A model generated the notes under the pieces. The model was not told the origin of the DNA. It saw only the letters and a list, made by a program, of their open reading frames with translations, and searched no databases. This document shows, piece after piece, positions 1 through 64,000 of a stretch of 64,000 bases of DNA; within the stretch, counting starts at the first letter, position 1; each line of letters opens with the position of its first letter. Source of the stretch: Vermamoeba vermiformis (taxonomy: Eukaryota); contig JBEWZL010000064.1 in the NCBI GenBank assembly GCA_045837725.1, forward strand, positions 372,001 to 436,000, in the 5' to 3' direction. A program made the position numbers and the translations under genes.

Positions 1-2498
1 TTAGAGACGGAACTTTACGATCTCGAAAAGAAGTACACTACGCAACAAGTGTTCAGACCTAGACTATTGATTACTGGCACTGACGGCAATGGCCAATCAC
101 ATCTCGGTGCCGCTTTATTGCATCAACTCGAGGTAGGCATAATCGCGTTACAATATTTCAGGCGCGTGACTTACTTTCCTTATTAGGAATTCCCAGTCTT
201 TTCAGCCGATTTGTCAACTTTGCATGCCGATCTGTTCTCAAGGGTAAGTACTATGATAGGTTAATAGGAAGTACCGTGTGCTAATCATAACGTTTGTTAA
301 AAGAGTCTTGAAGAGGCCTTTGTGACACGATTCAACGAGGCCATTAAGAAGTTGCCAGCGGTGCTGTTCATTCCTCATTTGGACAAGTGGTGGAGCTTGG
401 CCACGCCTGCACTACAAGAGTCTTTTTTGACTTCAATGAAAGTACGTAACGGACCTGTCAACTTCCACTTTGACACGTGTCACATGTTACTTTTGCAAGA
501 CTCTAACGATATCTTGCCTTAGGATATCGAACCAACCTTGCCTTTACTATTAATAGCAACGGCGGATAATACTTTAGAAGAGCTACCAAATGACTTTAAA
601 CATATATTCACGGTTGATAATATCGTTGAAAGTCGCACTCCGACATCGGTAAGCTTTCACTAATTTAATGTGACAGTTATTAATACGGTCCCTATAGGAG
701 GCTCGTGAGGAGTTCTTCCAAGACATCTTCAAGTTAATCACAAAGCCTGCTTTACGAAAGAGAAAGCGAAGGAAGATGAAAGAATTGCCTCTCGCGCCAC
801 CGCCAGCACCAAGGGAACCCACGCCTGAAGAACGTGAGGCACAGCGACAAGCCGATGAATATCCTTTTAACTATCATATATATTGCTGTAATCATTGTTT
901 TATGAGTCCTTAACTGCTTAATACGCATTATATGAGGTTGCTTCGAATGGAGATCCGTGACATTTTGGACAAGATCCGCGGTCAAAGGAAATATCAAAGC
1001 TTCTTCAAACCAATGGTAATGTTCAACGCTTGGTGCCTAGATATTAAAATATTAATATGAGTGTCAATATAGAGCTTAGAAATGTATCCAGATTATTACG
1101 AAGTGGTCAAGGAGCCTATGGATCTGCTGACCATTCAACGACGCAATGACGAGAACTATTACATCACCTTCGATATGTTCTTAGAGGACCTCAACCTCGT
1201 CATGTCTAACGTTGGGCTATACTTCAACGAGTATAATGACCACAGCCACTTGTTGAGCAAAGTACGTACTTGCACGCGTGTGACATTTTTTTCTCACGGA
1301 AATTAATCGGGCATTGATTGATAGGTACGAGCCATGCGAGACTTGATTAGTGCACTGTTCGTCGAAGTGTCAAAAGAAACTGTCATCAATTGCAATGAGA
1401 TTGCCAAATCGGGACGAGTTGTTCCGGGCAAGAAAGTTCCGCCACAACTGCCGCCCAAACCAATGCCCATTGACTTAGTGAACGAACCACATACGGAGCA
1501 CGTTCGTGAAGGTACGTCGGAAGATCTCCGATTTGACACGTGTCACTTTTTTTGACACTTCATTTACAGAAGAGAATCGACGTCACAGCGCGAGACTGAA
1601 AGGCGAAACTATTGCCGAAGAAGTGTTGCACTCATTTGCAGAGGATGCTGTGCGCGAGAAAAAGAGAAGAAAAAAAGAGCAACAAACACTCCCGAAAGAA
1701 AATCAAGACGAGCTGTCGCATAGTGAGGACGAAGAGAAGTCTCATAGCCAAACTAATAGAGAGAAGGAAGATAAGTCGAGCAAAGACAAGGACAAGAATA
1801 AAGATGTCAATAAGAACAAAGAAAACGGAAGTTTTTCTGAGAAAAAATCGCTCAAAAGAAAGAGAGACGAACACGAGGAAGATCATGAGCAAGACGAAGA
1901 AAGTACTTGGTTTAAATCGAAGAAAAGACCACGCACTGACAGCAATCTGTCAAAGAATAACAACAACAGGCCCAGTAATAAGAGCCCGCCAAGTAAGAAA
2001 AATACTAAAGATGAAGAAAAAGAAGAAAAATCAACGGTGGATCTGAGCGTGGAAGAATCGGTCGAAGAACGATCAATGTCGACAAAGGACAGCGTGGCTT
2101 TAGCATCGAACTATCACGCCAATAACAACAACAATGAGCATAATAATATCAATCAGGCTAATTCGAGCGAGAAGATTACGTTCAATATTGATCCGGATCT
2201 GCTCCCTGTAAATAATAATGAAAATGGTACTGCTGCGCAGATGCAAGTGGTTGAAGAAGAAAGCGAATCAGAAGAAGAAGAAGAGCCTATTCAACCAATC
2301 GAAATCGATCAAAAGAAATTGATTCGATTCAAACTCTCGCTAGTGGCCAAAACTGACGGGATGTCGGTGGATCAGCTGCACTCGGTGTTCGTAGCGCTGC
2401 AGAACTGTGCTTATGAAGAACGATTTAATCATCAACGTAATGCGTTATTGTCAAATATGAAGAAGACTTTGTATCAGTTAGTTGATAATACGCCTTAA
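1..2498 (+). CDS. ATAD2: ATAD2/Yta7-like AAA+ ATPase with bromodomain, 3' part (multi-exon, 5' end outside window)
   Basis: Degenerate second AAA domain (FRPRLLITGTDGNGQSHLGAALLH, VLFIPHLDKWW), then bromodomain (YPDYYEVVKEPMDLLTIQRR...FLEDLNLVMSN), an acidic low-complexity tract, and C-terminal LVAKTDGMSVDQLHSV; stop at 2498. Confidence 0.85.
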
Positions 2499-2622
2499 AG
2501 TTCCTTTAGAGCACTTTGAATAAACCACGTTTGACGCACAAATCTGTCTCATTATTATGATTTAATTGTCGGTTAACCCAGTCCATGTGACATTAATTAC
2601 AGTAAATTGTGACAAGATTTAT

Positions 2623-4315
2623 TTACATTTTCATGAGCGAGATTGGGAAAGGAGCACGTGACGCAAAAGTATCGAGTATTGCGTCGCTGACTTGTGCGTC
2701 AGTGGATCTGGTCCGCCAATCACCGGGACTATTGCCAGTCAATAATATAACCATATTCTCGAGGTTCTTTAGTGCTGTCAACTTCATCAAATCATCGCTA
2801 GTAATGTCTCGCAATTGACATCGTCGGAACTCGAGTTGAGTTAAATTTGATAAATTTACAATCTGGTCCAATAATTCATTCGCCAGCGTCATGTTGCCTA
2901 AATGCAAATATCGTAATTGCTGCAAATGATTCAGTGAACTGTAATGTTCCGCTTTGATTTGACAGCTCGTCAAGCTGAGTTCGTGAAGCTGTGTCATATT
3001 GAATATGAACTCTAAGACCTTTGAACAGAGCGTGTTGTTTTTGCCTGTGCCGAAATAATCCAGGCTTAATAAATTTGATAATTTTTGATAGTGCTGCAAG
3101 AAAATAAATGCTGATTGATATTCTCCAACTAAAGTCAATTCTCGTAGTCTCGGCATAATAATCTCGACTTGCTGATTGATCGGAATGAAGTCCGTGTCGG
3201 TCATGTGCATTGACAAATAAGGAAATGCTGTCAAAACTTCTCGCGGCATGTCCGTGATTTTTCCGTGGCACAGGCCGAGATTTAAGTGCACCAAATTAGT
3301 CAATTTCGTTAATGGCGTGAACATACTCGCTGAGATCGGGTATAATAACAAATTGTCTAAATGGAGCCGTGTCAATGACTGCAAACATGTCAAAAGTCCA
3401 ACTGCGTGATTGACACTTCGTTCAGTAACTACTGACATGTTTGACAGTGTTATTTTTGACGCTGCAAATGACTTGAGATTGGTCAGTTGTGAGATCCAAG
3501 TTAATTGAGGCAGATCCGTTGCGTTTCGATTAACGATCGATAGCTCTTCCAAAAAAGGCAATTTTGCGATGTAATCTGCACTAGGATCCGGGTCGAATAG
3601 ATGCAAAGACTTGAGTTGTGTTAATTTCGTCAAGAATCTTGGTTTGAGTGACATAGATCTGGCTACATTGATCGATAGTGAGGTTAATTTCGTGGATAAT
3701 GATAATTTTGTGATACTAATAGCTGTCGTTAATACTGTCAAGCCTCTTAATTGCTTCAACGCTGAAATTTTTCTGAGATCTTCTTTGTCCAACGGGAGGT
3801 AATAGCCCAACGCCGTCAAGTGCGTCATTTTTACCAAATAAGGCAATACTTGCTGATTTATGCCTGACCAACCACTGTTCAGCGGAGAAAACTCCGATTC
3901 ATGAAGCATTAAGTGCAAACTTTTGAGCCGAGTTAATTGACCCAAAAAAGTATATCCTTCGAATCCTGACAGCGTGATCTTGAGTGATCGGAGATTAGCA
4001 AGCTTTGCAAATATTTTTGTTGCCAATTTGTCCGATAAAATGCGCGATCCAGAGCTGAAACTGAGCGTGGCGCGTAATGCAGCAGTTTGAAATCTCTTCG
4101 AAGTTTCTTGAATTGAAGCTAACCTCCATGCTACAATAATATATTAATTAGAATCGTTATTATCGGAATTTTTAATGTTAATTAATGATTTGTAATTATA
4201 GAGAAGAATACTTACATGGAAGATATTGCAAAATTAATTGTAATAGCTCTTCAGGAAGATCATTAATTCCTAGTTTAGGCTCTATTCCGTTCTTTAATAT
4301 ATATTGGTTAATCAT
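2623..4315 (-). CDS. F-box / leucine-rich-repeat protein (2 exons)
   Basis: Exon 1 from ATG 4315 encodes INDLPEELLQLILQYLP (F-box), GTAAGT donor; exon 2 runs into the 467-aa ORF with many LxxLxxLxL repeats. Confidence 0.8.
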
Positions 4316-4710
4316 AATGCTAACGTGACCCAAAGGAAAAAGTAAATTGGATCAGAAAAAATTGAATTATTTTCAAGCTCCAAATATTTGATTTAAAGTG
4401 GAAAATGGCACTCACGTGAACATTAAGTACCAGAGAAAATTTTAAAATATTTTTTAAAGCATAAATAGGCGGCGGATCAGAACAAACATTACCTGTTGCA
4501 AATCCATGAGAATTTCAATTCATATATCTATTATCGACTCTTTCTTCGCATCAAGTATTAATACAACGTGGTATTTGATCTCGATCTATAGAACTTATGT
4601 TATTAAATCAAAAAAGAATTATTTTTCGTTTGAACTTTTCAATCTCCTTTATTGAGATACAAATCATTGATTGAAGAAGTTTTATTGATGTTAATATATG
4701 TACAAAGTAC

Positions 4711-5665
4711 TTATATTCTAGCCATCTCATCAGGGTGCATAGTTGCGTTAGCCGGACTGGCTTTTTTTGCTATGAACATAATGATGAACATTACAGCGCG
4801 ATGCAAGAACATCATTAGACACGCAAAGCCACCGACCTCGCCGATCCATTGGTCAGGAGTATAAATATAATACTCGGTTTCGGTCCAGTAGCCTTGTTTA
4901 GCAAAAACAAAGTCTACGTCGATTACGTTTTCTTGAGTCGGCAGATTTACTGGTGCCGCCGAATAAAGCACGCGGAATTCTCGTTCATTTGTGCCATCGA
5001 TCTCAGTCACGTTGTAGAATGTCAGCCAAACCATTGTCACGTGACCGACTTCGGCAATAAAAGTGTTTTGTTCGTCGAGTACAGGCGGGGATCCAGAATC
5101 ATGCACGAACACGGTAGCGCCGAGAATAGGTTCTTTGACACCATCATATGTAGTGTTCATAGATAAAGTCACTGCCAGTTCATCGCCAGCACTCGTTGAG
5201 AGAACAGATCCGTCGCTATTGAAAGTGAAGCAGTTTCTTGGTATTCCTTCTAATGTTACGGATACGGTTGTTATAGTAGAGCTACAACTGTTCATTGCCA
5301 CTCCGTTTTGCTCGTAGATGCATTCTAAAGGAGTAAGAGGGTTGGATTCAGGGCAGAAAGTAACTGCAGGGAAATTAATCGACGGGGTTGGTGTCCAAAA
5401 TGCTTGTGTTGCAGGCTGATGATTGTAGGCGTTATATCCTCGGACTCCTGAATATTTCAGAAAACGATTAATTAGATTGTGGTTTTAGGTTATAAGGTAG
5501 TTCTGGATTTCGTTTCAAAAATGCGTTTTGCCGCCAAAAGAAGGTTAAATTATTATTACCTGCGAATATTACAACAACGAGGAAGAAAAGAACGCCGAGA
5601 GCGATTTCAAATCCTCGTCCAACTCGGATCGCCTTTGGTGATGCACCTGACTCGAACCAAACCAT
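4711..5665 (-). CDS. Small two-TM DEG/ENaC-like ion channel subunit, 280 aa (exons 5665-5560, 5447-4711)
   Basis: TM1 (IALGVLFFLVVVIFAGV), post-TM1 SINFPAVTFCP, RNCFTFN, GATVFVHD..PP, VDFVF...Y..ETEYY.Y, and pre-TM2/TM2 WIGEVGGFACLMMFL; motifs occur in DEG/ENaC order. Confidence 0.7.
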
Positions 5666-5982
5666 TTGTTATGTTGCTTGTGGTCTGAATTTAATAATTG
5701 ACCGATAACGCCTATTACCCGATTTTGTTACCGCGGTAAAGATAGGAAATTAATCGCCTATTTATAGTTATGAATGAAATCTCTTATTGATCTTATTCGT
5801 TTGATTTCATAATATATGCGTATAATAGTATAGGAAATTAGAGCGATCGGCCATACGTGCAATTTAACGTGAGACTATTAATAGGCATCTGAAAAATGGA
5901 TTCACTGACACTTTGACACCGAGTTGCCTTCAACACTAAATACGCGATATTATTGGTTATATTAACAAGTTGATAAGCGCTA

Positions 5983-7910
5983 CTAATCATCATCGTCTTC
6001 TTTAATTTTCTTCTCTTCAGCTGCTTTCTTCTGATTGTTTTCGTTGCCTGCTTCAAGCCACGCGTGCCACTTCTTAATCCGTTCTTGTTCTTGTTCTTCT
6101 GACTCGCGTACATCGTAGTTGGTAAATCCGTCGTAATATTCTGCTATTAATTGTCGCTTGGCGAACCACCGGCCATTCATTAACTTGAGTAATTATTTGG
6201 GTCAGATCCAAAATTCTTTTAGAGCGATCTTCGTAATTACACTTACATTAATGCATTTCTCGGCAGCTGTAGTCATTTTGAATTTTATAATTACAACTCC
6301 ATCCGGATTATTCTGAAAAAAATAGAAGCGTTAGATCTCATCTGGACTTGCTACGACTCTCTTTGTAATACTATATAGGTATGATAATAATCGTTACCTC
6401 GAATATTTTAATGGTTTGAATTTCTCCGCATCGACCGGCTTCTATTTCAAGATCGTTCTTCAACTCTTCAAAGAACGTAAACGGATCCTCTTTTGCTTCT
6501 GAAGGGTGGAACAAGTGTTTAATGACGACTATACGGCTCTCTTTGTCTTCCCATCCAAGCTCCCTGGTAAATAAAGGTGTTAATTACAGCCCGTGTACGC
6601 GAAAAAGAAGCGATCCGAATCCGAAAACTAGGGAAGTTAGGATCGAAAGTTGTAGCGCGTGCACAAATACCAAGGCTTCTATTTTATACGTACTGTTCTT
6701 GGTTATAAAGCTTCTTTTTCTTCTTAGAGGGCTTGCCTTTCTTTTTCTGACCGCCACCTTGCCCTTTTTTATGTTCGAACGAGGCCTATAAACAAGATGT
6801 TGTTAATATATCCTTACCTAGTATTTAAGGTGTACGTGTATGCCTTAAAATGGGTTTGAAGTTGGCTTTGTAACGAAATAAAATTGATAAAAATTTAACT
6901 TTCATGAATTCTTACCTCTGCTACTTTGATAACAAAACCAGGCTTAAATTCAGTCTCATCGAGTAAATTAATAGCCAATGGCACCGATTCTGGTCTGAAG
7001 TACGTTACAAGGCCGGTAACTTTGTCAGCGCCTTCTTCTTTCGGGTACACTTTGACCTTGTATTCCACTAGCAAACAAATGTTAATCTCGTTTAAATCTC
7101 GGTATTATTCGAAGAAAATAATATCAAATTTTCGATTGTAGCTCAACAGCGAGTTAAAATAAATTTAAATATTAATTTAGATCTGGTTCTTCGAGGCATT
7201 ATATCACTTACGTGTTTCCTCGTCCTTCTTAATAATTCCGCATTTGTTAAAGTACTCGATGACCTCTTCTACTTTAGTATCGAGCGGCAAGCCAGTGATG
7301 TACACGGAGCTATTTTGCTTTGGTGGTGCGTTCTTGTCCTTCTTTTTCTTAGGTCTCTTTCTCTACAAACGGCGATTAATAACCAATGTTGTTATTTAAA
7401 AGTTATATTAGTCAAAAGTACCTTTTTATCGCCTTGGTTCTGTTGCTGTAACTCGTCCATGCCTTCAAGCTCCTAAAATGATTAAACGATAAACATCCCG
7501 CTTTAAAAAATATAAGTACTTGTTTTGCTATTCAATACTTACGACTGGTTGCTCGTCTAAGCCTGGAAAGACTTGTTGATCTGCTGAGTACTAAAAAAAA
7601 ATTATCTTAGCGATTAAATTTCAAAATTAAGTCATACAAATTATCTACGCTGCATAGCACATTTTTCAAAAATATTTGAATTATTAATTGACGTCACTGA
7701 AGAAAAAAAACTCACGCGAGGGATCCAAGTGTTGGCAGCTGTGCTCCATTCAAGTTCTCCTTGGTCTGTTTTCGCTATCCACACGCCAGCTTCATTATCA
7801 AACTCCATTTTGTAGCCTTCAGTGCTTACAGGCGCTACATCTGCACTTTGCGCGGGAGCTTCAGATGCGACCGCTTGTCCGTCGGTCGTAGGTTTTTCTT
7901 CAGTCGACAT
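5983..7910 (-). CDS. HTATSF1: Tat-SF1/Cus2 U2 snRNP-associated splicing factor (RRM + UHM), multi-exon
   Basis: SVYITGLPLD...YFNKCGII, LVTYFRPESVPLAINLLDE, LGWEDKESRIVVIKHLFHP, NPDGVVIIKF, MNGRWFAKRQLIAEYYDGFTNY...EQERIKKWHAWLE. Confidence 0.88.
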
Positions 7911-8109
7911 TACTAATATATATATTACAAATACACGGTTGCTATCAATAATAACGAACAAAAATGAGCTCGTCGTCGACAGCTAAGATTTTTCTTCGCC
8001 ATCATAAAATTGATAAAATTTCGAAAAGAAACCTCGCGATTATCTAGTTGAATGTCTTTATACAACCCTAAGTACTTGTTATTATTTTACAATTGGTTCG
8101 AAAGTTTCT

Positions 8110-10447
8110 TTAGGACTGCACATTCTCATTTGAGACAAGTCTGAACTTGGCGAACATGAACGGATATCTGTCTTGGTACCAGTTCCTATTAAAGATGCAA
8201 TAGGTTAGAACTAACGATATACCATAATAAGGCAATCTATATTGCGTACCTGAAGCTTGGTCGGATCAGTTTGAGATCTGTCGCGAAGCTAGCGCCCTTG
8301 ATAACGTAGTGCTTGCCTTCAAAGAAGTCCGAAGAGTATCCAGGATAGTGCTGCAAAAATAACTCGTGTCAGATTCAAGAATTGATGTGATTCTATTCGT
8401 TCATTCGAAATCTCTCTTATTGAAATTGTGCTGCCACAATGCACTTACCGGCATCGCCTCGAAGCCCTCTAAAGGTCCAAAAGGTGTGCTGGTCCATTCC
8501 CACGCATCGCCGATCAAGTCATGCACGCCCCACGCACTAGCGCCCTTGGGATGAGTGCCGACTGGAGTTGGGGACCAGCTGTTCCAATCAACATTGCAGT
8601 GCTCGGGTGTGAGTGCTTCATTGCCCCAAGGATATTTCCTGCAGCGCCTTATTATTATCCAGCTCATACATTAAGTGTAAGCTCGTGCGTACCTCTCGGA
8701 ATTGTCATTCGGGCTCGTGTAAGCAGCTCGCTGGTACTGCGCTTCGGTCATCAAAGATCTGCCTTTCCATTTAGCATAGGCTGTAATTAGAATAGGAATT
8801 AATCCATAGATGTGACTAACGAGTGCTAATGTGAATTACCAGTAGCTTCAGCCCAGCTCACAAACACGGGCCAATTAACAACTTGCGCAATTGGAATCTC
8901 TTCAGAGAACAATAGTTTAACCTAGATATTAAGCGGATTAGAGCAAAGTCTAAGAATAAACCGTGGTATTAGAACTTACAGCGTAAGATCCGTCTTCGTG
9001 TTGTCGCCAGAACACGGGATGTTTCATGTTTTCCTTTTCTTTCCAGATCCAGTCCTCAGGTCTCCAGTTCTGTGGGTTGTCATATGCTCCACTCGTAACG
9101 AACTCCAAGAACTCGCCATTGGTTACGTTCAACGAGTCAATAGTGAAGGCTGGAACATCAACCTGAATTAATTAAGTTAGACACCTTTGGATCTAACATT
9201 CCACGAATGGACCGAAAAGTTATTGTACTATTACTAGGATTGCATCTTTTTTTGCTAATTTTAGGTCAGATTTTTCTTTCGAACGGTTCGCGTTCTAGAA
9301 TCGTTGAGAATATGACTTACTTGTGATTTAGAAAATTCGTTATCCCAACCCCACTCAATTTCATCAAAGTTTACGCCAAGAGTGACCTTGCCGGCAGGGA
9401 TGTGGATTTGGTTCTTTTGTACTTGCGAAGGACCAGTGATCGGGGCTGGAATCCAGTTGGGCTTGTGCTTATATTTGCCATCGAGCTGTTGGTACATGTA
9501 CAGCAGCGTCTCTTGATGCATCATCTCGTGCTCCAGGCCTAAGTGATAAACACGGACTTTTTTCCATAAAAGGAAAAATTAGCGTTCCGTTTAGATTATA
9601 ATTTTATTACCAACGATCATATTATTATTATTTATATTCTTAAATTTGTTGCTCGACTTACGATTTGAGGTCCACTTATTTTCCGTCGTGTTTTTTGCCT
9701 GATCAAAGGCTTCTAAAATCTTCTCGTGGCATTGTTGCGCATAGTCCTTAACTTGCTCGTATGAAGGCCAGCCTGAGTTCTCTTTAGGACACTCCGAATG
9801 CGAATGGATTTTCGTTGGATCCATAACATCCGGATCAATTCCGCGCTCGAACATGTTGTCATACTAAAATCGGACTAATTAATAAGATCGCTATCAAGTG
9901 CATAATATCGTTCTATAGAAATCGTATTAATTGAAAAAAAACGGGGATTAATGTGCGGATGCATCCAGACCCAGATAACTTCGAGAAATTGATATTCAGT
10001 ACGCGCACATAGACGCAGCGTATTTCGTAAGGATGATTTGGGCACTCCATTTGAAAATAGCAATTATTTAACGGAGATCTCAGAGCAATTTTTTGAAAGG
10101 ACGCAACGATTAGCGCAAAATAAATTTAATTAAGCTTGATTCAATTTTGTTTGACTATAAAATAGTATAATTTACTATTAACATATTAAAATTAATCCAA
10201 CAAAATTCGTAACACGATATGGATTGGATCTATTACTTACGTCCTCATTGAATGGCTCCTCTTTGCAAACCTTTCTATTGACATGAATATAGTTGAAACC
10301 GGCAATGTGGCCAACATAGAATAAGAAAGGATGTCGCAGCTCGATCGGCTTGACGAGAAGGGCATCTCGGGTAAGAAATCCGTCGAAGAATGTTTCAGAA
10401 CGAGCCCATAACTTTCTAAATTGTGCTTCTAAATGTCGTTTATCCAT
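8110..10447 (-). CDS. egtB: Ergothioneine sulfoxide synthase (DinB-like + FGE-sulfatase-like; Egt1/EgtB family), about 9 coding exons
   Basis: KPIELRHPFLFYVGH, FERGIDPDVMDPTKIHSHSE, iron-binding EHEMMHQETLLYM, WGWDNE, VTNGEFLEFV, YPWGN, GVHDLIGDAWEWT, YPGYSSDFFEGKHYVIKGASFAT, RPSFRNWYQ. Confidence 0.88.
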
Positions 10448-10771
10448 ATTTACTGTCCCGAAGCGTTAGCTTAAAACTCAAGGGATGCAGAAATAGCAAG
10501 AGCTCTTAACTAACCTTTTGTTTTGTTGCTTGAAGACTTCGATTTGGGTAATGTCAAAAGGTATTAGAATTCCGCCTGTTTAATGCCAAGTGGGCGAATT
10601 CTGGCTGATTTTTTGGTTGGGGAAATAGATCGCACGACTTTTCATGTGCTTTTTAACCTTAATTTGGTGAAAAGTCCGTCTCGGCGATTTTGGCAGACTC
10701 CTCCGTCCGAACCTTCCCTCATCATTCTTCCAGAAGTAATCTAGATTACGACCACACCTCTTCAAGTAACA
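10448..10771. promoter_or_regulatory. Candidate bidirectional promoter between egtB and egtD start codons
   Basis: Only 324 nt separate the divergent ATGs; the interval includes a probable minus-strand 5'-UTR intron of egtB (CTAAC...CAG just upstream of ATG 10447). Confidence 0.5.
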
Positions 10772-12397
10772 ATGGCTACAGACGTAATCCGCGCCGCGAT
10801 CCCTTTGCCTAAGTAAGGATCCTTTCCGCCGCTTCAAACTACTATTAGCAAATTTATAAACACCAACAACAATCGCATCATATATTTACCGCGATTATAG
10901 ATTGTCGTTCTGGTTGTCCTTGTTCTTTATAGTTCACCAAATCCGGACTTTCAGAGCGCATGACTAATTTATCATTAATTTAGGGTTTCGCAACACAAAG
11001 TCGACGAAAGATTTAATCTTATTCAATACCAAACCAATCTCGAGTCTTTCTCTTCGAACGTAAAGGATGGATTGGGCGCTAAAAACAAACAACTTAGTCC
11101 TGCTTTCCTCTACGACGAGCGCGGTTCAAATCTCTTCGAAGATATTTGCAAGCTCGACGAATACTATTTAACCCGTTCAGAAGCCGAGATCTTGGAAAGT
11201 AAATCCCCCGCGATCGTGGAACCCTTCGACAAAGAAACTGTAGTTGTCGTAAGTATTAATTATAGCTATCATAGCATCACGATCCTCATATAATATGATA
11301 AATTGAAGGAAAGTCGCGCGTGACCCGTCGTCAGACTTTAAATTTATTACCAAATTTGTAACGCTATTTCCAGCTTTTCTTAAATAATATTCCCTGAAAT
11401 TATGCACTTGTATTATTGATTTGTTGAATTAACGTAATATAATGTTTAGGAACTCGGATCTGGCAGCTCTATTAAGACCAGACTGTTGATCGACGCTTAC
11501 ACTCGCCGTCATAACGGCATGCATTACGTGCCTATTGATATCTCCAGTACGATGCTCAAAGAGAGCTCGCAAGATATGTTAAAGAGCTTTAACAAGCTGA
11601 AAGTAACTGGTATTGCCGCTGAGTATCGCGAGGCTTTGCGCCATCTGGCTGCATCTCGCGAGTTCAGAGACAAGCGAAAATTGGTTTTATGGCTTGGCTC
11701 GAGCATTGGAAACTTTAACAGAGCACAGGCGTTGCAATTTATGACCGAAATCAGAACTTTGTTGAAGCCTGGTGATTGTTTCTTGCTCGGAGTGGATTTG
11801 AAAAAAGACGAAAAGTAAGTGCCTTTACTCCTCGTTATTATCGACATTTTTAGTCATATTTAATCATATTTGAATATTACTACGATAGTTGTAAGCCAAT
11901 TTGACAGCAAAACTAACGCGCATTTCTCAATCTAGCATTCTTGTTCCTGCTTACCACGACTCGAAGGGAGTGACCGAAGATTTCATTAAGAACGTGCTTC
12001 GTCGAATTAACAACGAGTTGGGAGGCGAATTCGATTTGAACCAGTTCACTTACAGCGCCATCTACAACCAGATCGAGGGCGCTATTGAAATGAGATTGGT
12101 TAGCAACGTAGAACAAACTGTAAATATTTCTTCGTTGAATATGGACGTTCAATTTAAGGAAGGAGAAGCCATTTTTGTTGAAAGCAGCTACAAGTAAGCA
12201 AAAATGAATTTCAGATGTAATTTTGATTAAATTACTAACGGTCAAAAAATAGGTATAACCAAGATGATATTGAGACATTGGTTAAAAATTCTGGTTTTAC
12301 CTTAACTCAGCAATGGTTTGATTCAAATAACCGATTCAGCTTGAATCTGCTGACTGTCCCCGACCAAAAGTCCACGAATCCGCTCCAATATTTGTAA
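10772..12397 (+). CDS. egtD: L-histidine N-alpha-trimethyltransferase (EgtD, Methyltransf_33), 5 exons
   Basis: Exon 1 ATG 10772 (MATDVIRAAIPLP, GTAAGG donor) joins in frame to the exon at 10984; motifs FLYDERGSNLFEDICKLDEYYLTRSE, ELGSGS, YVPIDIS, WLGSSIGNF, LLGVDLKKD, AYHDSKGVT, VESSYKY. Confidence 0.92.
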
Positions 12398-12581
12398 AAT
12401 AGCAACGACATTATGCGTAATGAATAAATAATGATTAATTTTAATCTCTGCTGCCGTGTTCGTTAAAAAGGTCCATGACAACTGAATGCCAAAAAACTTT
12501 ATTAGACTGACTGGCTTGGGTCCCTTTACTATATATTATTATACAATTGCATCTTATTCATGTATTTTGAGGTCTGTTTCT

Positions 12582-15093
12582 TTAGTATTTGAGACTATAA
12601 GCTTCAGCTAAGATTTGTACTGGATGTTTTGTTTTAATCTTGTCGCGCGGCAATGAAGGCTCAATGTTCGTCATGCCTTGCTTAATATGATCGACTGCTA
12701 ACGGGCAATCCGAAGCCACGATATGCTCTTGCGACTCGTTCTCTACAAAACGGAAAGAATTTCAGTTTTAATGGAATCGCGCAAGACGAAATTCATCTTG
12801 AGTAGTTAGTTACCTCTCTCTTTAAAATTTCTGACTGCATTTCTAAATACTGGCTTTCCTACTTTCATGGCAACTTCATGGCCCTCCTACAACATTTTCA
12901 GCACCCGGATGCGTTTTTACTTGGAAAATTGGCCTACCTTATCAACACCAAAAGATCCGCCGTGGCCTGAGCATCGTTCGACAGATGAGATTTTCAAGTC
13001 AGGTATCATTTGTAACAGCTCTTGCGACTTAAATCCAACAGCTTGCGCTCGAGAATGGCAACTATGATGCAGCGTAACGGATCCCGTGTGATTCTTAATT
13101 GGCAACAGACCATGCTCTTTAGACAGCTTAACGACATATTCTGAAGCATCGTACGTATTTTTGGCAACTTTTTGAACCAACTAACAAAATATTAGTAATG
13201 GATTTGAGATCCTGATGTGATGGCGTACCGAGTTGTCGGGCATTAACAGAGGCCATTCTTTCTTCAACATTAATGCACATGAGGCTACTGGAGCAACAAT
13301 ATCGTATCCTTCATCGATGTATTTGCTCAATACTGCAGTCACTTTGACCGCTTGTTGCATGGTCTCTTTCACTTTGCCTTGCTCGAACTGCGGCATGCCA
13401 CAACAGCCCGGGTACTTCGCTTTAACTTCGACTCCATTGTGCAATAACACTGCTCGTAGTGCTATCACAAATCATTATTAGTCGAGGGATGAAAAGTCTC
13501 CGTATTGACACGTGTCAAAGTGCAAGTTCACGTGTCAAAATCTGGCTTGTACGTACCGTGACCAATCTCAGGCTTATTATAATTAACTAGACATGTCGTG
13601 TACATCAATACTTTGCGCTTTTGATACGCTTTGCCTTCAGTATTCACGGGCACAGGGGTTGTTTTGACCTTGTTCATGAATGTTTCTCCCTTCGGCACGT
13701 AATTGGGTAATTCCGCCTTAGGATGGACTCCTTGTATTGCAATAATTAATATTAATAAGAGTCTATTATATACTTATATATGTTGCATACCTGCAATGTA
13801 ATGTAATGCTCGTCTAAAAATGGACGGATGTTCTTCGTTTGTTTTCAACATCCAGTTAACTAATTTGGAAAATCTTGAAGCCAATGGACCAACAAGATCA
13901 ACATTAGTATATAGTGCATGCGTGATACCTAGCAAAAAATATTTGTAAGGATTTCTACATTAACCAACAAAAAAATTGTTTCTATTTCCTAATTAGGTAA
14001 TACTTACTTTCGGCCTGGACTTCTAATTTTCTCGAGACATCTTTTTCCACGTGCGTTGAACTCTTATCAACGGTCTGACTAATTCTACTGCCTGAAATTT
14101 CATCAACGCTGTACTTCTCGGGCTTCTTCAATGTCACGCCAGCCACATTGCTATTCATATTCTCGACTGCTCGGTAGCGCAGCATTAAGTGCGGAAAATC
14201 TATGTTCAGCGTGTGCGGCGGTACGTAAGGACATTTGCTCATGAAACACAAGTCACACATGGTGCACTTGTCGACGACTTGCTATATAATAACATTACGT
14301 TAGTAATATTCATACATTTTATCTTGCAACGTTAAAATGAAGCGAAATCATGCGTGATTTGACGGATGCAGATTCTGGATCGAGCGAAAAATTACCTTAA
14401 ATGAAGAGCTAGGCACACTATCAAGTTCTCCAGTCTTACTATTATCGACTAAATCAAATAGGGTTGGAAAAGAGTCGCACAATGAATAGCATAAGCGACA
14501 TCCATGACACACGTCGAAGACACGACGCATTTCCTGTTTAGAAAAGTCATTTAGCATATAGTTCCATAATTATAGTTATTTTACATATTTTGAACGCCAA
14601 ACTTACGAGTTCTAATTTTTCCTGATTGTAAAAATCCGGATCAGACCACGGCAGAGGATACCGGAATGTTCCCTTGTGCGCTTCACCTATAATTAATATT
14701 AGCTAATTATTTTGTAACGCAAATCGCTTCTGACTTACCGTATTTGTTCGCCGCTTCGGATGCGAGATTTGGATCGGTTTGTTGCTTCGTTACTTTACTG
14801 TTGCATGGTGAAAATTGGATAGAAGATGTATTATATGATTTTTTAATAACATTTTGGGCCTTGTGAGATACGGCGGGTTGAGTGACGCGAGATCGCGAGA
14901 TTCTTAATATTGTCTGTTGAACAATTAAATAAATAAATTAGCTACTATGTGGAGGAGGGTAAAAATGGTATTTATAATAATTTTTGGTATTATTGAGTTG
15001 AAAGAAAAATTAATACGCGGGTGCAAAAGATTTCTTTGGATTCACAAATATTCAGCCCTTAAAACATACCCTTCTTGCAATATTATTCAGCAT
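12582..15093 (-). CDS. Bacterial-type Fe-S oxidoreductase (GlpC/HdrD-like: 2x[4Fe-4S] + CCG domains) with predicted mitochondrial presequence, multi-exon
   Basis: EMRRVFDVCHGCRLCYSLCDSFP, CTMCDLCFMSKCPYVPPH, YPGCCGMP, PVASCALMLK, HHSCHSRAQ, ERCSGHGGSFGV, VASDCPLA, HPVQILAEAY; spliced N-terminus MLNNIARR-TILRISRSRVTQ is Arg-rich with no acidic residues. Confidence 0.85.
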
Positions 15094-15155
15094 TGTGCCT
15101 CTAAGTTCAAAAATAAGTCAACAATAACTTAGAGCGCGAAAAAAGATTTGTCATT

Positions 15156-15515
15156 TCACGCCCTGAGAAAAGACGGATAGCGTAACGACATCAAGCGAGG
15201 AATATGCCTCGCAATCTGTGAAAGAGCCCTAGGATATACAATCTCATACACAAGGATACCAAACGACCAGACATCTGTAACGTAAGTTTGAGTTAGTTCG
15301 TACGTACCTGATTTGGTAGAGAGTGTTTGTTTGTTCGTCAACGATTCTGGCGCCATCAACCTGATCGGACCGAGCTCCGATTGCGTTGCTCCCTGTTGAT
15401 TTTGTTCTTCGATCAATCGTGACATGCCAAAGTCAGTTAACTTGGGCTCATTGTGCCTCAACAACACGTTTCTCGCAGCAACATCGCGATGCACCATGTT
15501 ATGTATCAGGTGCAC
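15156..15515 (-). pseudogene. Tyrosine-kinase-like catalytic-domain fragment
   Basis: HRDVAARNVLL, DFGMSR, GPIRLMAPES, DVWSFG present; no room for an N-lobe (serinc stop lies about 120 nt upstream) and the C-lobe degenerates. Confidence 0.65.
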
Positions 15516-15638
15516 GAGGAGTATAGTGAATGTGATGTTTATATACTACTGCAATAAGGTCTAAAAAAATCTGTACAGTCTAATGTGTTACCGAATAACA
15601 GGACGTCATGAGCCAATTGAATAAAATTGTCTGGATTT

Positions 15639-17509
15639 TTAACTCCAGTCTCTGTCGGGCAAGACAATAGGCGCGATGAGGGTCCAGAAGTACAACAAAA
15701 TGACGAGCCAGCTAGAGATCATCTTGACCCACACACTGAACATGCCTTGATCCACGGAGATGTGCCTATAATTGAAACAGTATTAATAACTGTACGAAAG
15801 TTCAGATGTGTTGTGCACGAGCGGATCTTCAGCGGTGGATCGAGCACTTACTTGGAGTCTTCAGCGCCGGAAATGGTCTGCCAGTTAGTCAACACGAGGC
15901 CCAAGTACATGGCAGCCATGGCGAAGGTCAAGTGGAAGAAGGTGTAGTTGTACGCGGTGGTTTCTTTCTCGTCGTCAGCGTCAACGTCCTCTTCTTCGCT
16001 GCTCTCTTCAGCCTCCTCGTGCTTCTCTTCAATGAGCTGTTTCTTCTCGTCGTCGATCTGAGACTCGTGGTACTTCTTTTGGTCCTTAATGGCCTTTTCA
16101 ATGTCCTTCTTCTCGCCCATAACCGACGAGCTGGACATGCGCAGGGCGGAGTAGACGACCGCAACGAACGTGAACACGACGCCCAAGAAGATTGAAAGGT
16201 CGGAGCCTGCGCCTTCAGTGAACTGGAATGGAGCACAGCCCATATCACGAGGCTCGCTAATAAGAGTAATATTAGAATCGTGTTCTGGATCCTCGCATCC
16301 GATCTACTTCGAGCCTCGAGTGCATTGTTGTATGTTATATATAAGAGCTATAATTACCTCATAATAGCGCTGTAGACCAAGTACATGGAGTACGCAGAGA
16401 CCATGCTCGATTGGAACAAGCCAGCACGAGGATTGTTCTCGTGGATCTTGGGGCTAACCGACATCAAGCTGCAGAAAATGACAGCGATCAAATTGACGGT
16501 GATGAATGCGGTGTTGACGGAGCAGCCCTCGCCTTTAGTGCTCAAAATATACAATGCGATAGCAATGCCCAGAGCTGCGAGGAAGAACAAGATGGATGTG
16601 CCGAGCAACAACACGGCGTAGACACGTGACTCGGTCTCTTGGTACTTGGCCATCCATCGGTCAGCCCAAGCATGAGCCATATCGACCAACAAAGTGAGCT
16701 GGATCAAGATGAAAATAGCAGCACCGAAGAGCGAAATCCAAGCTGAAATAAGGTTCTTAATTAGAAATACTACTATTGAATGTCGATCGCGTTATTTAAA
16801 ATAATTACTACAATATCAAATTAAAAATAAGGAGGCTATGATAAATAGCGGATCGAAGATTGCATGAGTTTGCAAGAGGTCATACCGAAAGGAATGAAGG
16901 TTGCGTTAGGAATAAAGAACGCAGCAACCATAATGCCGATAATAGCGAGGAACTTGATGCCCCACCATCCGTTTTGAATAAATCCGCGAGGATCTTTGTT
17001 GGATTTCGCACCAATAAGAGTCAAAGCAAGCAAGATATGGAAAACCTGTTATATAATAAATTATTAATCATATTACGGCTTAGAGTAATGCCAATAATTT
17101 CCTATACGGCGAATAAATTATTTTTTCATATTTATGAAAAAACGAAATAATTACCGCTAATGAGAAGGTAATTCTATAGACGGCCATAGCTCCATAACAT
17201 TTTTCTTCAGGGCAGGTTTGAAGGACTAACAAATTTAATTGTCAGAATAAAATTATTATTTAAATTAATATTTCAGCTGATCTTGCCTGGAATTTTGCTT
17301 AGCCATGCATTATTCTCGACCCAATATGGTAAGTTACTTAATAACCACGCGATGAATGCAAAAATAAGCAATTGCAAAGCATAAGCGAATCTGGTCGCGA
17401 TCGACTTTTTGCACGAGACAGTGCTGCCAAAACAACGGCAGAGCTGGCCTACGCAGCATGAAAATGCTTGCATAGCACAGCAACTAGCACAACTGAGACC
17501 AAGACCCAT
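15639..17509 (-). CDS. SERINC: Serine incorporator (Serinc/TDE/Tms1) membrane protein, multi-exon
   Basis: Cys-rich N-terminus, [83 protein letters not shown]. Confidence 0.93.
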
Positions 17510-17781
17510 TGTATTTGATTAAGGTACTGAGCTGTGGTCGTCTCTTCAATAACGCTTGAAAAAATACTAAACTCACTTACAGGATGAAAACTCTTTAGAA
17601 CCTCGCAAAAAAACACTATCCTAATACATATGATATATCATTATACTATTGGTCCATGATTTATGGCCTTGGGCTTCGAGTTGAAAGAGATGTAGTTCGA
17701 TCGGCACTTTGTGGCCTGCAATCTCGCGCATATTATGAATCCTCGTTTGTGATTTTAAATTTACATATATAAATAATTTAT

Positions 17782-18331
17782 TTACACAGAAGACATCTGA
17801 TTGAACTCTTGTTTTGCTATTTCCGTCAGTTTTGTTCGTTGCGTTCGGATTAGCAGTACCAGTACCGAGATTGTGAGCGCAAAGTCGAGGGATACGAATA
17901 TAATTACTGATACTACTAAGTCATATGTAAAAGAATGATGGCCAGTGTTATTGTAGTTCGGATCGTCGAATTTTGAAACTTCGCCAATTAGCATAAACCA
18001 TCCAATGAATTCTATAAATCCAATAATCGATACTCCTATTAACGGAATTAATATTAACGCTATTTATACCGCTTGGAAATTCGTTTGTGAATTTTGAAAT
18101 TTTATTTTCTTTCTGAAATTTTGGATCTTACCTAAAATGCATATATTCAACACTTCTTTCCTTCCATGCACGGCAGCAACTATAACCAAGCAATCAAATA
18201 CTAATTTGAGACCGCTCACGAGTACTTCAAATCGTTCTGCTAGTCGCCAAACCGATAATGCAAATTATGAGGTTTAGTAGCAACGCTACCACCGCCACGC
18301 CAAGCAAAGCTCGCGATTTAATTTGCACCAT
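17782..18331 (-). CDS. Small multi-pass membrane protein, with an apparent frameshift near 18245
   Basis: Several hydrophobic segments across two exons with GT-AG boundaries; the reading frame changes within exon 1 (error or pseudogene). Confidence 0.35.
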
Positions 18332-18800
18332 ATATGGTGGTGGGAGTATTGGTCTTGTTCTCGCTGTATCTGAAAAATAATTCGGCGGTTCAATTAATTA
18401 ACCGTTACGAAGAAATTATCCGGACCACGTGTCTTTGGCACTGAGCGCTGTGCCCTTTTTGCTAATAGCTATTTTTGTATTTGTGCTTAAAGTTACACAC
18501 CAGTGGCTTTTTAAATGAGTACGAATAAAGAGAACCTTCGAAGAATACAACCAATTGAGCCAAAATCATAAAGACACATAAATTACGGACCATAGCAACG
18601 AAAAATAGCTCTAAAGATCGCTATAGGTGCGGTGACACAAGCGTTGTATTATTTGGAGCAGAAAGTACATCCGTGTTGGACCCAGAAGTGGGAGCCGAAG
18701 GGCAGAAAAGTGCATTGCAGCACTTAATGTAATACTACTATTGTTAAACAAGAAGTAATTAACCTGAATTCGAACAACTGAAAGGTTTAATGCGAGTCAC

Positions 18801-19995
18801 TTAGGACACATCGTTAAGTTCGTTAAAATATTCGTGCTCCAATGCCTTCCGTGCTGTTATCCTTTCATTATAATCGACGACTAACATTTTAAACAACAAG
18901 TCTTTTGCTTTCTGGTCCTCAATTATTATGCTCTCCTTATTTTCCAGAAAAGTATAGATCGATTGCGAGACAACTCTCTCTTGCTCCCCAACAAATAACG
19001 GATGTACGTTCAGCAGCTATTTTAAATATTTGTTATTAAATATAAAACGACGATTTTACAGCACAACAATGGTTGCGTACCAATTCAGCGAATATAACTC
19101 CGACGCTCCAAATGTCAATAGCAGCCCCAGCTGCTTCAGGTACTCGAGTTATTAAGGCCTCAGGAGCCATATATGATAAAGTACCCGCAGGTATTTCAAA
19201 GTCAGAAGTGTCAGGGTCGATGGCAAGCCCAAAGTCTGAGAGTAAAATATGTGGCATGCCTTCGTTCAAATACCACAAAATATTACTTGGTTTTATGTCG
19301 CGATGCACAATTTCATTTTCATGGCAGCATTCCATCGCCTGGGAATTCGACAATAATTAATGAAATTGAATTATTTAATTTTAAAATTGAACTTACTGTT
19401 AAAAGCTGCCACATGAATAGCTTCGTGTGCGCGCGAAAAATCTCCCAAGAGAATGCGTTGCATTTTGGTAACAAAATTATGCCGTGCGTGCTGCAGATTT
19501 TGTGTCCTCTGAAACCTTGCAATTTTACAATGTACGGGCAATTTTTGTTATCCAATTTAGCGTGGGCATCATGTTCGGCTGTAAATTCGTCCAGTTCGCA
19601 TATTTTAACGACAAATTCTGTTTTCGCTGGGTTGGACACGAGCAAAAGCTTCGGATGTCCAGGAATCGGCCTAATATTTGTATAATCGTCTGCGAATGAC
19701 ATATCGCGGTACTCATCCAAGTCCCTATAATATAGGTAAGCCAAAATGAATTATTCTCTATGAAATAAATTAATTTAGATCGGATAAAAAATCGTTTTTA
19801 TTTATTTTTGAACAGCAATCTCAACGCAAATGAACATACCACGGATAGTTTTTTTCTAGGTAGCTTGACAACAAGATTTGACTTTGTTTGGGGATTTAAA
19901 AATATAAATTTATTTCGGCGGCATTCTCTTACTATTGGTTATTATATTGTGGTTTTAGCTTTTCTTACCTTGCGTTTATTTTTTATTGTGGCCAT
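18801..19995 (-). CDS. Ser/Thr protein kinase, multi-exon; 5' end uncertain
   Basis: FVVKI, IVHRDIKPSNIL, SDFGLA, GTLSYMAPE, DIWSVGVIFAEL, AKDLLFKML...RITARKALEHEYF; 5' exons run into a degenerate duplicated segment. Confidence 0.8.
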
Positions 19996-20670
19996 GGGTT
20001 TGTGGTTATGGTATTACATTATAAATCGAACAACACGACACGGTCGGATTATTTTATTTTGCCTGTACACAAGAAGACGAATATCCGATAATAATAATCA
20101 TCAAGGTACGTAGACGTGGCTTCACCTATCAAGCTCAATGAAAAAAAGAGCTTATCCGACTTAAAATTTCTTACGGCAAAGTAGCTGAAAATCGGCTGAC
20201 CAAATAAAGTCGCTGAAAACGAATGACCAAGACTCGGTTTGAAGGGAGCCATAGTGTTGCCTCGTTGTTCGCCGAGAACACTAACGTTTTTATGAAAATC
20301 TGAAGCTAACACGCATGTCTCCGACCTAAAATAACAGGCGTTTAGCGTTCGTTCAAAGCATGGATCCGCAATCTCAACTTAATCTCGTGCAGGAACTTCC
20401 GCATCATTACGTATAATGAGAAAAGACGATATTGATGGGACGTTTGAATTCGTGGAAGTAAACAACCCCAATTCAAACACTTACTCAAGTCTCCTTAGAC
20501 TCGGCGGTGCCTGCAAATGAACCAATCGTCCATCCAAAACAGAAGAACCGTGAGACAATTGCCGCACCTAGAAAAAGAAAAGCTCAACTTTAATAATGAG
20601 TAAATACCTCGCTCGCGCCGGACTGCCTCGTTCCAGAATAAAAAGGGAAGGAAGTAAAATAACAAAAAAA
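19960..20670. repeat. Collinear, deletion-rich partial copy of 20918-24200 (kinase first-exon region, start of the 21062 gene, TMEM43 pieces)
   Basis: Approximate matches: 19960-20000 to 20918-20962; 20155-20235 to 20988-21077; 20236-20390 to 23201-23360; 20460-20545 to 23938-24022; 20622-20670 to 24151-24200. Confidence 0.85.
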
Positions 20671-21061
20671 TTTCGAGTTTATTAGTTAAGTGACAAAGCC
20701 GGCGCGGCGAGATCTGTCCTGCGGACTCTCTCAAACTGTAATGCCCATCAAGTAATACGTTTCCGTAATACAGTCTGTAATAGAAAGATAAAATACATCG
20801 TCAGGCCCAAGGAGGGTAGGGAGAGGGACGCCCCCCGGGCCCACGACCCGCCGGGGCGGGGGAAGGGAGGCGAGAGAGTGGGTGCGGAGAATAACTGTGT
20901 CGTTTAGAAACGGTGTCTTTTTCTTACCTTGTGTTTCTTTTTTATCGTGGCCATGGGTTTGCAAAGTTGCAGAGCGAGTTATTTATTGCCGACTTAAAAT
21001 TTCTTACGGCACACTGAGTAGCTGAAAATTGGCTGAATTCAAACTTAAAATCACTAAACGA

Positions 21062-22748
21062 ATGGCGACCAAGACTCCGCCTAAAGAACACCAAGCACTA
21101 TATGACGAGGCTGTAGCGAATAGCAAAGCCTCGAGGCCGGTTGTTGACAAGAATATTCCAGCGGACTTCGGAGCACCTAACGGAACTCCCGTTACTAATA
21201 AAGATGTAATATTGCCTGATATCGACAGGATATTCGGTAGAAATAAGCCTCCAGGTAATACTTTCATTTTAAAAATTATTGTTGATTTTTTAAAATTTAA
21301 AATCAAAACTCCGCGCTACATCCGTGACACTTGGCTTTCAAATCTTTTCATTTAACCTTAAAAATATTAACCAATTACTTAGCTATTGAATATATATTTG
21401 TTGAGCCGTATGCAAGCTGGCAGTTTTGGAAATGGGGATTGACAGGCAATTATTATGGCCAGTAAGTCGATTTGCAAATCTTTTTTAGCGCATCTTTTTA
21501 ACAATATTTTTAGTGCCGCTGTGCGTTATACTTTGCCGAATGGTGAATCAAAAGTTATGAATATTACAGGACTGCCGGATGGCGTAAGCAAAAAAATTCT
21601 TACTGTAATCCTTCGTATTGACCTGATTTATTTCCAAATTAGGAAATGGTACATTTTCTATCGCCTGAAGAATATTTGTTCGGAACCAAAGAGTTTGATA
21701 ATGGTGCTGAACAAGGAGGAATTTATAATCGAAATATTGTAAGTCTAAGAACATTAGCAATAGCGATCTATTTATATTAATATATATACTTGCAAAGGTT
21801 TCTGTGCGCGTTGAAGAATACCCGCCTGAAAAAATCGAAGACTTAGATTATTATTACAAAAAACTGGCGCGAAGAGATAAAGAAAAAGTCGCCAAATTCT
21901 CGCTCCTATTCTCACCGATATACGTAAGTCATATGTCCTTTTGTATACAACACTATTTACTTAATTTGGCATTAGAATCGAATTTCTAGGTGGATGCCGG
22001 TCTCTATGGCTGAACGAGGAAATTGCGCTAGATGGACTAGCATGGGCTTAGTCGAAGTACGTAGATCAATTATAATACCTCACGATACTAATTTAGAATA
22101 CTATAGGCTGGACTGTTAAATAATCCGTCAATGTGGCCTAAAAATATTTGGGTCGAGATTTTTGAGAAGAACGGAACCAAGGACAAAAATAACGTGCACG
22201 TGGTGTCATATAGACGAGTTAAACACGCTAATCATATATAGTACGTCTATAATTATATCATCTTATAATATTAACTGATTGTTTAGCGGCACGAATGCTG
22301 CAATCGCATCCGAAGTTAAACCGTTCCAACCATTGACGAATGTACGTAGCAATTAAACGTTGTAAATAATACTAATAATCTGAATATAGTTCCTGTATTA
22401 TAATTTAGAGCGATTTGCAAATAGCATTGTCGGTAAGTAACAGGCTGAAATTGCCTAAAAAGGAAATGTACTTAAATCGTTCGTCCAACAGAGGTGCCCG
22501 AAGGCGACACTAGAGCGGAACTTAAAGTGATAGAAAATCCAATCGAGCCCTCGTGGTATCGATATCATAGGAGATTACTGTCGTGTTTGTCAATTGCCAC
22601 GTTATTTTTCGGATGGCGAGGGTACTCACGGTGGAAGGCTGGAACGTTGTTCAAATGGAACAAACCACGTGTATTTACTAGGAGATATCGAACTAAAACC
22701 ACTACAACGCCTTCAAATAATCAACAAGCATCATCATCGAACAAATAA
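21062..22748 (+). CDS. Uncharacterised protein with possible permuted papain-like (His before Cys) fold and C-terminal membrane anchor, multi-exon
   Basis: Spliced product contains YYGHAAVRY and ERGNCARWTSMGL, then a hydrophobic LLSCLSIATLFFGW with basic tail; GT-AG introns keep the frame. Confidence 0.55.
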
Positions 22749-22834
22749 AAGCGCAAAAAGCAAGATCCAAAAAAAACAATTAATTTATTTCGATTTATTC
22801 CAAAAATTCAATTCCGTATTATTATTATATTTTC

Positions 22835-24413
22835 TTATTTAACTCTAGAGTTCAATTGAGAACTAATGTACATGATACCGATGCCCAAAGAGACCAACAA
22901 CAACGCCTTCATAGGTCGGTAGAACAACCAAGCGACAGCAATGGTGATCAAGCTGAGGAATGAAGCCAAGCCGAATGCAATGAAGCCAGAGACTGAGCCC
23001 GCAATATCGGACAAAAATGGCAACACATCCAGAACTGCGAGAATAGGACCGCCAACCATGAGCATACCGACCAACATGAGCAACCAGCCTAAGAATCGCA
23101 AGACCCAAGTCATAGCGCTGTTTGAAGATGCTTCGGCGGCAAAGAGATCATTAGCTGATTGAATGCCTCGCGATAAGACGAAAATACTGTCGCCGGATGC
23201 GGTTTTGAAGGGAGCCACAGTGTTGCCTCGCTGTTCACCAAGAACACTAACGGGTTGGTTATTGACAAATCTGAAGCTAACGCGCATGTCTCCGACCTAA
23301 AATAACAGGCGTTTAGCATTCGTTCAATAGCGTGGGATCCGCAATCTCAAATTAATCTCGTTATTCTTATATTTTGCTTTAGTACTTACTTGAGGGTTCA
23401 TAGCGTCGCCGCCGATGTAAATGTAATCACCGTGGATGTAGTATCTGTTCATGAGATGAGGAGGCAAGCGCAAGAAGTGAGGTCTCTGAGGATCCAATTT
23501 CATGGTCTCCCAGTTGTCGAGTCTCTCAACCAATTGAGAAGGGAGTGAATATGAACCCAAAGAAACGATCTTTGCTGTCCATGACTCGGATTTCATCGGA
23601 ATAGCTTCCGCATCAGGGTTTTTATGCTCTTCAGCTCGCTTGAAACGTTTGGAGTCTTGGAGGCTCTCGGACCAATCTTTCTTATAGGTGTAAGTAGTCT
23701 TAGTATCAGAGCTTCCGCCAGTGTTGCGAGTAGTTTCTGAGCGAGAGGACTCGTTCCATTGGTAAACTTCAACTTTTCTGGCGAATCTGAGAGCAGGAAT
23801 CGAAATTCCGCAGTCATTATCGGCTATAAGCGAATATTAATACCATTGTATGGAGAATCAAAGGCAGAATCTCGATCAGAATTGTTTCAAAAAAAATTTT
23901 GGATGTGACCGTTTTTGGAATTCGTGCTAGACAGTAAATCAACCCCAATTCAAACACTTACTCAAAGTCTCCTTAGACTCGGCGGTGCCTTGCAAATGAA
24001 CCAATCGTCCATCCAAAACAGGGCTAACTTGGCGTGAATCCGTCGAGACAACTTTGCTCGCACCTTTAGAAAAAGTAAATTAAGGCCCAATTAATTTTAA
24101 TAATTGCGTAAAATATACCTTCGCTCAATGCTTGAGTACGACGAACGGATCTGCCTTCGTTCCAGAATAAACAAGGGAAAGGAAGTAAGAATAACAAGAA
24201 ACCGATCGAGGCTCCAACCATGGATCCGCCAATCTTCGACAAATAGCCTTGATGGCTGTACTCTACATATTCATCTTCTTCGTGGTCGTGATGATGGTGG
24301 TCATGGTAGTGATTGTGACCGTGATGATGGTGTCTTTCTGGCGGCGCGGATGCAGCCACGTAAATGACTGCTGCACAGAGCAATAATACTACTACGAGAC
24401 TTGTTGCTTTCAT
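22835..24413 (-). CDS. TMEM43: TMEM43/LUMA (DUF1625) membrane protein with N-terminal signal peptide and His-rich tract, 4 exons
   Basis: LFWNEGRSVRRTQALSEG, DGRLVHLQG, RKVEVYQWNE, GDMRVSF, VSVLGEQ, TWVLRFLGWLLM, IAVAWLFYRP. Confidence 0.9.
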
Positions 24414-24837
24414 ATTGAGTTTGAATTGAATTTTAAAACCGATTGTTTGATTTTTATTTTAGGCTGGGCCCAAGAATTCAAGAAGAACACGTCACGCGAA
24501 AAAAAGTTAAGGAATTCACCTGTTTACGCACGAATTTTATTATGACTTATCACAGTATGTTCCGTTCTTCGAATGAGATCAATCAAGAATAGTTTCGTAA
24601 AAATACGCATAGATTCGCATCTCGCGTGGTCCAGTTTCTGTCTAACGCATGTGCCTATAATTATATTAATATTTACGTATAAAATAGTATAATGAGCATG
24701 CTCTTTAGTGCTAGCATTTAATTCAGGAGGTAGGATTTTTTCTTATTGTTTCGCGCGTTTTTTCACCTCCTGATTTAAATTATTATTTTTGAGATAAATG
24801 CAACAATAGATTGTCTAATATACAAGACCGATCCAAT

Positions 24838-27800
24838 ATGAGTTTAGAAGCCGAAATAGTTGATACCAGCATGGATCAGGTCAATCAAAGCCTCGAACCC
24901 GCCAAACAACCGAAGATCGAGTACTTCGAGGAGCTCTTCGATAAAATGTTGGCTACTGATATTAAAATAATTAAATGGTGCCCTAAAATGGACCTTGTTG
25001 CGATTGTGACAGCTGATAATGCAGTCTGGATCAACCGATTAAATTGGCAAAAATTGTGGAATTTAACTAGCAATGACAGACTACAATACAAATCAATTAC
25101 AGCTGTTACATGGAAGCCTGACGATGGTAATATTTAAATTAAAATTATTTGGCGCAAATTGCTTAAAATTACGCAATTTTTACCTCTAATGAATAATTAT
25201 GATATTAAGGACGTAAAAATAATTCAAGTATATTAATATAATCGATATTATTCAAAGGCAAAGTATTGGCTACCGCTCATGAAGACGGATCTATCATTTT
25301 GTGGAGTATCGAGACAGGCGAGCCATTCCATACCGCTAAGAACCCTAAAATGGCTACAGGCCCCTTTATTATGGATATTCCTATTACCTACATCGATTGG
25401 ATCAAAGAAGTCGAACCAGCAAGCGAGAACTCGTTAGAACAGGTATAAGATCCTATTTGTCTCGTTATCTCTTAACCAAAAAAAACTAACGTTATTAATA
25501 CCACTCCTATTGTAGAATATATATGTCGATAGAGCATCAGTATTCTTCCCACCGGCTAAAGCACTCAGTGAGGCATCCAGGTAGGTTTCAGCTTCGCCTA
25601 CTTATTCTTTAATAATAAATATTATTTCGTACTAGTTCATCGTCATTTCAACACGCTGAAATTGCCAAAACTACTCCAATGGGCGGTGCTAAGCGACCAT
25701 CATCATTAAATATGTTATTGACTTGTTCGACGGACGGTACCTTGGCCTTGTAGTACGTACTCATTATTTATTCTCCGATAGTATGATATTATGAGTACTA
25801 AATAGTATTATTAGTGCTTTTGGAACGTTCTTTATTGGCTCATTGAATCTCCGACAATTAATGGAACCTCAGTTCAAAGATCTGGATTTACAAGTACGTT
25901 ATTACTCTTAATACGAAGTAAAAATATCTAGTTGTTAACTAACGTAAATCTATTAAGGAATTTAACATTATTTCTTCGACGCTATCGTCAGATCTACATC
26001 AGCTTATGATTGTAACGGAAGTTCAAGTCTTTCAAAAGAAATCAAAACAAATGCTAAAGCAAGTCTACACTTTATCTGTAAATACACAACTACTGTACGA
26101 TAGAAGAAGAGAAATCAACGAAATTAGCTGGCAATGCGGATCCATTACAGAATTGATCGGCGAAATTGGCAAGGTCTTGGCTAAAATTCATAATGATTGG
26201 CAAGAAGGATATAACCCTTTCATTAACAAGTTAGCCGAGTTCCAAAAAGTCTTAAATGGTACGATCAGACTCGATCCACTAATTTCAATCCTGGCAACTG
26301 ACTTACATATTCTTTTTTACAGATGAAAATAGCCCAAATACTATACAACAAGATCTACTTAACTATTTATTGACTGGCATTCCGAGCTCGCCGTTCCAAA
26401 ACTTTTTAGCTCACCATTTGAAGGATCAGGTACGTTGGATCCGAACCACATCTCGTTAAGAGAACTATTTACTTATATATATTTCGTATAGGGTCTCAAG
26501 AAGGTTGTTAAGTGCTTAGACATAGCCTTTGCTAAGGTCAACGAATTAGTAACGGACTTTTTGAAACCTAATTGCGAGCTGCTCACGTACAAAATTAGCG
26601 AGTTTAAATCTCACTCCGCCTGGTGAGTAATTATTATAAATATTAGGACTCATATTTATAAATTTAACATTCTATTATAGGACTGAGAAATTTGGAGCGC
26701 TAGGATTGAATGCAACACTGGCCGATTCTATTCTACGGCCAAGTGCTACGTTGTTGCTCAAAGTAGAGGCCCTAATTAAGCTTATAGTCGAACAGAGACT
26801 AGAATACACGAATTTTCTGCAGTGGATCTCAAAAAGTAAGTTCGTGTACTGGATCAGGATCTGAACTTAGCTTTGTTGTTCATGAACCTTTTACTTACAT
26901 ATGCCCTGTAGTTGATTGGAAGATTGTTCAAGACCAACCTGATCGCGCTAAACTGATTCAAGTTAATAATAGCCTTTTGATTAAGTTCATAAGGAACCAA
27001 CTTGGAAATTTGAACGTAGATCCGCTCGGTCAATATTTCATCGATCAGCCGCTATCAATTCCTCTATCCTCATCAGTTGTGCACCGTATTGCAGGTACGT
27101 TTAATTTCCTGAAATAAAATTAATAAAATAATGAAATTTCAGCGATGTACTGATGTTATTTCGATTGAACAGCTAAATGGGGACTAGAGAATACGTTCTA
27201 CGACGTAGCAGTTGATCAGTCGTTGATATCTGTATTCAATGAGCTCAAAGAACAAAGCCAAAAGGTTTTGGCTACGCCATCCGAAACAATTTGTTCGACG
27301 ATGAACTTAGTTAGTGCCTTGTTGATCCAAGAATCTGAATTATCTCCTGATCCAGATAGCTTCGATCCGAATTCAATCACTGCAAGACCAATCTCTTTTT
27401 ACTTGCCTGAAAAGGTACAATTATAACGGATGCCATAATTTTGTTTAACTTTACTCATATTATTCTTTAGAATGACGCTGACAATGCTGTATATTGGGCT
27501 GCCTGTAAATCTGGCAATCAATCTCCGTTTGGTAAGCAATTTCAAGTCGTTACATGGCGAGCGACTTTGATCTGATCCTTTCTTTTTCTTTTAGATGCAA
27601 CAACGCTGCTATTATTCAAGCGCTATTCTAAGCCTGGTCAAGTCGATGAATGGTTTGTTACTGGTTTAGCGCTTGAGCCTGAAGAAGACCTGATCAGCTT
27701 CTCGTTCTACCAAGACGGAACTCTTTTAACTCTTTCTAAGACTGGAGGTACGGGAATAATACCCTTAATATAATAAAATAACCGTATTGATACAGATGTT

Positions 27801-28187
27801 ACGTCAATATCGATGATCGATTACGCAGATCTCGATTTCCAAGAGATCGCGTTACGAGATGCGAATCAGTACAGTTTGTTCAAGTACTACGAGCTCGTCG
27901 GCTGCTTGCCCTTCAACAACACTAAGCTTGAGCGACAAATTAAGACTAGGAATATTGATAATATCGAAGCTATTGGACTTTTTGTAAGCGGCGGAAGAGG
28001 CCTTGGATCCGTCTTAGCTTTAGCGAATCCGTTGAGAATAATAGCATATGACTTCAATGCTGAAAATGAAATTGAAGAAGATGAAGCTAATGAAGCTCAA
28101 GATGAAGAAGTTCAAGTGGATGTAAACGAAGAGGAACAAATGGATGTGGATCAAAACGATAGTGTAAATGCTAGTACGGACAATTAA
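24838..28187 (+). CDS. ANAPC4: Anaphase-promoting complex subunit 4, multi-exon
   Basis: WCPKMDLVAIV...INRLNWQKLW, ITAVTWKPDDGKVLATAHEDGSI, DLLNYLLTGIPS, LFVSGGRGLGSV, acidic tail. Confidence 0.9.
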
Positions 28188-28375
28188 ATATTTAAACTTG
28201 TATTCGATACGTACGTGCAACGTAAGCGCCATACTCTCAGTAACTAGAGAAAGTTTCAGTTTAATGGGATCTGATTTAAATTTCTAATTTAATCTCTAGC
28301 TAACAACAACAAGAGCCATTATACATCCTTATTCATATTAGTATTGATTCGTTATTTTATCGTTAAGCTGAGAAT

Positions 28376-28937
28376 ATGGATACCAACGCACAGGAAGGTT
28401 CAGAAAACAGCTTTTGGAGATCCCTCATTGCTCTGTTCGAGATCGGCTTGCAATTATTATGGAGTGTTCTAGCTGTTGGTGGGATAGGTTTTTGGACAAC
28501 GGTATGCTTATTAGATTTTTCCATAATTTTTTAAATTAATTTTCAAATTGATGACGTGGATCTGATCCTTTCGGTTGAAGGTCGCTTATCAGAATAGCGA
28601 AAAGCACCAGTTGTCTATTATGGTAGTGATACAATTGATTGTAGCCGCGGCACTATTTATATATGGCATTAGAAGGGTAATTCGCTTATTCAGAGAATTT
28701 GTCCCTACGAGCTGGATGCCGCTATTGCAACAACTCGGCTTATCAATCTTATACGCCACGTTGAATAGACAACACTACACCGATAGAAAGATGCACCCTC
28801 TCATCGCCTCGCTAATTGGCTTCTCACTGGCGATGCCTGTAGTCGTTGGAATTATCTTGCTGCTCAATGTGCTTGGATTAAAATACGGACATTTGCTTAA
28901 AGCACCTGAGGAAGATACGGATTTGAAAGAAGACTAG
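28376..28937 (+). CDS. Small multi-pass membrane protein of unknown function (2 exons)
   Basis: ATG 28376, GTATGC donor at about 28502, acceptor at about 28580; three to four hydrophobic segments. Confidence 0.55.
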
Positions 28938-29076
28938 TATAGTTAAAAAATGATTGGTCAGATCCAGATCAGATCCGGATCGTTGTAACATATTTGAATA
29001 AAGTTTGTATTAATATATTTTTATAACGCTAAATGTACAACCAAAAAATTAATTAATTTTGCTATTGTCTTATTAT

Positions 29077-32000
29077 TTAAAAGACTTTAGCTTTCTTTTT
29101 GGGCTTGTCTTCTTCCTCGTCGTCATTTTCCTCTTCGACATCAACGTCCTCTTCTTTTTCTTCCTCTTCGTCATTGCCTTCATCCGATTCAGAAGCAACA
29201 GCCTTAGCTTTCTTGACGGGAGTTCGTTTAGCCTTTTGACCGACTTTACGAACCGGCGTTGATTTTTTCACTTCTTTTTTCAAGGCGTTGTTGTTGGCAG
29301 CGACCATTGCGCGCAAGTCCAATTGACTGTCGCCAATCAAAGTGATCATTTGGATCATCTTTTTCTTGGACTTGTGTTTCTTCTTGAACTCCTCAAAGAA
29401 GGCAGCCCAATCGTCTTGTCTGTTCAAAGTGTCGCACAATCTGACACGCAAGCTGCGGAGGCACTCAACGACTGAACCGTATTGCGAAGGCATGACGTTG
29501 ATCATGACCATGTCCAAGGCAGTGTTGTACAGCGTGACAATGATGGCAGGGAATCGTCGTTGCACGCGGTCAATGAGTTCATTTAGCTCTTCAAACTTGA
29601 ACTCTTGGCAGTATCTCTTGACGTATCTAGCGACGTGTTGAATCATGTGCTCGAGGAGCTCAGGTTTGGACTCTTCAACGCCCTTCCATAGCTTCAAGAT
29701 CAACTCCATCTCGCCGTCATTGCCTTCAGGCTTCGGGAACAAGCTGATGCAGTGTTCGTAGAGACCATCCTTCATCAACAACTCGATCTTGGCGTTGTTG
29801 TTGTAGCTGTTGTTGTTCAACACGAACACGACCAAGTCAGTCTTGACATGGTTCCATTCTTCTTCAGAGCACATGGCACGAATCTAAACAACGCGAAATT
29901 AGTATTTTTTCACAGTAGGCCAAAGATATTACGACACTTACGCTGTCCCATCGCTCGGTGGTTGTGTCGGCCTTGAAAGCGAGAATCAATTGTTGACGCA
30001 ATTGATCTTCAATGTTCTCAATCTTAGCCGATTCAACGGTGTAGTGAGTGATGGCCAAGACCCACTTGTTGATCTTGTCATTGTCGTAGTCGACGGGGCC
30101 AAAGGCTTCGATGTCACTCTTGAGCTTTTGAACCTTCTGCTCAAGATCGGCAAGTTCTGCCTTCTCGTCGGGAGTTCGAGCAGAGACCAAGCGTTGCAAT
30201 CTGAAGTTGTCCAAGACTTCAAAGTCCTTCTTCATTTCTTCACGCTTGACGAGCTCGTTGCGCATCTCTTCCAATTTGTCTTCGGTCTTCAAGCCGACAG
30301 TGAGCACAGACAAGAACTCGCGCTTGTCGAACAAGTGCTTGGCGAATGCAATCATATTGTCGACGAGATCAATGCAATCCAACGACTTGACCAACTCGTC
30401 ATCGAGCAACTTCTTGAGACCTTCTTTTTCTTGCTCGGTCTCTTCAGTCTCCATAGCACCGCTAGTCTTAATCTTTTCTTCGAGCTCAGTACGCAAATCA
30501 ACGCACGAGTCAACCTGGACAAAACCAACGTTAGACAAGTCTTCATAGTGTATGCTATTCAGTGAAATACTTACGATGAGTTTGCTAAGTTCAACGATTT
30601 GACTATCGTAGTCTTTGTTCGTGTGATTGAAATAAGCAGGCTCGAGTTTGTTCAAAGCAACTTCGAGCTCCAAATCACGCAAACGCTTCTTCTTGTCTTC
30701 AGGCAATTGTTTGCGCAATCTGTCAAGGTCCTCTTCTTCCTTGACAAGTTTCTTGCGTTCAGCTTCGTGGTCTTCCTTCTCCTTGGCACGGAGCTTCAAT
30801 TCCTTGAGCTTGTTGCGGCAGTGGTTACCGACAGTGATAGCGGCGTTGAACTTCTTCTTGCCGCGGAACTCACGAATGGCCTCGAGCAAGTACCACGGGT
30901 CCTCGTTGTATTGCAACACGAGGTCAAGGAGCTTCTTCTCTTGAGCTTGAACAATCTCCTTCAAGTGAGTAGCACGATCTTGAGTGAGCTCTTGGTCAGT
31001 GGTGATCTTCTTCTCCAAAGACTCATTCTTGATCAATGTGGCTGACACCATCATACGTGTCAACGAGTTACGGAGGTCCATGTGAGCAGCAGCATTGCCC
31101 AACCACTAGAAAAAGTTCAATTAGCTCTTGTTCGCAACATCGTTTTGCGCTAGTGACTTACGGGAGGCAATTCCATCGAGGCCAATTTCTCTTGCAACTT
31201 GGGGATTTCAGCCTTGACATCAGCAGGCAAGTCACGCTTGATACGTTGAAGAGCTTCTTGTTCTTTCTTCAACATTTGCAAGAACTGCTCGGTCTTGTCC
31301 TTGATCAGACGTTGTTGTTCGAGCTCAGTCAAGACTTGGTAAGTCTTAGGAGCAATTGCGAGAATGACGCTCGACTCGTTCATTGAGACCATGGTCTTGG
31401 CGACTTGGCTCAAGTCCTTAGGATTGTCAATATTGGCAATGCATTGCTTGATAGCGTGTTGCAAGTGACCAGCCATCGCATCGCGCTCTTCAGCAATCTT
31501 TTTCTCGTTGACGGCGGTCTTGTCTTGGTAGATCTCCTTGGAGATTCTAGCTTCCATTTCTTCTTGAGCAAACAGAACTCGTTGAAGAGCAAGCTAAAAT
31601 GGAGTATTAGTGACCCGTGAAAAAATTGAAACTTTGTTAGTGCTAGTACTTACGAGGATAATGTTGTGCTTGGTGCTGTCGTGTTGGTGAGAATCGAACA
31701 AAGTGGCAAAGTGAGGCCAGACAGGGAGCTTGTCCAACTTCTCCTTCAACTCCTTCAATCTGTTCTCCTTGTTCGGGGCGTTGTTGTCAGCAAGCACGGC
31801 ATCGTACTCCTTTTGAATAGGAGCACGTTCCTTGCGAAGGACTTGCAAGTGTTTAATACGATCCAAACACTTGTCACTGACCTCCAGCACAATCTCCATC
31901 TCTTTGCGAGCGTTCATGTTGCGAGCAAACTTGAGCAAGTACTCGGGGTTAGAGAACTTCTCGAGGCACAACTTGACGAGGCTGCGGATGCGCTGTTGAA

Positions 32001-34610
32001 TGTCCTTGCGATCAGCTTCGATTTGCTTGTGATCAATCTTGGAGGGCTCAGTCTCTTGGAACATCTTCTTGATGCGTTCTTCGAGGGCAATCTTGTTGTC
32101 CAAGATGGCACTTGTCATGACTGTCACAACGTCCAAATTGAGCTCGTCGTACTCGTAAGGATTATTCAAGTTAGCAAACTCGGGCCACTCAGGAAGAGCT
32201 GCAAGCTTCTTCTCAAGATCAGCGACACTATGAAATACAACGTCAGTAAATATGACACCAAAAACGTGTTCAAAAAAATGGACTTACGTGGCGGGCAATT
32301 GATCGGGGACTTCACGCTTTCTGTTGACCAAATCTTTGATCTTTTGCTTGGTAGAGTCGTATTCGGATTGAATAGGAGCTCGTTGTTCGCGCCAAATTTC
32401 AATTTGTTGCATGTGCTTTTGACACTTTTCACCAAACTTGAGCACGGTCTCGCTGTCCTTGTAGTTCTTGTCTTGAATGAACTTGGCGATCTTGAACAAG
32501 TGCTCGGGGTTGTTGGTAATGGACAACAAGTAATCCAATTGTTCGCGGAAAGATTTGCTAGAAAACGATGTCAGAACATGGATCCGTGAAAAAAAATTAT
32601 TGATTTTTTTGACTTACTTCTTTTCGGCGATTTCTTGGGCCGTAGGAGCAACGACACCGGAGTTAGCTTGTTTAGCGAGTTCAATGCGCTCGTTAAGTTC
32701 TTTCTCCATGGACTTGATGGCATCGACGATCATTTCAACAGCTTGGTATTCAAGATCGTCTAATTGCTTCCAACGCAATTGGAAGTGCTTAGGTCGGAAC
32801 TTCTTTTCGAGCTCGTACTCGTACTCGAGCTGATCCAATCGCTTTTTCTTTGGCTCTTCGAGAATTTTCCAAGCCTTGAGCTCTTTCTCGCGTTCCTGCA
32901 TAATAAAATTAATAAATTGTTCATTCTGCTAGAAATATAATTATTTTACCTCCTGAAGCTCACGCATTTCAAAGTTTAATTGAGTTCTGGTGTCTTTTTT
33001 CTTCTTCAATTCCAAAACAACTTCTCTGAGCTTGTTTCCGACTTTAAGAACCAATTGGTATTGTTTGCGTCTGAATAAGAGTTGTTCCAATTGCAAAATG
33101 TCGTTAGGACTTTCCAAGTGACCAGCAGAAAGCGACATCTCGACGACTTTCTCGATCAAAGTGTCGACAGACTTGTCCAAACCAGCAGCGAGAGCCTGTT
33201 TCTCTTTCTATACGACAAATAATTATTAGCATACATATTGATATGAAAAAATTAATCTAACGTACTTTGGTAAGCTTTGCTTTTGTCCATTGATCCGTAG
33301 ATCTTTGTTGCAAAGTCGTTTTGGCGTCAATAGCAAGATCAACCATCTTAATAGCAAGCTTGAGGATCAATTGTTCATAAGCAGTAATGTCTTCTGGATC
33401 AAAGTAGTACTTTGGAGGCATTGCGCTGAGTTTAGCTTTTATCTCCGCCAATCTCGAGGCTTGTTGCGGAGACAACTCTTTCTTTATCTTTTTCATGCGC
33501 TCTTCTTCGCTCAGAAGCAAGGTCTGTTCGATGATCAAATGGTATCGCTCTGTCATTTGTTGACGAAGGGCCTATTTTTGGGGATGCGTTAGTAAATGTC
33601 AAAACGCGATTGAAGTTTGATCATTTAGATCGCATAATTAAGTACTATGATAATTAATTTTCAACGTTAAAATAAAATTTTTTTGGTTGGATGCACCAAA
33701 AAAAGTATCTCCGGTGATTCAATAAACTTACAATAACGCGAGTAATAGCGCTTTCGATGATAGGCACAGCCAAGATAAAGTCGCCGTATCTTCTTTCAGT
33801 ACCACCAAGAGCAGTTGTCAAAGTAGTAGCCAGATTTAGGCTGTGGTCCGGATTAAGAATGTAAGAGATGACGTAATCGCGAACTTGGGCCACAGGAACA
33901 TCGTGAGTGACGTCGTCCAATTCAGGAGTAGCTTGAACTTGTTCCTCACGCTTGGAGAGAGCAGAGTGAATCATTTGAGTGGCGATCGCTAAAGCTTGAT
34001 CGAAGTTGGCAACTTGATCGTAGAGAACTTCGGCAGGAAGGGCATTGGCCAGGGTCTAAATAAATTAAATTTTTAGAAATCGAGCGGATGCAAAAGAGAA
34101 AATAAAAAATATCAGGAAATAAATTCCAGAAATCAAAAATAAAAATTAGATAATACTTACGCGTTCGGCATCGATGGTCTTAAGGTGCTTTTGCTGTTCT
34201 TTAGTCATTTGAGCGGTAGGAGTTTTCTTGATTTCAGTCTCAACCGAAGTCAAAGTGCTCAAACGATTGACGCGCTCAAGACGAGCAGCCTCAATGGCTT
34301 TAAGTCGCTCTAATAATTCCTTACATATTTCTAAAGCAAGGTCTTGTTCTTTTTTGCCGTGTAGTTGCTGAGCAAGACTAAGTTGAGCCGAGATGCTGTT
34401 GTAGTTGCGATGCAGTTGCAAGAATTGTTGCGTATATTCGGTAGTACGTGCCATGTGTTGCTGCAAAATTGCAGGGTCCATGGCTGGCGTAGTTTGATTC
34501 GTAGCGATAACGAAACCGCCTTGCGGATTAGCCTAGATGAGATGAGAGTTAGTTACAAGGTTCAATGAAGGTGAAGATAGGCCGAGAGTACGTACAAAAG
34601 GTGTTGTCAT
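29077..34610 (-). CDS. Very large alpha-helical repeat / coiled-coil protein (roughly 1500 aa, about 11 exons)
   Basis: Consecutive long minus-strand ORFs joined by GT-AG introns from ATG 34610 (MTTPF-ANPQGG); recurring NPxxLxxxAxxxxxxxxxxxVLxVG-type motif; strong codon bias; Lys/acidic tail. Confidence 0.8.
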
Positions 34611-34798
34611 CGCGTTACGTTTGTTCAAGAATAAATAATTTGGTAAAAGACCGACGGCAAAAAATTCTCTTTTATGTTTTTTGGCGATCTCTTTTCCGAG
34701 AGGTATTAATTTTTGGGCGCGAACTTTTTCGCTGAACCCGCACACGTGGATCCGCCCAAAATTACTGTTTATTGTGCTATTGTCAATTTACATGCATA

Positions 34799-35367
34799 CT
34801 ATTCACAAAGGTTGAAGTTATAACGAAAAAACGGATCTGTCATCTCTTCAATACTTCCATGCCTCGGTTCTAAGACGAACTGGCTCGTTTCTGTAAAAAC
34901 AATCGTTAGTTTATTTATTTATTGGCTGGCTATGACTTTTTTGGTTTGCAAAAATCGTGGATGCGCGCAATCCAATTCGAATAAAAATTAGCATGTTTTT
35001 TAAAAATTCTAAAATAATATCTAACAACAATAATATTAAGATAAATAATATTTTTCATATGTATTATCGATTAAAAATATTACCCTGGCTTTGAAAACAT
35101 GCACTTCGTGAAAACTGTTAAAGTTCCCCAACGCGATGCTTTGCCATCAAAAACTGAATTTACAAAGTCTTCTAAATGATAGTCACATCTGTGTCGCTCT
35201 CTGGGATGAGGAGGTCGCTTTGACGGGCCGTTTGCTTTCAGATCGCGCTGAGTTTCATCATAATAAGGTGTATATTGTTCGTTGCTGACGTTAGTTTTAT
35301 AAAACTTCTGCTCTTCCATGGGCTTTTTGGCCACGGTGTAATCCGAGGTAGACTTTTGGTCTGTCAT
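34799..35367 (-). CDS. Small hypothetical protein (2 exons)
   Basis: 95-aa ORF ends at a GTAATA donor; second exon (ETSQFVLEPRHG...NLCE*) follows a CTAAC...CAG acceptor. Confidence 0.55.
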
Positions 35368-35548
35368 TGTGTTTGTTTTGGCGATCGAATTAAAATGATT
35401 TCACTTCTCGCTGCCTTTTCATTCCTTATTTTGGGCATTTCAGTAAAAGCATTTGTAAATAGGTTCGATTGAGTTTAGTCTCAATTTATTCAGCAGTTAC
35501 ATAACTACATAGAAAATTGGATCGAGAAGATCCATATTCGCAATCTTT

Positions 35549-37178
35549 TTACATGGAAAACAAAACAGAAATCGACTCTCCGTTGTGGATTCTTCGAATA
35601 GCTTCGGCCATCATGGGAGCAATATCAATAACCTTAATCTTTCTGGTGATTTTAACATTTTCGTGTTGCGGGATCGAGTTCGAAATCATCAACTCCTTGA
35701 TCGGTGACTGTTCAATTCTCTTAATAGCAGGACCTGACAATACACCGTGGCTGACGGCGGCATAAATAGCAGCAGCTCCTTTCTCCATAAGAGTCTCAGC
35801 GGCCAGTTGCAGAGTACCGCAAGTATCAGCCATATCGTCAACTAACACGCAGACCTGCACAGTACAAAAATCATTAGCTCACTTCAACATCACTTCTATA
35901 GTATATAGATGGCATCTAATACATGCAGCCGCCATGTTTAACTGATTTGGTATCGTACCTTATCCTTGACATCACCGACAAGTGTCATGCCGGCAACTTC
36001 GTTGGCCTTCTTTCGTTCCTTGTGAATAATAGCAAGTTCTGCGTCTAATTTATCGGCAATAGACTTGGCTCTCTGGCATAACAATATCAGTTTCCGTGTG
36101 TTTCAAGCAAACGAACAGATGATTAGTTTTGTACCTTGACACCACCAGCGTCAGGAGAAACAATAACCAAATCGCCTTGAATCTTTTTGATATATTTAAC
36201 AATCAAAGGTTCGGCGAACAAGTTGTCAACGGGAATATCAAAGAAGCCCTAGCGAGAGTTAGCGGGGTTACAAATATGGAACGTTTTTGTTACGTACTTG
36301 AATTTGGCTAGCGTGCAAATCTAGGGTGATAACACGATCAATGCCAGAGACTTGAATCAAGTTGGCAACGAGCTTGCCAGAGATGGGAGCACGTGACTTG
36401 TCTTTTTTGTCTTGTCTGGCATAACCGTAGCACGGAATAACTGCTGTCAATCGGCGTGCAGAGGCCCTCTTTAAATACAACCAGTTAATTACTGAAATAA
36501 TTTTTGACTTCATTAATGCGTGTAAATGTGATATTAGGCGTCTTGTACTCTAATATTAATTGAGCGATTACCACGTATTATTTACACTTTCGAAAAAATG
36601 AGTGCACAAAGTAGCGCAGTCCCGTTCGATAAAATATCGCTGTATCGGTCGTATTAAATTGCCTCGCTAATAATTACCTTGCAGGCGTCGGTCATAATAA
36701 GGAGTTCCATGAGAGCATCATTAGGGCTTGGATTGCAAATGGGTTGAATAATGAAAACGTCGCAATCTCGAGTGGACTCTTCGATCTCCACCATAGTCTC
36801 ACCATTAGCAAACTTTCCAACCTTGGCTTTGCCTGTATAATATAAGTTAATTATTTTAATTATAAGAAACGTGGATCGATCGCACACAAAAAAGCTTCTT
36901 TCAATAAATACTAAAATTTGCGGTTAGGGACATTAAAATTACGATCATAATTGGACATAATTATGGGTTAAAATGTCTTTCATTTTGGGGATATTTTGTG
37001 ACCGAAGGGGACGGATCTACGGGATTCGAACGATAAACAATTCAATTATCGCCGCCGGACCAGTCCATTCTTTTCAGAGACATTATTTACCTAATCCAAC
37101 GCCCAAAATGTCGCAGATCCTCTTTGCAAGCTCTGGATTGGAGTTACCGGTGAAGATCTTGATCTCACTGCCTTGCAT
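35549..37178 (-). CDS. PRPS: Ribose-phosphate pyrophosphokinase (class I PRPP synthetase), multi-exon
   Basis: [65 protein letters not shown]. Confidence 0.96.
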
Positions 37179-37456
37179 CTTTGTTTCTGATGTAGACTCC
37201 GTTGTTTCGTATTCGTAGTGTCCTTACAATGAATAGCAACAACAAAATGACAGAAACGGCGTTCCTGGACTTGGAGACTTTCACAAAAATTTCTGATCTG
37301 GATGCACCGTTACAAGACAAAAACGAATCATTTAATGTTTAAATTTTTATCTTTTATGTAGGTCGCAAAGAATATCGTATCTTGCTTACAATAAATTAAT
37401 TTTCAAATTACAAAACTGCTGTTCAGTCAACAGGCACATCCGCCTCTCGATCTGAC

Positions 37457-39421
37457 TTAAGCGTCCTTGGTGACGTCGTGAATAGCCTTAGCCAAGTATT
37501 CGACGTTGCCAGAGGTGACACCGGCCATAGAGACACGACCGTCCTTGGTCAAGTAGACGTGCCACTTCTTGGTCAAAGTCTCGACTTGAGCGGGAGACAA
37601 ACCAGTGAAGCAGAACATACCAATTTGGTTGGTGATGTGAGACCAGTCTCGCTTGGAGCCCAAGTCCTTCAAGTGCTTCACCAACTTTTGTCTCATAGAG
37701 ATAATTCTGCTGGCCATGCCGTTGACTTCACTCAACCATTCCTTCTTCAACTCAGGGTTGTTCAAGACGAGGTCGACGATGCGGGCACCATAGATAGGAG
37801 GGTTAGAGTACATAGGTCTGACCAGGATCTTCAATTGAGATTCAAGGCGCTCCTTCTCTTCGGCGCTCTCGGCGATGATTTGGATAGAACCAACACGTTC
37901 ACCGTAGAGACCAAAGTTCTTGGCGAAGGATTGAGTGATGATGGGCTTGTGACCCTTCTCAATGAAGAGGCGGACAGGGAAGGCGTCCTTCTCGGGATCA
38001 CCGCTAGCGAAGCCTTGGTAGGCACTGTCGAAGAAGATAATGTGGTTCTTCTGCTTGCAAACTTGCTCAATTTGCTTCCATTGAGACTCGGTGGGGTCAA
38101 TACCGGTGGGGTTGTGAGCGCAAGCGTGCAACAAGATGATGGAATTGTTGGGGGCGTTCTAAAAATCGGATGTGGCTGTTAGCTACATGCAAATACGAGA
38201 AAATTGCGATAATGCTTCAACTAAAGCGACGCATAGTCGTAGTACACAATGCGCGAGAAAAGATTTTCAAGCAAAATTTTCTAAGGTCAGATTCGTTGCT
38301 CGACCCTGATTTGATAAGAACGGACTAAGCTCTGTAGCACTTACCTTCAAGTCCTCCAACATGCCGTTGAGGTCCAATGAGTTGCCAGACTTGTTGTAGT
38401 ATCTGTAAGTCTTGACATCGAAGCCAGCATCGCGGGAAATAGGGACGTGGTTACCCCAAGTAGGATCGGGGAGGAAGATTTCCTAATTAATTCAAAAATT
38501 AGAAATTTGCCTCGGTTTAATATTCTCGAAATATGGATATCTTTGTTTGGCCGTTAGAGCGTTCGTTTACAATAAAGCGGCGCTGTACTGATCAGATTTC
38601 GAAAACTTACCTTGTTGTCCAAGAAGCGTCTCAAGAAAGAGGTAGCAACTCTGAGGGCACCAGTACCGGACAAGGTTTGAATAACGGCAACCTACGAGAA
38701 AGAACCATGCATTAGTAACCCTTGTAAAGAGCGCGGCTGGAAATTCATGAACGAGTTCGCCCAACGGTCAGATGTGAACCAAAAATTCAACCCGGTAAGA
38801 TTTGAAATACCGCTACAATTCAAACTCCTTATCACGCAATTAATTATGGCAAATATCAATCTGACCGAGCAGTAATTGCCGAGAATAATTTGTCCACGAG
38901 GCGGTCTGAAGATCTAGGGAATAAACGGCGTACCTTGTTTTCCTTGATGAAGGGATGGTTCTCACCCAAGAGGAGCTTAGTAGCAGCCTTAGTGAATTCG
39001 GGAATACCGCTGATAGCAGCATACTCGTGATCCATCTTGCCCTCGAAAATTTTCGTTTCAGCCTACCAACATTAAATCGTCAACCTAACCTTCCAATCGA
39101 TGCAAAAATACACGTAGTATTTTTTTATATTTTTAAATTGGTATTTTTTGAATTGCATCCGAAGAAATTTAAATAATAAGGAATTAAACTCACCTTTCGG
39201 ACGCAAGAAAGAACGTAAGGTTTGCCATTATCGTCACGATAAGCACCGACACCCAAGTTCATCTTGTTGGGGTCAGTGTCGGCCTTGAAGGCGACAGTCA
39301 CACCGAGAATAGGATCAGGGGGACCCATTTGAACCTTGGACCAGATGGTGGAGTAAGCACGAACACCGGATTTGGTGGCGGTCTTGGTAGCAACAGTCTT
39401 GAGAAGTTGGCGAGCGAGCAT
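37457..39421 (-). CDS. GOT2: Mitochondrial aspartate aminotransferase, multi-exon
   Basis: Presequence [10 protein letters not shown]...; [62 protein letters not shown]. Confidence 0.97.
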
Positions 39422-39981
39422 ATTGAGTGACTAGCGGCCTCTTGTGGGAGTCTCTTGGAAATACAAAGAAAAATAACGAACACCAAAAAAAATCAGAAAA
39501 TGTGGCCTGTCGGAGCTAGAAATTTGTACCGTTGTGGCGATTCGGCAATATTTTGTGGTGCAATTACATGATATCGCATTTTTATATGGTGTTAGCCAAA
39601 GTTATGATTAAATTTGTACATAAAATTTTAAATCTGCATGGAGACCACCATTTATGGTAGTATATCTCGATCTGCGGAAAAGGGCCCTGAAAACGATACT
39701 ACCTATATAATTTCCGTGCTGTAATTCGTTTCGTGTAATATTGCAAACGGAGACTTCTTGGGCTGATAAAGCGAAAAAAACAACCAAGCACCGAACATAT
39801 CTGGTGCATCCTATTAAGCAAACTATTTTATGCTATAAAACAGGTTATAATTCTCGTTACTTTTCTTTTTTTGAAGACTGTTTATAGGGCAAGTAAAATA
39901 CCGTGGTGGTCGTGGTGGTCGTGCCGATATTTTTTCTAGCTCAAATTGGACATTTTTTTGTCGCTGTTTGTACTTAGCACC

Positions 39982-42900
39982 ATGGAGGATCTCGAAAAGA
40001 CATACGAACGATTTATTTTGCAGCAAGTCGACTGGGATCAGCTGCCCGTTGACACTAAGAAGTCGATGGGCAACTCGAAGGAGACCTGGAAGCAGAATGT
40101 CGTCAGATTTAGCATTAGACATCAATTAAGATGGAAGACGAATTTGGTTAGGCTATATGTTAGCGAGGAGAAGATGTATTATCAAGAAATTTTGAGATTC
40201 AGTCGTGCTCACTTTATGGTCAGTAGAAAATTACAAAAAAATAGTTATGCATAATTTTCATATTAATGTGATATTTTCACACGATGAATAACTCAAATTG
40301 GCTAATAAGCAAATATTAGAGCTATTTTCAGTTAATATTTTGTTTTCGGATGCACGTTTATTGCTCTCAGCAACAGTCTTATATCATATAAGCTCAATAT
40401 AAACATGCACTATTTAAAAAATCATATTTATCTCGTTAATCTGTTTGATTTTCGATTATTTCGACCAGTCAGTAATTTTCCATTGAATAGTTATACCCCT
40501 ATCACATTGCTGATGTGTTAGTGCGTGGTCTGCGCGTAACACCGTTCAGATATTACTTTGAAATGATGCACGATGTCATGCAAGACGGTAAGTAACGAGC
40601 CACCTACAATGCGATAATTTTTTTTATCGTTGATTAATGGTGCTAAATATAGCCATCAAATAGTAAGCTAATATTTATTTTATAGAAAAATCATATGACG
40701 TTCTTCCGAATTTTACAGCCGCTGATTGTGAGTACTGATTAGCACGTGAAATTACAAATCTAACCGAAGCACAGGTGTTCGCGTATTGGGTATCGGCAGA
40801 AATCAATATATTGACATCATGAACAATATCAAAGCAAAGGTACCGTCAGTCACTATCCACATATTATTAATAGGACCCTATTATAATAATTATGAATAGG
40901 GCGGATTCCAAAAGAACTGGCTGTTCAGCAGCAAGAAAAAGAAAAATATTATTCGAGATTTTCTTCCAACGAGCCCCGAGCGAGTTCATATTGAGTACTG
41001 GTGGATCGTTAGCATCGGATATGTCAGCGAAGAAGATGTGCAGCAGTGTGGTCGCGTGGAACAGGCCCTGGTTGATTTGTTGATCGATGAGGGTCCGAAA
41101 CAAGCCGGTCAATTGCCTAAAAACATCGTGCAATCGTTATACGCAAAGAATTTGATTTATTTGGATATTCCTATTTCCAACACCGATCAGTTTGTTAGTA
41201 AGTCCTCAACGCATCCGAAAATTTAAAATTTCACCAGATCGATAACTAATTTTATTCGCATCATTTAGTGCCTCCTTTAAGAGATTTCGTTATGAATAGA
41301 GTTAGCGGAGATTATTTTGAAAATTTATTGTACAAAGTGTTCGTGTCCCTCGATGAAAGAACGACAGTTGAAGGTCTTGCAAAGATCTTAGATATTGATA
41401 TTGAATTGATTAAGGTACCAGTATTAATACTGCCTCACATCTAATATTAACATTGATTATTATAGCAAGCCATCTCGCTGTTCATTCGGTTAGGCATGGC
41501 TTCGAAGAAGAATGTCGAGCCTATCACTTTCGTAAGTTAATGTTGCGTACAATAGATACAGATCATAGCAAATATATTATGATTTGGTTATAGCCGACAG
41601 GTATTAACGATCGCATATTTAGACCGCTGAGGCTACGGATGACATTGGCCGAACTATTCAAAACAAGTGGCATCCTTCGTGGATCAAGACTAAGGACTCA
41701 CCTGTCTTGTCTCGAAAGAACGACAACAGTGCCACGCCTGATCTATTAATAGACTTTGACGAGCCTGTGACGTCATCATTGAGCTCTTCGGCCTCTGAAA
41801 TTCCACCTGAGCCACGGACCCCTACTCCGGTACAATCTCCGCCACCAGCTAGAAAGAAGCCAACGTCAGGTAGTAAAGACTATGAGCTCATCTTTATATG
41901 TTTATTAACGTAGTGTTGTCTATTAGAGTCCCAAGAAGTCGTGCAAGAAGAGCTGAAGAGAGTTGGATTTTTGTTTGACAGCACATTGGCCGCGTACTTG
42001 ATGATGGGCAATTTGACAGCTGGATTGAAAGCACACGCCGTTACGATGTTTGAAGCTGGCAAATTGAACGACGAACAAATGGACGACTTTTTAATGCAGT
42101 TGGATAAGGTACGTGACCCTTACTCTTGCCAAACAAATTTCTCGGAGAATAATTTTAAATATACATTTGACACTTCGTGCATGTTATTAAAGGTCCCTAT
42201 CTCAGTTGTAATATATGTATGTTGTATTAATACTATGGTATTAGATTGATCTGCGGGCGTCAGAAGGTGAGGCTCAACGATACTTCGACCATGCAATTAC
42301 ACTGCGCAATACACTGCGGTTCATGCGCAAGAACGAAGCGAATAAGATTAAGGGCTGTGACGGCGGAGTTGATTTGGTTCGCTGTGAACGATTGAACAGT
42401 TTGGATCACGCAGCAAGGATCAGAGTTTTGAGCCGAAGTTATGCTCTTTTAATCTCTATGGCACCTCTTACTGGCGAGGCATTGACTATCACGAGCTCAA
42501 TACCACGTCATTTTGGTCCTATTATTCCTGAGGTAACGCCTTGCAGTCTGCGAGCACATCCGCATCCACCTGGCACTTTTCACTAACAGTTTCTATATTA
42601 GGTTATGTCGCCATGGTTCAAATTATACATATACAATGCAGCAAAGTCGGGGCCTGATTCGATCTTATTCCCAAAGGGTCTTCGAGTTAATTATTTACCC
42701 GAAGTATTCGAGGTAAGTTGGTGTCAGACAATGGCAACTAGATCTAACTACTTGCCTTATTTAGACTTGCGAATTGGTTAGAATCGAACCTTGGGGTGCA
42801 GCGGAGCCTTATACTACGCCTGTTTGTAAGTATCAAGCCCGAACAACTTTTTCAAATCCGCATCCGATTAGTTACTGCAGCAGATCTAATTTTAATTTAC

Positions 42901-43599
42901 TATTTCAGCCAACTTGCTATTAGTCTTAAACGACATATTACTGGCTGGTCCTGTATTAGTTCAAGCATGGACACATCGAACAGCGCAAGACAAAGGTGGA
43001 GTAAATCTGCTCGAAGAACCAAAGACCTTGTTCGTGCCCTTCCCACTCGAACCTAGTCTCGTTGATTATGGTGCTAATGAACGTAAGTTTAAATTATTAT
43101 TGATATTCTTGTCTTTTAAAGGAAAAGTGAAATTTTGATGAGTGGATCCACTTCACTTCGTGAACTAATTGTGACTTGTATTATAGTCGAATACACAGAG
43201 TTCAATATCCATTCACATCCAGCCGTCAAGGCCTTGGATAAAGCGATGAATTTGAGCAAGTCTATTGGCTTCATTAAGATGATTTTGATCGACGATCCGA
43301 CCTCGGGCATTCTCAAGTGGGTCCCGTTTGACATTCAATACGGCATGCCGTTGTTCGATAAGAAGCTTAATAGAGAAGTTTGCAACAAGATTGAAAAGTT
43401 TGGATTATTTGAAGAGAATAATCTGCGCGAGTACTCGAAGAGTTGCCGAGATCTGTCGTTGAGGCTGTTAGATTATATTGGCCAGATGAAACAAGAAGAA
43501 TTGGACGAGAAAGATTTGGAGGCTGATATTGTGCCATTGCCTAATCAAATTGTATCCTTCTACCAACAGATCTCTCCTGTTACATCGGTTTTGGAGTAA
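39982..43599 (+). CDS. FAM91A1: FAM91A1 family protein, multi-exon
   Basis: [15 protein letters not shown]...[99 protein letters not shown]. Confidence 0.93.
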
Positions 43600-43709
43600 A
43601 CAGATCCCTAAGCCTAAATTGCCAAATTAATTTTGCCGGCCCGTACTTGATTCTTGTAATTTACGCTAGTACTATTACAGAGTTTTATTGATAATTATTT
43701 ACAGCAGAA

Positions 43710-44006
43710 TTAATTAATATTATTAATACGCTGCAATGTCAATAACTGGATCGCGTCCTCTGCCCGCATAGGCTGTGCTCCGGCAGCATTACCTCGTGCA
43801 ATTAACGGTTGAACAGAAGCATGGAGAGCATGGTGCGTTGGTTGGAGACCATTGGCAACAGCCCGTGCATCGTTAAGTACTACTGGCTGATTATCTGCTG
43901 GTATTCTGTTGTATAAAGCCAAAGCAACTTCATTCAACTTGTTAACAACGTTTTGTTTCAGTGCAACTTCTTTATTGGCTGCGTCGACGTCGATTGAGTA
44001 AAACAA
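43710..44006 (-). other. ATG-less 98-codon open frame starting immediately after the V-ATPase B-like stop
   Basis: Protein-like helical sequence (EVALKQNVVNKLNEVALALYNRIP...) in the -1 frame relative to the upstream gene; no start codon or promoter space of its own. Confidence 0.4.
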
Positions 44007-44008
44007 CT

Positions 44009-45859
44009 TTATTTTTTTGCGTAGTACAAATCCAAATAACGGTAGTAGATGTAATTTAACTTGTCACGCGGGAAAATTCGCAGCAGTTCCCAAGCCAGAT
44101 CATAAGTCTTCATCAGATCACGTGACTCGTTCCAGGACTGGTTGATCATTCGTCGATCGAACGCATCTTTGAAATTCAAGTACAATTGCTCATTTGGGTC
44201 AAAAAATGACTCGCCTACAACTGCCCGATAGGCAGCAATTTCATGGCCCTTAGCGTACAATACGTCCTGCATTATGCTGCGATTAACAAATGATTTCCAA
44301 GAAAAGGAGTTTTTGCGTACCAATTGAAATACAATGGAACGGTGGTCTTCACGTGTCAAGCCGTAACCCAAAACTGTGGGGATTTTGTAAAAGGCCATAA
44401 CGTCTATTGGCGGATATATTCCACGATTGTGCAGCTGTCTGCTGAGCACCAGATAATTTTCAGTAAATGCTCCCATCAGATCTACCATCGGATGGGTCAT
44501 ATCATCGGCGGGGACAGTCATTATAGGCACTATAGTCAATGAGCCGCTCGATCCTTCAACAACGCCTCCACGTTCAAATAGACTTGCCAGATCCGAACCC
44601 AAATAGCTCGGATATTTTTGTGTCTTTGACACCTAATCGTAGCAAGTGTCAAATTTTAGTTGAATTAAAAAGGCAATATACTGACATTACGATCAATCAG
44701 CTGCATGATGCCACAATAAGCTTCCATATCTAAAGAAGGGTCAGTTTTAAATGCTACGGAAAAATCTACGAGTGCAATGTACCTGTAATTACAACCATCA
44801 CGTGCTTTTGTTTCTCGTAAGCCAAGTACTCCGCGAATGTCAAAGCGAGTCTTGGTGTTAACAATCGTTCATGAATTGGATCGGAGATGCAGTTCATGAA
44901 CGAGGTGACTTGGTGCTTGCTTTGCAGCTCTTTGAACTCCGCTGTGAAGAACCGCATGGCATCGTTTGATAGCTGCACGGTCGATTAGTGTCATAATACT
45001 TAATATAACATACAATTTATGAGAAGTTGAATATGGACTTACGCCAATGCCAGCAAAGACAATCGTGAATTCTTCGGAGAAATTTCGGGCATGTTCAGGC
45101 TTGACGACAGCAGCTTGACGAATGATTTGCGCGGCGAGTTCATTGTGCGGCAGACCAGCTGCAGAATATATGGTGTATACGCGACCAATAGCAATTGTGT
45201 TCATCAGATCTATGGCACCAACGCCCGTTGTAATTATTCCGTTGGGCCATTGGCGTGCAACTGGATTGATGGGCCGGCTTTGAATGTCCACGTGCTTCTC
45301 GGGGTACGACGCAAATGTTTTGTCCCTGGGCTTGCCTGAACTATTGTAGTAAGGCGAGGATTAGATTGTGCATCACAACGATAAAAAATGAAGCGAGATC
45401 TAACCCATCAAAAAATCCTCCAATCATGTCCTCGCTCACTGGCATCTTGAACACCTCGCCTGTGCACTCGACTCGCACTTCAGATAGGCTCATACCAGTC
45501 ATTTCTTCAAAGACCTTTAATGCGGTAAATTAGCCATTCAATACCGAATCCGGAAAAAATTGGGACTTACTTGAGCTACAGCTTTATTTCCAGATATTTC
45601 GACGATTTGACCTCGAACCATCTTTCCATTTTTGGAATAAATATTGACCATCTCCATCAGTTTGGGCTAAAAGACGGATCAATCGTAGGTTCAAACTCGC
45701 TTACAAAACAGATAAAAATTACCTTAATATTTTCTATTACCAACAATTGCTCCCATGTTGCTGCTCTAACCATTCGACAGCCTTAAATAAAGGTTAAAAT
45801 AAATTCAGAATATTTTCAAACTTGCTTGTCAACGGCTGGGCAGTCAAATTCGATTCCAT
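44009..45859 (-). CDS. Highly divergent V-type ATPase subunit B paralog, multi-exon
   Basis: VRGQIVEISGNKAVAQ, PINP, AIDLMNTI, YSAAGLPHNELAAQIIRQA, ERLLTPRLALTFAEYLAYE, DDMTHP, RQLHNRGIYPPIDV, DLAWELLRIFP. Confidence 0.88.
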
Positions 45860-46223
45860 TGTGTCTTAATAGCTAACGTTGTGTATAATAAGTGGTATGA
45901 GAGAAAACATGACAGTAAACTCTTCCATTGAAAAATTCGACTGAACTTTATTTACCCGATCCGGACCTTGTGCTTGTCTAGTTTGACAGTTGTTGACTTG
46001 AATCGTCCTCCACAATTCCTTCGTCAAGTGGTGATTCTTTATCGTTCACTAGTTATCATATGTCATTGACTATTCCGTGACACGTGTTGACGGATGCTGT
46101 CCCTCGTTGAGGAGATAAAATGTTTTATGTACATTGACGTAAATAACTATATTACAAAGCCGCTTCAAGCGTTAAATAAATAAACTTCTACTATTATATA
46201 CTGATAGAGCTCTATTCTCGTCT

Positions 46224-48796
46224 CTATCGTTTCTTCGTCGGGGTCGTTTTCTTCGTGCTAGGCAAGGATTTCAATGAAAAGACCGGATCTTTCGCGCGGG
46301 ACTTTTGAGTGACGATGACATAGGTCAAGAATACGCCTATAATCAAGCCACCCATAGCACAAGCCAAAGCAATCATTACCACTTCAAACTTGGTCAGATC
46401 GACTGAATAAGCGAGATCCAATCGCGCTTGGTGTTCGTTGGAGCGTTGAGCGAATAGCTTGGCTTGATGCTGACTCTCGATGAAGACATTTCGCGCTTCA
46501 AAAGCAGCGGGCATGAATTCAGTGAACACGCCATCCACGCCGAGTTCGTAGAAGTAGAGGTACTCTATTATTGACTAAGTATTAGTTTCATGGCTCTTTA
46601 CTAACGCATTAACATATATGCCAATATAGGCCGTTTATAAGCTTCTAAATGAATTTCGAAATAAAATTTGATAAATTTGTACTGGCAAGATCCGCGGTCA
46701 GTAGATTTGCTTGGGAAGAGTATTATTATATAGTCGAGGTACATACCAGAGAGCTTGTCACCATTGAAGTATTTAGGCAAGTTGCGGTCTTCGTATTCAT
46801 TACGCAAAGTCCAAATATGAACTTCGAGATTGCGTTTATGAGCCTCGTCGATAATTTGGCCAGGGGTCCAAAAAGGAGTGAAATTAGGGTACCTACAACA
46901 ATATATCAGCAACTTGATTACTTTCGCATATTAACTAAGCCTAGATCCGCTCCAGGTCATAATTTTTGAAAATTGAAGAAAACGGTCGTTGTGACCAAAG
47001 ATTTACGTGGCAAAAATAGATTCGCTCAATTTACTGAGTAAAATATGATAAAATATGGTATAATAAGAATACTAAATAATACTTACGGCGAAGGAGCCAT
47101 CAAGTATTGCTTATCGGGACCAATTCCATTAGCGAATGTAGCAATCTTGTCCAATCGTTCAGGAGTTAAATACTATCATAATACCAATAATTAGTAAGTA
47201 ATTTCATTGGAAATATTAAATTTAGAGCCAGATCTGATGCACGCGTACTGACGAAATAAAAATATTTTAGTATGACGAAAGTTACCTCGTTAAAGTTAAT
47301 AACGTCGTCTTCGGAGATATCACAAGGCGAGTCAATCAACTTAATAAGCCTATTGTAATTAGAATCGTTAGAATAGTCCTCGTCGAATTAGATCGCGGTT
47401 GTAATACAATATCTTAACGCTTCATACGTAAAATATTGTTCAACGTGTTACTTATACATACTTAATATCAGTTCTCTTGCGCAATCTGATCAAGTTTTGA
47501 TTTTCGAATGATTGCAGGTAGATCTTTTGTGCAGCGGCTTCAGGACCTTTCAATTTATAGCCGTATTCCTCGAGGGTGCTCAATAATGGGTCGTCGAATG
47601 AGTAACCATGCTAATAAACCAAACTATTAGTTCCTGATCTAAAATTTTTGTCGTGTACTGGATCTCCATTCTTATTTTTAAGAATCATATAGCTTTGCAA
47701 GATTATATAACGCATATATATACGTATTAAATATTATAATAATAACGATTAAATATCATTTGATTCCTTACCTCCTCGAAGAAAGTTGGATGCTTAGTTT
47801 CAATATAAATTCCGACGTCTAGTTTGAGGTCTCTATTCATCTTTTGCAATAAATCAAGCACTTCACGCAATGTAGGCACCGTTAGCAATCCGTCCATAGA
47901 AGTCTCGCGGATCTCTCTTCTTTGTTTTGCGCGAAGGGTCTTGATCTCTTCCAAGGTAAAGTCTGAAAGTAGCGTTTCAGCATATATTGCTAAATAAGGC
48001 TATATGGATATAATAGTATATTTACCGATGCTCATCCATCCTGTTACAACTTTTCCGTTGCGTAAAGTGACGGATCTGTTTCTCGAGGCAAATTCAGGAC
48101 GAGAAGCCACGTCAGTGACTCCATCTAATATAGATTAGCGATATTCGTATGTAAAGATCGATATAGTACCTAAATTGACGTCGTGAACGCAAACTAAGTG
48201 GCCATCCTTTGTAAAAACCAAATCCGGCTCAATATAATCAGCACCTGTGACGATAAATTAAATAAAATAATTCAAATATTATAGACAACGTTATTACCTT
48301 CGCGGATAGCAATGGCGTAAGATGCTAGCGTGTGTTCAGGGACTATGAAGGGAGATCCTCTGTGAGCCAACAATAAGGGTCTTCGAATGCTATTCATTGT
48401 AACATTAGTATTTGCTTTATATAATTATGGACATTAGGATATTTGTTGCCTCGATTTAATAGGAAAAGCACGAGCTCTAATAGAAAATTCGCAAAAGTTT
48501 GGCCCGATCAAGTCTGAAGCAGGCTTGGCGTGCAATTAAATATAATATAGTACGAGTAATATTATTTAATCAATAATATATTATTGTTCGTCGTATTTGC
48601 CGTATTATAACAAATTTAATTTAAATTAACCGGCGTTATTTTATTTTACCGACGCGTTGTCGAAGTTATTTTCGGGCCATATTGATTTGCTTAGTGATAT
48701 TATTGAGCTATGTATATTAAATAATTCATACCTATCTGCCCAAACTCCTGACAGCAGGATCGAGATCAACACAAACAAAATTACTTGGATCTTCAT
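46224..48796 (-). CDS. Glycerophosphodiester phosphodiesterase (GlpQ/GDPD-like) with signal peptide and C-terminal TM helix, multi-exon
   Basis: MKIQVILFVLISILLSGVWA; LAHRGS...PEHTLASY, ADYIEPDLVFTKDG, YIETKHP, LQSFE, GIGPDK, VHIWTLRNE, GVDGVFTEF. Confidence 0.92.
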
Positions 48797-49241
48797 TTGC
48801 AACAGATCAACGCGAGAGTTGCGCACTGTTGTATCTAGATCGCTAGGTCAGTAGCGTTTAGGGCGAAGACCGCTATTTGTTTCGCAGCTGCAACAAGCAA
48901 CGAAATGATAAATTTTCCGATCAGAGGAAGAAAACGAACGAATTTCAGGGACAACTGAAAAAGATACAATTTCCTAATGTTACAATGCGGAAGAGAAAAC
49001 TCAGCGATAATATTTTATTCTAAGAGTTTGAGACACGCAACCAGAAACACAAAAATACCTTCCCGTGTCTCATCTCGGCAGGATCAGAAACAAAACTTCG
49101 TATAAACATAATAATCCGGCAATTGTATTATCTAAACATAAAATTGATACAAGAACTAGTTCGTTCTCTCCCTTCTTTGTTGGACAAAGATAAAATTACT
49201 TTCATTTTTGTTCCGCAATAGATCTCCTCGCGTCACATTAG

Positions 49242-49554
49242 GGGGCCCGTTTATGTAAATCGGGCCGGAGGAAAACGGAGAAAAACCGACCCGACATTAG
49301 CCGGTAAATCCTACACCCGAACCGGCACCCACTATTTATTACTTGGGCCTACAAACGAGCGACCAGGGTGACAGTACCCCTCCCAAACACGATCAGACCC
49401 AGATAGAAGCAAGATATAACTCCAAAGTGCACCACACAAGGCGAGGGTTTTTTCATCACGGAGGGCGCCCCGGGGGGTGGTGTCGGCAGGAAAAGGCGGC
49501 TTTGAAATCGGACGTCGGTTTTTCAGTCCGGCCCGATTTACATAAACAGGTCCC
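49242..49554. mobile_element. MITE (non-autonomous DNA transposon), 313 bp, 28-bp TIRs, 8-bp TSD
   Basis: Left end GGGGCCCGTTTATGTAAATCGGGCCGGA; right end reverse complement GGGACCTGTTTATGTAAATCGGGCCGGA (26/28 identical); CACATTAG at 49234-49241 and 49555-49562; GC-rich relative to flanks. Confidence 0.92.
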
Positions 49555-49643
49555 CACATTAGAAACACACTTCAGCGCATTTAAATACGCGTGTTATTAG
49601 TATTACAAGAGTATTTTAGTTGTGAGCGAGCTGAAGAAACTTA

Positions 49644-50168
49644 ATGGGCGATAACAAATTTCCATTGATCCCGTCGCAAGTTTTGGAGGACTTGAAGAAT
49701 TTAGAAACCGATGGAATTAAACCTTATATATTAGCGGAGATTATAGGAGCCGAATATCATCAGCCTGAGAGTGGTAGGAATTAATTTGTAAATTTTTGAA
49801 ATTATTTGCAATTGATTACGTCGACAAAAATGAATTGTATCATTTCTGGTTTGATAGGCACTTTAAATAAATTATTTAATAATTATATGTTAGGTCCTGA
49901 GTTTGCAGAAGCCTTGCTAAAAGAATTTTCATCTGACAAAGCACTCAATCTCGAGCAAAAACTCAAAGACCCGTCTCCAGCAGTTAGAAAAGACGCAGAA
50001 GATTTAACAGAAAAAACAGCTGATGCCGTTATATCATATTTGGAGACTAAGGATTGGTTCGAAAGCACCGATCGCATCCTTCAAAAGAAACTCGAAGAAA
50101 TCAAGCTGCTAAGGCAACGTATTCAACAATCTGTAAAATTAATAGACGACAATAACAACCTCTTGTAA
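49644..50168 (+). CDS. Small helical hypothetical protein (2 exons)
   Basis: MGDNKFPLIP...YHQPES, GTAGGA donor, then TAG acceptor into GPEFAEALLKEF...; coiled-coil-like C-terminus. Confidence 0.5.
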
Positions 50169-50257
50169 ATAAACCTTGTGCATATTACTCTCCGTCACCT
50201 TTTTGTTGCGTGTTTGGCGGATCCATTTTTAGTTCGATCAGCTGAACGCAAAACACA

Positions 50258-51937
50258 ATGGAGAACAATATGGATGTTGATGTTATGGAGGGTGGCAAAC
50301 GCACTCTTAAAGTAGACCTTCATACCCATATTATACCGAAGAATCTTCCGGATTTGAAGAAAAAGTATGGCTATGGTGGATTTGTCGACTTGGAGCACGA
50401 ATCTACTGGCAAAACTAAGATGATGATCGATGGCAAATTTTTTAGAGAAGTAGATCCGAACTGCTACAGCACGGAAGAAAGAATCAAAGAGTGCAATACT
50501 ACCGGAGTGGATGTGCAAGTCCTGAGTACTATTCCCGTTATGTTTAGGTACGTAATAAATTTATTCGATTTTTTGAGACGTAAATAACCGTTACATTTCA
50601 ATTTGCAATTTTGAAATATTTAATTTGAGATCTGCCCTTTCATTAAAGAATCTTACTGCTCTTAAATATCGGAAAATAATCGAAATTATAATAAGAAAAT
50701 CCAATAATTATAATGCACTTGTTGGCATTTCGTTTGCCGTTGGATCTCGATCGCGTGTCACATCTGCCTTCAGGCATGAATCTTTATACTCTTATTAACG
50801 AGTTATATAGCTACTGGGCCAAGCCTGAGCATTGCTTAGATTTATCGCAATATTTAAACAATCACGTAGCTCAATGCGTTGAAGAAAATCCTAAACGATT
50901 CGTTGGTACGCAGATCTGTCATTGACCAGTAATTGATAAGTAGCTAACCGTGTAATTATATAGGCCTTGGCACGTTGCCCATGCAGAAGCCCGAAATGGC
51001 AGCGACTGAGCTTCGTCGTTGCGTTGTGGATTTAGGTCTTTCAGGTGTTCAAATCGGAACGCATATAAACGATTGGAACTTGGACGCTCCTGAGCTATAT
51101 CCTGTTTGGGAGGTATGAGCGATCAATACACCTACCTATATTCGAATAGACATCATAATAACCATTCTTTTTTGTTGGATACGTTTTTGTTGGCTCAACA
51201 ATTTAATTTATTGTCTATAGGAAGCTGAGCGATTAGGAGCATCGATCTTCGTGCATCCATGGGACATGATGGGCAAAGAAAAGATGCCCAAGTACTGGTT
51301 ACCATGGCTGGTAGGTATGCCAGCTGAAACTTCATTGGCTATTTGCTCTATGATCTTCGGCGGCATCTTCGAACGATTCCCTAACCTTAAAGTGGCTTTT
51401 GCTCACGGTGGAGGTACTTATTAAGCTTTATTACTACCAATACTCGAATTTCATTCTTCGATCCATTTTGTACTGGCTCGGATCTCCATTACTCGGATAA
51501 TTCAACTCTGTTTTATGATACGTTTTGCTAAATAGCATATTATAGGTGCGTTTCCTATTACAGTTGGTCGTATTGAGCACGGCTGGTGGGTGAGGCCGGA
51601 TCTCTGCGCCATTACAAACAAAGAAAACCCTCGTAAATACTTGGGCAAGTTCTGGGTCGACTCTCTCGTGCACGACGAGAATGCATTGAAGTTTATCGTC
51701 GAGTTATTTGGTGCTGATAAAGTTTTCTTGGGCAGCGACTATCCTTTCCCTCGTAAGTAGATGCAGATCCGTTTTAACTCCGATAATATGCTTAATTATT
51801 GTTTTGTATTAGTCGGTGAGGATAAGCCTGGCACTCTTATTCAAAATGCTTTTGGAGACCAAGAAGAAATGAAGAGAAAATTATTAGAGTCAAATGCATT
51901 TGAATTTTTAGGTCTCAGCCGCGAGAAATTTTTGTAA
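50258..51937 (+). CDS. ACMSD: 2-amino-3-carboxymuconate-6-semialdehyde decarboxylase, multi-exon
   Basis: [69 protein letters not shown]. Confidence 0.96.
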
Positions 51938-52073
51938 TTAAATAAATAAATGTACCTTTACAATATTATATTTATTCACAAATATTTCGGTATTAATGGT
52001 ACACGATCCGCGCTAAAAAAAATTACGTGCATGGCTTATTTACATAATCAGTATTATTAGGAACGTTCTTCAC

Positions 52074-54201
52074 TTAAAAAGAAGGCTCCTTTGAAATAAA
52101 TTCTAGCAATCTTTGCTTCAACTGTTCGAGTGTCATGTGCAGGCAAGGAATTTCCAAATTAGTCGCTGCAGTTGAAAGGACAGTGTACGGAGCCTAAAAA
52201 TAACATTAGATCCGAACTATTTGCATTATTCTTTGCGTTTGTTAATACTTACGAACTCAATGAACTCTTTTGTAAGTCCAGTAGTCTCACAATATAGCAT
52301 TCTTGCTGCTCCAACATAACGACTACAAAAGTCGTTAGATCTCGCTTAGCTATTTAATATTAAGTTGTTACTGAACTTACCAAACGCCTTCTTGAAACAC
52401 TTTTCGTTCGTTTAAAGACCACGTTTCCGTAATATGAAGAAATCTCAACTTCTTTTCTTTGGCCATATTCACGAGCTCTTTCAGCTTTGCAATTTGTGCC
52501 TCTTCAGAATTGAGATTGATGCGATCTTTCCACTGATCTTGTTCTTCTTGGGGCAGCTTCGCTATCAACTTATTGACCAAACTGTCAATTGACAATGCTC
52601 GGACTGGCGCCTTGATGACTTGGTGACGACAGACAGGACATTGCTAAATAAGGAAATAATTAGATCGGCGGAACTTCACGAGGCTAATAATCATGCCGTA
52701 CCTTTTTCTTGATGAGCCACATCATTAAGCAATCTTTGCAGAAGCTGTGCGAGCACTCCAACATGTGCGTATTGAGTAACAAGTCCTGACAAATGCTACA
52801 CGTGAAATCCTCTTCAATTTCAGATCGTAGCAGTGTTTCTTCTTGCTTCGTCGTGTCTTTGATCTTTTTGACTAAATTCTTGGTATCGGCGCTGGACATC
52901 AATTTCTCGCCCATTTCATGGAATGAACACGCTATATTGCCAATTTCGTCATCAAATATCGCCCTTTCCCGCTCCTATAACGACACTATAAGCACTCGAT
53001 ACTTAATAATAGCGGCGGATCTATCTCTTACCTCGACGGCTTTCTCTCGTAGCTCAAGCTCCTCTTCTTTGACTCTCAATCGTTTCAATAATTCTTCTTC
53101 TTTCTTTCTCAGTGCAGCGATAAATTTCTCTTCTTTCCTTTGTAACTGCGCAATAAACTTTTCTTCAATCTTTTCTAGCTTAGCCTTTGTAACTTCATCG
53201 CACTCGCTCCAATTCAAGCACTCATCATTCGATAGTATATTATTTAGACTGTCATCTCGGCCTAATATCGAGCCCTGCCTTGACACGGACTCTGGTTCTG
53301 GATTCAGCTTCCGTTTTTTCGGCGAAATATTCTGACGTTCATCGTCTGTTGCTGCGCGTTTCTTCGACATAGACTGAGCTATGGCGTTGATATTCATGCC
53401 TGTACTAGCCACCGCTGGATTGGATGAGGACGGGTTTGCTTCTGCAAAAGAAAGAATTTAGCCGAAATTTCCCGGAGGAAAAAGCGTTAGCTTCGCACGT
53501 ACGAGTATTAAGCTTGAATTGATAGATCATATCATATGTGCCTCGTATTGACGTGCCAAGTGGTTGAATGCCCGCGACACCGAATCCGATCACATCTCCG
53601 TCACTTTGGAAAGGATAAATTAGATTCTAAGAGGACATATTATCATGAATATTGCTCCTTACGATAGTGTTGCCTCCAGTACACGCTTTCCATTGACTGT
53701 AATGCCGTTCAAGCTATTCAAGTCTCGCACAATGAACGTGTTTGAAAAGTTTTCGATTAGCGCGTGTTGGCGGGAAATAACATTTTGGTGCAGAGATGAA
53801 TTGAGTTGCCTATAGTATTGACGTTAATCTATATTACGCGACCAACGGGAAAAAAGATCTGAAACCCGCGAAAGAAAAATTAATGGATATTTAATTTGCT
53901 TACACGTGCACCGAGGAGCTTCGTCCAAATGTAGTCACAGGGCGGTGTAAATGAACGATTTTACAAATTCCTGGCGGCAGCGGTAGATTTGATATGTGGA
54001 TCAAATGTGCCTTGCAATCATCGTTGAGCTTTATATTCCAAAAATTAAATTAATAAATATTAAATTAATAAATATTAATAGCAGCGATTGTTAATCATAA
54101 CGTACCTCGGCAAGGATCGCGCGACTTTCATCCAGCTTGGGCCTCAACATTTCTGTTAAATCGAATGTTGTGCCTGGTCCTGGATCGCCCTCGTCATTCA
54201 T
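52074..54201 (-). CDS. FHA + coiled coil + RING E3 ubiquitin ligase (RNF8/CHFR-like architecture), multi-exon
   Basis: TFGRSS, ISRQHALI, RDLNSLNGITVNG (FHA); CSICQDLLLNTHMLECSHSFCKDCL...CPVC (C3HC4 RING). Confidence 0.85.
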
Positions 54202-54436
54202 AATAAAAATATTTATTAGAGTGGTGGCTTGGGGCACGACATTCGCTGGAGAAAATGATTTTCTTCATTTTTTTGACCGTTGTTGATCCTTTTTTCTCGG
54301 AATTTATCACCTATTAAATACCACTAAATCAACAGTTTATCATGTAATAGGGTGCCTTGTGGTATTTAATAATTGTTCGATGTTGTAAAAATGAAAAATG
54401 CAACGGTCACATTATTTTCACGGTGTGCAGTGACAG

Positions 54437-54785
54437 ATGAACACAAAACTGATTGTTGGTGCTACAGCGGGCTATCTCGCCGTTGTTAACGTGGGTGCCG
54501 CAGCACTGTTTTATTATGATAAGCAGCAAGCGTTGAATAACGGTTGGAGAGTAAGTGAAGTGCACCAGATTTTGGATCTACTATCTAACGAACCCCGACG
54601 CGTTGTGACTTCTTCTTAGTACGCTCATTTATTTATACGCAATTATTTAGGTCCGAGAAAGCACCCTTCAGCTTTCTGCTCTGCTTGGGGGTTGGGCAGG
54701 TGGCTTTTGGGCTATGGAAAAATTCAGGCACAAGACAAAGAAGCAGCCATTCCGCAATATGTACGTACTCGTATATTAGTACCCA

Positions 54786-54823
<38 letters not shown>

Positions 54824-55064
54824 CAAATATCCACGTCACTGATCTGTTTCTACAGTTACTTGGGTGCTGTTGCCGGCAATGTAGCATTAATGGGTGCTGG
54901 TGGATACATGTTGGCTCGTAAAGGCAATATTCCAATTCAAAGGTATGTGATTGCGTTAAAAATTGGCCACGCAGTTTACTAACCAGATGCGCAGTATTTT
55001 GAACTCAAAAGTTACTCAAGACATTATTAAACAAGCTATGCGCAAAGGAGGAAAGTTTAGGTAA
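54437..55064 (+). CDS. DUF1294 (YsdA-like) small membrane protein, 4 exons
   Basis: FYYDKQQA..GWRVRESTLQLSALLGGWAGGFWAMEKFRHKTKK, the typical DUF1294 signature. Confidence 0.85.
54789..54823 (+). repeat. Poly(T) tract of about 35 nt inside an intron
   Basis: Uninterrupted T run visible in the sequence. Confidence 0.9.
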
Positions 55065-55534
55065 CGAACTAAGGTACGGATGTAAGAATGGCCAGCTTTG
55101 AATTAAAATAAAATTTTATTTTGATTGTAATTATGTACTAGTCGCAAATTCGTTGAGTTTCAATGGAATAACTGCTTGAATTGTGATTACTTTATCTTTT
55201 TCTTAGTACGGATAAAGTTGCGGGTATTCTTTTGGTGACGTAATTCCGATCGGTTTGATCCACCGACCAAGTATTACCTCGTTGTCTAATGTAGTACCAT
55301 TTGCATGATATAGTCCATATATCTGAGCCTATTCTCTTGTATATAATTGAAACCGACGTCGTATTTCAAATAAAATTGAAAATTTTGCCGGTGTTTTTCT
55401 TTTTTTTATTGTATTTTTGTTTGAACATAGCGGAGCAGCTGAATAATTATATTATAGTCCTAACGATATAATTATTATAACCTCTATATTTAATACCGGA
55501 TCCAGCGTGTTTCATATTACGAGAGGTTTGAACA

Positions 55535-58500
55535 ATGTCACAGCAGACACCGCCAGAGCAGCCACCTGCCGAAGTAGAAATTAATTTTCTCTTCGTGCAA
55601 AAGTCACTGGCTAAAATAATTAAAGAGGCTCCTAGAAAGTTCAAACAAGTCAAGGATGAGGCTCAAAAAGTGCAAGGTAATTTTAAAAAAATAGTAATCG
55701 ATCAAATTTAGCCTTTCTTTGGCAAGAATATCGTACAATTATATTTTGCAAACGTACAATAATATTTATTTCAATAATTGATACTAATTTATGAAGTAGA
55801 TCTGATTCAAAAGATTTTGCCATCTCCAGCCGACAAAAAGGTTGCGCCTTATAAAGATACAATTACAGTACTGTAAGTAATATTAAGAAGATATCATACG
55901 CGTATTCTTTACAATAAGCCTCGCATACAATGAGCACAAGAATATCTTCCCGATGTCGGAGGAAAATTCTAAATACAACCGATTTACGATTAAATAATGA
56001 TGGCATTAAATGCAATAATATGGACATGATTTATTAAATGATATCGTATTAGCGAGAATGTTCCTGAAGGTGCAGATCCGATCACTGCTAATTGGGATGC
56101 GTTTGCCAACACTGTCTTTAATATTATGAAGCAAGCTCTCGAGACAAAAACAGCACCATTGATGGACGCCGCAGTCGATTGCATCCAGGTACGCAGCGTA
56201 ATTTTTGAAATTCGAAAATATTTTAATTTCAAAAATTGAATTCCCGCTTGGTAGTATTTATTAACCCAAATATTAATAGAAAATGCTTGCAAATGGATAT
56301 ATTACCGGTTCTACTTTGCAAATTGGTGCTGAGAAAGAGAACACAAAATTGATGGACAGCGTAGTTAAGACCGTGTCAGCCTGCTTTGATTTTCCCGATG
56401 ACAACGTTCAATTATTGATTCTGAAGGTAAGTATTGGCTTAAATACGAGCATATAATATGATACATTATCACGCACATTGGGTGAAGAAAATGTGTCACA
56501 CATACGAATGTGTACTGAGTTTACGATCTTTTTGTTTGAAAATTGACATTATTTTGTGTAATTTATCTGTAATATCAATGGCATATGATTAATTGAATTC
56601 TTTTTAGACATTTATGACTGCGGCAGTGACACCTTCGTGTGACATTCATGACAGTAACTTGATGAATGCTGTGCGCACGTGCTACAATATTTATTTGATT
56701 GCTAAAACACCCTCGAATCAAAACGCCGCCAAGACCAACTTGACACACATGCTCAACGCGATTTTTGTTCGCATGGCCGCGTTGAAGGGCACGCGTCATA
56801 CTCAACCACGCGAGATGGAAGAACCAAAAGACAACGGCACTGACAGCTTGGGACCTACGCCAGTGTTAGAAAGAAAAGCATCAAAGCGCACGAGCACTGA
56901 CAAGCCCGAAGCTGGTGGCATCAGCGAGACTCCGCCATTGACACCCGTCTCACTTGGCACGAGCGTTGAAAAGCTCCCTAATGGCACTGTTGAGAGCCGT
57001 AAATCGCTTGAAGAACCTCGTCCTAGTGAAAGCACCGCTAATGGCACGAGCGAAGAGCACAAAGAAGGTGAGCCAAAGAGCGAAGAGAAGAAAGAAACCG
57101 AGCAGAAAGATGAGAACAAGAAGGCTGAGCCTATTGCTGACGAAGTGTACGTACAACACACTCGAAAATGATCGCCTAAACTAATTACCGTGATTTACAG
57201 GGCTAACGGAGAATTGATTTATCACGACTCATACCTTGTATTCCGTGCCTTGTGCAAACTTTCAATGAAAGAAATCCCGCCAAAGTACGTAATAATTCAA
57301 TTGAGGCTTTGAAGACATGACTAACGAATGAATTGTAGTGTCAGCAACAACGAACAGTCATTTGATGTGGTCAGCAAAGTCCTGTCATTGGAATTGTTAC
57401 TTAGCATCATCGAGACTCACGCTGGCTCGATTTTCAAATTCAACGAGCGATTCATTATCGACGCAATCAAGAAGTATCTTTGCATTTCTATCTTGGCCAA
57501 TGGTGTCTCGCCAATTCCAAAGATTTTCCGCTTGTCCATGTCAATTTTCTTGGCGTTGATTGCTCAATTGAAAGAATACATGAAGGACGAAATCGAAGTT
57601 TTCTTCGAGAAAATCTTCTTGCGTGTCTTGGAGAGCTCAAACAGTACCGTGCAACAAAAGTGGATGGTCATTCAAGTGTTGCACAAAATTTGCAAGAAAC
57701 CGCAAATGCTTGCCGATATTTTCTTGAACTACGATTGTGACCCTGGAGGCAAGAACATTTTCGAATCGTAAGCGTCATACTTTCACGTCATAATATTGAG
57801 TGCGTACTGATGAAATTATCACAATAGAATGGTTAAAGACTTGGCTAAGGTCGCTCAAAGTGGCGGTGACGCTGATGTTAACAGCGCTCAAAAAGAAGCC
57901 GCGCTTAAGACCCTTGCACTTGAGGCCGTTGTCATGGTTCTCAAATCAATGGTTGAATGGAGTCAAGAACTGTACGAGCCTCCAGATGCCGCTGATACTT
58001 CAGCTAGTGTCACCGAGTCTGAGAGCATTGCTGTCGATGACGAGCCTGTCAGTTTGCAATCGCAATCTAGCCGTGTTTTGACACCCGACAAGTTTGAACA
58101 ACAAAAGCAATTCAAGCTGCAAATCGAGAAGGGCTGCGAGATCTTCAAAGCTGCCCCGAAGAAGGGTGTTCGATATTTCATTCAAACTGGCTGCACGACC
58201 AACGATCCTAAGGACATCGCCTTGTTCTTGAAGAACACTCCGGGCATTGACAAGTCAAAGTTGGGAGAGTACTTGGGAGAGCGGTACGTAGATAATACTG
58301 ACCATTGCATCATTTTCTAATGTTGCTTTAGTGACAACTTGGCCATCCCTGTGTTGCACGCGTATGTCGACAGTATGGACTTCCGAGAAATGGAAGTCGA
58401 TAAGGCTTTGAGGTAAGCAAAGAGTTATAGTCTTGTAAGTTTCAAAGAGGACGCTAACGTGAGTATTTTCTAGAAAATTCTTGTGGGACTTCAGATTGCC

Positions 58501-61500
58501 CGGTGAAGGTCAAAAGATTGATCGTATTTTGGAAAAGTACGCTGAAAGATACTACGCGCACAACCCGAACTCTTACTACGTGACCGCTGATGTCGCGTAC
58601 ATGGTCTCCTTCGGCTTGATTCTTTTGAACACTGACTTGCACAATCCCATGAACAAAGTCAAGATCACTTGCGCAGACTGGAAGAAGAATCTCCGTACTC
58701 TCAGCGATGACATGAAGAACTTTGATGACGCGTACTTGGACGTTTTGTACGAGAGAATCGCCGCCGAGAAGATTAAGTTCATCGACGACGAGTTGCGCTA
58801 CGGCAACATGAGCGGCGTACTGCCCACTGTTCCTCGTAAGTAGCTTCTTACAATTGCAATATTATCCATTACTAACAACGGATTGTCACAGAGGGACTTA
58901 AAGACCCCAAACAAAAGCTTGCTCTTTTCAATCAAGAGACTCAAACAGTCATCAAGAAAACTCAAGAAGAGATCAAAGAAAAGATGAAACGCAAGGCTGT
59001 TTATCACCGTGCTTCTAACCCCGGCTACGTCAAGCCTATGATGGCCGTCACTTGGCACACGATTCTTGTTGCTCTGAGCTTCGGCTTGGACGAGAATGAT
59101 GACGCCAAAGTCATTCACACCTTGTTGGAAGGCCTGAAAGGTGCTATTCGTGTCACTTCCATCTTCGCCATGGACATTGAACGTGATGCCTTTGTCACTG
59201 CTTTGGCCAAGTTCACTTGCCTCGACGGTCTCCGCGAGATGAAGCCCAAGAACTTGGAAGCTGTTGCCGCTTTGATTGAAGTAGCTGAGGCCGACGCCAA
59301 CTCTCTCAAGGACTCGTGGAAGGAAGTTTTGCGTAACATTTCCCACTTGGAGCGATTGTACTTGCTTGGATCTGGTGGCAAGATTGACGACTCGATGGGC
59401 GCTGATAAGCCTGGACCTACTGGCAACAAGGGCACGGTCAATTTGCCTGCTAACCGTCGACCTGTGAAGACTAACTTCGATGACGTCAATGCCCCGTTGA
59501 TTGCTTCAAAAGTTAAGCCCGCAGTTATTGACCGCATCTTCACTAACAGTGTCAAGTTGAACAAGTAAGTCAGCCCTAAGAAGTTCTATTAGAACGTGTT
59601 TCTAACCATCTTTAGCAATGCAATTATCGACTTTGTCACGTCTCTGTGTACAGTATCAAAGGAAGAAGTCGCTTTGCCCAACCCACGCATTTTCAGCTTG
59701 CAAAAGTTAGTCGAAATTGCTACCTTCAACATGAACAACAGAATCAGACTTATTTGGGTCAAGATGTGGAAGATTCTTGCCGATCATTTCACTAGCGCTG
59801 GCTCACACGAGAACAAGCGTGTGGCCATGTACGCCATTGACTCGTTGCGTCAGTTGTCCATGAAGTTCTTGGAGAAGGACGAGTTGGCAAACTTTAACTT
59901 CCAAAAGGAGTTCTTGAAGCCCTTCGAGTACGTAATTAATGGACACTTAAAGCAGGTCATAGTACTAATGTTTGACAAACAGAGTTGTATCAAAGACTGA
60001 GTCACGCGAGATCCGCGAGTTAGTTTTGCGTTGCTTGTCACAAATGATTATGGCCCGTGCTGTTGCTATTCGTAGTGGCTGGAAGAGCGTCTACACCGTA
60101 TTGACGAGCTCTGCTTATGACAACGACGAGGTACGCCAAAGCTTTTGTTCTCTGTCTTTTAACACACGTGCTAACTCTCAATTAGACGATCGTCAAGCTT
60201 GCTTGGGACACCATCGAGCTGATCCGTGTCAACTTCATGAACATGGTCATCGAACAAAGTTTCTTCCGCGAGTCTGTCACGTGCTTAGGTGCATTTGCTT
60301 CATCTTGTAAATTCGTTGAAATTGCCATTAAGTAAGTCCCTGTAGAGTAATACTCGGGTGTAGAGAAGTGTGACTAACATGTGCTTTCAGGGCTATTGAA
60401 GCATTGTACAACTCAGCCGAACAACTCGCTAGTGGACAAATTATGTTGGTTTGGGAACGCAAGCATCAACAAGATGAAGCTGCAGCTAACAAATCACCGC
60501 GCTCAACACCTCAAGCCAGCCAAGATGACCTTCAATCGAGCGACATGGTCTCACCGCGAGACAAGACCTCGCCTACTGCTCGTGTGCACATGATGTGGTA
60601 CGCTATTTTCTCTGGCTTGACTGGAGCTTTGCACCACGCCAACATGGACGTCCGAACTGAGTAAGTCACTTGCCATAAAAGGAAATCTGAACGGAGATTT
60701 AACGATTGCAATAGGGCTATTGACATGTTGTTCCGTGCCTTGAGCATGTTTGGCTTTGAGTTTGATCCAAAGCTCTTGTCGATGGTCATTGAAAGGATAT
60801 TGATCCCTCAATTCGGTACCATGTTCCCTGCTGCTGGTGAGAAGATGGCTGATATCGATGAGGAGTGGCTCGTGACCACGTGCTTGAAGGTCTTGCACAA
60901 TTTAGTCTTGATCTTCTCGTCTTTGTTTGATAAGATCCCAGCCTTGCTCACTGCCATGCTTGACTTGCTGACCAAGTTCATTGTGGACGGCAACGAGTCC
61001 TTGGCTACCTTTGGAGCTACCTGCTTGGAACTCTTGTTGTCATTGACTGGTGAAAGATTCAACCCCGAACAGTGGTCACAAGTCACAACGACCATCAACT
61101 CGACAGTACGCAGAGTTTGCCCTGTCGAGCTGTTTGACCCTGAAGAGCCACCTGCTCCTGAAGTACCCGAGGAACAACCTGCCCCTGAAGCTAACCCGCG
61201 ACAAAGCGCTGAAGGCACGGCTGCTGCTCCTACCTCTAACCAAGGCTCCTTGTCTAATAGCAATACTTCTAACCCCACCAAGTCTATGGGATCTATGGGC
61301 TCAATGGGCTCGATGGGCTCTATGGGCTCCACGGGCTCTTCCATGGGCTCCATGGGTTCAATGGGCTCGATGGGATCGATGGGCTCAATGGGTTCGATGG
61401 GATCAATGGGCTCGATGGGTAATAAGGGCGGCTTCAACAAGCAAAACAGCCAACGCGACCTCAAGTTGAACCTTGGCAAGCTCTCACGAAGTAACTTGTT

Positions 61501-62370
61501 GGCCCCTTCAACACCCACTGCTACTGGCAGCAACACTGGCACACCAAACACAGCTCAAGGAACCAACCCGCTGACACAATCTAACGCCAGCACTCCTGCC
61601 CCGCCACAAACACCCACCCCTACTCCCTCGCGATTTGACGAGAAGTACTTGAGTGGCAAGATCCGCGTGCAAAACTTGGTGTTGGCAATGATCAAAGAGA
61701 AGTGTCTAGAGAACAAACTGCTCTATCCTATCTTGAGCACCGAACACATTGTCAACTTGCTCGATGCGCTCTTTGAGGCCTATGAATTTGCTCACCGAGT
61801 CTTGGCCAACGAACCAATCCGCGAGGCTCTGGATCTTGGTAAGTCAAAAATGACATTTTGACACTTTTGACATGTTTGCTAACCATGCGCAGGTCTTGTT
61901 GATTTGTTCATGAAGCAAGAAAGCTTTGCTATTTCAACGTACTTGGACTCGATCTTTAGATTGTACGCTGAAGAAGGCCCTGACAAGCAACAACGAAACC
62001 AGATCGCGGAACAGCGCATCTTAGAGTACGTCAGACACGCACTTGCCTAATTAGGAAAAAGTACTAACGTTATCTTTATAGCAATATGAAGTTATTGGCT
62101 GATGGATACGTCGACGCTGTTAAACAAAAGCGAGAAGCTGGATCTAAAATCAGCGCTAAGCAGCTGAAAGTTATTGGCGGCGAGATTCCTATTATCACAC
62201 AAGTATTGAAGGGACTGTTGACTATGACAGACGATCAGTTCGAAAAGTATATTCCTGTCTTATACCCAGTTTTGACCGAGCTGATCGGATCTGATAACGA
62301 AGATATCCGAGATAATTTGAAGACGCTGTTCACTCGTGTCGGAAAAATCAAGATTTATGGACAAAAATAG
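55535..62370 (+). CDS. ARFGEF: BIG1/BIG2/Sec7-type large Arf guanine nucleotide exchange factor, multi-exon
   Basis: AVRTCYNIYL, VFRALCKLSMK, KVLSLELL, FLNYDCD, Sec7 catalytic FRLPGEGQKIDRI, LNTDLHNP, FSLQKLVEIA, YAIDSLRQLSMKFLEK, IRSGWK. Confidence 0.96.
61283..61420 (+). repeat. Coding 9-bp tandem repeat encoding (Ser-Met-Gly)n
   Basis: 14 SMG units plus one STG within 46 codons, with varied synonymous codons (TCT/TCA/TCG/TCC; GGA/GGC/GGT). Confidence 0.95.
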
Positions 62371-62743
62371 AAAGATAATATCGAAACAAGAAGTTCGATA
62401 AGATCAACCGCGTAATATTTATTTTTGTTTTTTGTACAAAGAACCAATTCATCAATAATAAAATTTGCTTTAAGAATCTTTGCATTGCTTGAAGTGTCAT
62501 ACTTGTTCATACTTTATAACACTTCGTACCGCACAAGGGATGTCACCTTGTATTGAACATTCGTAAATTGACAGGTGGTTTTGTGTGTAGAGAAAATATT
62601 ATTATTATTTTTAAAAATTTTTTTTTTTTTTTTTGGCAATTTCAGTTTAACCCATATTGTACCTTAGATTACTTCACTGAATAATTGTTTCGAGGCATGT
62701 ACAAACAAATACATTTATTTATTTAGTACGTAAACAATCGGAT

Positions 62744-64000
62744 TTAGTCGTCTGGATTATCGGCGAAGTCAAACTCGTAATTTTCGTCGTCACTGCTATT
62801 TGAAGGGTCCTCTCTCTCATTCGGATTGAAGACTCGAAGAGTACTTGCCAACTCTATATTGACCGTTAGTATTGTGTTAAGTTGCTCTCTTCGTTACAAT
62901 CTTATCGTACCGTCGGTAGGAGCTCCGTACACGATGAACGAAGCAATGTCGATGTTCACTTTATCACCGCCAGAGTTCAGCATCTCTATATTCAAGCGTA
63001 TATTAATCGAAGTTTCTTGGTAGTTAAGGGGTATGCGTACTTAATACAAAGTATCTGGCCACTGGAAATGGGAACTCAAAGTTAATGTAGGTGGTGCGAT
63101 TACGACTATCAGAAAGACCACCAAAGTACGCGACAGGACACTTTGCCTTCTTCAAAGCTCTATTATACTGGTTAGAATACCAATACCTTTACTATTAATC
63201 GCACTTACTCTACGTCGTTGTTGAACACCTCGCTTAATTTGGTCCATTGGTCTTGTGTGTACGAGTCAAACTCGACCAACTCTTTGAGATCCGGCTTTTC
63301 GTCAAACAGGAAAATTAAGCCTGATTCAATAGGAGCTGTGTATCTGATATAAATATGTTAATATGAGTTGAATGGGGTGCTATGTATTGATGGGCACTTA
63401 CCCCCAACTGGGTCCCTCAATTTTGATCGAGCGAATGAAGCTGAGTTTGTCCTCTTGCACGCCCATTACAACGTTAATATTCTCAGTTCTAGGGCTTGTA
63501 GTGCAATATACTCGGTATCTATCGTCGATAATCAAGTTATTTGCCGAATAATTATGATCATATTCGCCTAAAAAATAAGAGCAAAAGTGAGATCTAGGCA
63601 GAATGGAAAATAATAACAAACTGGTATCGTACCTCCATCAGTGCTAATAACAGTCAATGGGACATATTTGGATTTAAATGGCCCAGGCTTTCCGGCTTCA
63701 AATTCTAGTAAAAGCAATGTTAGATCAGGCCAGATCTAACCAGCTGTATGAAGTACTTACTAAGCCGGTTTAAGTAGAGTTTTTGAAATATTTCTTGGCA
63801 GTTTTGGTTGGTAGCGTACGATGAAGTCTTGAAGCAAGTCATAATCTGATCCCGCCATAGTTCTAAAGAATAAATTATTTTAATGCTCGATCTGAATTAA
63901 TTGAACTTATAATAGGAAATTTTGACGTGTAGATTAATGAATAATCTATTTTACCAGCAGAAAATATCGGCTGATAATTGAGTGAAAAGCATTAAGACTA
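62744..64000 (-). CDS. 3' part of an uncharacterised multi-exon gene
   Basis: Several GT-AG-bounded exons (TAPIESGLIFLFDEKP..., FPFPVARYFVLKML...NIDIASFIVYG, acidic C-terminus ending at 62744); 5' end outside window. Confidence 0.5.

Follow-up and report, generated by a model that had tools for sequence, protein, structure and literature searches.

The best-understood channels of the DEG/ENaC type are those of animals. In ASIC1, the GAS belt of the pore is propped by the HG loop (PMC7308080). Na+ selectivity in this channel is set by L7', E18' and D21', and mutations of G10' and S12' abolish the activity of ASIC1a (PMC5449180). The pore of pufferfish PAC comprises I310, G313, M316 and K320, where K320 is needed for the Cl- current, and the exchange L315D, which places an acid in the PAC pore, abolishes anion selectivity (PMC7904269). 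The same structure paper regards PAC and ASIC/ENaC as unrelated in sequence and calls their likeness 'convergence' in its title. A BLAST survey from 2023, which covered Amoebozoa, Fungi and Discoba, found non-animal DEG/ENaCs only in heterokonts, an alveolate and Tunicaraptor, and all of these sequences were full-size (PMC10507113). In pathogenic protozoa, no DEG/ENaC was found (PMC3681921).

We analysed a stretch of DNA of 64,000 nucleotides (the window) carrying a gene for a protein of 280 aa that is almost certainly a DEG/ENaC homologue with the DEG/ENaC-PAC fold. With the metazoan DEG/ENaC proteins (ASIC1-5, ENaC, FaNaC, degenerins, pickpocket) it shares two transmembrane segments (TM1 and TM2), the palm/beta-ball fold, a predicted trimeric assembly, the motifs FPAVTxC, CxTFN, GxxVxxH..P and GExGG, L7' and four core cysteines. 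Unlike them, it lacks the helices of finger, thumb and knuckle, the HG re-entrant motif, the GxS belt and E18'/D21', and its TM2 is unbroken in the model. The DEG/ENaCs of Cafeteria roenbergensis, Tunicaraptor unikontum and Symbiodinium KB8 also belong to unicellular hosts, but these proteins are longer, at about 530-700 aa, and still possess the Cys-rich thumb and G-x-S; the Cafeteria and Tunicaraptor sequences retain HG as well (PMC10507113). The finger of the Cafeteria protein is short, and its TM2 entry, YT....LGEVGG, can be brought into gapless register with our protein. PAC (TMEM206, ASOR) resembles the protein in its 12-strand core between two transmembrane segments, the lack of a thumb, a similar size and a TM2 crossing at the 3' glycine; it differs by a helix-turn-helix insertion that our model does not have (PMC7904269) and by Ile/Leu at 0' and Lys at 10', where the present family carries Glu and Phe. 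Since thumb, finger, HG and GxS are all missing, the protein ought not to be classed with the canonical DEG/ENaCs; judged from its sequence, it also lacks a match to the PAC profile and the PAC pore lysine.

The channel gene and its surroundings

The gene has the following structure (coordinates refer to the window).

5665-4711, minus strand: whole channel gene; two exons, one open frame, 280 aa
5560..5665 (106 nt), minus strand: exon 1; ATG at 5665 with in-frame stops upstream, short cytoplasmic N-terminus without HG motif, most of TM1
5448..5559 (112 nt), minus strand: GT-AG intron (GTAAT...TTCAG), phase 1, within the Gly36 codon; skipped in contigs, relatives continuous
4711..5447 (737 nt), minus strand: exon 2; end of TM1, all-beta ectodomain, TM2, short C-tail, stop

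The preliminary description had claimed that the segment 5559-5448 is spliced out. Contigs of the public runs X1, X2 and X3, which come from two studies and whose status as RNA is only guessed, bear this out, as exactly these 112 bases with their GT..AG ends are absent. A fourth run (X21, raw RNA) contributed no reads. Moreover, full-length relatives run uninterrupted across the junction (YAG[FV]RG). The contigs contain 27 variant positions, all of them third codon positions, and 26 of the 27 changes are synonymous, compared with 23% expected for random changes. The gene is under purifying selection. A pseudogene or a chance open reading frame is ruled out by the skipped intron, by 58 related proteins at E<=0.001 (at least one of them spurious) and by the synonymous variants, and the gene is thus confirmed to be real, spliced and conserved. 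In the frame of exon 2, the first GTG and ATG are found at aa 85 and 87, i.e. after FPAVTFC, so that an ORF caller relying on start codons would miss this motif. On the same strand, TATAAATA (5759-5766) precedes the start codon by about 100 bases, and AATAAA (4681-4686) follows 25 bases past the stop.

The neighbours of the gene are an LRR gene and small unrelated genes. Just downstream, 2623-4143 (minus strand), together with a short upstream exon near 4190-4280, encodes an LRR protein (PF23598), whose start looks F-box-like by eye. An intron-containing gene for a histidine-specific methyltransferase (PF10017, EgtD-like; three exons matched) lies at 8401-10465 (minus strand) and forms a divergent pair with an intron-containing gene at 10979-12197 (plus strand), which combines an FGE-sulfatase domain with an HExxHQE-type motif that we take to be EgtB-like. 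Judged by sequence, the pair resembles a small gene cluster for ergothioneine biosynthesis in an amoeba. Next to the EgtD-like gene, at 12917-14281 (minus strand), lie exons of an Fe-S oxidoreductase-like gene with a CCG domain (PF02754).

Relatives and predicted fold

Relatives were collected from three sources (10 of 181 candidates, 58 representatives and 22 of 8000 candidates), giving 75 distinct proteins. Alignment A3 contains 59 of them and the exon-2 product of the window, i.e. 60 rows; the other 16 were fragments, odd models and one spurious match. The protein P0064, a bacterial SpaA-repeat protein, was rejected as a spurious relative. Because the family was gathered by likeness to the query, the conservation counts given below describe this set only. 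The relatives with names, annotated as hypothetical proteins, come from 12 chytrid genera, Euglena longa and E. mutabilis, and the majority of the family are proteins from JGI contigs of about 1 kb. In a midpoint-rooted FastTree phylogeny, the chytrid proteins together with one protein without a taxon name form a single clade and the two Euglena proteins a pair (support 1.0 each), and the window protein falls in a large group of proteins without taxon names. There was no Naegleria among the named relatives. Studer et al. in 2011 are said to have reported ENaC-like homologues in Naegleria gruberi.

Searches with a narrow sequence pattern gave relatives for 2 of 91 matches in metagenomes, for none of 53 in prokaryote genomes and for none of 14 in viral contigs. 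Longer relatives (624-2000 aa) were absent from a set of 8000 candidates, which is weak evidence. The own genome (43.3 Mb in 309 contigs) is eukaryotic. Its main actin has its best matches in PDB 4efh, 1nlv and 3chw, and a profilin in 1prq and 1acf; as these entries are Acanthamoeba and Dictyostelium proteins, the host is probably an amoebozoan. In this genome, three different queries found the same single locus; this number is a lower bound, as the search ran exon by exon and paralogues may exist. Scans of this genome for ASC and TMEM206 yielded nothing, and the ASC scan missed even the channel gene. A weak match to the P2X receptor (E 7e-4, below the cut-off) was seen elsewhere in the genome, at G000:C243:201455-201610 (L009).

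Some relatives carry additional features. In the chytrid members (alignment A4), a conserved stretch of about 20 aa is inserted after the first strand, ahead of FPA, and the C-terminus carries a conserved EGF motif; the window protein has neither. P0060, a gene model of Borealophlyctis nickersoniae with 858 aa, joins a channel relative to arrestin domains and may be a fusion of gene models. By its ESM Atlas features, the Spizellomyces (chytrid) member scores 0.91-0.94 with Mucoromycota and ciliate clusters and 0.90 with a TMEM206 cluster (185/256 features); these scores are leads only, and those of the window protein itself are below 0.9. The Mucoromycota and ciliate clusters are possibly further thumb-less branches of the superfamily. 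PF27811 is present in 43% of the members of the ciliate cluster.

Along the protein, the following elements were recognized.

5353..5373, minus strand: FPAVTFC, aa 61-67, DEG/ENaC hallmark after TM1; P62 and C67 invariant (60/60)
5218..5232, minus strand: CFTFN, aa 108-112; C67-to-C108 distance 41 aa
5083..5121, minus strand: GATVFVH..PP, aa 145-157, beta-ball motif; G145 in 58/60, H151 in 55/60
4951..5043, minus strand: two long palm strands with a 5-residue turn, aa 171-201; model strands E136-148 and E154-166, profile alignment to alpha-ENaC
4759..4857, minus strand: TM2, aa 233-265, with E239 (0'), G241-G242, C245 and L246 (7'); one continuous helix in the model
4801..4809, minus strand: F249-L250-H251, at 10'-12' in the probable register, replacing the GxS belt

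All motifs previously attributed to the 280-aa product (FPAVTFC, CFTFN, GATVFVH..PP and WIGEVGG, which begins at aa 236) are present after removal of the intron. The FPAVTxC, CxTFN and GxxGG hallmarks were thus correctly recognized, with the qualification that the Asn following the first Cys in FPAVTxCN is Pro here. The count of about four ectodomain cysteines and the lack of GxS likewise hold: the cysteines are at 67, 78, 90 and 108, with a further one at 245 in TM2, no GxS follows GEVGG, and across the family 4 or 5 ectodomain cysteines were counted in 50/50 rows scored. The hydropathy profile gives hydrophobic windows at about aa 13-43 and 238-265. A pre-TM1 HG motif is absent from the channel protein and from all 47 rows with at least 30 residues ahead of the TM1 Arg. 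From P62 to E239, the aligned rows span 175-240 aa (median 182). The ectodomain of the channel protein carries 22 D+E against 5 K+R, and in 59/60 rows the ectodomain is net acidic. Several of the family's acids are conserved at 60% or more, and D124, E125, E141, D212, D214, E227 and E239 are conserved in palm and pore.

The proposed similarity to DEG/ENaC is supported at the profile level. The protein matches Pfam ASC (PF00858) with 38 bits against a cut-off of 23.6 (E 1.4e-9), and 39 of 48 aligned relatives match it at E<=0.1. Against PDB chains, the family profile found alpha-ENaC (7e-6), ASIC5 and FaNaC in three collinear segments. In this alignment, the hallmark cysteines are 41 aa apart, compared with 172 in alpha-ENaC and 95 in ASIC5, and the gaps between the segments indicate that finger and thumb are missing from the channel protein. 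Spike and somatostatin-receptor rows in this search were treated as chance. A single-sequence search of PDB sequences gave nothing meaningful (3 hits, best E 0.053). A link to PAC was not found with the profiles A2 and A3 or the chytrid profile A4; Pfam TMEM206 (PF15122) had no match in 48 members or in 13 members, and no PAC chain was among the PDB matches listed for the family profile (best 60 of 112).

AlphaFold2 models were obtained for the exon-2 product, in which most of TM1 is missing, and for P0013, a full-length relative with 46% identity to the channel protein (pLDDT 93.0 and 94.3, respectively). The palm beta-sheet ectodomain that had been proposed appears in the model as a beta core made of strands only, with no helix of at least 4 residues. 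At the insertion point of the thumb there is a short turn, and finger, thumb and knuckle are absent. The structural likeness to both DEG/ENaC and PAC was also supported: the model aligns to human ASIC1a with a VIA Z of 17.5 (rmsd 4.4, 221 aligned), to ENaC with 17.0 (rmsd 2.9, 171 aligned) and to PAC with 15.4 (rmsd 6.0, 220 aligned; PAC chains Z 13.9-15.4). The top matches are ASIC, ENaC, FaNaC-type and PAC chains only. A wide structure search put DEG/ENaC or PAC on each of the first 11 ranks (Z 12.9-17.1), followed by a row with Z 9.0. Structural identity is 10-16% to PAC compared with up to 21% to ASIC/ENaC, and a Foldseek search with P0013 placed PAC chains on ranks 1-3. P2X had no row among the 50 structure matches listed, and a viral fold library returned no credible match, only a poor one to a viral P2X (TM 0.15, rmsd 22.9).

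Predicted assembly, pore and gating

The claim of a trimeric channel gained support from modelling. The three-copy model reached an ipSAE of 0.70, compared with 0.00 for the best of three controls; the pass may reflect memory of the solved ASIC/PAC trimers, and the model was built without most of TM1 and is unlike the calibration set. In that set, the mark was attained by 21 of 30 solved homo-pairs and by none of 23 single chains. At least 85% of the contacts agree between runs, with a pLDDT of at least 75. The predicted interface takes in TM2 at 0', 3', 6'-7' and 9'-10'. However, its ectodomain part is no more conserved than the rest (0.419, n=47, vs 0.425, n=138). On the basis of the model, we consider the protein very probably a homotrimer.

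The register of TM2 was taken from gapless alignments to FaNaC (family profile) and to the Cafeteria sequence (supplement of PMC10507113). It puts E239 at 0' and F249-L250-H251 at G10'-x-S12', in agreement with several end points of the ASIC structural alignments (residue 433 or 434). The PAC end points are L309 in 4/8 human rows and I310 in the pufferfish row; the remaining four deviate from this by one or two. E239, G242, C245 and F249 would accordingly match I310, G313, M316 and K320 of pufferfish PAC, and F249 would occupy the place of the PAC selectivity lysine, going by the 3' glycine and by where the structural alignments end. The half of TM2 that lines the pore (W-3', G-1', E0', GG, L7') is the most conserved stretch of the family. 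E0', G2' and G3' are found in 60/60 rows, L7' in 59/60, F10' in 52/60 and H12' in 48/60. GxS occurs in 0/60 rows, with F-L-H as the consensus at that place, 10' is never K or R, and only 8/60 rows have an acidic residue at 17'-22'. Since the HG loop props the GAS belt in ASIC1, the joint absence of HG and GxS is coherent, and it fits the unbroken TM2 of the model.

The protein is probably an ion channel, and we cautiously favour a homotrimeric, weakly selective cation channel of the DEG/ENaC-PAC superfamily with a palm/beta-ball core, possibly gated by protons or Ca2+. The core would contain two disulfides, C67-C108 and C78-C90. Three unbroken TM2 helices are predicted to line the pore and to cross at G242. 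Cations would be drawn in by the acidic ectodomain and by the E239 residues that ring the outer mouth, and L246 and F249 may form a hydrophobic gate. As GxS, HG and E18'/D21' are missing, we infer that the selectivity differs from that of the animal channels; a strong Na+ preference is not expected, and a weakly selective cation channel is most likely. Given that there is no acidic pocket between thumb and finger, gating would most likely occur by protonation of, or Ca2+ release at, acids of palm and pore, for which D124, E125, E141, D212, D214, E227 and E239 are candidates. The site of action may be the cell surface or acidic vacuoles. The parts of this scheme are not equally secure: a preference for cations is about as likely as not, and gating by pH or Ca2+ is put forward tentatively, with the balance somewhat against it.

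Several features point away from the favoured cation channel. The acid at 17'-22' is rare, and H251 (48/60) and R252, which lie close to the inner mouth, could make the pore prefer anions. This would be the case if the protein were a PAC-like, acid-activated anion channel of endosomes, phagosomes or macropinosomes, with H251/R252 and a basic C-tail taking the part of the PAC lysine. Small size and a thumb-less core are common to both, TM2 is continuous in the model, and the Foldseek ranks of the PAC chains, the H12' and the TMEM206 score of the chytrid member fit as well. However, Phe stands in 52/60 rows at the position of K320, and the invariant Glu at 0' replaces the I/L of PAC, where the effect of L315D on anion selectivity (PMC7904269) speaks against such a pore. 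Moreover, the TMEM206 profile matches none of the members searched (48 and 13), and the VIA Z for PAC falls about 2 short of that for ASIC. We consider a PAC-like anion channel improbable.

An ion channel that leaks constitutively, or one that responds to membrane tension, osmotic change or a small ligand on the exposed beta-ball rather than to pH, is unlikely, though less so than the PAC-like channel. The acidic pocket depends on thumb and finger and cannot form here; the residue that follows the wrist proline and probably corresponds to the proton-sensing His of ASIC is Ala in 37/60 rows; and peptides and force also gate members of DEG/ENaC (PMC10507113). On the other hand, PAC is proton-gated though it has no acidic pocket (PMC7904269), several acids are conserved at 60% or more, and no ligand site was identified. 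With G10', S12' and E18' all missing, the protein may also be built differently or not conduct, considering what these residues do in ASIC1 (PMC5449180). It could be a surface receptor or scaffold, trimeric and with a fold derived from a channel, given that it has none of the known selectivity elements and that its pore could be closed by a Phe ring at 10'. This is very improbable, as the pore-lining half of TM2 is the most conserved part across fungi, euglenids and the lineage of the window, as a working pore predicts.

Possible origin and meaning of the minimal channel

Our literature search, with most subscription journals outside its coverage, found no description of this family, and the available portions of PMC7935092, PMC12189264 and PMC6790391 contain nothing relevant to it. 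A relevance of the family to the origin of the ENaC/ASIC/PAC fold is plausible. The family might be a surviving form of the bare ancestor shared by DEG/ENaC and PAC and have existed already in early eukaryotes (Amoebozoa, Fungi, Discoba). On this reading, the line to the Na+-selective channels would later have gained thumb, finger, HG loop and GxS belt, and the line to PAC the helix-turn-helix and the pore lysine. The spread over three distant lineages and the like architecture of PAC favour an old bare core; as a whole, we hold this ancestral reading to be possible but rather doubtful. Secondary reduction or transfer is a possible source of the bare core as well, in view of the patchy occurrence and of the thumb-bearing channels in Cafeteria and Tunicaraptor.

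If the ancestral reading were true, E0'/F10'/H12' would be a third, so far undescribed pore design on this scaffold, possibly with a pH-dependent ion preference. DEG/ENaC motifs on a frame even smaller than that of PAC widen the superfamily, adding a probable amoebozoan, 12 chytrid genera and two Euglena species. Moreover, with its 280 aa the protein is a natural object on which to test how thumb, finger, HG and GxS contribute to gating and selectivity.

Follow-up and report, generated by a model that had tools for sequence, protein, structure and literature searches.

A head-to-head pair of separate, intron-bearing genes in a eukaryotic genome that probably encodes the first two steps of ergothioneine synthesis

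The window (the whole stretch of 64,000 nucleotides analyzed here) contains two adjoining genes that diverge from start codons only a few hundred nucleotides apart, and we consider it probable that they work as a module in which two separate proteins of a eukaryote catalyze the opening two steps of aerobic ergothioneine synthesis. In the proposed scheme, an EgtD-type SAM-dependent methyltransferase encoded on the plus strand would convert histidine to hercynine, and an Egt1-type non-haem-iron synthase encoded on the minus strand would join cysteine to C2 of hercynine, giving hercynyl-cysteine sulfoxide. A PLP-dependent C-S lyase, presumably encoded outside the locus, would complete the pathway; a scan of exons of at least 110 aa found no such lyase in the window, as had been claimed in the original prediction. 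The pathway itself is known, and its new form is the unfused eukaryotic pair. The features are as follows.

10447-8110, minus strand: sulfoxide synthase gene (EgtB-like, Egt1-type), 9 exons, 454 aa
10447 (ATG start) and 8112-8110 (TAA stop), minus strand: ends of the synthase splice model
10447-10241, 9863-9662, 9556-9321, 9162-8980, 8921-8840, 8780-8693, 8638-8449, 8350-8250, and 8185-8110, minus strand: synthase exons
10448-10771, no strand: intergenic region between the start codons, 324 nt, presumed bidirectional promoter
10772-12397, plus strand: EgtD-type L-histidine N-alpha-methyltransferase gene, 5 exons, 357 aa
10772 (ATG start) and 12395-12397 (TAA stop), plus strand: ends of the methyltransferase splice model
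10772-10812, 10984-11248, 11450-11814, 11936-12193, and 12253-12397, plus strand: methyltransferase exons

The gene pair is real. All 12 introns (54 to 377 nt) have GT..AG ends, with strong GTAAGT donors and, in 8 of them, CTAAY close to the acceptor. Both genes were seen to be transcribed in RNA-seq run X17, whose RNA contigs contain the spliced joints of half of the introns (6/12), namely, all four in the methyltransferase gene and two of eight in the synthase gene (joints 8350/8449 and 9863/10241, i.e., introns 8351-8448 and 9864-10240). The 11814/11936 methyltransferase joint also occurs, with one letter changed, in raw RNA reads of runs X21 to X23. The exon 3 boundary at 9556 in the synthase gene was set from the full-length protein P0122 (454 aa), to which the window synthase is 92.1% identical (418/454); the methyltransferase is 95.2% identical (340/357) to the full-length protein P0001 (357 aa). 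Gene models and RNA joints thus bear out the expectation of two spliced, divergent genes with ATGs 324 nt apart, and the pair is probably functional. In the X21 to X23 raw reads, depth reached about 15 (in one bin) over the methyltransferase gene and at most 0.8 over the synthase gene, values that speak neither for nor against co-expression because the reads, which are patchy and 95 to 99% alike, had been stripped of less similar ones.

The methyltransferase is a clear member of the EgtD family, as predicted. Methyltransf_33 (PF10017) matched all four of the exons tested (72.9, 126.8, 90.2, and 17.4 bits, of which only the last misses the cut-off of 23), and the profile positions found on exons 2 to 5 (2-66, 67-183, 186-268, and 270-303 of 304) span the whole protein. 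The orthologue P0001, scored as a stand-in, passes the cut-off of the bacterial equivalog model TIGR03438 (344.7 bits against 290.9) and matches solved EgtD structures at E 6e-55. Conversion of histidine to hercynine is the activity that these matches predict. Identity is 46 to 58% to stand-alone EgtD proteins, with P0004 and P0146 as relatives at 58%, versus 31 to 34% to the fungal EgtD module.

The synthase has the Egt1-type architecture of a DinB_2 domain followed by an FGE-sulfatase domain with three iron-binding histidines. A Pfam run on 10 exon translations of both genes found a family for 7; among the synthase exons, two matched FGE-sulfatase, exon 1 matched DinB_2 with 18.6 bits against a cut-off of 24.8, and exons 2, 3, and 8 matched no Pfam family. 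The two motifs quoted beforehand are present as MFERGIDPDVMDPTKIHSHSE and LEHEMMHQETLLYM. The claimed absence of the GVDEMSWDD motif likewise held, no similar motif being found in the six frames of the whole window, and the protein ends directly after the FGE domain, without the C-terminal methyltransferase of OvoA. His47, His146, and His150, which by solved homologues we take to be the iron ligands, are invariant in our alignment (A1) and across relatives. The same three histidines, Tyr398/Tyr401, and Asn431-Trp432 are shared by P0396 and P0403, the two fungal proteins, and by nearly all of the 24 family members compared. According to a preprint (10.1101/2024.04.10.588772), hercynine-accepting subfamilies carry a bulky aromatic residue where the histidine-accepting OvoA and OvsA have Ala. 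By that description, Asn431-Trp432 is a hercynine-type pair, as in P0396 and P0403, and Trp432 occupies the histidine-binding position in place of the OvoA-type Ala.

How closely the synthase resembles fungal Egt1 rather than OvoA, as originally claimed, depends on the measure used. The active-site columns, an insert described below, the lack of a C-terminal methyltransferase, and Trp in place of Ala all favor the claim, but the best raw model score and the best structural match do not. Among curated NCBI models, scored on P0122 (92% identical), ovoA_Nterm (TIGR04344) came first with 281.8 bits (cut-off 400), ahead of SenA (NF041186; 231.7, cut-off 420) and EgtB (TIGR03440; 220.2, cut-off 360). 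Since this stand-in reached none of the three curated cut-offs, the name given to the synthase rests on motifs, neighbors, and relatives. Solved sulfoxide synthases match it over its full length, with EgtB-IV (8vig, E 6.5e-67) ahead of Mycobacterium thermoresistibile EgtB (5e-50) and OvoA (1.8e-48). The best raw model and the best structure together place the whole Egt1-type family on the OvoA-like side of the superfamily. An ESM Atlas search with P0122 returned solely bacterial clusters of the same Pfam families, and our literature search found no assayed enzyme of the stand-alone eukaryotic clade. The synthase would work like Egt1, with hercynine and cysteine as its likely substrates and hercynyl-cysteine sulfoxide as its likely product, yet it is not Egt1 in the strict sense, because the window genes are separate and on opposite strands and their orthologues P0122 and P0001 are separate proteins too.

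The nearest relatives of the synthase are stand-alone proteins from transcriptomes; P0148 is an EgtB relative at 49% identity. Other relatives include fused proteins with either domain first, which come from fungi, a green alga, Amoebozoa, Plasmodiophora, and rotifers, as well as bacterial egtB genes adjoining egtD. A Pfam scan found half of the relatives (34 of 68) fused to EgtD and/or an aminotransferase-fold domain, and in 76 of 80 bacterial loci an egtD homologue adjoins the synthase relative. For two relatives, P0125 (synthase) and P0141 (methyltransferase), the longest contig is 2857 nt in each case, which would fit one intron-free contig carrying both; we conclude nothing from this.

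The head-to-head arrangement is conserved in one relative. The metagenome scan for syntenic relatives, which used an EgtD alignment led by P0004, drew on a collection without the contigs that encode P0004, P0146, and P0148 and returned 61 loci, of which only one, contig L090, is a close relative; there, too, the two genes contain introns and stand head to head, with a spacer of 309 nt. The window spacer (41.7% G+C) aligns with that of L090 as conserved islands amid otherwise diverged letters, the shared islands including GAATTCTG.CTGAT.TTTTG.TTGGG, CTTAATTTGGTGAAA, and TTACGACCACAC. Both promoters probably lie in these 324 nt, and the two genes may share their regulation.

The origin of the pair was addressed with trees of both proteins. 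In the FastTree analysis of the synthase, a 64-row clade (support 95) unites the window protein with all eukaryotic fusions and also takes in Rokubacteria-type bacteria. A group made up of proteins passing a curated cut-off (P0368, P0381, P0410, and L106, with L094 passing that for SenA) and of near-cut-off TIGR03440 rows (P0395, P0398, and L097) splits off with support 100; four members of this EgtB/SenA group served as the outgroup in IQ-TREE. The quick IQ-TREE search was short, and its detailed topology should not be used, because both constrained searches reached better likelihoods. In the IQ-TREE backbone, 25 of the 62 inner branches are open. The original suggestion had been a pre-fusion or fission state of Egt1, and approximately unbiased (AU) tests left it standing without singling it out: a clade of the window group with the fungal and algal fusions is not rejected (p 0.875), and a clade with the Rokubacteria-type bacterial EgtB proteins is equally not rejected (p 0.918).

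It is quite possible, if somewhat short of an even chance, that bacterial egtB and egtD were acquired by horizontal transfer, perhaps as one piece and independently of fungal Egt1, and gained their introns later. The unrejected bacterial clade is consistent with this, and the synthase is as near to Rokubacteria-type EgtB proteins (L001, 47%; L002, 45%) as to eukaryotic fusions (P0279, 45%; P0280, 43%). The egtD genes of L001 and L002 are found upstream, on the other strand, giving the same head-to-head layout as in the window. The methyltransferase, whose orthologue passes the bacterial cut-off, shows 46 to 51% identity to stand-alone proteins about 330 aa long (a few of them bearing bacterial MAG names) versus 28 to 37% for most EgtD domains of fusions. 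The EgtD proteins beside the closest bacterial EgtB proteins, however, are only 38 to 39% identical to the window EgtD and fall elsewhere in the EgtD tree, so that the two window genes do not share one donor signal. Also against a bacterial acquisition, both window genes belong to well-supported small clades that are wholly or partly transcriptome-derived, some members coming from eukaryote collections, and the grouping with fungal and algal fusions is likewise allowed.

A second possibility, which we hold with rather more doubt than confidence, is that the pair preserves an ancient unfused condition of eukaryotes and is sister to the lineage that fused Egt1; fission of a fused gene would be the less likely version of it. 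A "DPDV..DP..(C)HxHSE.P..WP" insert is common to the window synthase and to fungal, algal, and other eukaryotic proteins, the 64-row clade joins the window protein with the eukaryotic fusions, and the EgtD FastTree analysis puts the window clade and the fungal/algal fusion clade together in one group of 49 rows; the AU test also permits the single clade that this history calls for. Fusions exist in both domain orders, in separate clades, and fusion therefore appears to be recurrent and an unfused ancestor plausible. Against this stand the open branches of the IQ-TREE backbone and the fact that insert and 64-row clade alike extend to Rokubacteria-type bacteria. In no tree does either window gene branch from inside a fusion clade, a point against recent fission, and fission into a head-to-head pair would need an inversion as well. 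Tentatively, and as a broader reading that we would call doubtful at present, the head-to-head pair may be a small eukaryotic metabolic cluster that keeps the unfused state, either gained whole from a bacterium whose egtB and egtD diverge or as an ancestor-like source of repeated fusions (EgtD-EgtB, EgtB-EgtD, and a three-module form with a PLP lyase-like domain).

The host had been taken to be non-fungal, and this is likely. The window contains an aspartate aminotransferase exon that is at most 63 to 69% identical to named proteins, and in the aminotransferase tree it sits with dictyostelids, apart from fungi and animals, although the support of 86 is weak and falls short of proof. That the host instead belongs to a poorly sampled fungal lineage, or that the locus is a contaminant or assembly artifact, strikes us as improbable. 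Intron signals of the GTAAGT/CTAAY kind, as seen here, are common in fungi, and the best named aminotransferase matches include many Mucorales (63 to 68%), but dictyostelid aminotransferases score equally (up to 69%), and it is on their side of the tree, weakly supported as it is, that the window sequence falls. Other coding regions of the window specify an ASC/ENaC-type channel domain, a tyrosine-kinase-like kinase, TMEM43, and FAM91, which are unusual in fungi. No rRNA, tRNA, or other RNA marker was found in the window, and an ESM Atlas search with the LRR protein turned up nothing of taxonomic use. The spliced introns, together with eukaryotic neighbors on both sides, exclude bacterial contamination.

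We think it very unlikely that the synthase makes another thio- or seleno-histidine (an ovothiol-type 5-thiohistidine or selenoneine) while the methyltransferase serves another product, since, even though ovoA_Nterm and SenA are the two top-scoring curated models and a preprint calls EgtB-IV, the closest solved structure, remarkably OvoA-like, both scores are below cut-off, the C-terminal methyltransferase and the OvoA-type motif are missing, Asn-Trp fills the hercynine/histidine-binding columns where OvoA has an aromatic residue and then Ala, the composite pattern is unlike that of SenA and OvsA, and the neighbor 324 nt away is an EgtD gene.

The usual teaching is that ergothioneine comes from fungi and some bacteria. 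The locus adds to the signs that the pathway is far commoner across eukaryotes than textbooks have it: Egt1-type synthases and EgtD modules were found in Amoebozoa, Plasmodiophora, bdelloid rotifers, a green alga, and other protists, in at least five gene architectures. Among these, the window is a clean unfused case in a eukaryotic genome, with two separately transcribed, intron-bearing genes and a short common spacer; our literature search, thin on subscription journals, found no description of ergothioneine genes in amoebae or of an unfused eukaryotic pair. If the pair does preserve the unfused state, ergothioneine synthesis would be ancient and widely distributed among protists of soil and water and no fungal specialty. 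Several questions can now be tested: whether protists supply ergothioneine to food webs in soil and water, how many times the pathway genes fused, and whether a bidirectional promoter can take the place of fusion in keeping both enzymes in step. Stand-alone eukaryotic enzymes are also on offer for biotechnology.

Among known systems, the EGT1/EGT2 genes of streptophyte algae and non-flowering land plants are ergothioneine genes in non-fungal eukaryotes, as the window genes would be, but they are of the fused EGT1 type and were found by searches with yeast genes (PMC13358676). That 2026 paper still assigns ergothioneine to fungi and some bacteria before adding plants, and its text names neither EgtB nor EgtD and speaks of neither fusion nor unfused forms. 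A Closterium protein with the Egt1 domain order (P0422) is among the relatives of the window synthase. Cyanobacterial, OvoA-like EgtB-IV (PDB 8VIG and 8VIH) is the best solved match, over the full length, and cysteine-plus-hercynine chemistry is expected for both. Its published composite pattern, RxYH--DxHxHYxNWFx, fits the window synthase by our inferred mapping of the 17 positions, except that Tyr433 replaces Phe at position 16. The EgtB-IV-like protein P0394 (586 bits on ovoA_Nterm), in contrast, forms a separate and very long branch and has no CHxHSE insert.

The bacterial egtB-egtD loci of the Rokubacteria, Gemmatimonadota, and Vicinamibacterales type (L001 to L080) resemble the window pair in having stand-alone synthases of about 430 to 450 aa (39 to 47% identical) with the same active-site columns, in the adjacency of egtD noted above, and, in L001 and L002, in divergent orientation. 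They differ in lacking introns, in being mostly co-directional operons, and in their EgtD proteins, which are 31 to 51% identical and lie elsewhere in the tree; Acidobacteria-type members also lack the CHxHSE insert. Fungal Egt1, in which a type III sulfoxide synthase and an EgtD-like methyltransferase are fused, was compared through Catenaria anguillulae ORZ35066.1 (P0396) and Sorochytrium milnesiophthora KAL7749401.1 (P0403). It is one polypeptide with an N-terminal EgtD module, as opposed to two opposite-strand genes, and its synthase identity to the window protein is about 36 to 38%. It nevertheless has the same two catalytic modules, falls in the same FastTree clade, and shares the "DPD..DP..CHxHSE.P..WP" insert, in which the window has Ile for the Cys of CHxHSE. 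The 22 columns compared, among them the His triad, Tyr398/Tyr401, and Asn-Trp, are identical, the one exception being a Phe/Tyr swap in one of the fungi.

The unfused, divergent gene pair is confirmed. Frames and splice junctions were read in both of its genes, which are laid out head to head as follows:

10447-8110, minus strand: sulfoxide synthase gene, ATG at 10447, TAA at 8112-8110, 9 exons, 454 aa
10772-12397, plus strand: EgtD-type methyltransferase gene, ATG at 10772, TAA at 12395-12397, 5 exons, 357 aa

The window is eukaryotic DNA with a G+C content of about 40% and short GT..AG introns; all 12 introns of the pair have these ends, and 8 of them start with GTAAGT. The acceptor at 9556 in the synthase model was fixed by comparison with P0122, a full-length relative 92.1% identical to the window synthase. 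RNA-seq contigs of run X17 contain spliced joints for every methyltransferase intron (4 of 4) and for 2 of 8 synthase introns; in three further runs, raw RNA reads show one methyltransferase intron removed as well. The latter reads are only 95 to 99% alike to the window and thus come from another strain, and their very uneven depth makes them unfit for comparing the two genes. The gene models and spliced RNA contigs bear out the original prediction of two intron-bearing genes diverging from ATGs exactly 324 nt apart (spacer, 10448-10771).

By sequence, the plus-strand protein is an EgtD. The Pfam family Methyltransf_33 covers it end to end, and its orthologue P0001 (95.2% identical) scores 344.7 bits on the NCBI equivalog model for L-histidine N-alpha-methyltransferase (cut-off, 290.9) and matches solved mycobacterial EgtD structures at an E value of 6e-55, all of which upholds the histidine methyltransferase identity proposed at the outset.

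The minus-strand protein has DinB_2 and FGE-sulfatase domains (Pfam), and full-length alignments of P0122 to solved sulfoxide synthases were obtained for EgtB-IV (6.5e-67), M. thermoresistibile EgtB (5e-50), and OvoA (1.8e-48). P0122 stays below every curated cut-off (ovoA_Nterm, 281.8 against 400; SenA, 231.7 against 420; EgtB, 220.2 against 360), as does every other synthase-family member tested, two named fungal Egt1 proteins included. The Egt1-type family lies outside the coverage of these bacterial models. As had been claimed, the synthase lacks a C-terminal methyltransferase, and no OvoA-type motif occurs anywhere in the window.

The active site was compared in an alignment of 31 sequences, made up of 24 family members, 2 divergent rows without the family residues (P0359 and P0363), and 5 reference rows (the EgtB-IV-like sequence P0394, three canonical EgtBs, and one SenA-like sequence). 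The window synthase has His47, His146, and His150, which are the iron-ligand positions of solved homologues, together with Arg38, Tyr44, and Asp79; Tyr398 and Tyr401; and Asn431-Trp432-Tyr433. The Egt1 proteins of the fungi Catenaria and Sorochytrium have the same residues apart from one Phe/Tyr swap. A preprint that compressed the enzyme superfamily into 17-residue motifs (10.1101/2024.04.10.588772) describes a position at which a bulky aromatic residue marks the hercynine-accepting subfamilies and alanine the histidine-accepting OvoA and OvsA, and it gives the EgtB-IV pattern as RxYH--DxHxHYxNWFx; by our own column mapping, the window synthase fits this pattern except at the final Phe/Tyr. 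The motif FERGIDPDV.DP..H.HSE, first put forward as fungal Egt1-like, is part of an insert common to the window's clade and to fungal, algal, amoebozoan, Plasmodiophora, and Rokubacteria-type bacterial proteins. The insert is missing from Acidobacteria-type proteins, canonical EgtB, and P0394. Given these active-site and insert features and the EgtD gene next door, the synthase would most likely convert hercynine and cysteine to hercynyl-cysteine sulfoxide, as in fungi, for which PMC8433421 names cysteine as the substrate. Sequence evidence gives good support to the reading of the pair as a putative EgtD plus a putative sulfoxide synthase of the Egt1 type that would use hercynine.

The arrangement itself is conserved in one relative. 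A related metagenome contig of 3354 nt (L090; about 70 to 80% nucleotide identity) carries the same head-to-head pair with 309 nt between the ATGs, and gaps between its matched exon segments fall at sites matching the window introns. Comparison of these two spacers (10448-10771 in the window and 1301-1609 in L090; n = 2 sequences) reveals conserved islands amid diverged sequence, which are candidates for promoter or shared control elements. For a full-length synthase (P0125) and a full-length methyltransferase (P0141) of a close relative, the longest contig given is in each case 2857 nt, which is roughly what the two coding sequences and the spacer would add up to if introns were absent; should both proteins lie on a single contig, the assembly joined divergent transcripts.

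A profile-free exhaustive search with P0122 returned 28,737 proteins at an E value of ≤0.001, 640 of them at ≤1e-30, and the best 150 were listed; 149 of these were fetched, and 68, comprising the top-scoring matches and most of the longer proteins, were scanned with Pfam. Half of the scanned relatives (34 of 68) are stand-alone synthases, 21 have EgtD followed by the synthase (the Egt1 order), and 6 have the synthase followed by EgtD. The remainder include a class I/II aminotransferase-fold domain, either before synthase and EgtD (2 of 68), before the synthase (3 of 68), or between EgtD and synthase (2 of 68). Egt1-order fusions with known names come from Catenaria and Sorochytrium, the green alga Closterium, and an MMETSP protist. 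Whereas fungal Egt1 places EgtD before EgtB, the fusions of Plasmodiophora brassicae, Flabellula baltica, and Rotaria bdelloid rotifers (P0288, P0286, and P0355) have the opposite order and group as a separate clade in the EgtD tree. Fusion of pathway modules has clearly occurred more than once, in both orders. The closest synthase relatives are stand-alone, namely, the 92% orthologues (on metatranscriptome-sized contigs), P0148 (49%), and P0278 (50 to 52%); the EukProt source of P0278 is a sponge transcriptome, and the protein may come from a sponge-associated organism.

The aminotransferase-fold fusions, all outside the window, are P0292, P0329, P0295, P0318, P0369, P0337, and P0415. An aminotransferase-then-synthase fusion occurs in Rhizamoeba saxonica, one EgtD-aminotransferase-EgtB protein comes from a seawater metagenome record, and the aminotransferase-EgtB-EgtD proteins are 1160 to 1271 aa long. 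The extra domain of P0295 is closest to ACC synthases among solved structures (E value, 1e-35). This domain could be the C-S lyase of the pathway, in which case such proteins would be three-step ergothioneine synthases in one polypeptide.

No C-S lyase had been noticed in the window, and this holds for the 40 long open frames scanned, none of which is a candidate, and for the fused aminotransferase-fold domains used as queries, which found no match there. The sole PLP enzyme among the 40 frames is an ordinary aspartate aminotransferase 25 kb off (exon at 37457-38155, minus strand). The exon is 97% and 81% identical to unnamed proteins and at most 69% identical to any named one, Mucorales and dictyostelids scoring equally; a 41-row tree puts the exon on the dictyostelid side, away from fungi and animals, with weak support (86). 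One direct neighbour of the pair is an RNA-binding splicing-factor-like gene (as read from the frames). Directly downstream of the methyltransferase, several exons at 12917-14569 (minus strand) have cysteine-rich CxxCxxC...CP motifs and, by eye, the look of an iron-sulphur oxidoreductase subunit.

Other genes in the window code for an ASC/ENaC-type channel domain, a tyrosine-kinase-like kinase, Serinc, TMEM43, ANAPC4, FAM91, and a BIG-type Sec7 protein, several of which are unusual for fungi. Bearing on host placement, a 257-aa open frame at 4714-5484 (minus strand) was assigned by its match (E value, 7.6e-10) to the amiloride-sensitive sodium channel family (ASC), which is known mainly from animals. 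The host is very probably not a fungus, and amoebozoan is our best guess. Two V-type ATPase subunit B-like frames at 44012-45360 (minus strand) are unusually diverged (ATP-synt_ab, only 75.5 and 30.1 bits), and on inspection by eye many of their conserved motifs are altered; they could represent a diverged paralogue or else a copy in decay. In the BIG/Sec7-type protein, the C-terminal part (60665-61858, plus strand) contains a long GSM tripeptide run (GSMGSMGSM...), and a collagen match there is a spurious product of these repeats.

A prokaryote scan with one genome per species gave 588 synthase relatives. The best 80 are 39 to 47% identical to the window synthase and come from Rokubacteria, Gemmatimonadota, Planctomycetota, and many Vicinamibacterales; an egtD homologue adjoins the synthase gene in 76 of these 80 loci. 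In the two best, from Rokubacteria MAGs (L001, 2861-5305; L002, 2901-5323), the two genes are head to head as in the window, with egtD upstream on the other strand; in the remaining 74, egtD is mostly on the same strand. The EgtD proteins of L001 and L002 are just 38 to 39% identical to the window EgtD. The closest relatives of the window EgtD are P0004 and P0146 (58%), followed by EukProt transcripts (P0157, 50%) and unnamed proteins; other stand-alone EgtDs are 46 to 51% identical, and for a few of these the source given is a Myxococcales, Gemmataceae, or Chloroflexota MAG.

In a 151-row FastTree of the synthase, the window falls in a 4-row clade (support, 100) within a 64-row clade (95) that holds every eukaryotic fusion and Rokubacteria-type bacteria; most sampled bacteria, canonical EgtB, SenA, and P0394 lie outside. 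A 65-row IQ-TREE mixture model retained the 4-row clade (99) and separated the whole family from canonical EgtB and SenA (100), with the backbone unresolved. In a 167-row EgtD FastTree, the window belongs to an 11-row clade (96); the fungal/algal fusions (98) and the reverse-order fusions (100) each form a separate clade. The AU test rejected neither a grouping of the window clade with the fungal/algal fusions (P = 0.875), compatible with an old unfused eukaryotic lineage, nor one with Rokubacteria-type bacteria (P = 0.918), compatible with a separate acquisition from bacteria, so both origins fit. Both constrained IQ-TREE searches outscored the short free search, whose topology is therefore unfit for detailed reading. 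A recent split of a fused gene is the least probable origin because neither the synthase nor the methyltransferase nests in a fusion clade.

PMC13358676 extends ergothioneine, together with the genes EGT1 and EGT2, to streptophyte algae and non-flowering plants, describes the producers known until then as fungi and certain bacteria only, and does not mention EgtB, EgtD, or fusion. PMC8433421 places ergothioneine in archaea, fungi, and mycobacteria and ovothiol in other eukaryotes. A literature search for ergothioneine genes in amoebae, protists, and non-fungal hosts, with subscription journals mostly outside its coverage, yielded nothing on such a pair. The variety of architectures across protists is a more interesting lead than the pair itself, which is a novel form within a known pathway and not a novel type of system.

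Follow-up and report, generated by a model that had tools for sequence, protein, structure and literature searches.

A spliced RFO gene and its rubrerythrin and DUF3501 partners in the nuclear genome of Vermamoeba vermiformis

A bacterial rubrerythrin of the aerobic type (RBR) has been shown to be a peroxidase required for growth under aerobic conditions (PMC3317640). This type was defined by Cardenas et al. (2016; PMC5114695), who also named the accompanying protein RFO (COG0247) and proposed it as a substitute for the lost rubredoxin domain. In eukaryotes, Gray et al. (2020; PMC7050145) reported RFO, RBR, and DUF3501 with predicted mitochondrial targeting in Andalucia godoyi, listed these proteins in amoebozoans, heteroloboseans, cryptists, glaucophytes, malawimonads, and others, showed that RFO and DUF3501 originate from Alphaproteobacteria, and inferred that the last eukaryotic common ancestor (LECA) possessed the system; according to Table S3(C) of that study, it was lost in animals, fungi, and green plants. 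In its Fig. 7, eukaryotes plus Alphaproteobacteria are reported to form a monophyletic group with full support for RFO. The rubrerythrin system is taken as established in PMC12699882. A first-pass annotation of the DNA described below had called the subfamily prokaryotic, a statement at odds with the eukaryotic mitochondrial RFOs published with a taxon table in 2020 (PMC7050145).

We describe here the RFO gene of Vermamoeba vermiformis, located in a stretch of 64,000 nucleotides that was analysed as a whole and is termed the window (contig JBEWZL010000064.1, positions 372,001 to 436,000). Together with the RBR and DUF3501 genes of the same genome, it very probably represents the aerobic-type rubrerythrin system described from mitochondria by Gray et al. 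(2020; PMC7050145).

The RFO gene and its partner genes

The minus strand of the window from 15093 to 12582 is a real, spliced protist gene for an iron-sulfur protein of the RFO family (Table 1). Its 11 exons form a single open frame of 570 aa from an ATG to a TAA codon, and its ten introns, all with GT-AG borders, are 48-156 nt long with a GC content of 0.20-0.43 as compared to 0.33-0.47 in the exons. The cysteine motifs that the first-pass annotation had described as split by introns were all located, namely CHGCRLCYSLC (102-112), CTMCDLC..KCPY (145-158), CCG (354-356), CSGHGG (482-487), and SDCP (528-531), and the N-terminus it had ascribed to two 5' exons corresponds to residues 1-35, i.e., exon 1 and the start of exon 2.

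For six of the ten introns (1, 2, 3, 4, 7, and 8), sequencing runs of related strains contain joints whose size matches the model; those of introns 1, 2, 7, and 8 stem from one low-depth contig set (run X1) whose RNA status is guessed, and those of introns 3 and 4 also occur in raw RNA reads of runs X13 and X15. The proteins P0162, P0163, and P0165 (570 aa each) align with the RFO model without gaps from the first methionine across all ten junctions, with 500-501 of 570 residues identical (88%), and their source contigs of 1774-1840 nt are shorter than the 2512-nt genomic span of the gene. Splicing of the 5' exons, on which the first-pass annotation had made its reading depend beforehand, agrees with both the joints of introns 1 and 2 and this collinearity. 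Read depth was about 1-4 on the RFO gene and 20-50 on the adjoining methyltransferase gene, which is no measure of expression level, the strains being about 90% alike. Bacterial contamination as the source of the gene was ruled out by the ten introns and the intron-rich eukaryotic neighbours (Serinc, methyltransferase).

Table 1 Features of the RFO gene, its surroundings in the window, and the partner genes elsewhere in the genome assembly (G000)
Feature	Position	Strand	Basis or remark
Whole RFO gene	12582..15093	minus	single copy in the genome assembly
RFO exon 1, residues 1-8, start of presequence-like extension, 24 nt	15070..15093	minus	joint 14913/15070 in run X1; collinear with P0162/P0163/P0165
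RFO exon 2, residues 9-66, remaining acid-free extension, first D/E at 55	14739..14913	minus	gene model, joints, homologue alignment
RFO exon 3, residues 67-93, bacterial-RFO-like part begins at about 74	14607..14686	minus	gene model, joints, BLAST
RFO exon 4, residues 94-139, first CxxCxxCxxxC motif (Cys102/105/108/112)	14396..14533	minus	joints; weak Fer4 matches, E 0.03
RFO exon 5, residues 140-230, second ferredoxin motif (Cys145/148/151/156) and eukaryote-type insert	14008..14281	minus	gene model, joint, alignment
Eukaryote-type insert of RFO, residues ~181-231	14008-14158	minus	after second ferredoxin motif
RFO exon 6, residues 231-276, helical linker, moderately amphipathic	13791..13928	minus	gene model, homologue structure model, alignment
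RFO exon 7, residues 277-334, Cys323 as first ligand of CCG domain 1	13557..13730	minus	gene model, joint, alignment
RFO exon 8, residues 335-412, Cys354, Cys355, Cys396 of CCG domain 1	13229..13461	minus	PF02754 above cut-off
RFO exon 9, residues 413-493, Cys453, His454, Cys482, His485 of CCG domain 2	12938..13180	minus	gene model, joint, alignment
RFO exon 10, residues 494-517	12814..12886	minus	junctions collinear with P0162/P0163/P0165
RFO exon 11, residues 518-570, Cys530, stop codon	12582..12742	minus	gene model; collinear with P0162/P0163/P0165
Head-to-head gene pair directly downstream of RFO	~8950-10470 and 10980-12400	minus and plus	
Tyrosine-kinase-like fragment	15156-15545	minus	PF07714
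Serinc gene	~15600-17500	minus	PF03348
RBR gene, 7 exons, 174 aa	G000:C12:137155-135930	minus	outside window; over PF02915 cut-off
DUF3501 gene, 8 exons, 259 aa	G000:C109:404560-403210	minus	outside window; over PF12007 cut-off
His-rich stretch in exon 2 of DUF3501 gene	L005 ~4277-4160 (G000:C109)		absent from bacterial orthologues

With two CxxCxxC ferredoxin motifs and a CCG domain (PF02754), the protein belongs to the RFO family, and the Fe-S oxidoreductase of the first-pass annotation can be assigned as the orthologue of the gene located between aerobic-type RBR and DUF3501 in bacteria. Among the loci fetched from GTDB, the RFO model matched 80 of 80 at 40-47% identity, and 56 of the 80 had full flanks; in 55 of these the gene order was RBR-RFO-DUF3501 on one strand, and in the remaining one RBR-RFO. 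Of 301 genomes sampled evenly across the phylum, 17 contained RFO, and RBR, RFO, and DUF3501 occurred together in all 17 loci.

The search for rubrerythrin and DUF3501 genes proposed in the first-pass annotation was performed with profiles and yielded one locus for each in the genome. The link of the protein to these two families is thereby upheld, and the "unknown partners" of that annotation have been found. Both gene models are predicted from the genomic sequence. The RBR model contains the di-iron motifs (E51-54/ExxH/ExxE/ExxH) and no CxxC motif, and consequently no rubredoxin domain; it shares 68-79% identity with the gene that lies upstream of RFO in bacteria. RFO thus shares its nuclear genome with a rubredoxin-less RBR and with DUF3501. 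Alignment of the DUF3501 family revealed invariant acidic residues and no conserved cysteine. The only informative match of a DUF3501 structure model in a fold search was the structure 3fjv of its own family (Z 23.3, function unknown), beyond which generic beta-sandwiches with Z values of 7.4 or less gave no functional clue. A histidine-rich stretch between the N-terminal extension and the domain of the DUF3501 model is possibly metal-binding.

The surroundings of the RFO gene contain further features. One member of the head-to-head pair is an EgtB/OvoA/SenA-like sulfoxide synthase with exon matches to TIGR04344, NF041186, TIGR03440, and PF03781, the other an EgtD-like histidine methyltransferase with PF10017 in three exons, and one intron of the pair is spliced in reads. 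The pair looks like a small intron-bearing cluster of the ergothioneine type, which would be another antioxidant function beside RFO. Upstream of RFO, a tyrosine-kinase-like fragment covering only positions 121-199 of the 258 of its profile is wedged between the RFO start codon and the end of an ordinary intron-containing Serinc gene, where an N-lobe would find no space; it is probably a gene remnant.

Origin and cellular location

Phylogenetic trees of RFO were calculated without the insert columns by quick searches with 61 rows, 11 of 72 rows being left out as near-duplicates or partial and two loci (L022, L097) having no row; the alphaproteobacterial rows had been collected with an alpha-like query, and taxon names are missing from 9 of the 11 outgroup rows. 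The 21 insert-type rows, to which the window RFO belongs, formed one clade with SH-aLRT values of 86 (LG+G4) and 89 (PMSF); only four eukaryote-type rows carry a eukaryote label, most being unnamed metagenome or transcriptome proteins. The sister clade contained all 14 named alphaproteobacterial loci, and a split with support of 100 set both clades apart from 11 proteobacterial rows at greater distance, Burkholderia among them. The BLAST and tree analysis suggested in the first-pass annotation to distinguish an alphaproteobacterial from another origin thus points to the former, and we consider the gene structure, the family, both partner genes, and the placement beside Alphaproteobacteria as shown here with near certainty. 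Among the named rows, the nearest were Stygamoeba, Gocevia, and a protein deposited with a locust assembly, a neighbourhood that suggests an amoebozoan. The latter protein (P0056, XP_049848862.1) is an RFO that carries both a presequence-like extension and the insert and lies on a 376-kb contig filed under Schistocerca gregaria. It probably belongs to a protist present in that assembly as a contaminant or parasite, because it falls inside the clade of the window RFO.

The insert of eukaryote-type RFOs comprises 45-60 residues. From the second ferredoxin motif to the CCG motif, all 16 eukaryote-type rows in which this stretch could be measured span 190-236 residues, eight further ones being too short, as compared to 146-151 residues in all 48 bacterial rows, and the same insert is readable in the Andalucia and Naegleria sequences from published supplements. 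It is identical to that of P0162 in 41 of 51 residues and mostly confidently modelled in the structure of a homologue. The literature searched, which lay outside subscription journals, contained no discussion of the insert or of the CCG ligand sets treated below; the insert as a eukaryotic marker and the unusual ligand sets may therefore be new here, as small additions. The insert offers a cheap marker for separating eukaryotic from bacterial RFOs in metagenomes.

Bacterial RFO orthologues align from about residue 74 of the model onwards. Residues 1-54 are basic, rich in arginine, lysine, serine, and threonine, and free of acidic residues, the probability of such a run being about 0.0015 at the acidic content of 11.4% of the remaining protein, and residues 6-16 form the second-strongest amphipathic window of the whole protein. 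The extension evolves faster than the rest, as indicated by its lower identity to P0162 (36/60 for residues 1-60, 112/120 for the ferredoxin part, and 233/250 for the CCG part), and AlphaFold models the corresponding stretch of a homologue as unstructured. In these features, the extension resembles a mitochondrial presequence. A transmembrane helix is not present in the protein. RFO is very likely located in the mitochondrial matrix, and the presequence and mitochondrial retargeting put forward in the first-pass annotation are probable in view of the acid-free, basic, and amphipathic N-terminus and the occurrence of the Naegleria orthologue in a mitochondrial proteome.

Two alternatives concern the route of the gene into the genome and the meaning of its extension. 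Recent or lineage-specific horizontal transfer of the gene from a bacterium, followed by the gain of introns and a presequence, might be suggested by the patchy distribution of RFO among eukaryotes (table in PMC7050145), the identity of 45-48% to bacterial proteins, and the ESM Atlas, in which 10 of the 10 CCG clusters listed are bacterial. The best ten BLAST matches of the RFO model among 159 proteins, however, are insert-bearing and of the eukaryote type, bacterial proteins following only thereafter; the insert occurs in every measurable eukaryote-type row and in none of the bacterial ones; and the three genes of the trio lie on separate contigs with 6-10 introns and an extension of their own each. 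The grouping of the window RFO with eukaryote-type RFOs beside Alphaproteobacteria agrees with the published tree and argues against a recent transfer, a reading which is largely refuted and which we regard as extremely improbable. Where the first-pass annotation had left the choice between endosymbiotic and horizontal origin, the tree and the shared insert favour endosymbiotic inheritance, and recent horizontal acquisition is unsupported. The gene belongs in effect to a vertically inherited eukaryotic family, the outcome which that annotation had named as speaking against its reading, albeit a little known and patchy family. It is likewise quite unlikely that the extension is no mitochondrial signal and that the protein resides in the cytosol or another organelle. 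A few RFOs without predicted signal are listed in Table S3(C) of PMC7050145 (Paramoeba pemaquidensis, Parvamoeba), but acid-free basic extensions are found on RFO, RBR (43 residues, first D/E at 44), and DUF3501 (48 residues, first D/E at 49) alike (p 0.0015, 0.0002, and 0.0005, respectively), and none was present in the five bacterial RFOs checked, whose first D/E is at residue 3. The rapid evolution and lack of structure of the extension also disagree with a non-mitochondrial role, as does fractionation of Naegleria gruberi (PMC8134430), in which RFO, RBR, and DUF3501 were represented by 30, 11, and 12 unique peptides in Supplementary Data 2, sheet 1, which was taken as the mitochondrial list by its size (953 rows for 946 proteins).

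Ligand sets, fold, and proposed function

The ferredoxin part of RFO contains eight invariant cysteines as predicted ligands of two cubane clusters. CCG domain 1 possesses four cysteines (323, 354, 355, 396) and CCG domain 2, which is not detected by Pfam alone, three cysteines (453, 482, 530) and two histidines. In a 72-row alignment, all 15 cluster-type cysteines were conserved in essentially every covering row, His454 in 72 and His485 in 71 rows, and positions 393, 483, and 533 were cysteine in none. HdrB contains two non-cubane cluster sites with five cysteines each. HdrB/HdrD-type heterodisulfide reductase was rejected as an identity for RFO, whose sets of four and three cysteines are incomplete in comparison.

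A search of the PDB with the RFO alignment (A1) gave no match at E 0.001, which indicates that no RFO structure has been solved; relatives were found by fold search only. For this purpose, the AlphaFold model (pLDDT 85) of the homologue P0042, which is 65% identical over the aligned columns, was used. It matched the soluble part of EtfD (9ojn) with residues 46-548 (Z 22.0, 366 residues, rmsd 3.5) and HdrB (8rvu_B) over the CCG part (Z 20.8, 245 residues). EtfD connects ETF with the quinone pool as an iron-sulfur wire (PMC13083937).

RFO has neither a membrane domain nor a flavin domain nor a full Hdr ligand set, and the simplest reading is that of an electron carrier which requires an outside donor and reduces the di-iron site of RBR. 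Once imported and freed of its extension, RFO would bind two cubane [4Fe-4S] clusters and up to two clusters in the CCG domains, be reduced at the inner membrane by a respiratory or flavoprotein donor (the quinol pool or a flavoprotein of the ETF/FNR type), and deliver the electrons to the rubredoxin-less RBR, which would reduce H2O2 and organic peroxides. DUF3501 would most likely act as an adaptor or iron-loading factor. We lean towards this role of RFO as an EtfD/HdrD-like electron wire re-reducing a di-iron peroxidase. In PMC5114695 and in a preprint (10.1101/2025.06.01.657255), electron transfer from RFO to RBR is put forward as a hypothesis only, and searches of the literature outside subscription journals did not reveal a biochemical study of RFO.

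The database labels propose a different protein, GlpC, a subunit of anaerobic glycerol-3-phosphate dehydrogenase, which appears in the JGI labels of most matches and whose models are the best NCBIfam matches. P0162 nevertheless scored below both equivalog cut-offs (178.8 bits against 278 for NF008369 and 97.8 against 279.9 for TIGR03379), an exon-wise search of the possibly incomplete assembly gave no match to GlpB (TIGR03378), and the bacterial orthologues lie between RBR and DUF3501; GlpC was rejected and its chance of being correct is minute. Of more weight is the possibility that RFO belongs to the system without feeding electrons into it, e.g., as a sensor of peroxide or iron, a repair or metal-loading factor, or a thiol/disulfide enzyme at the incomplete CCG sites, with RBR being reduced by FNR or ferredoxin. 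The RBR of Hydrogenobacter (ferriperoxin) turns over in vitro with NADPH and FNR alone (PMC3317640), and RBR occurs without RFO in Thermoproteales (PMC5114695) and without a listed RFO in many red algae, Guillardia, and Cyanophora (PMC7050145), from which it follows that RFO is dispensable for some RBRs; moreover, the three cysteines and two near-invariant histidines of CCG domain 2 could leave an open iron site. The eight invariant ferredoxin cysteines and the EtfD-like architecture fit electron transfer, and RFO accompanies that RBR lineage which is devoid of a rubredoxin electron carrier (PMC5114695). A role other than electron transfer appears possible but distinctly less probable than that of a wire.

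A more specific form of the electron wire is conceivable, in which RFO would couple the respiratory quinol pool directly to RBR, CCG domain 2 would hold a His-ligated cluster (3 Cys and 2 His), and the insert, common to amoebozoan-type and discoban RFOs, would date from LECA and dock RFO on the inner membrane or a respiratory complex; we regard this combination as speculative and rather unlikely. If true, it would constitute a peroxide sink of ancestral origin that needs neither thioredoxin nor glutathione, and new biochemistry for the RFO family, with nothing special to this locus.

Comparison with described systems

Like RFO, the soluble region of EtfD (9ojn, PMC13083937), HdrB/HdrD, and GlpC contain two 4Fe-4S motifs followed by two CCG domains, whereas their identity to RFO is 16-20% and RFO has no membrane or haem domain. 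The CCG ligands of EtfD are four cysteines and five cysteines plus histidine (PMC13083937), those of RFO four cysteines and three cysteines plus His454/His485. Bacterial and archaeal RFOs (PMC5114695) share with the window RFO 45-48% identity over residues 74-568, the 15 cluster-type cysteines, and the co-occurrence of RBR and DUF3501, but bacterial RFOs have about 445-460 aa, are encoded in an operon, and have neither the extension nor the insert.

A study of 2020 had already reported this system together with its origin, its mitochondrial targeting, and examples from amoebozoans (PMC7050145), and the discovery value of the locus is accordingly small; the genome of this aerobic protist contributes one more complete and intact RFO/RBR/DUF3501 trio, for which exact gene models are available, to what represents an ancestral mitochondrial antioxidant route. 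The Andalucia-type system (PMC7050145) is alike in the three proteins, in unlinked nuclear genes, N-terminal extensions, and alphaproteobacterial affinity, and also in the motifs and the position of the insert, and complete trios are known from several amoebozoans. Only the host and the gene structure differ, the window RFO gene having ten introns and the Andalucia genes none, and the extension of the window RFO is longer, with about 70 residues preceding the bacterial start.
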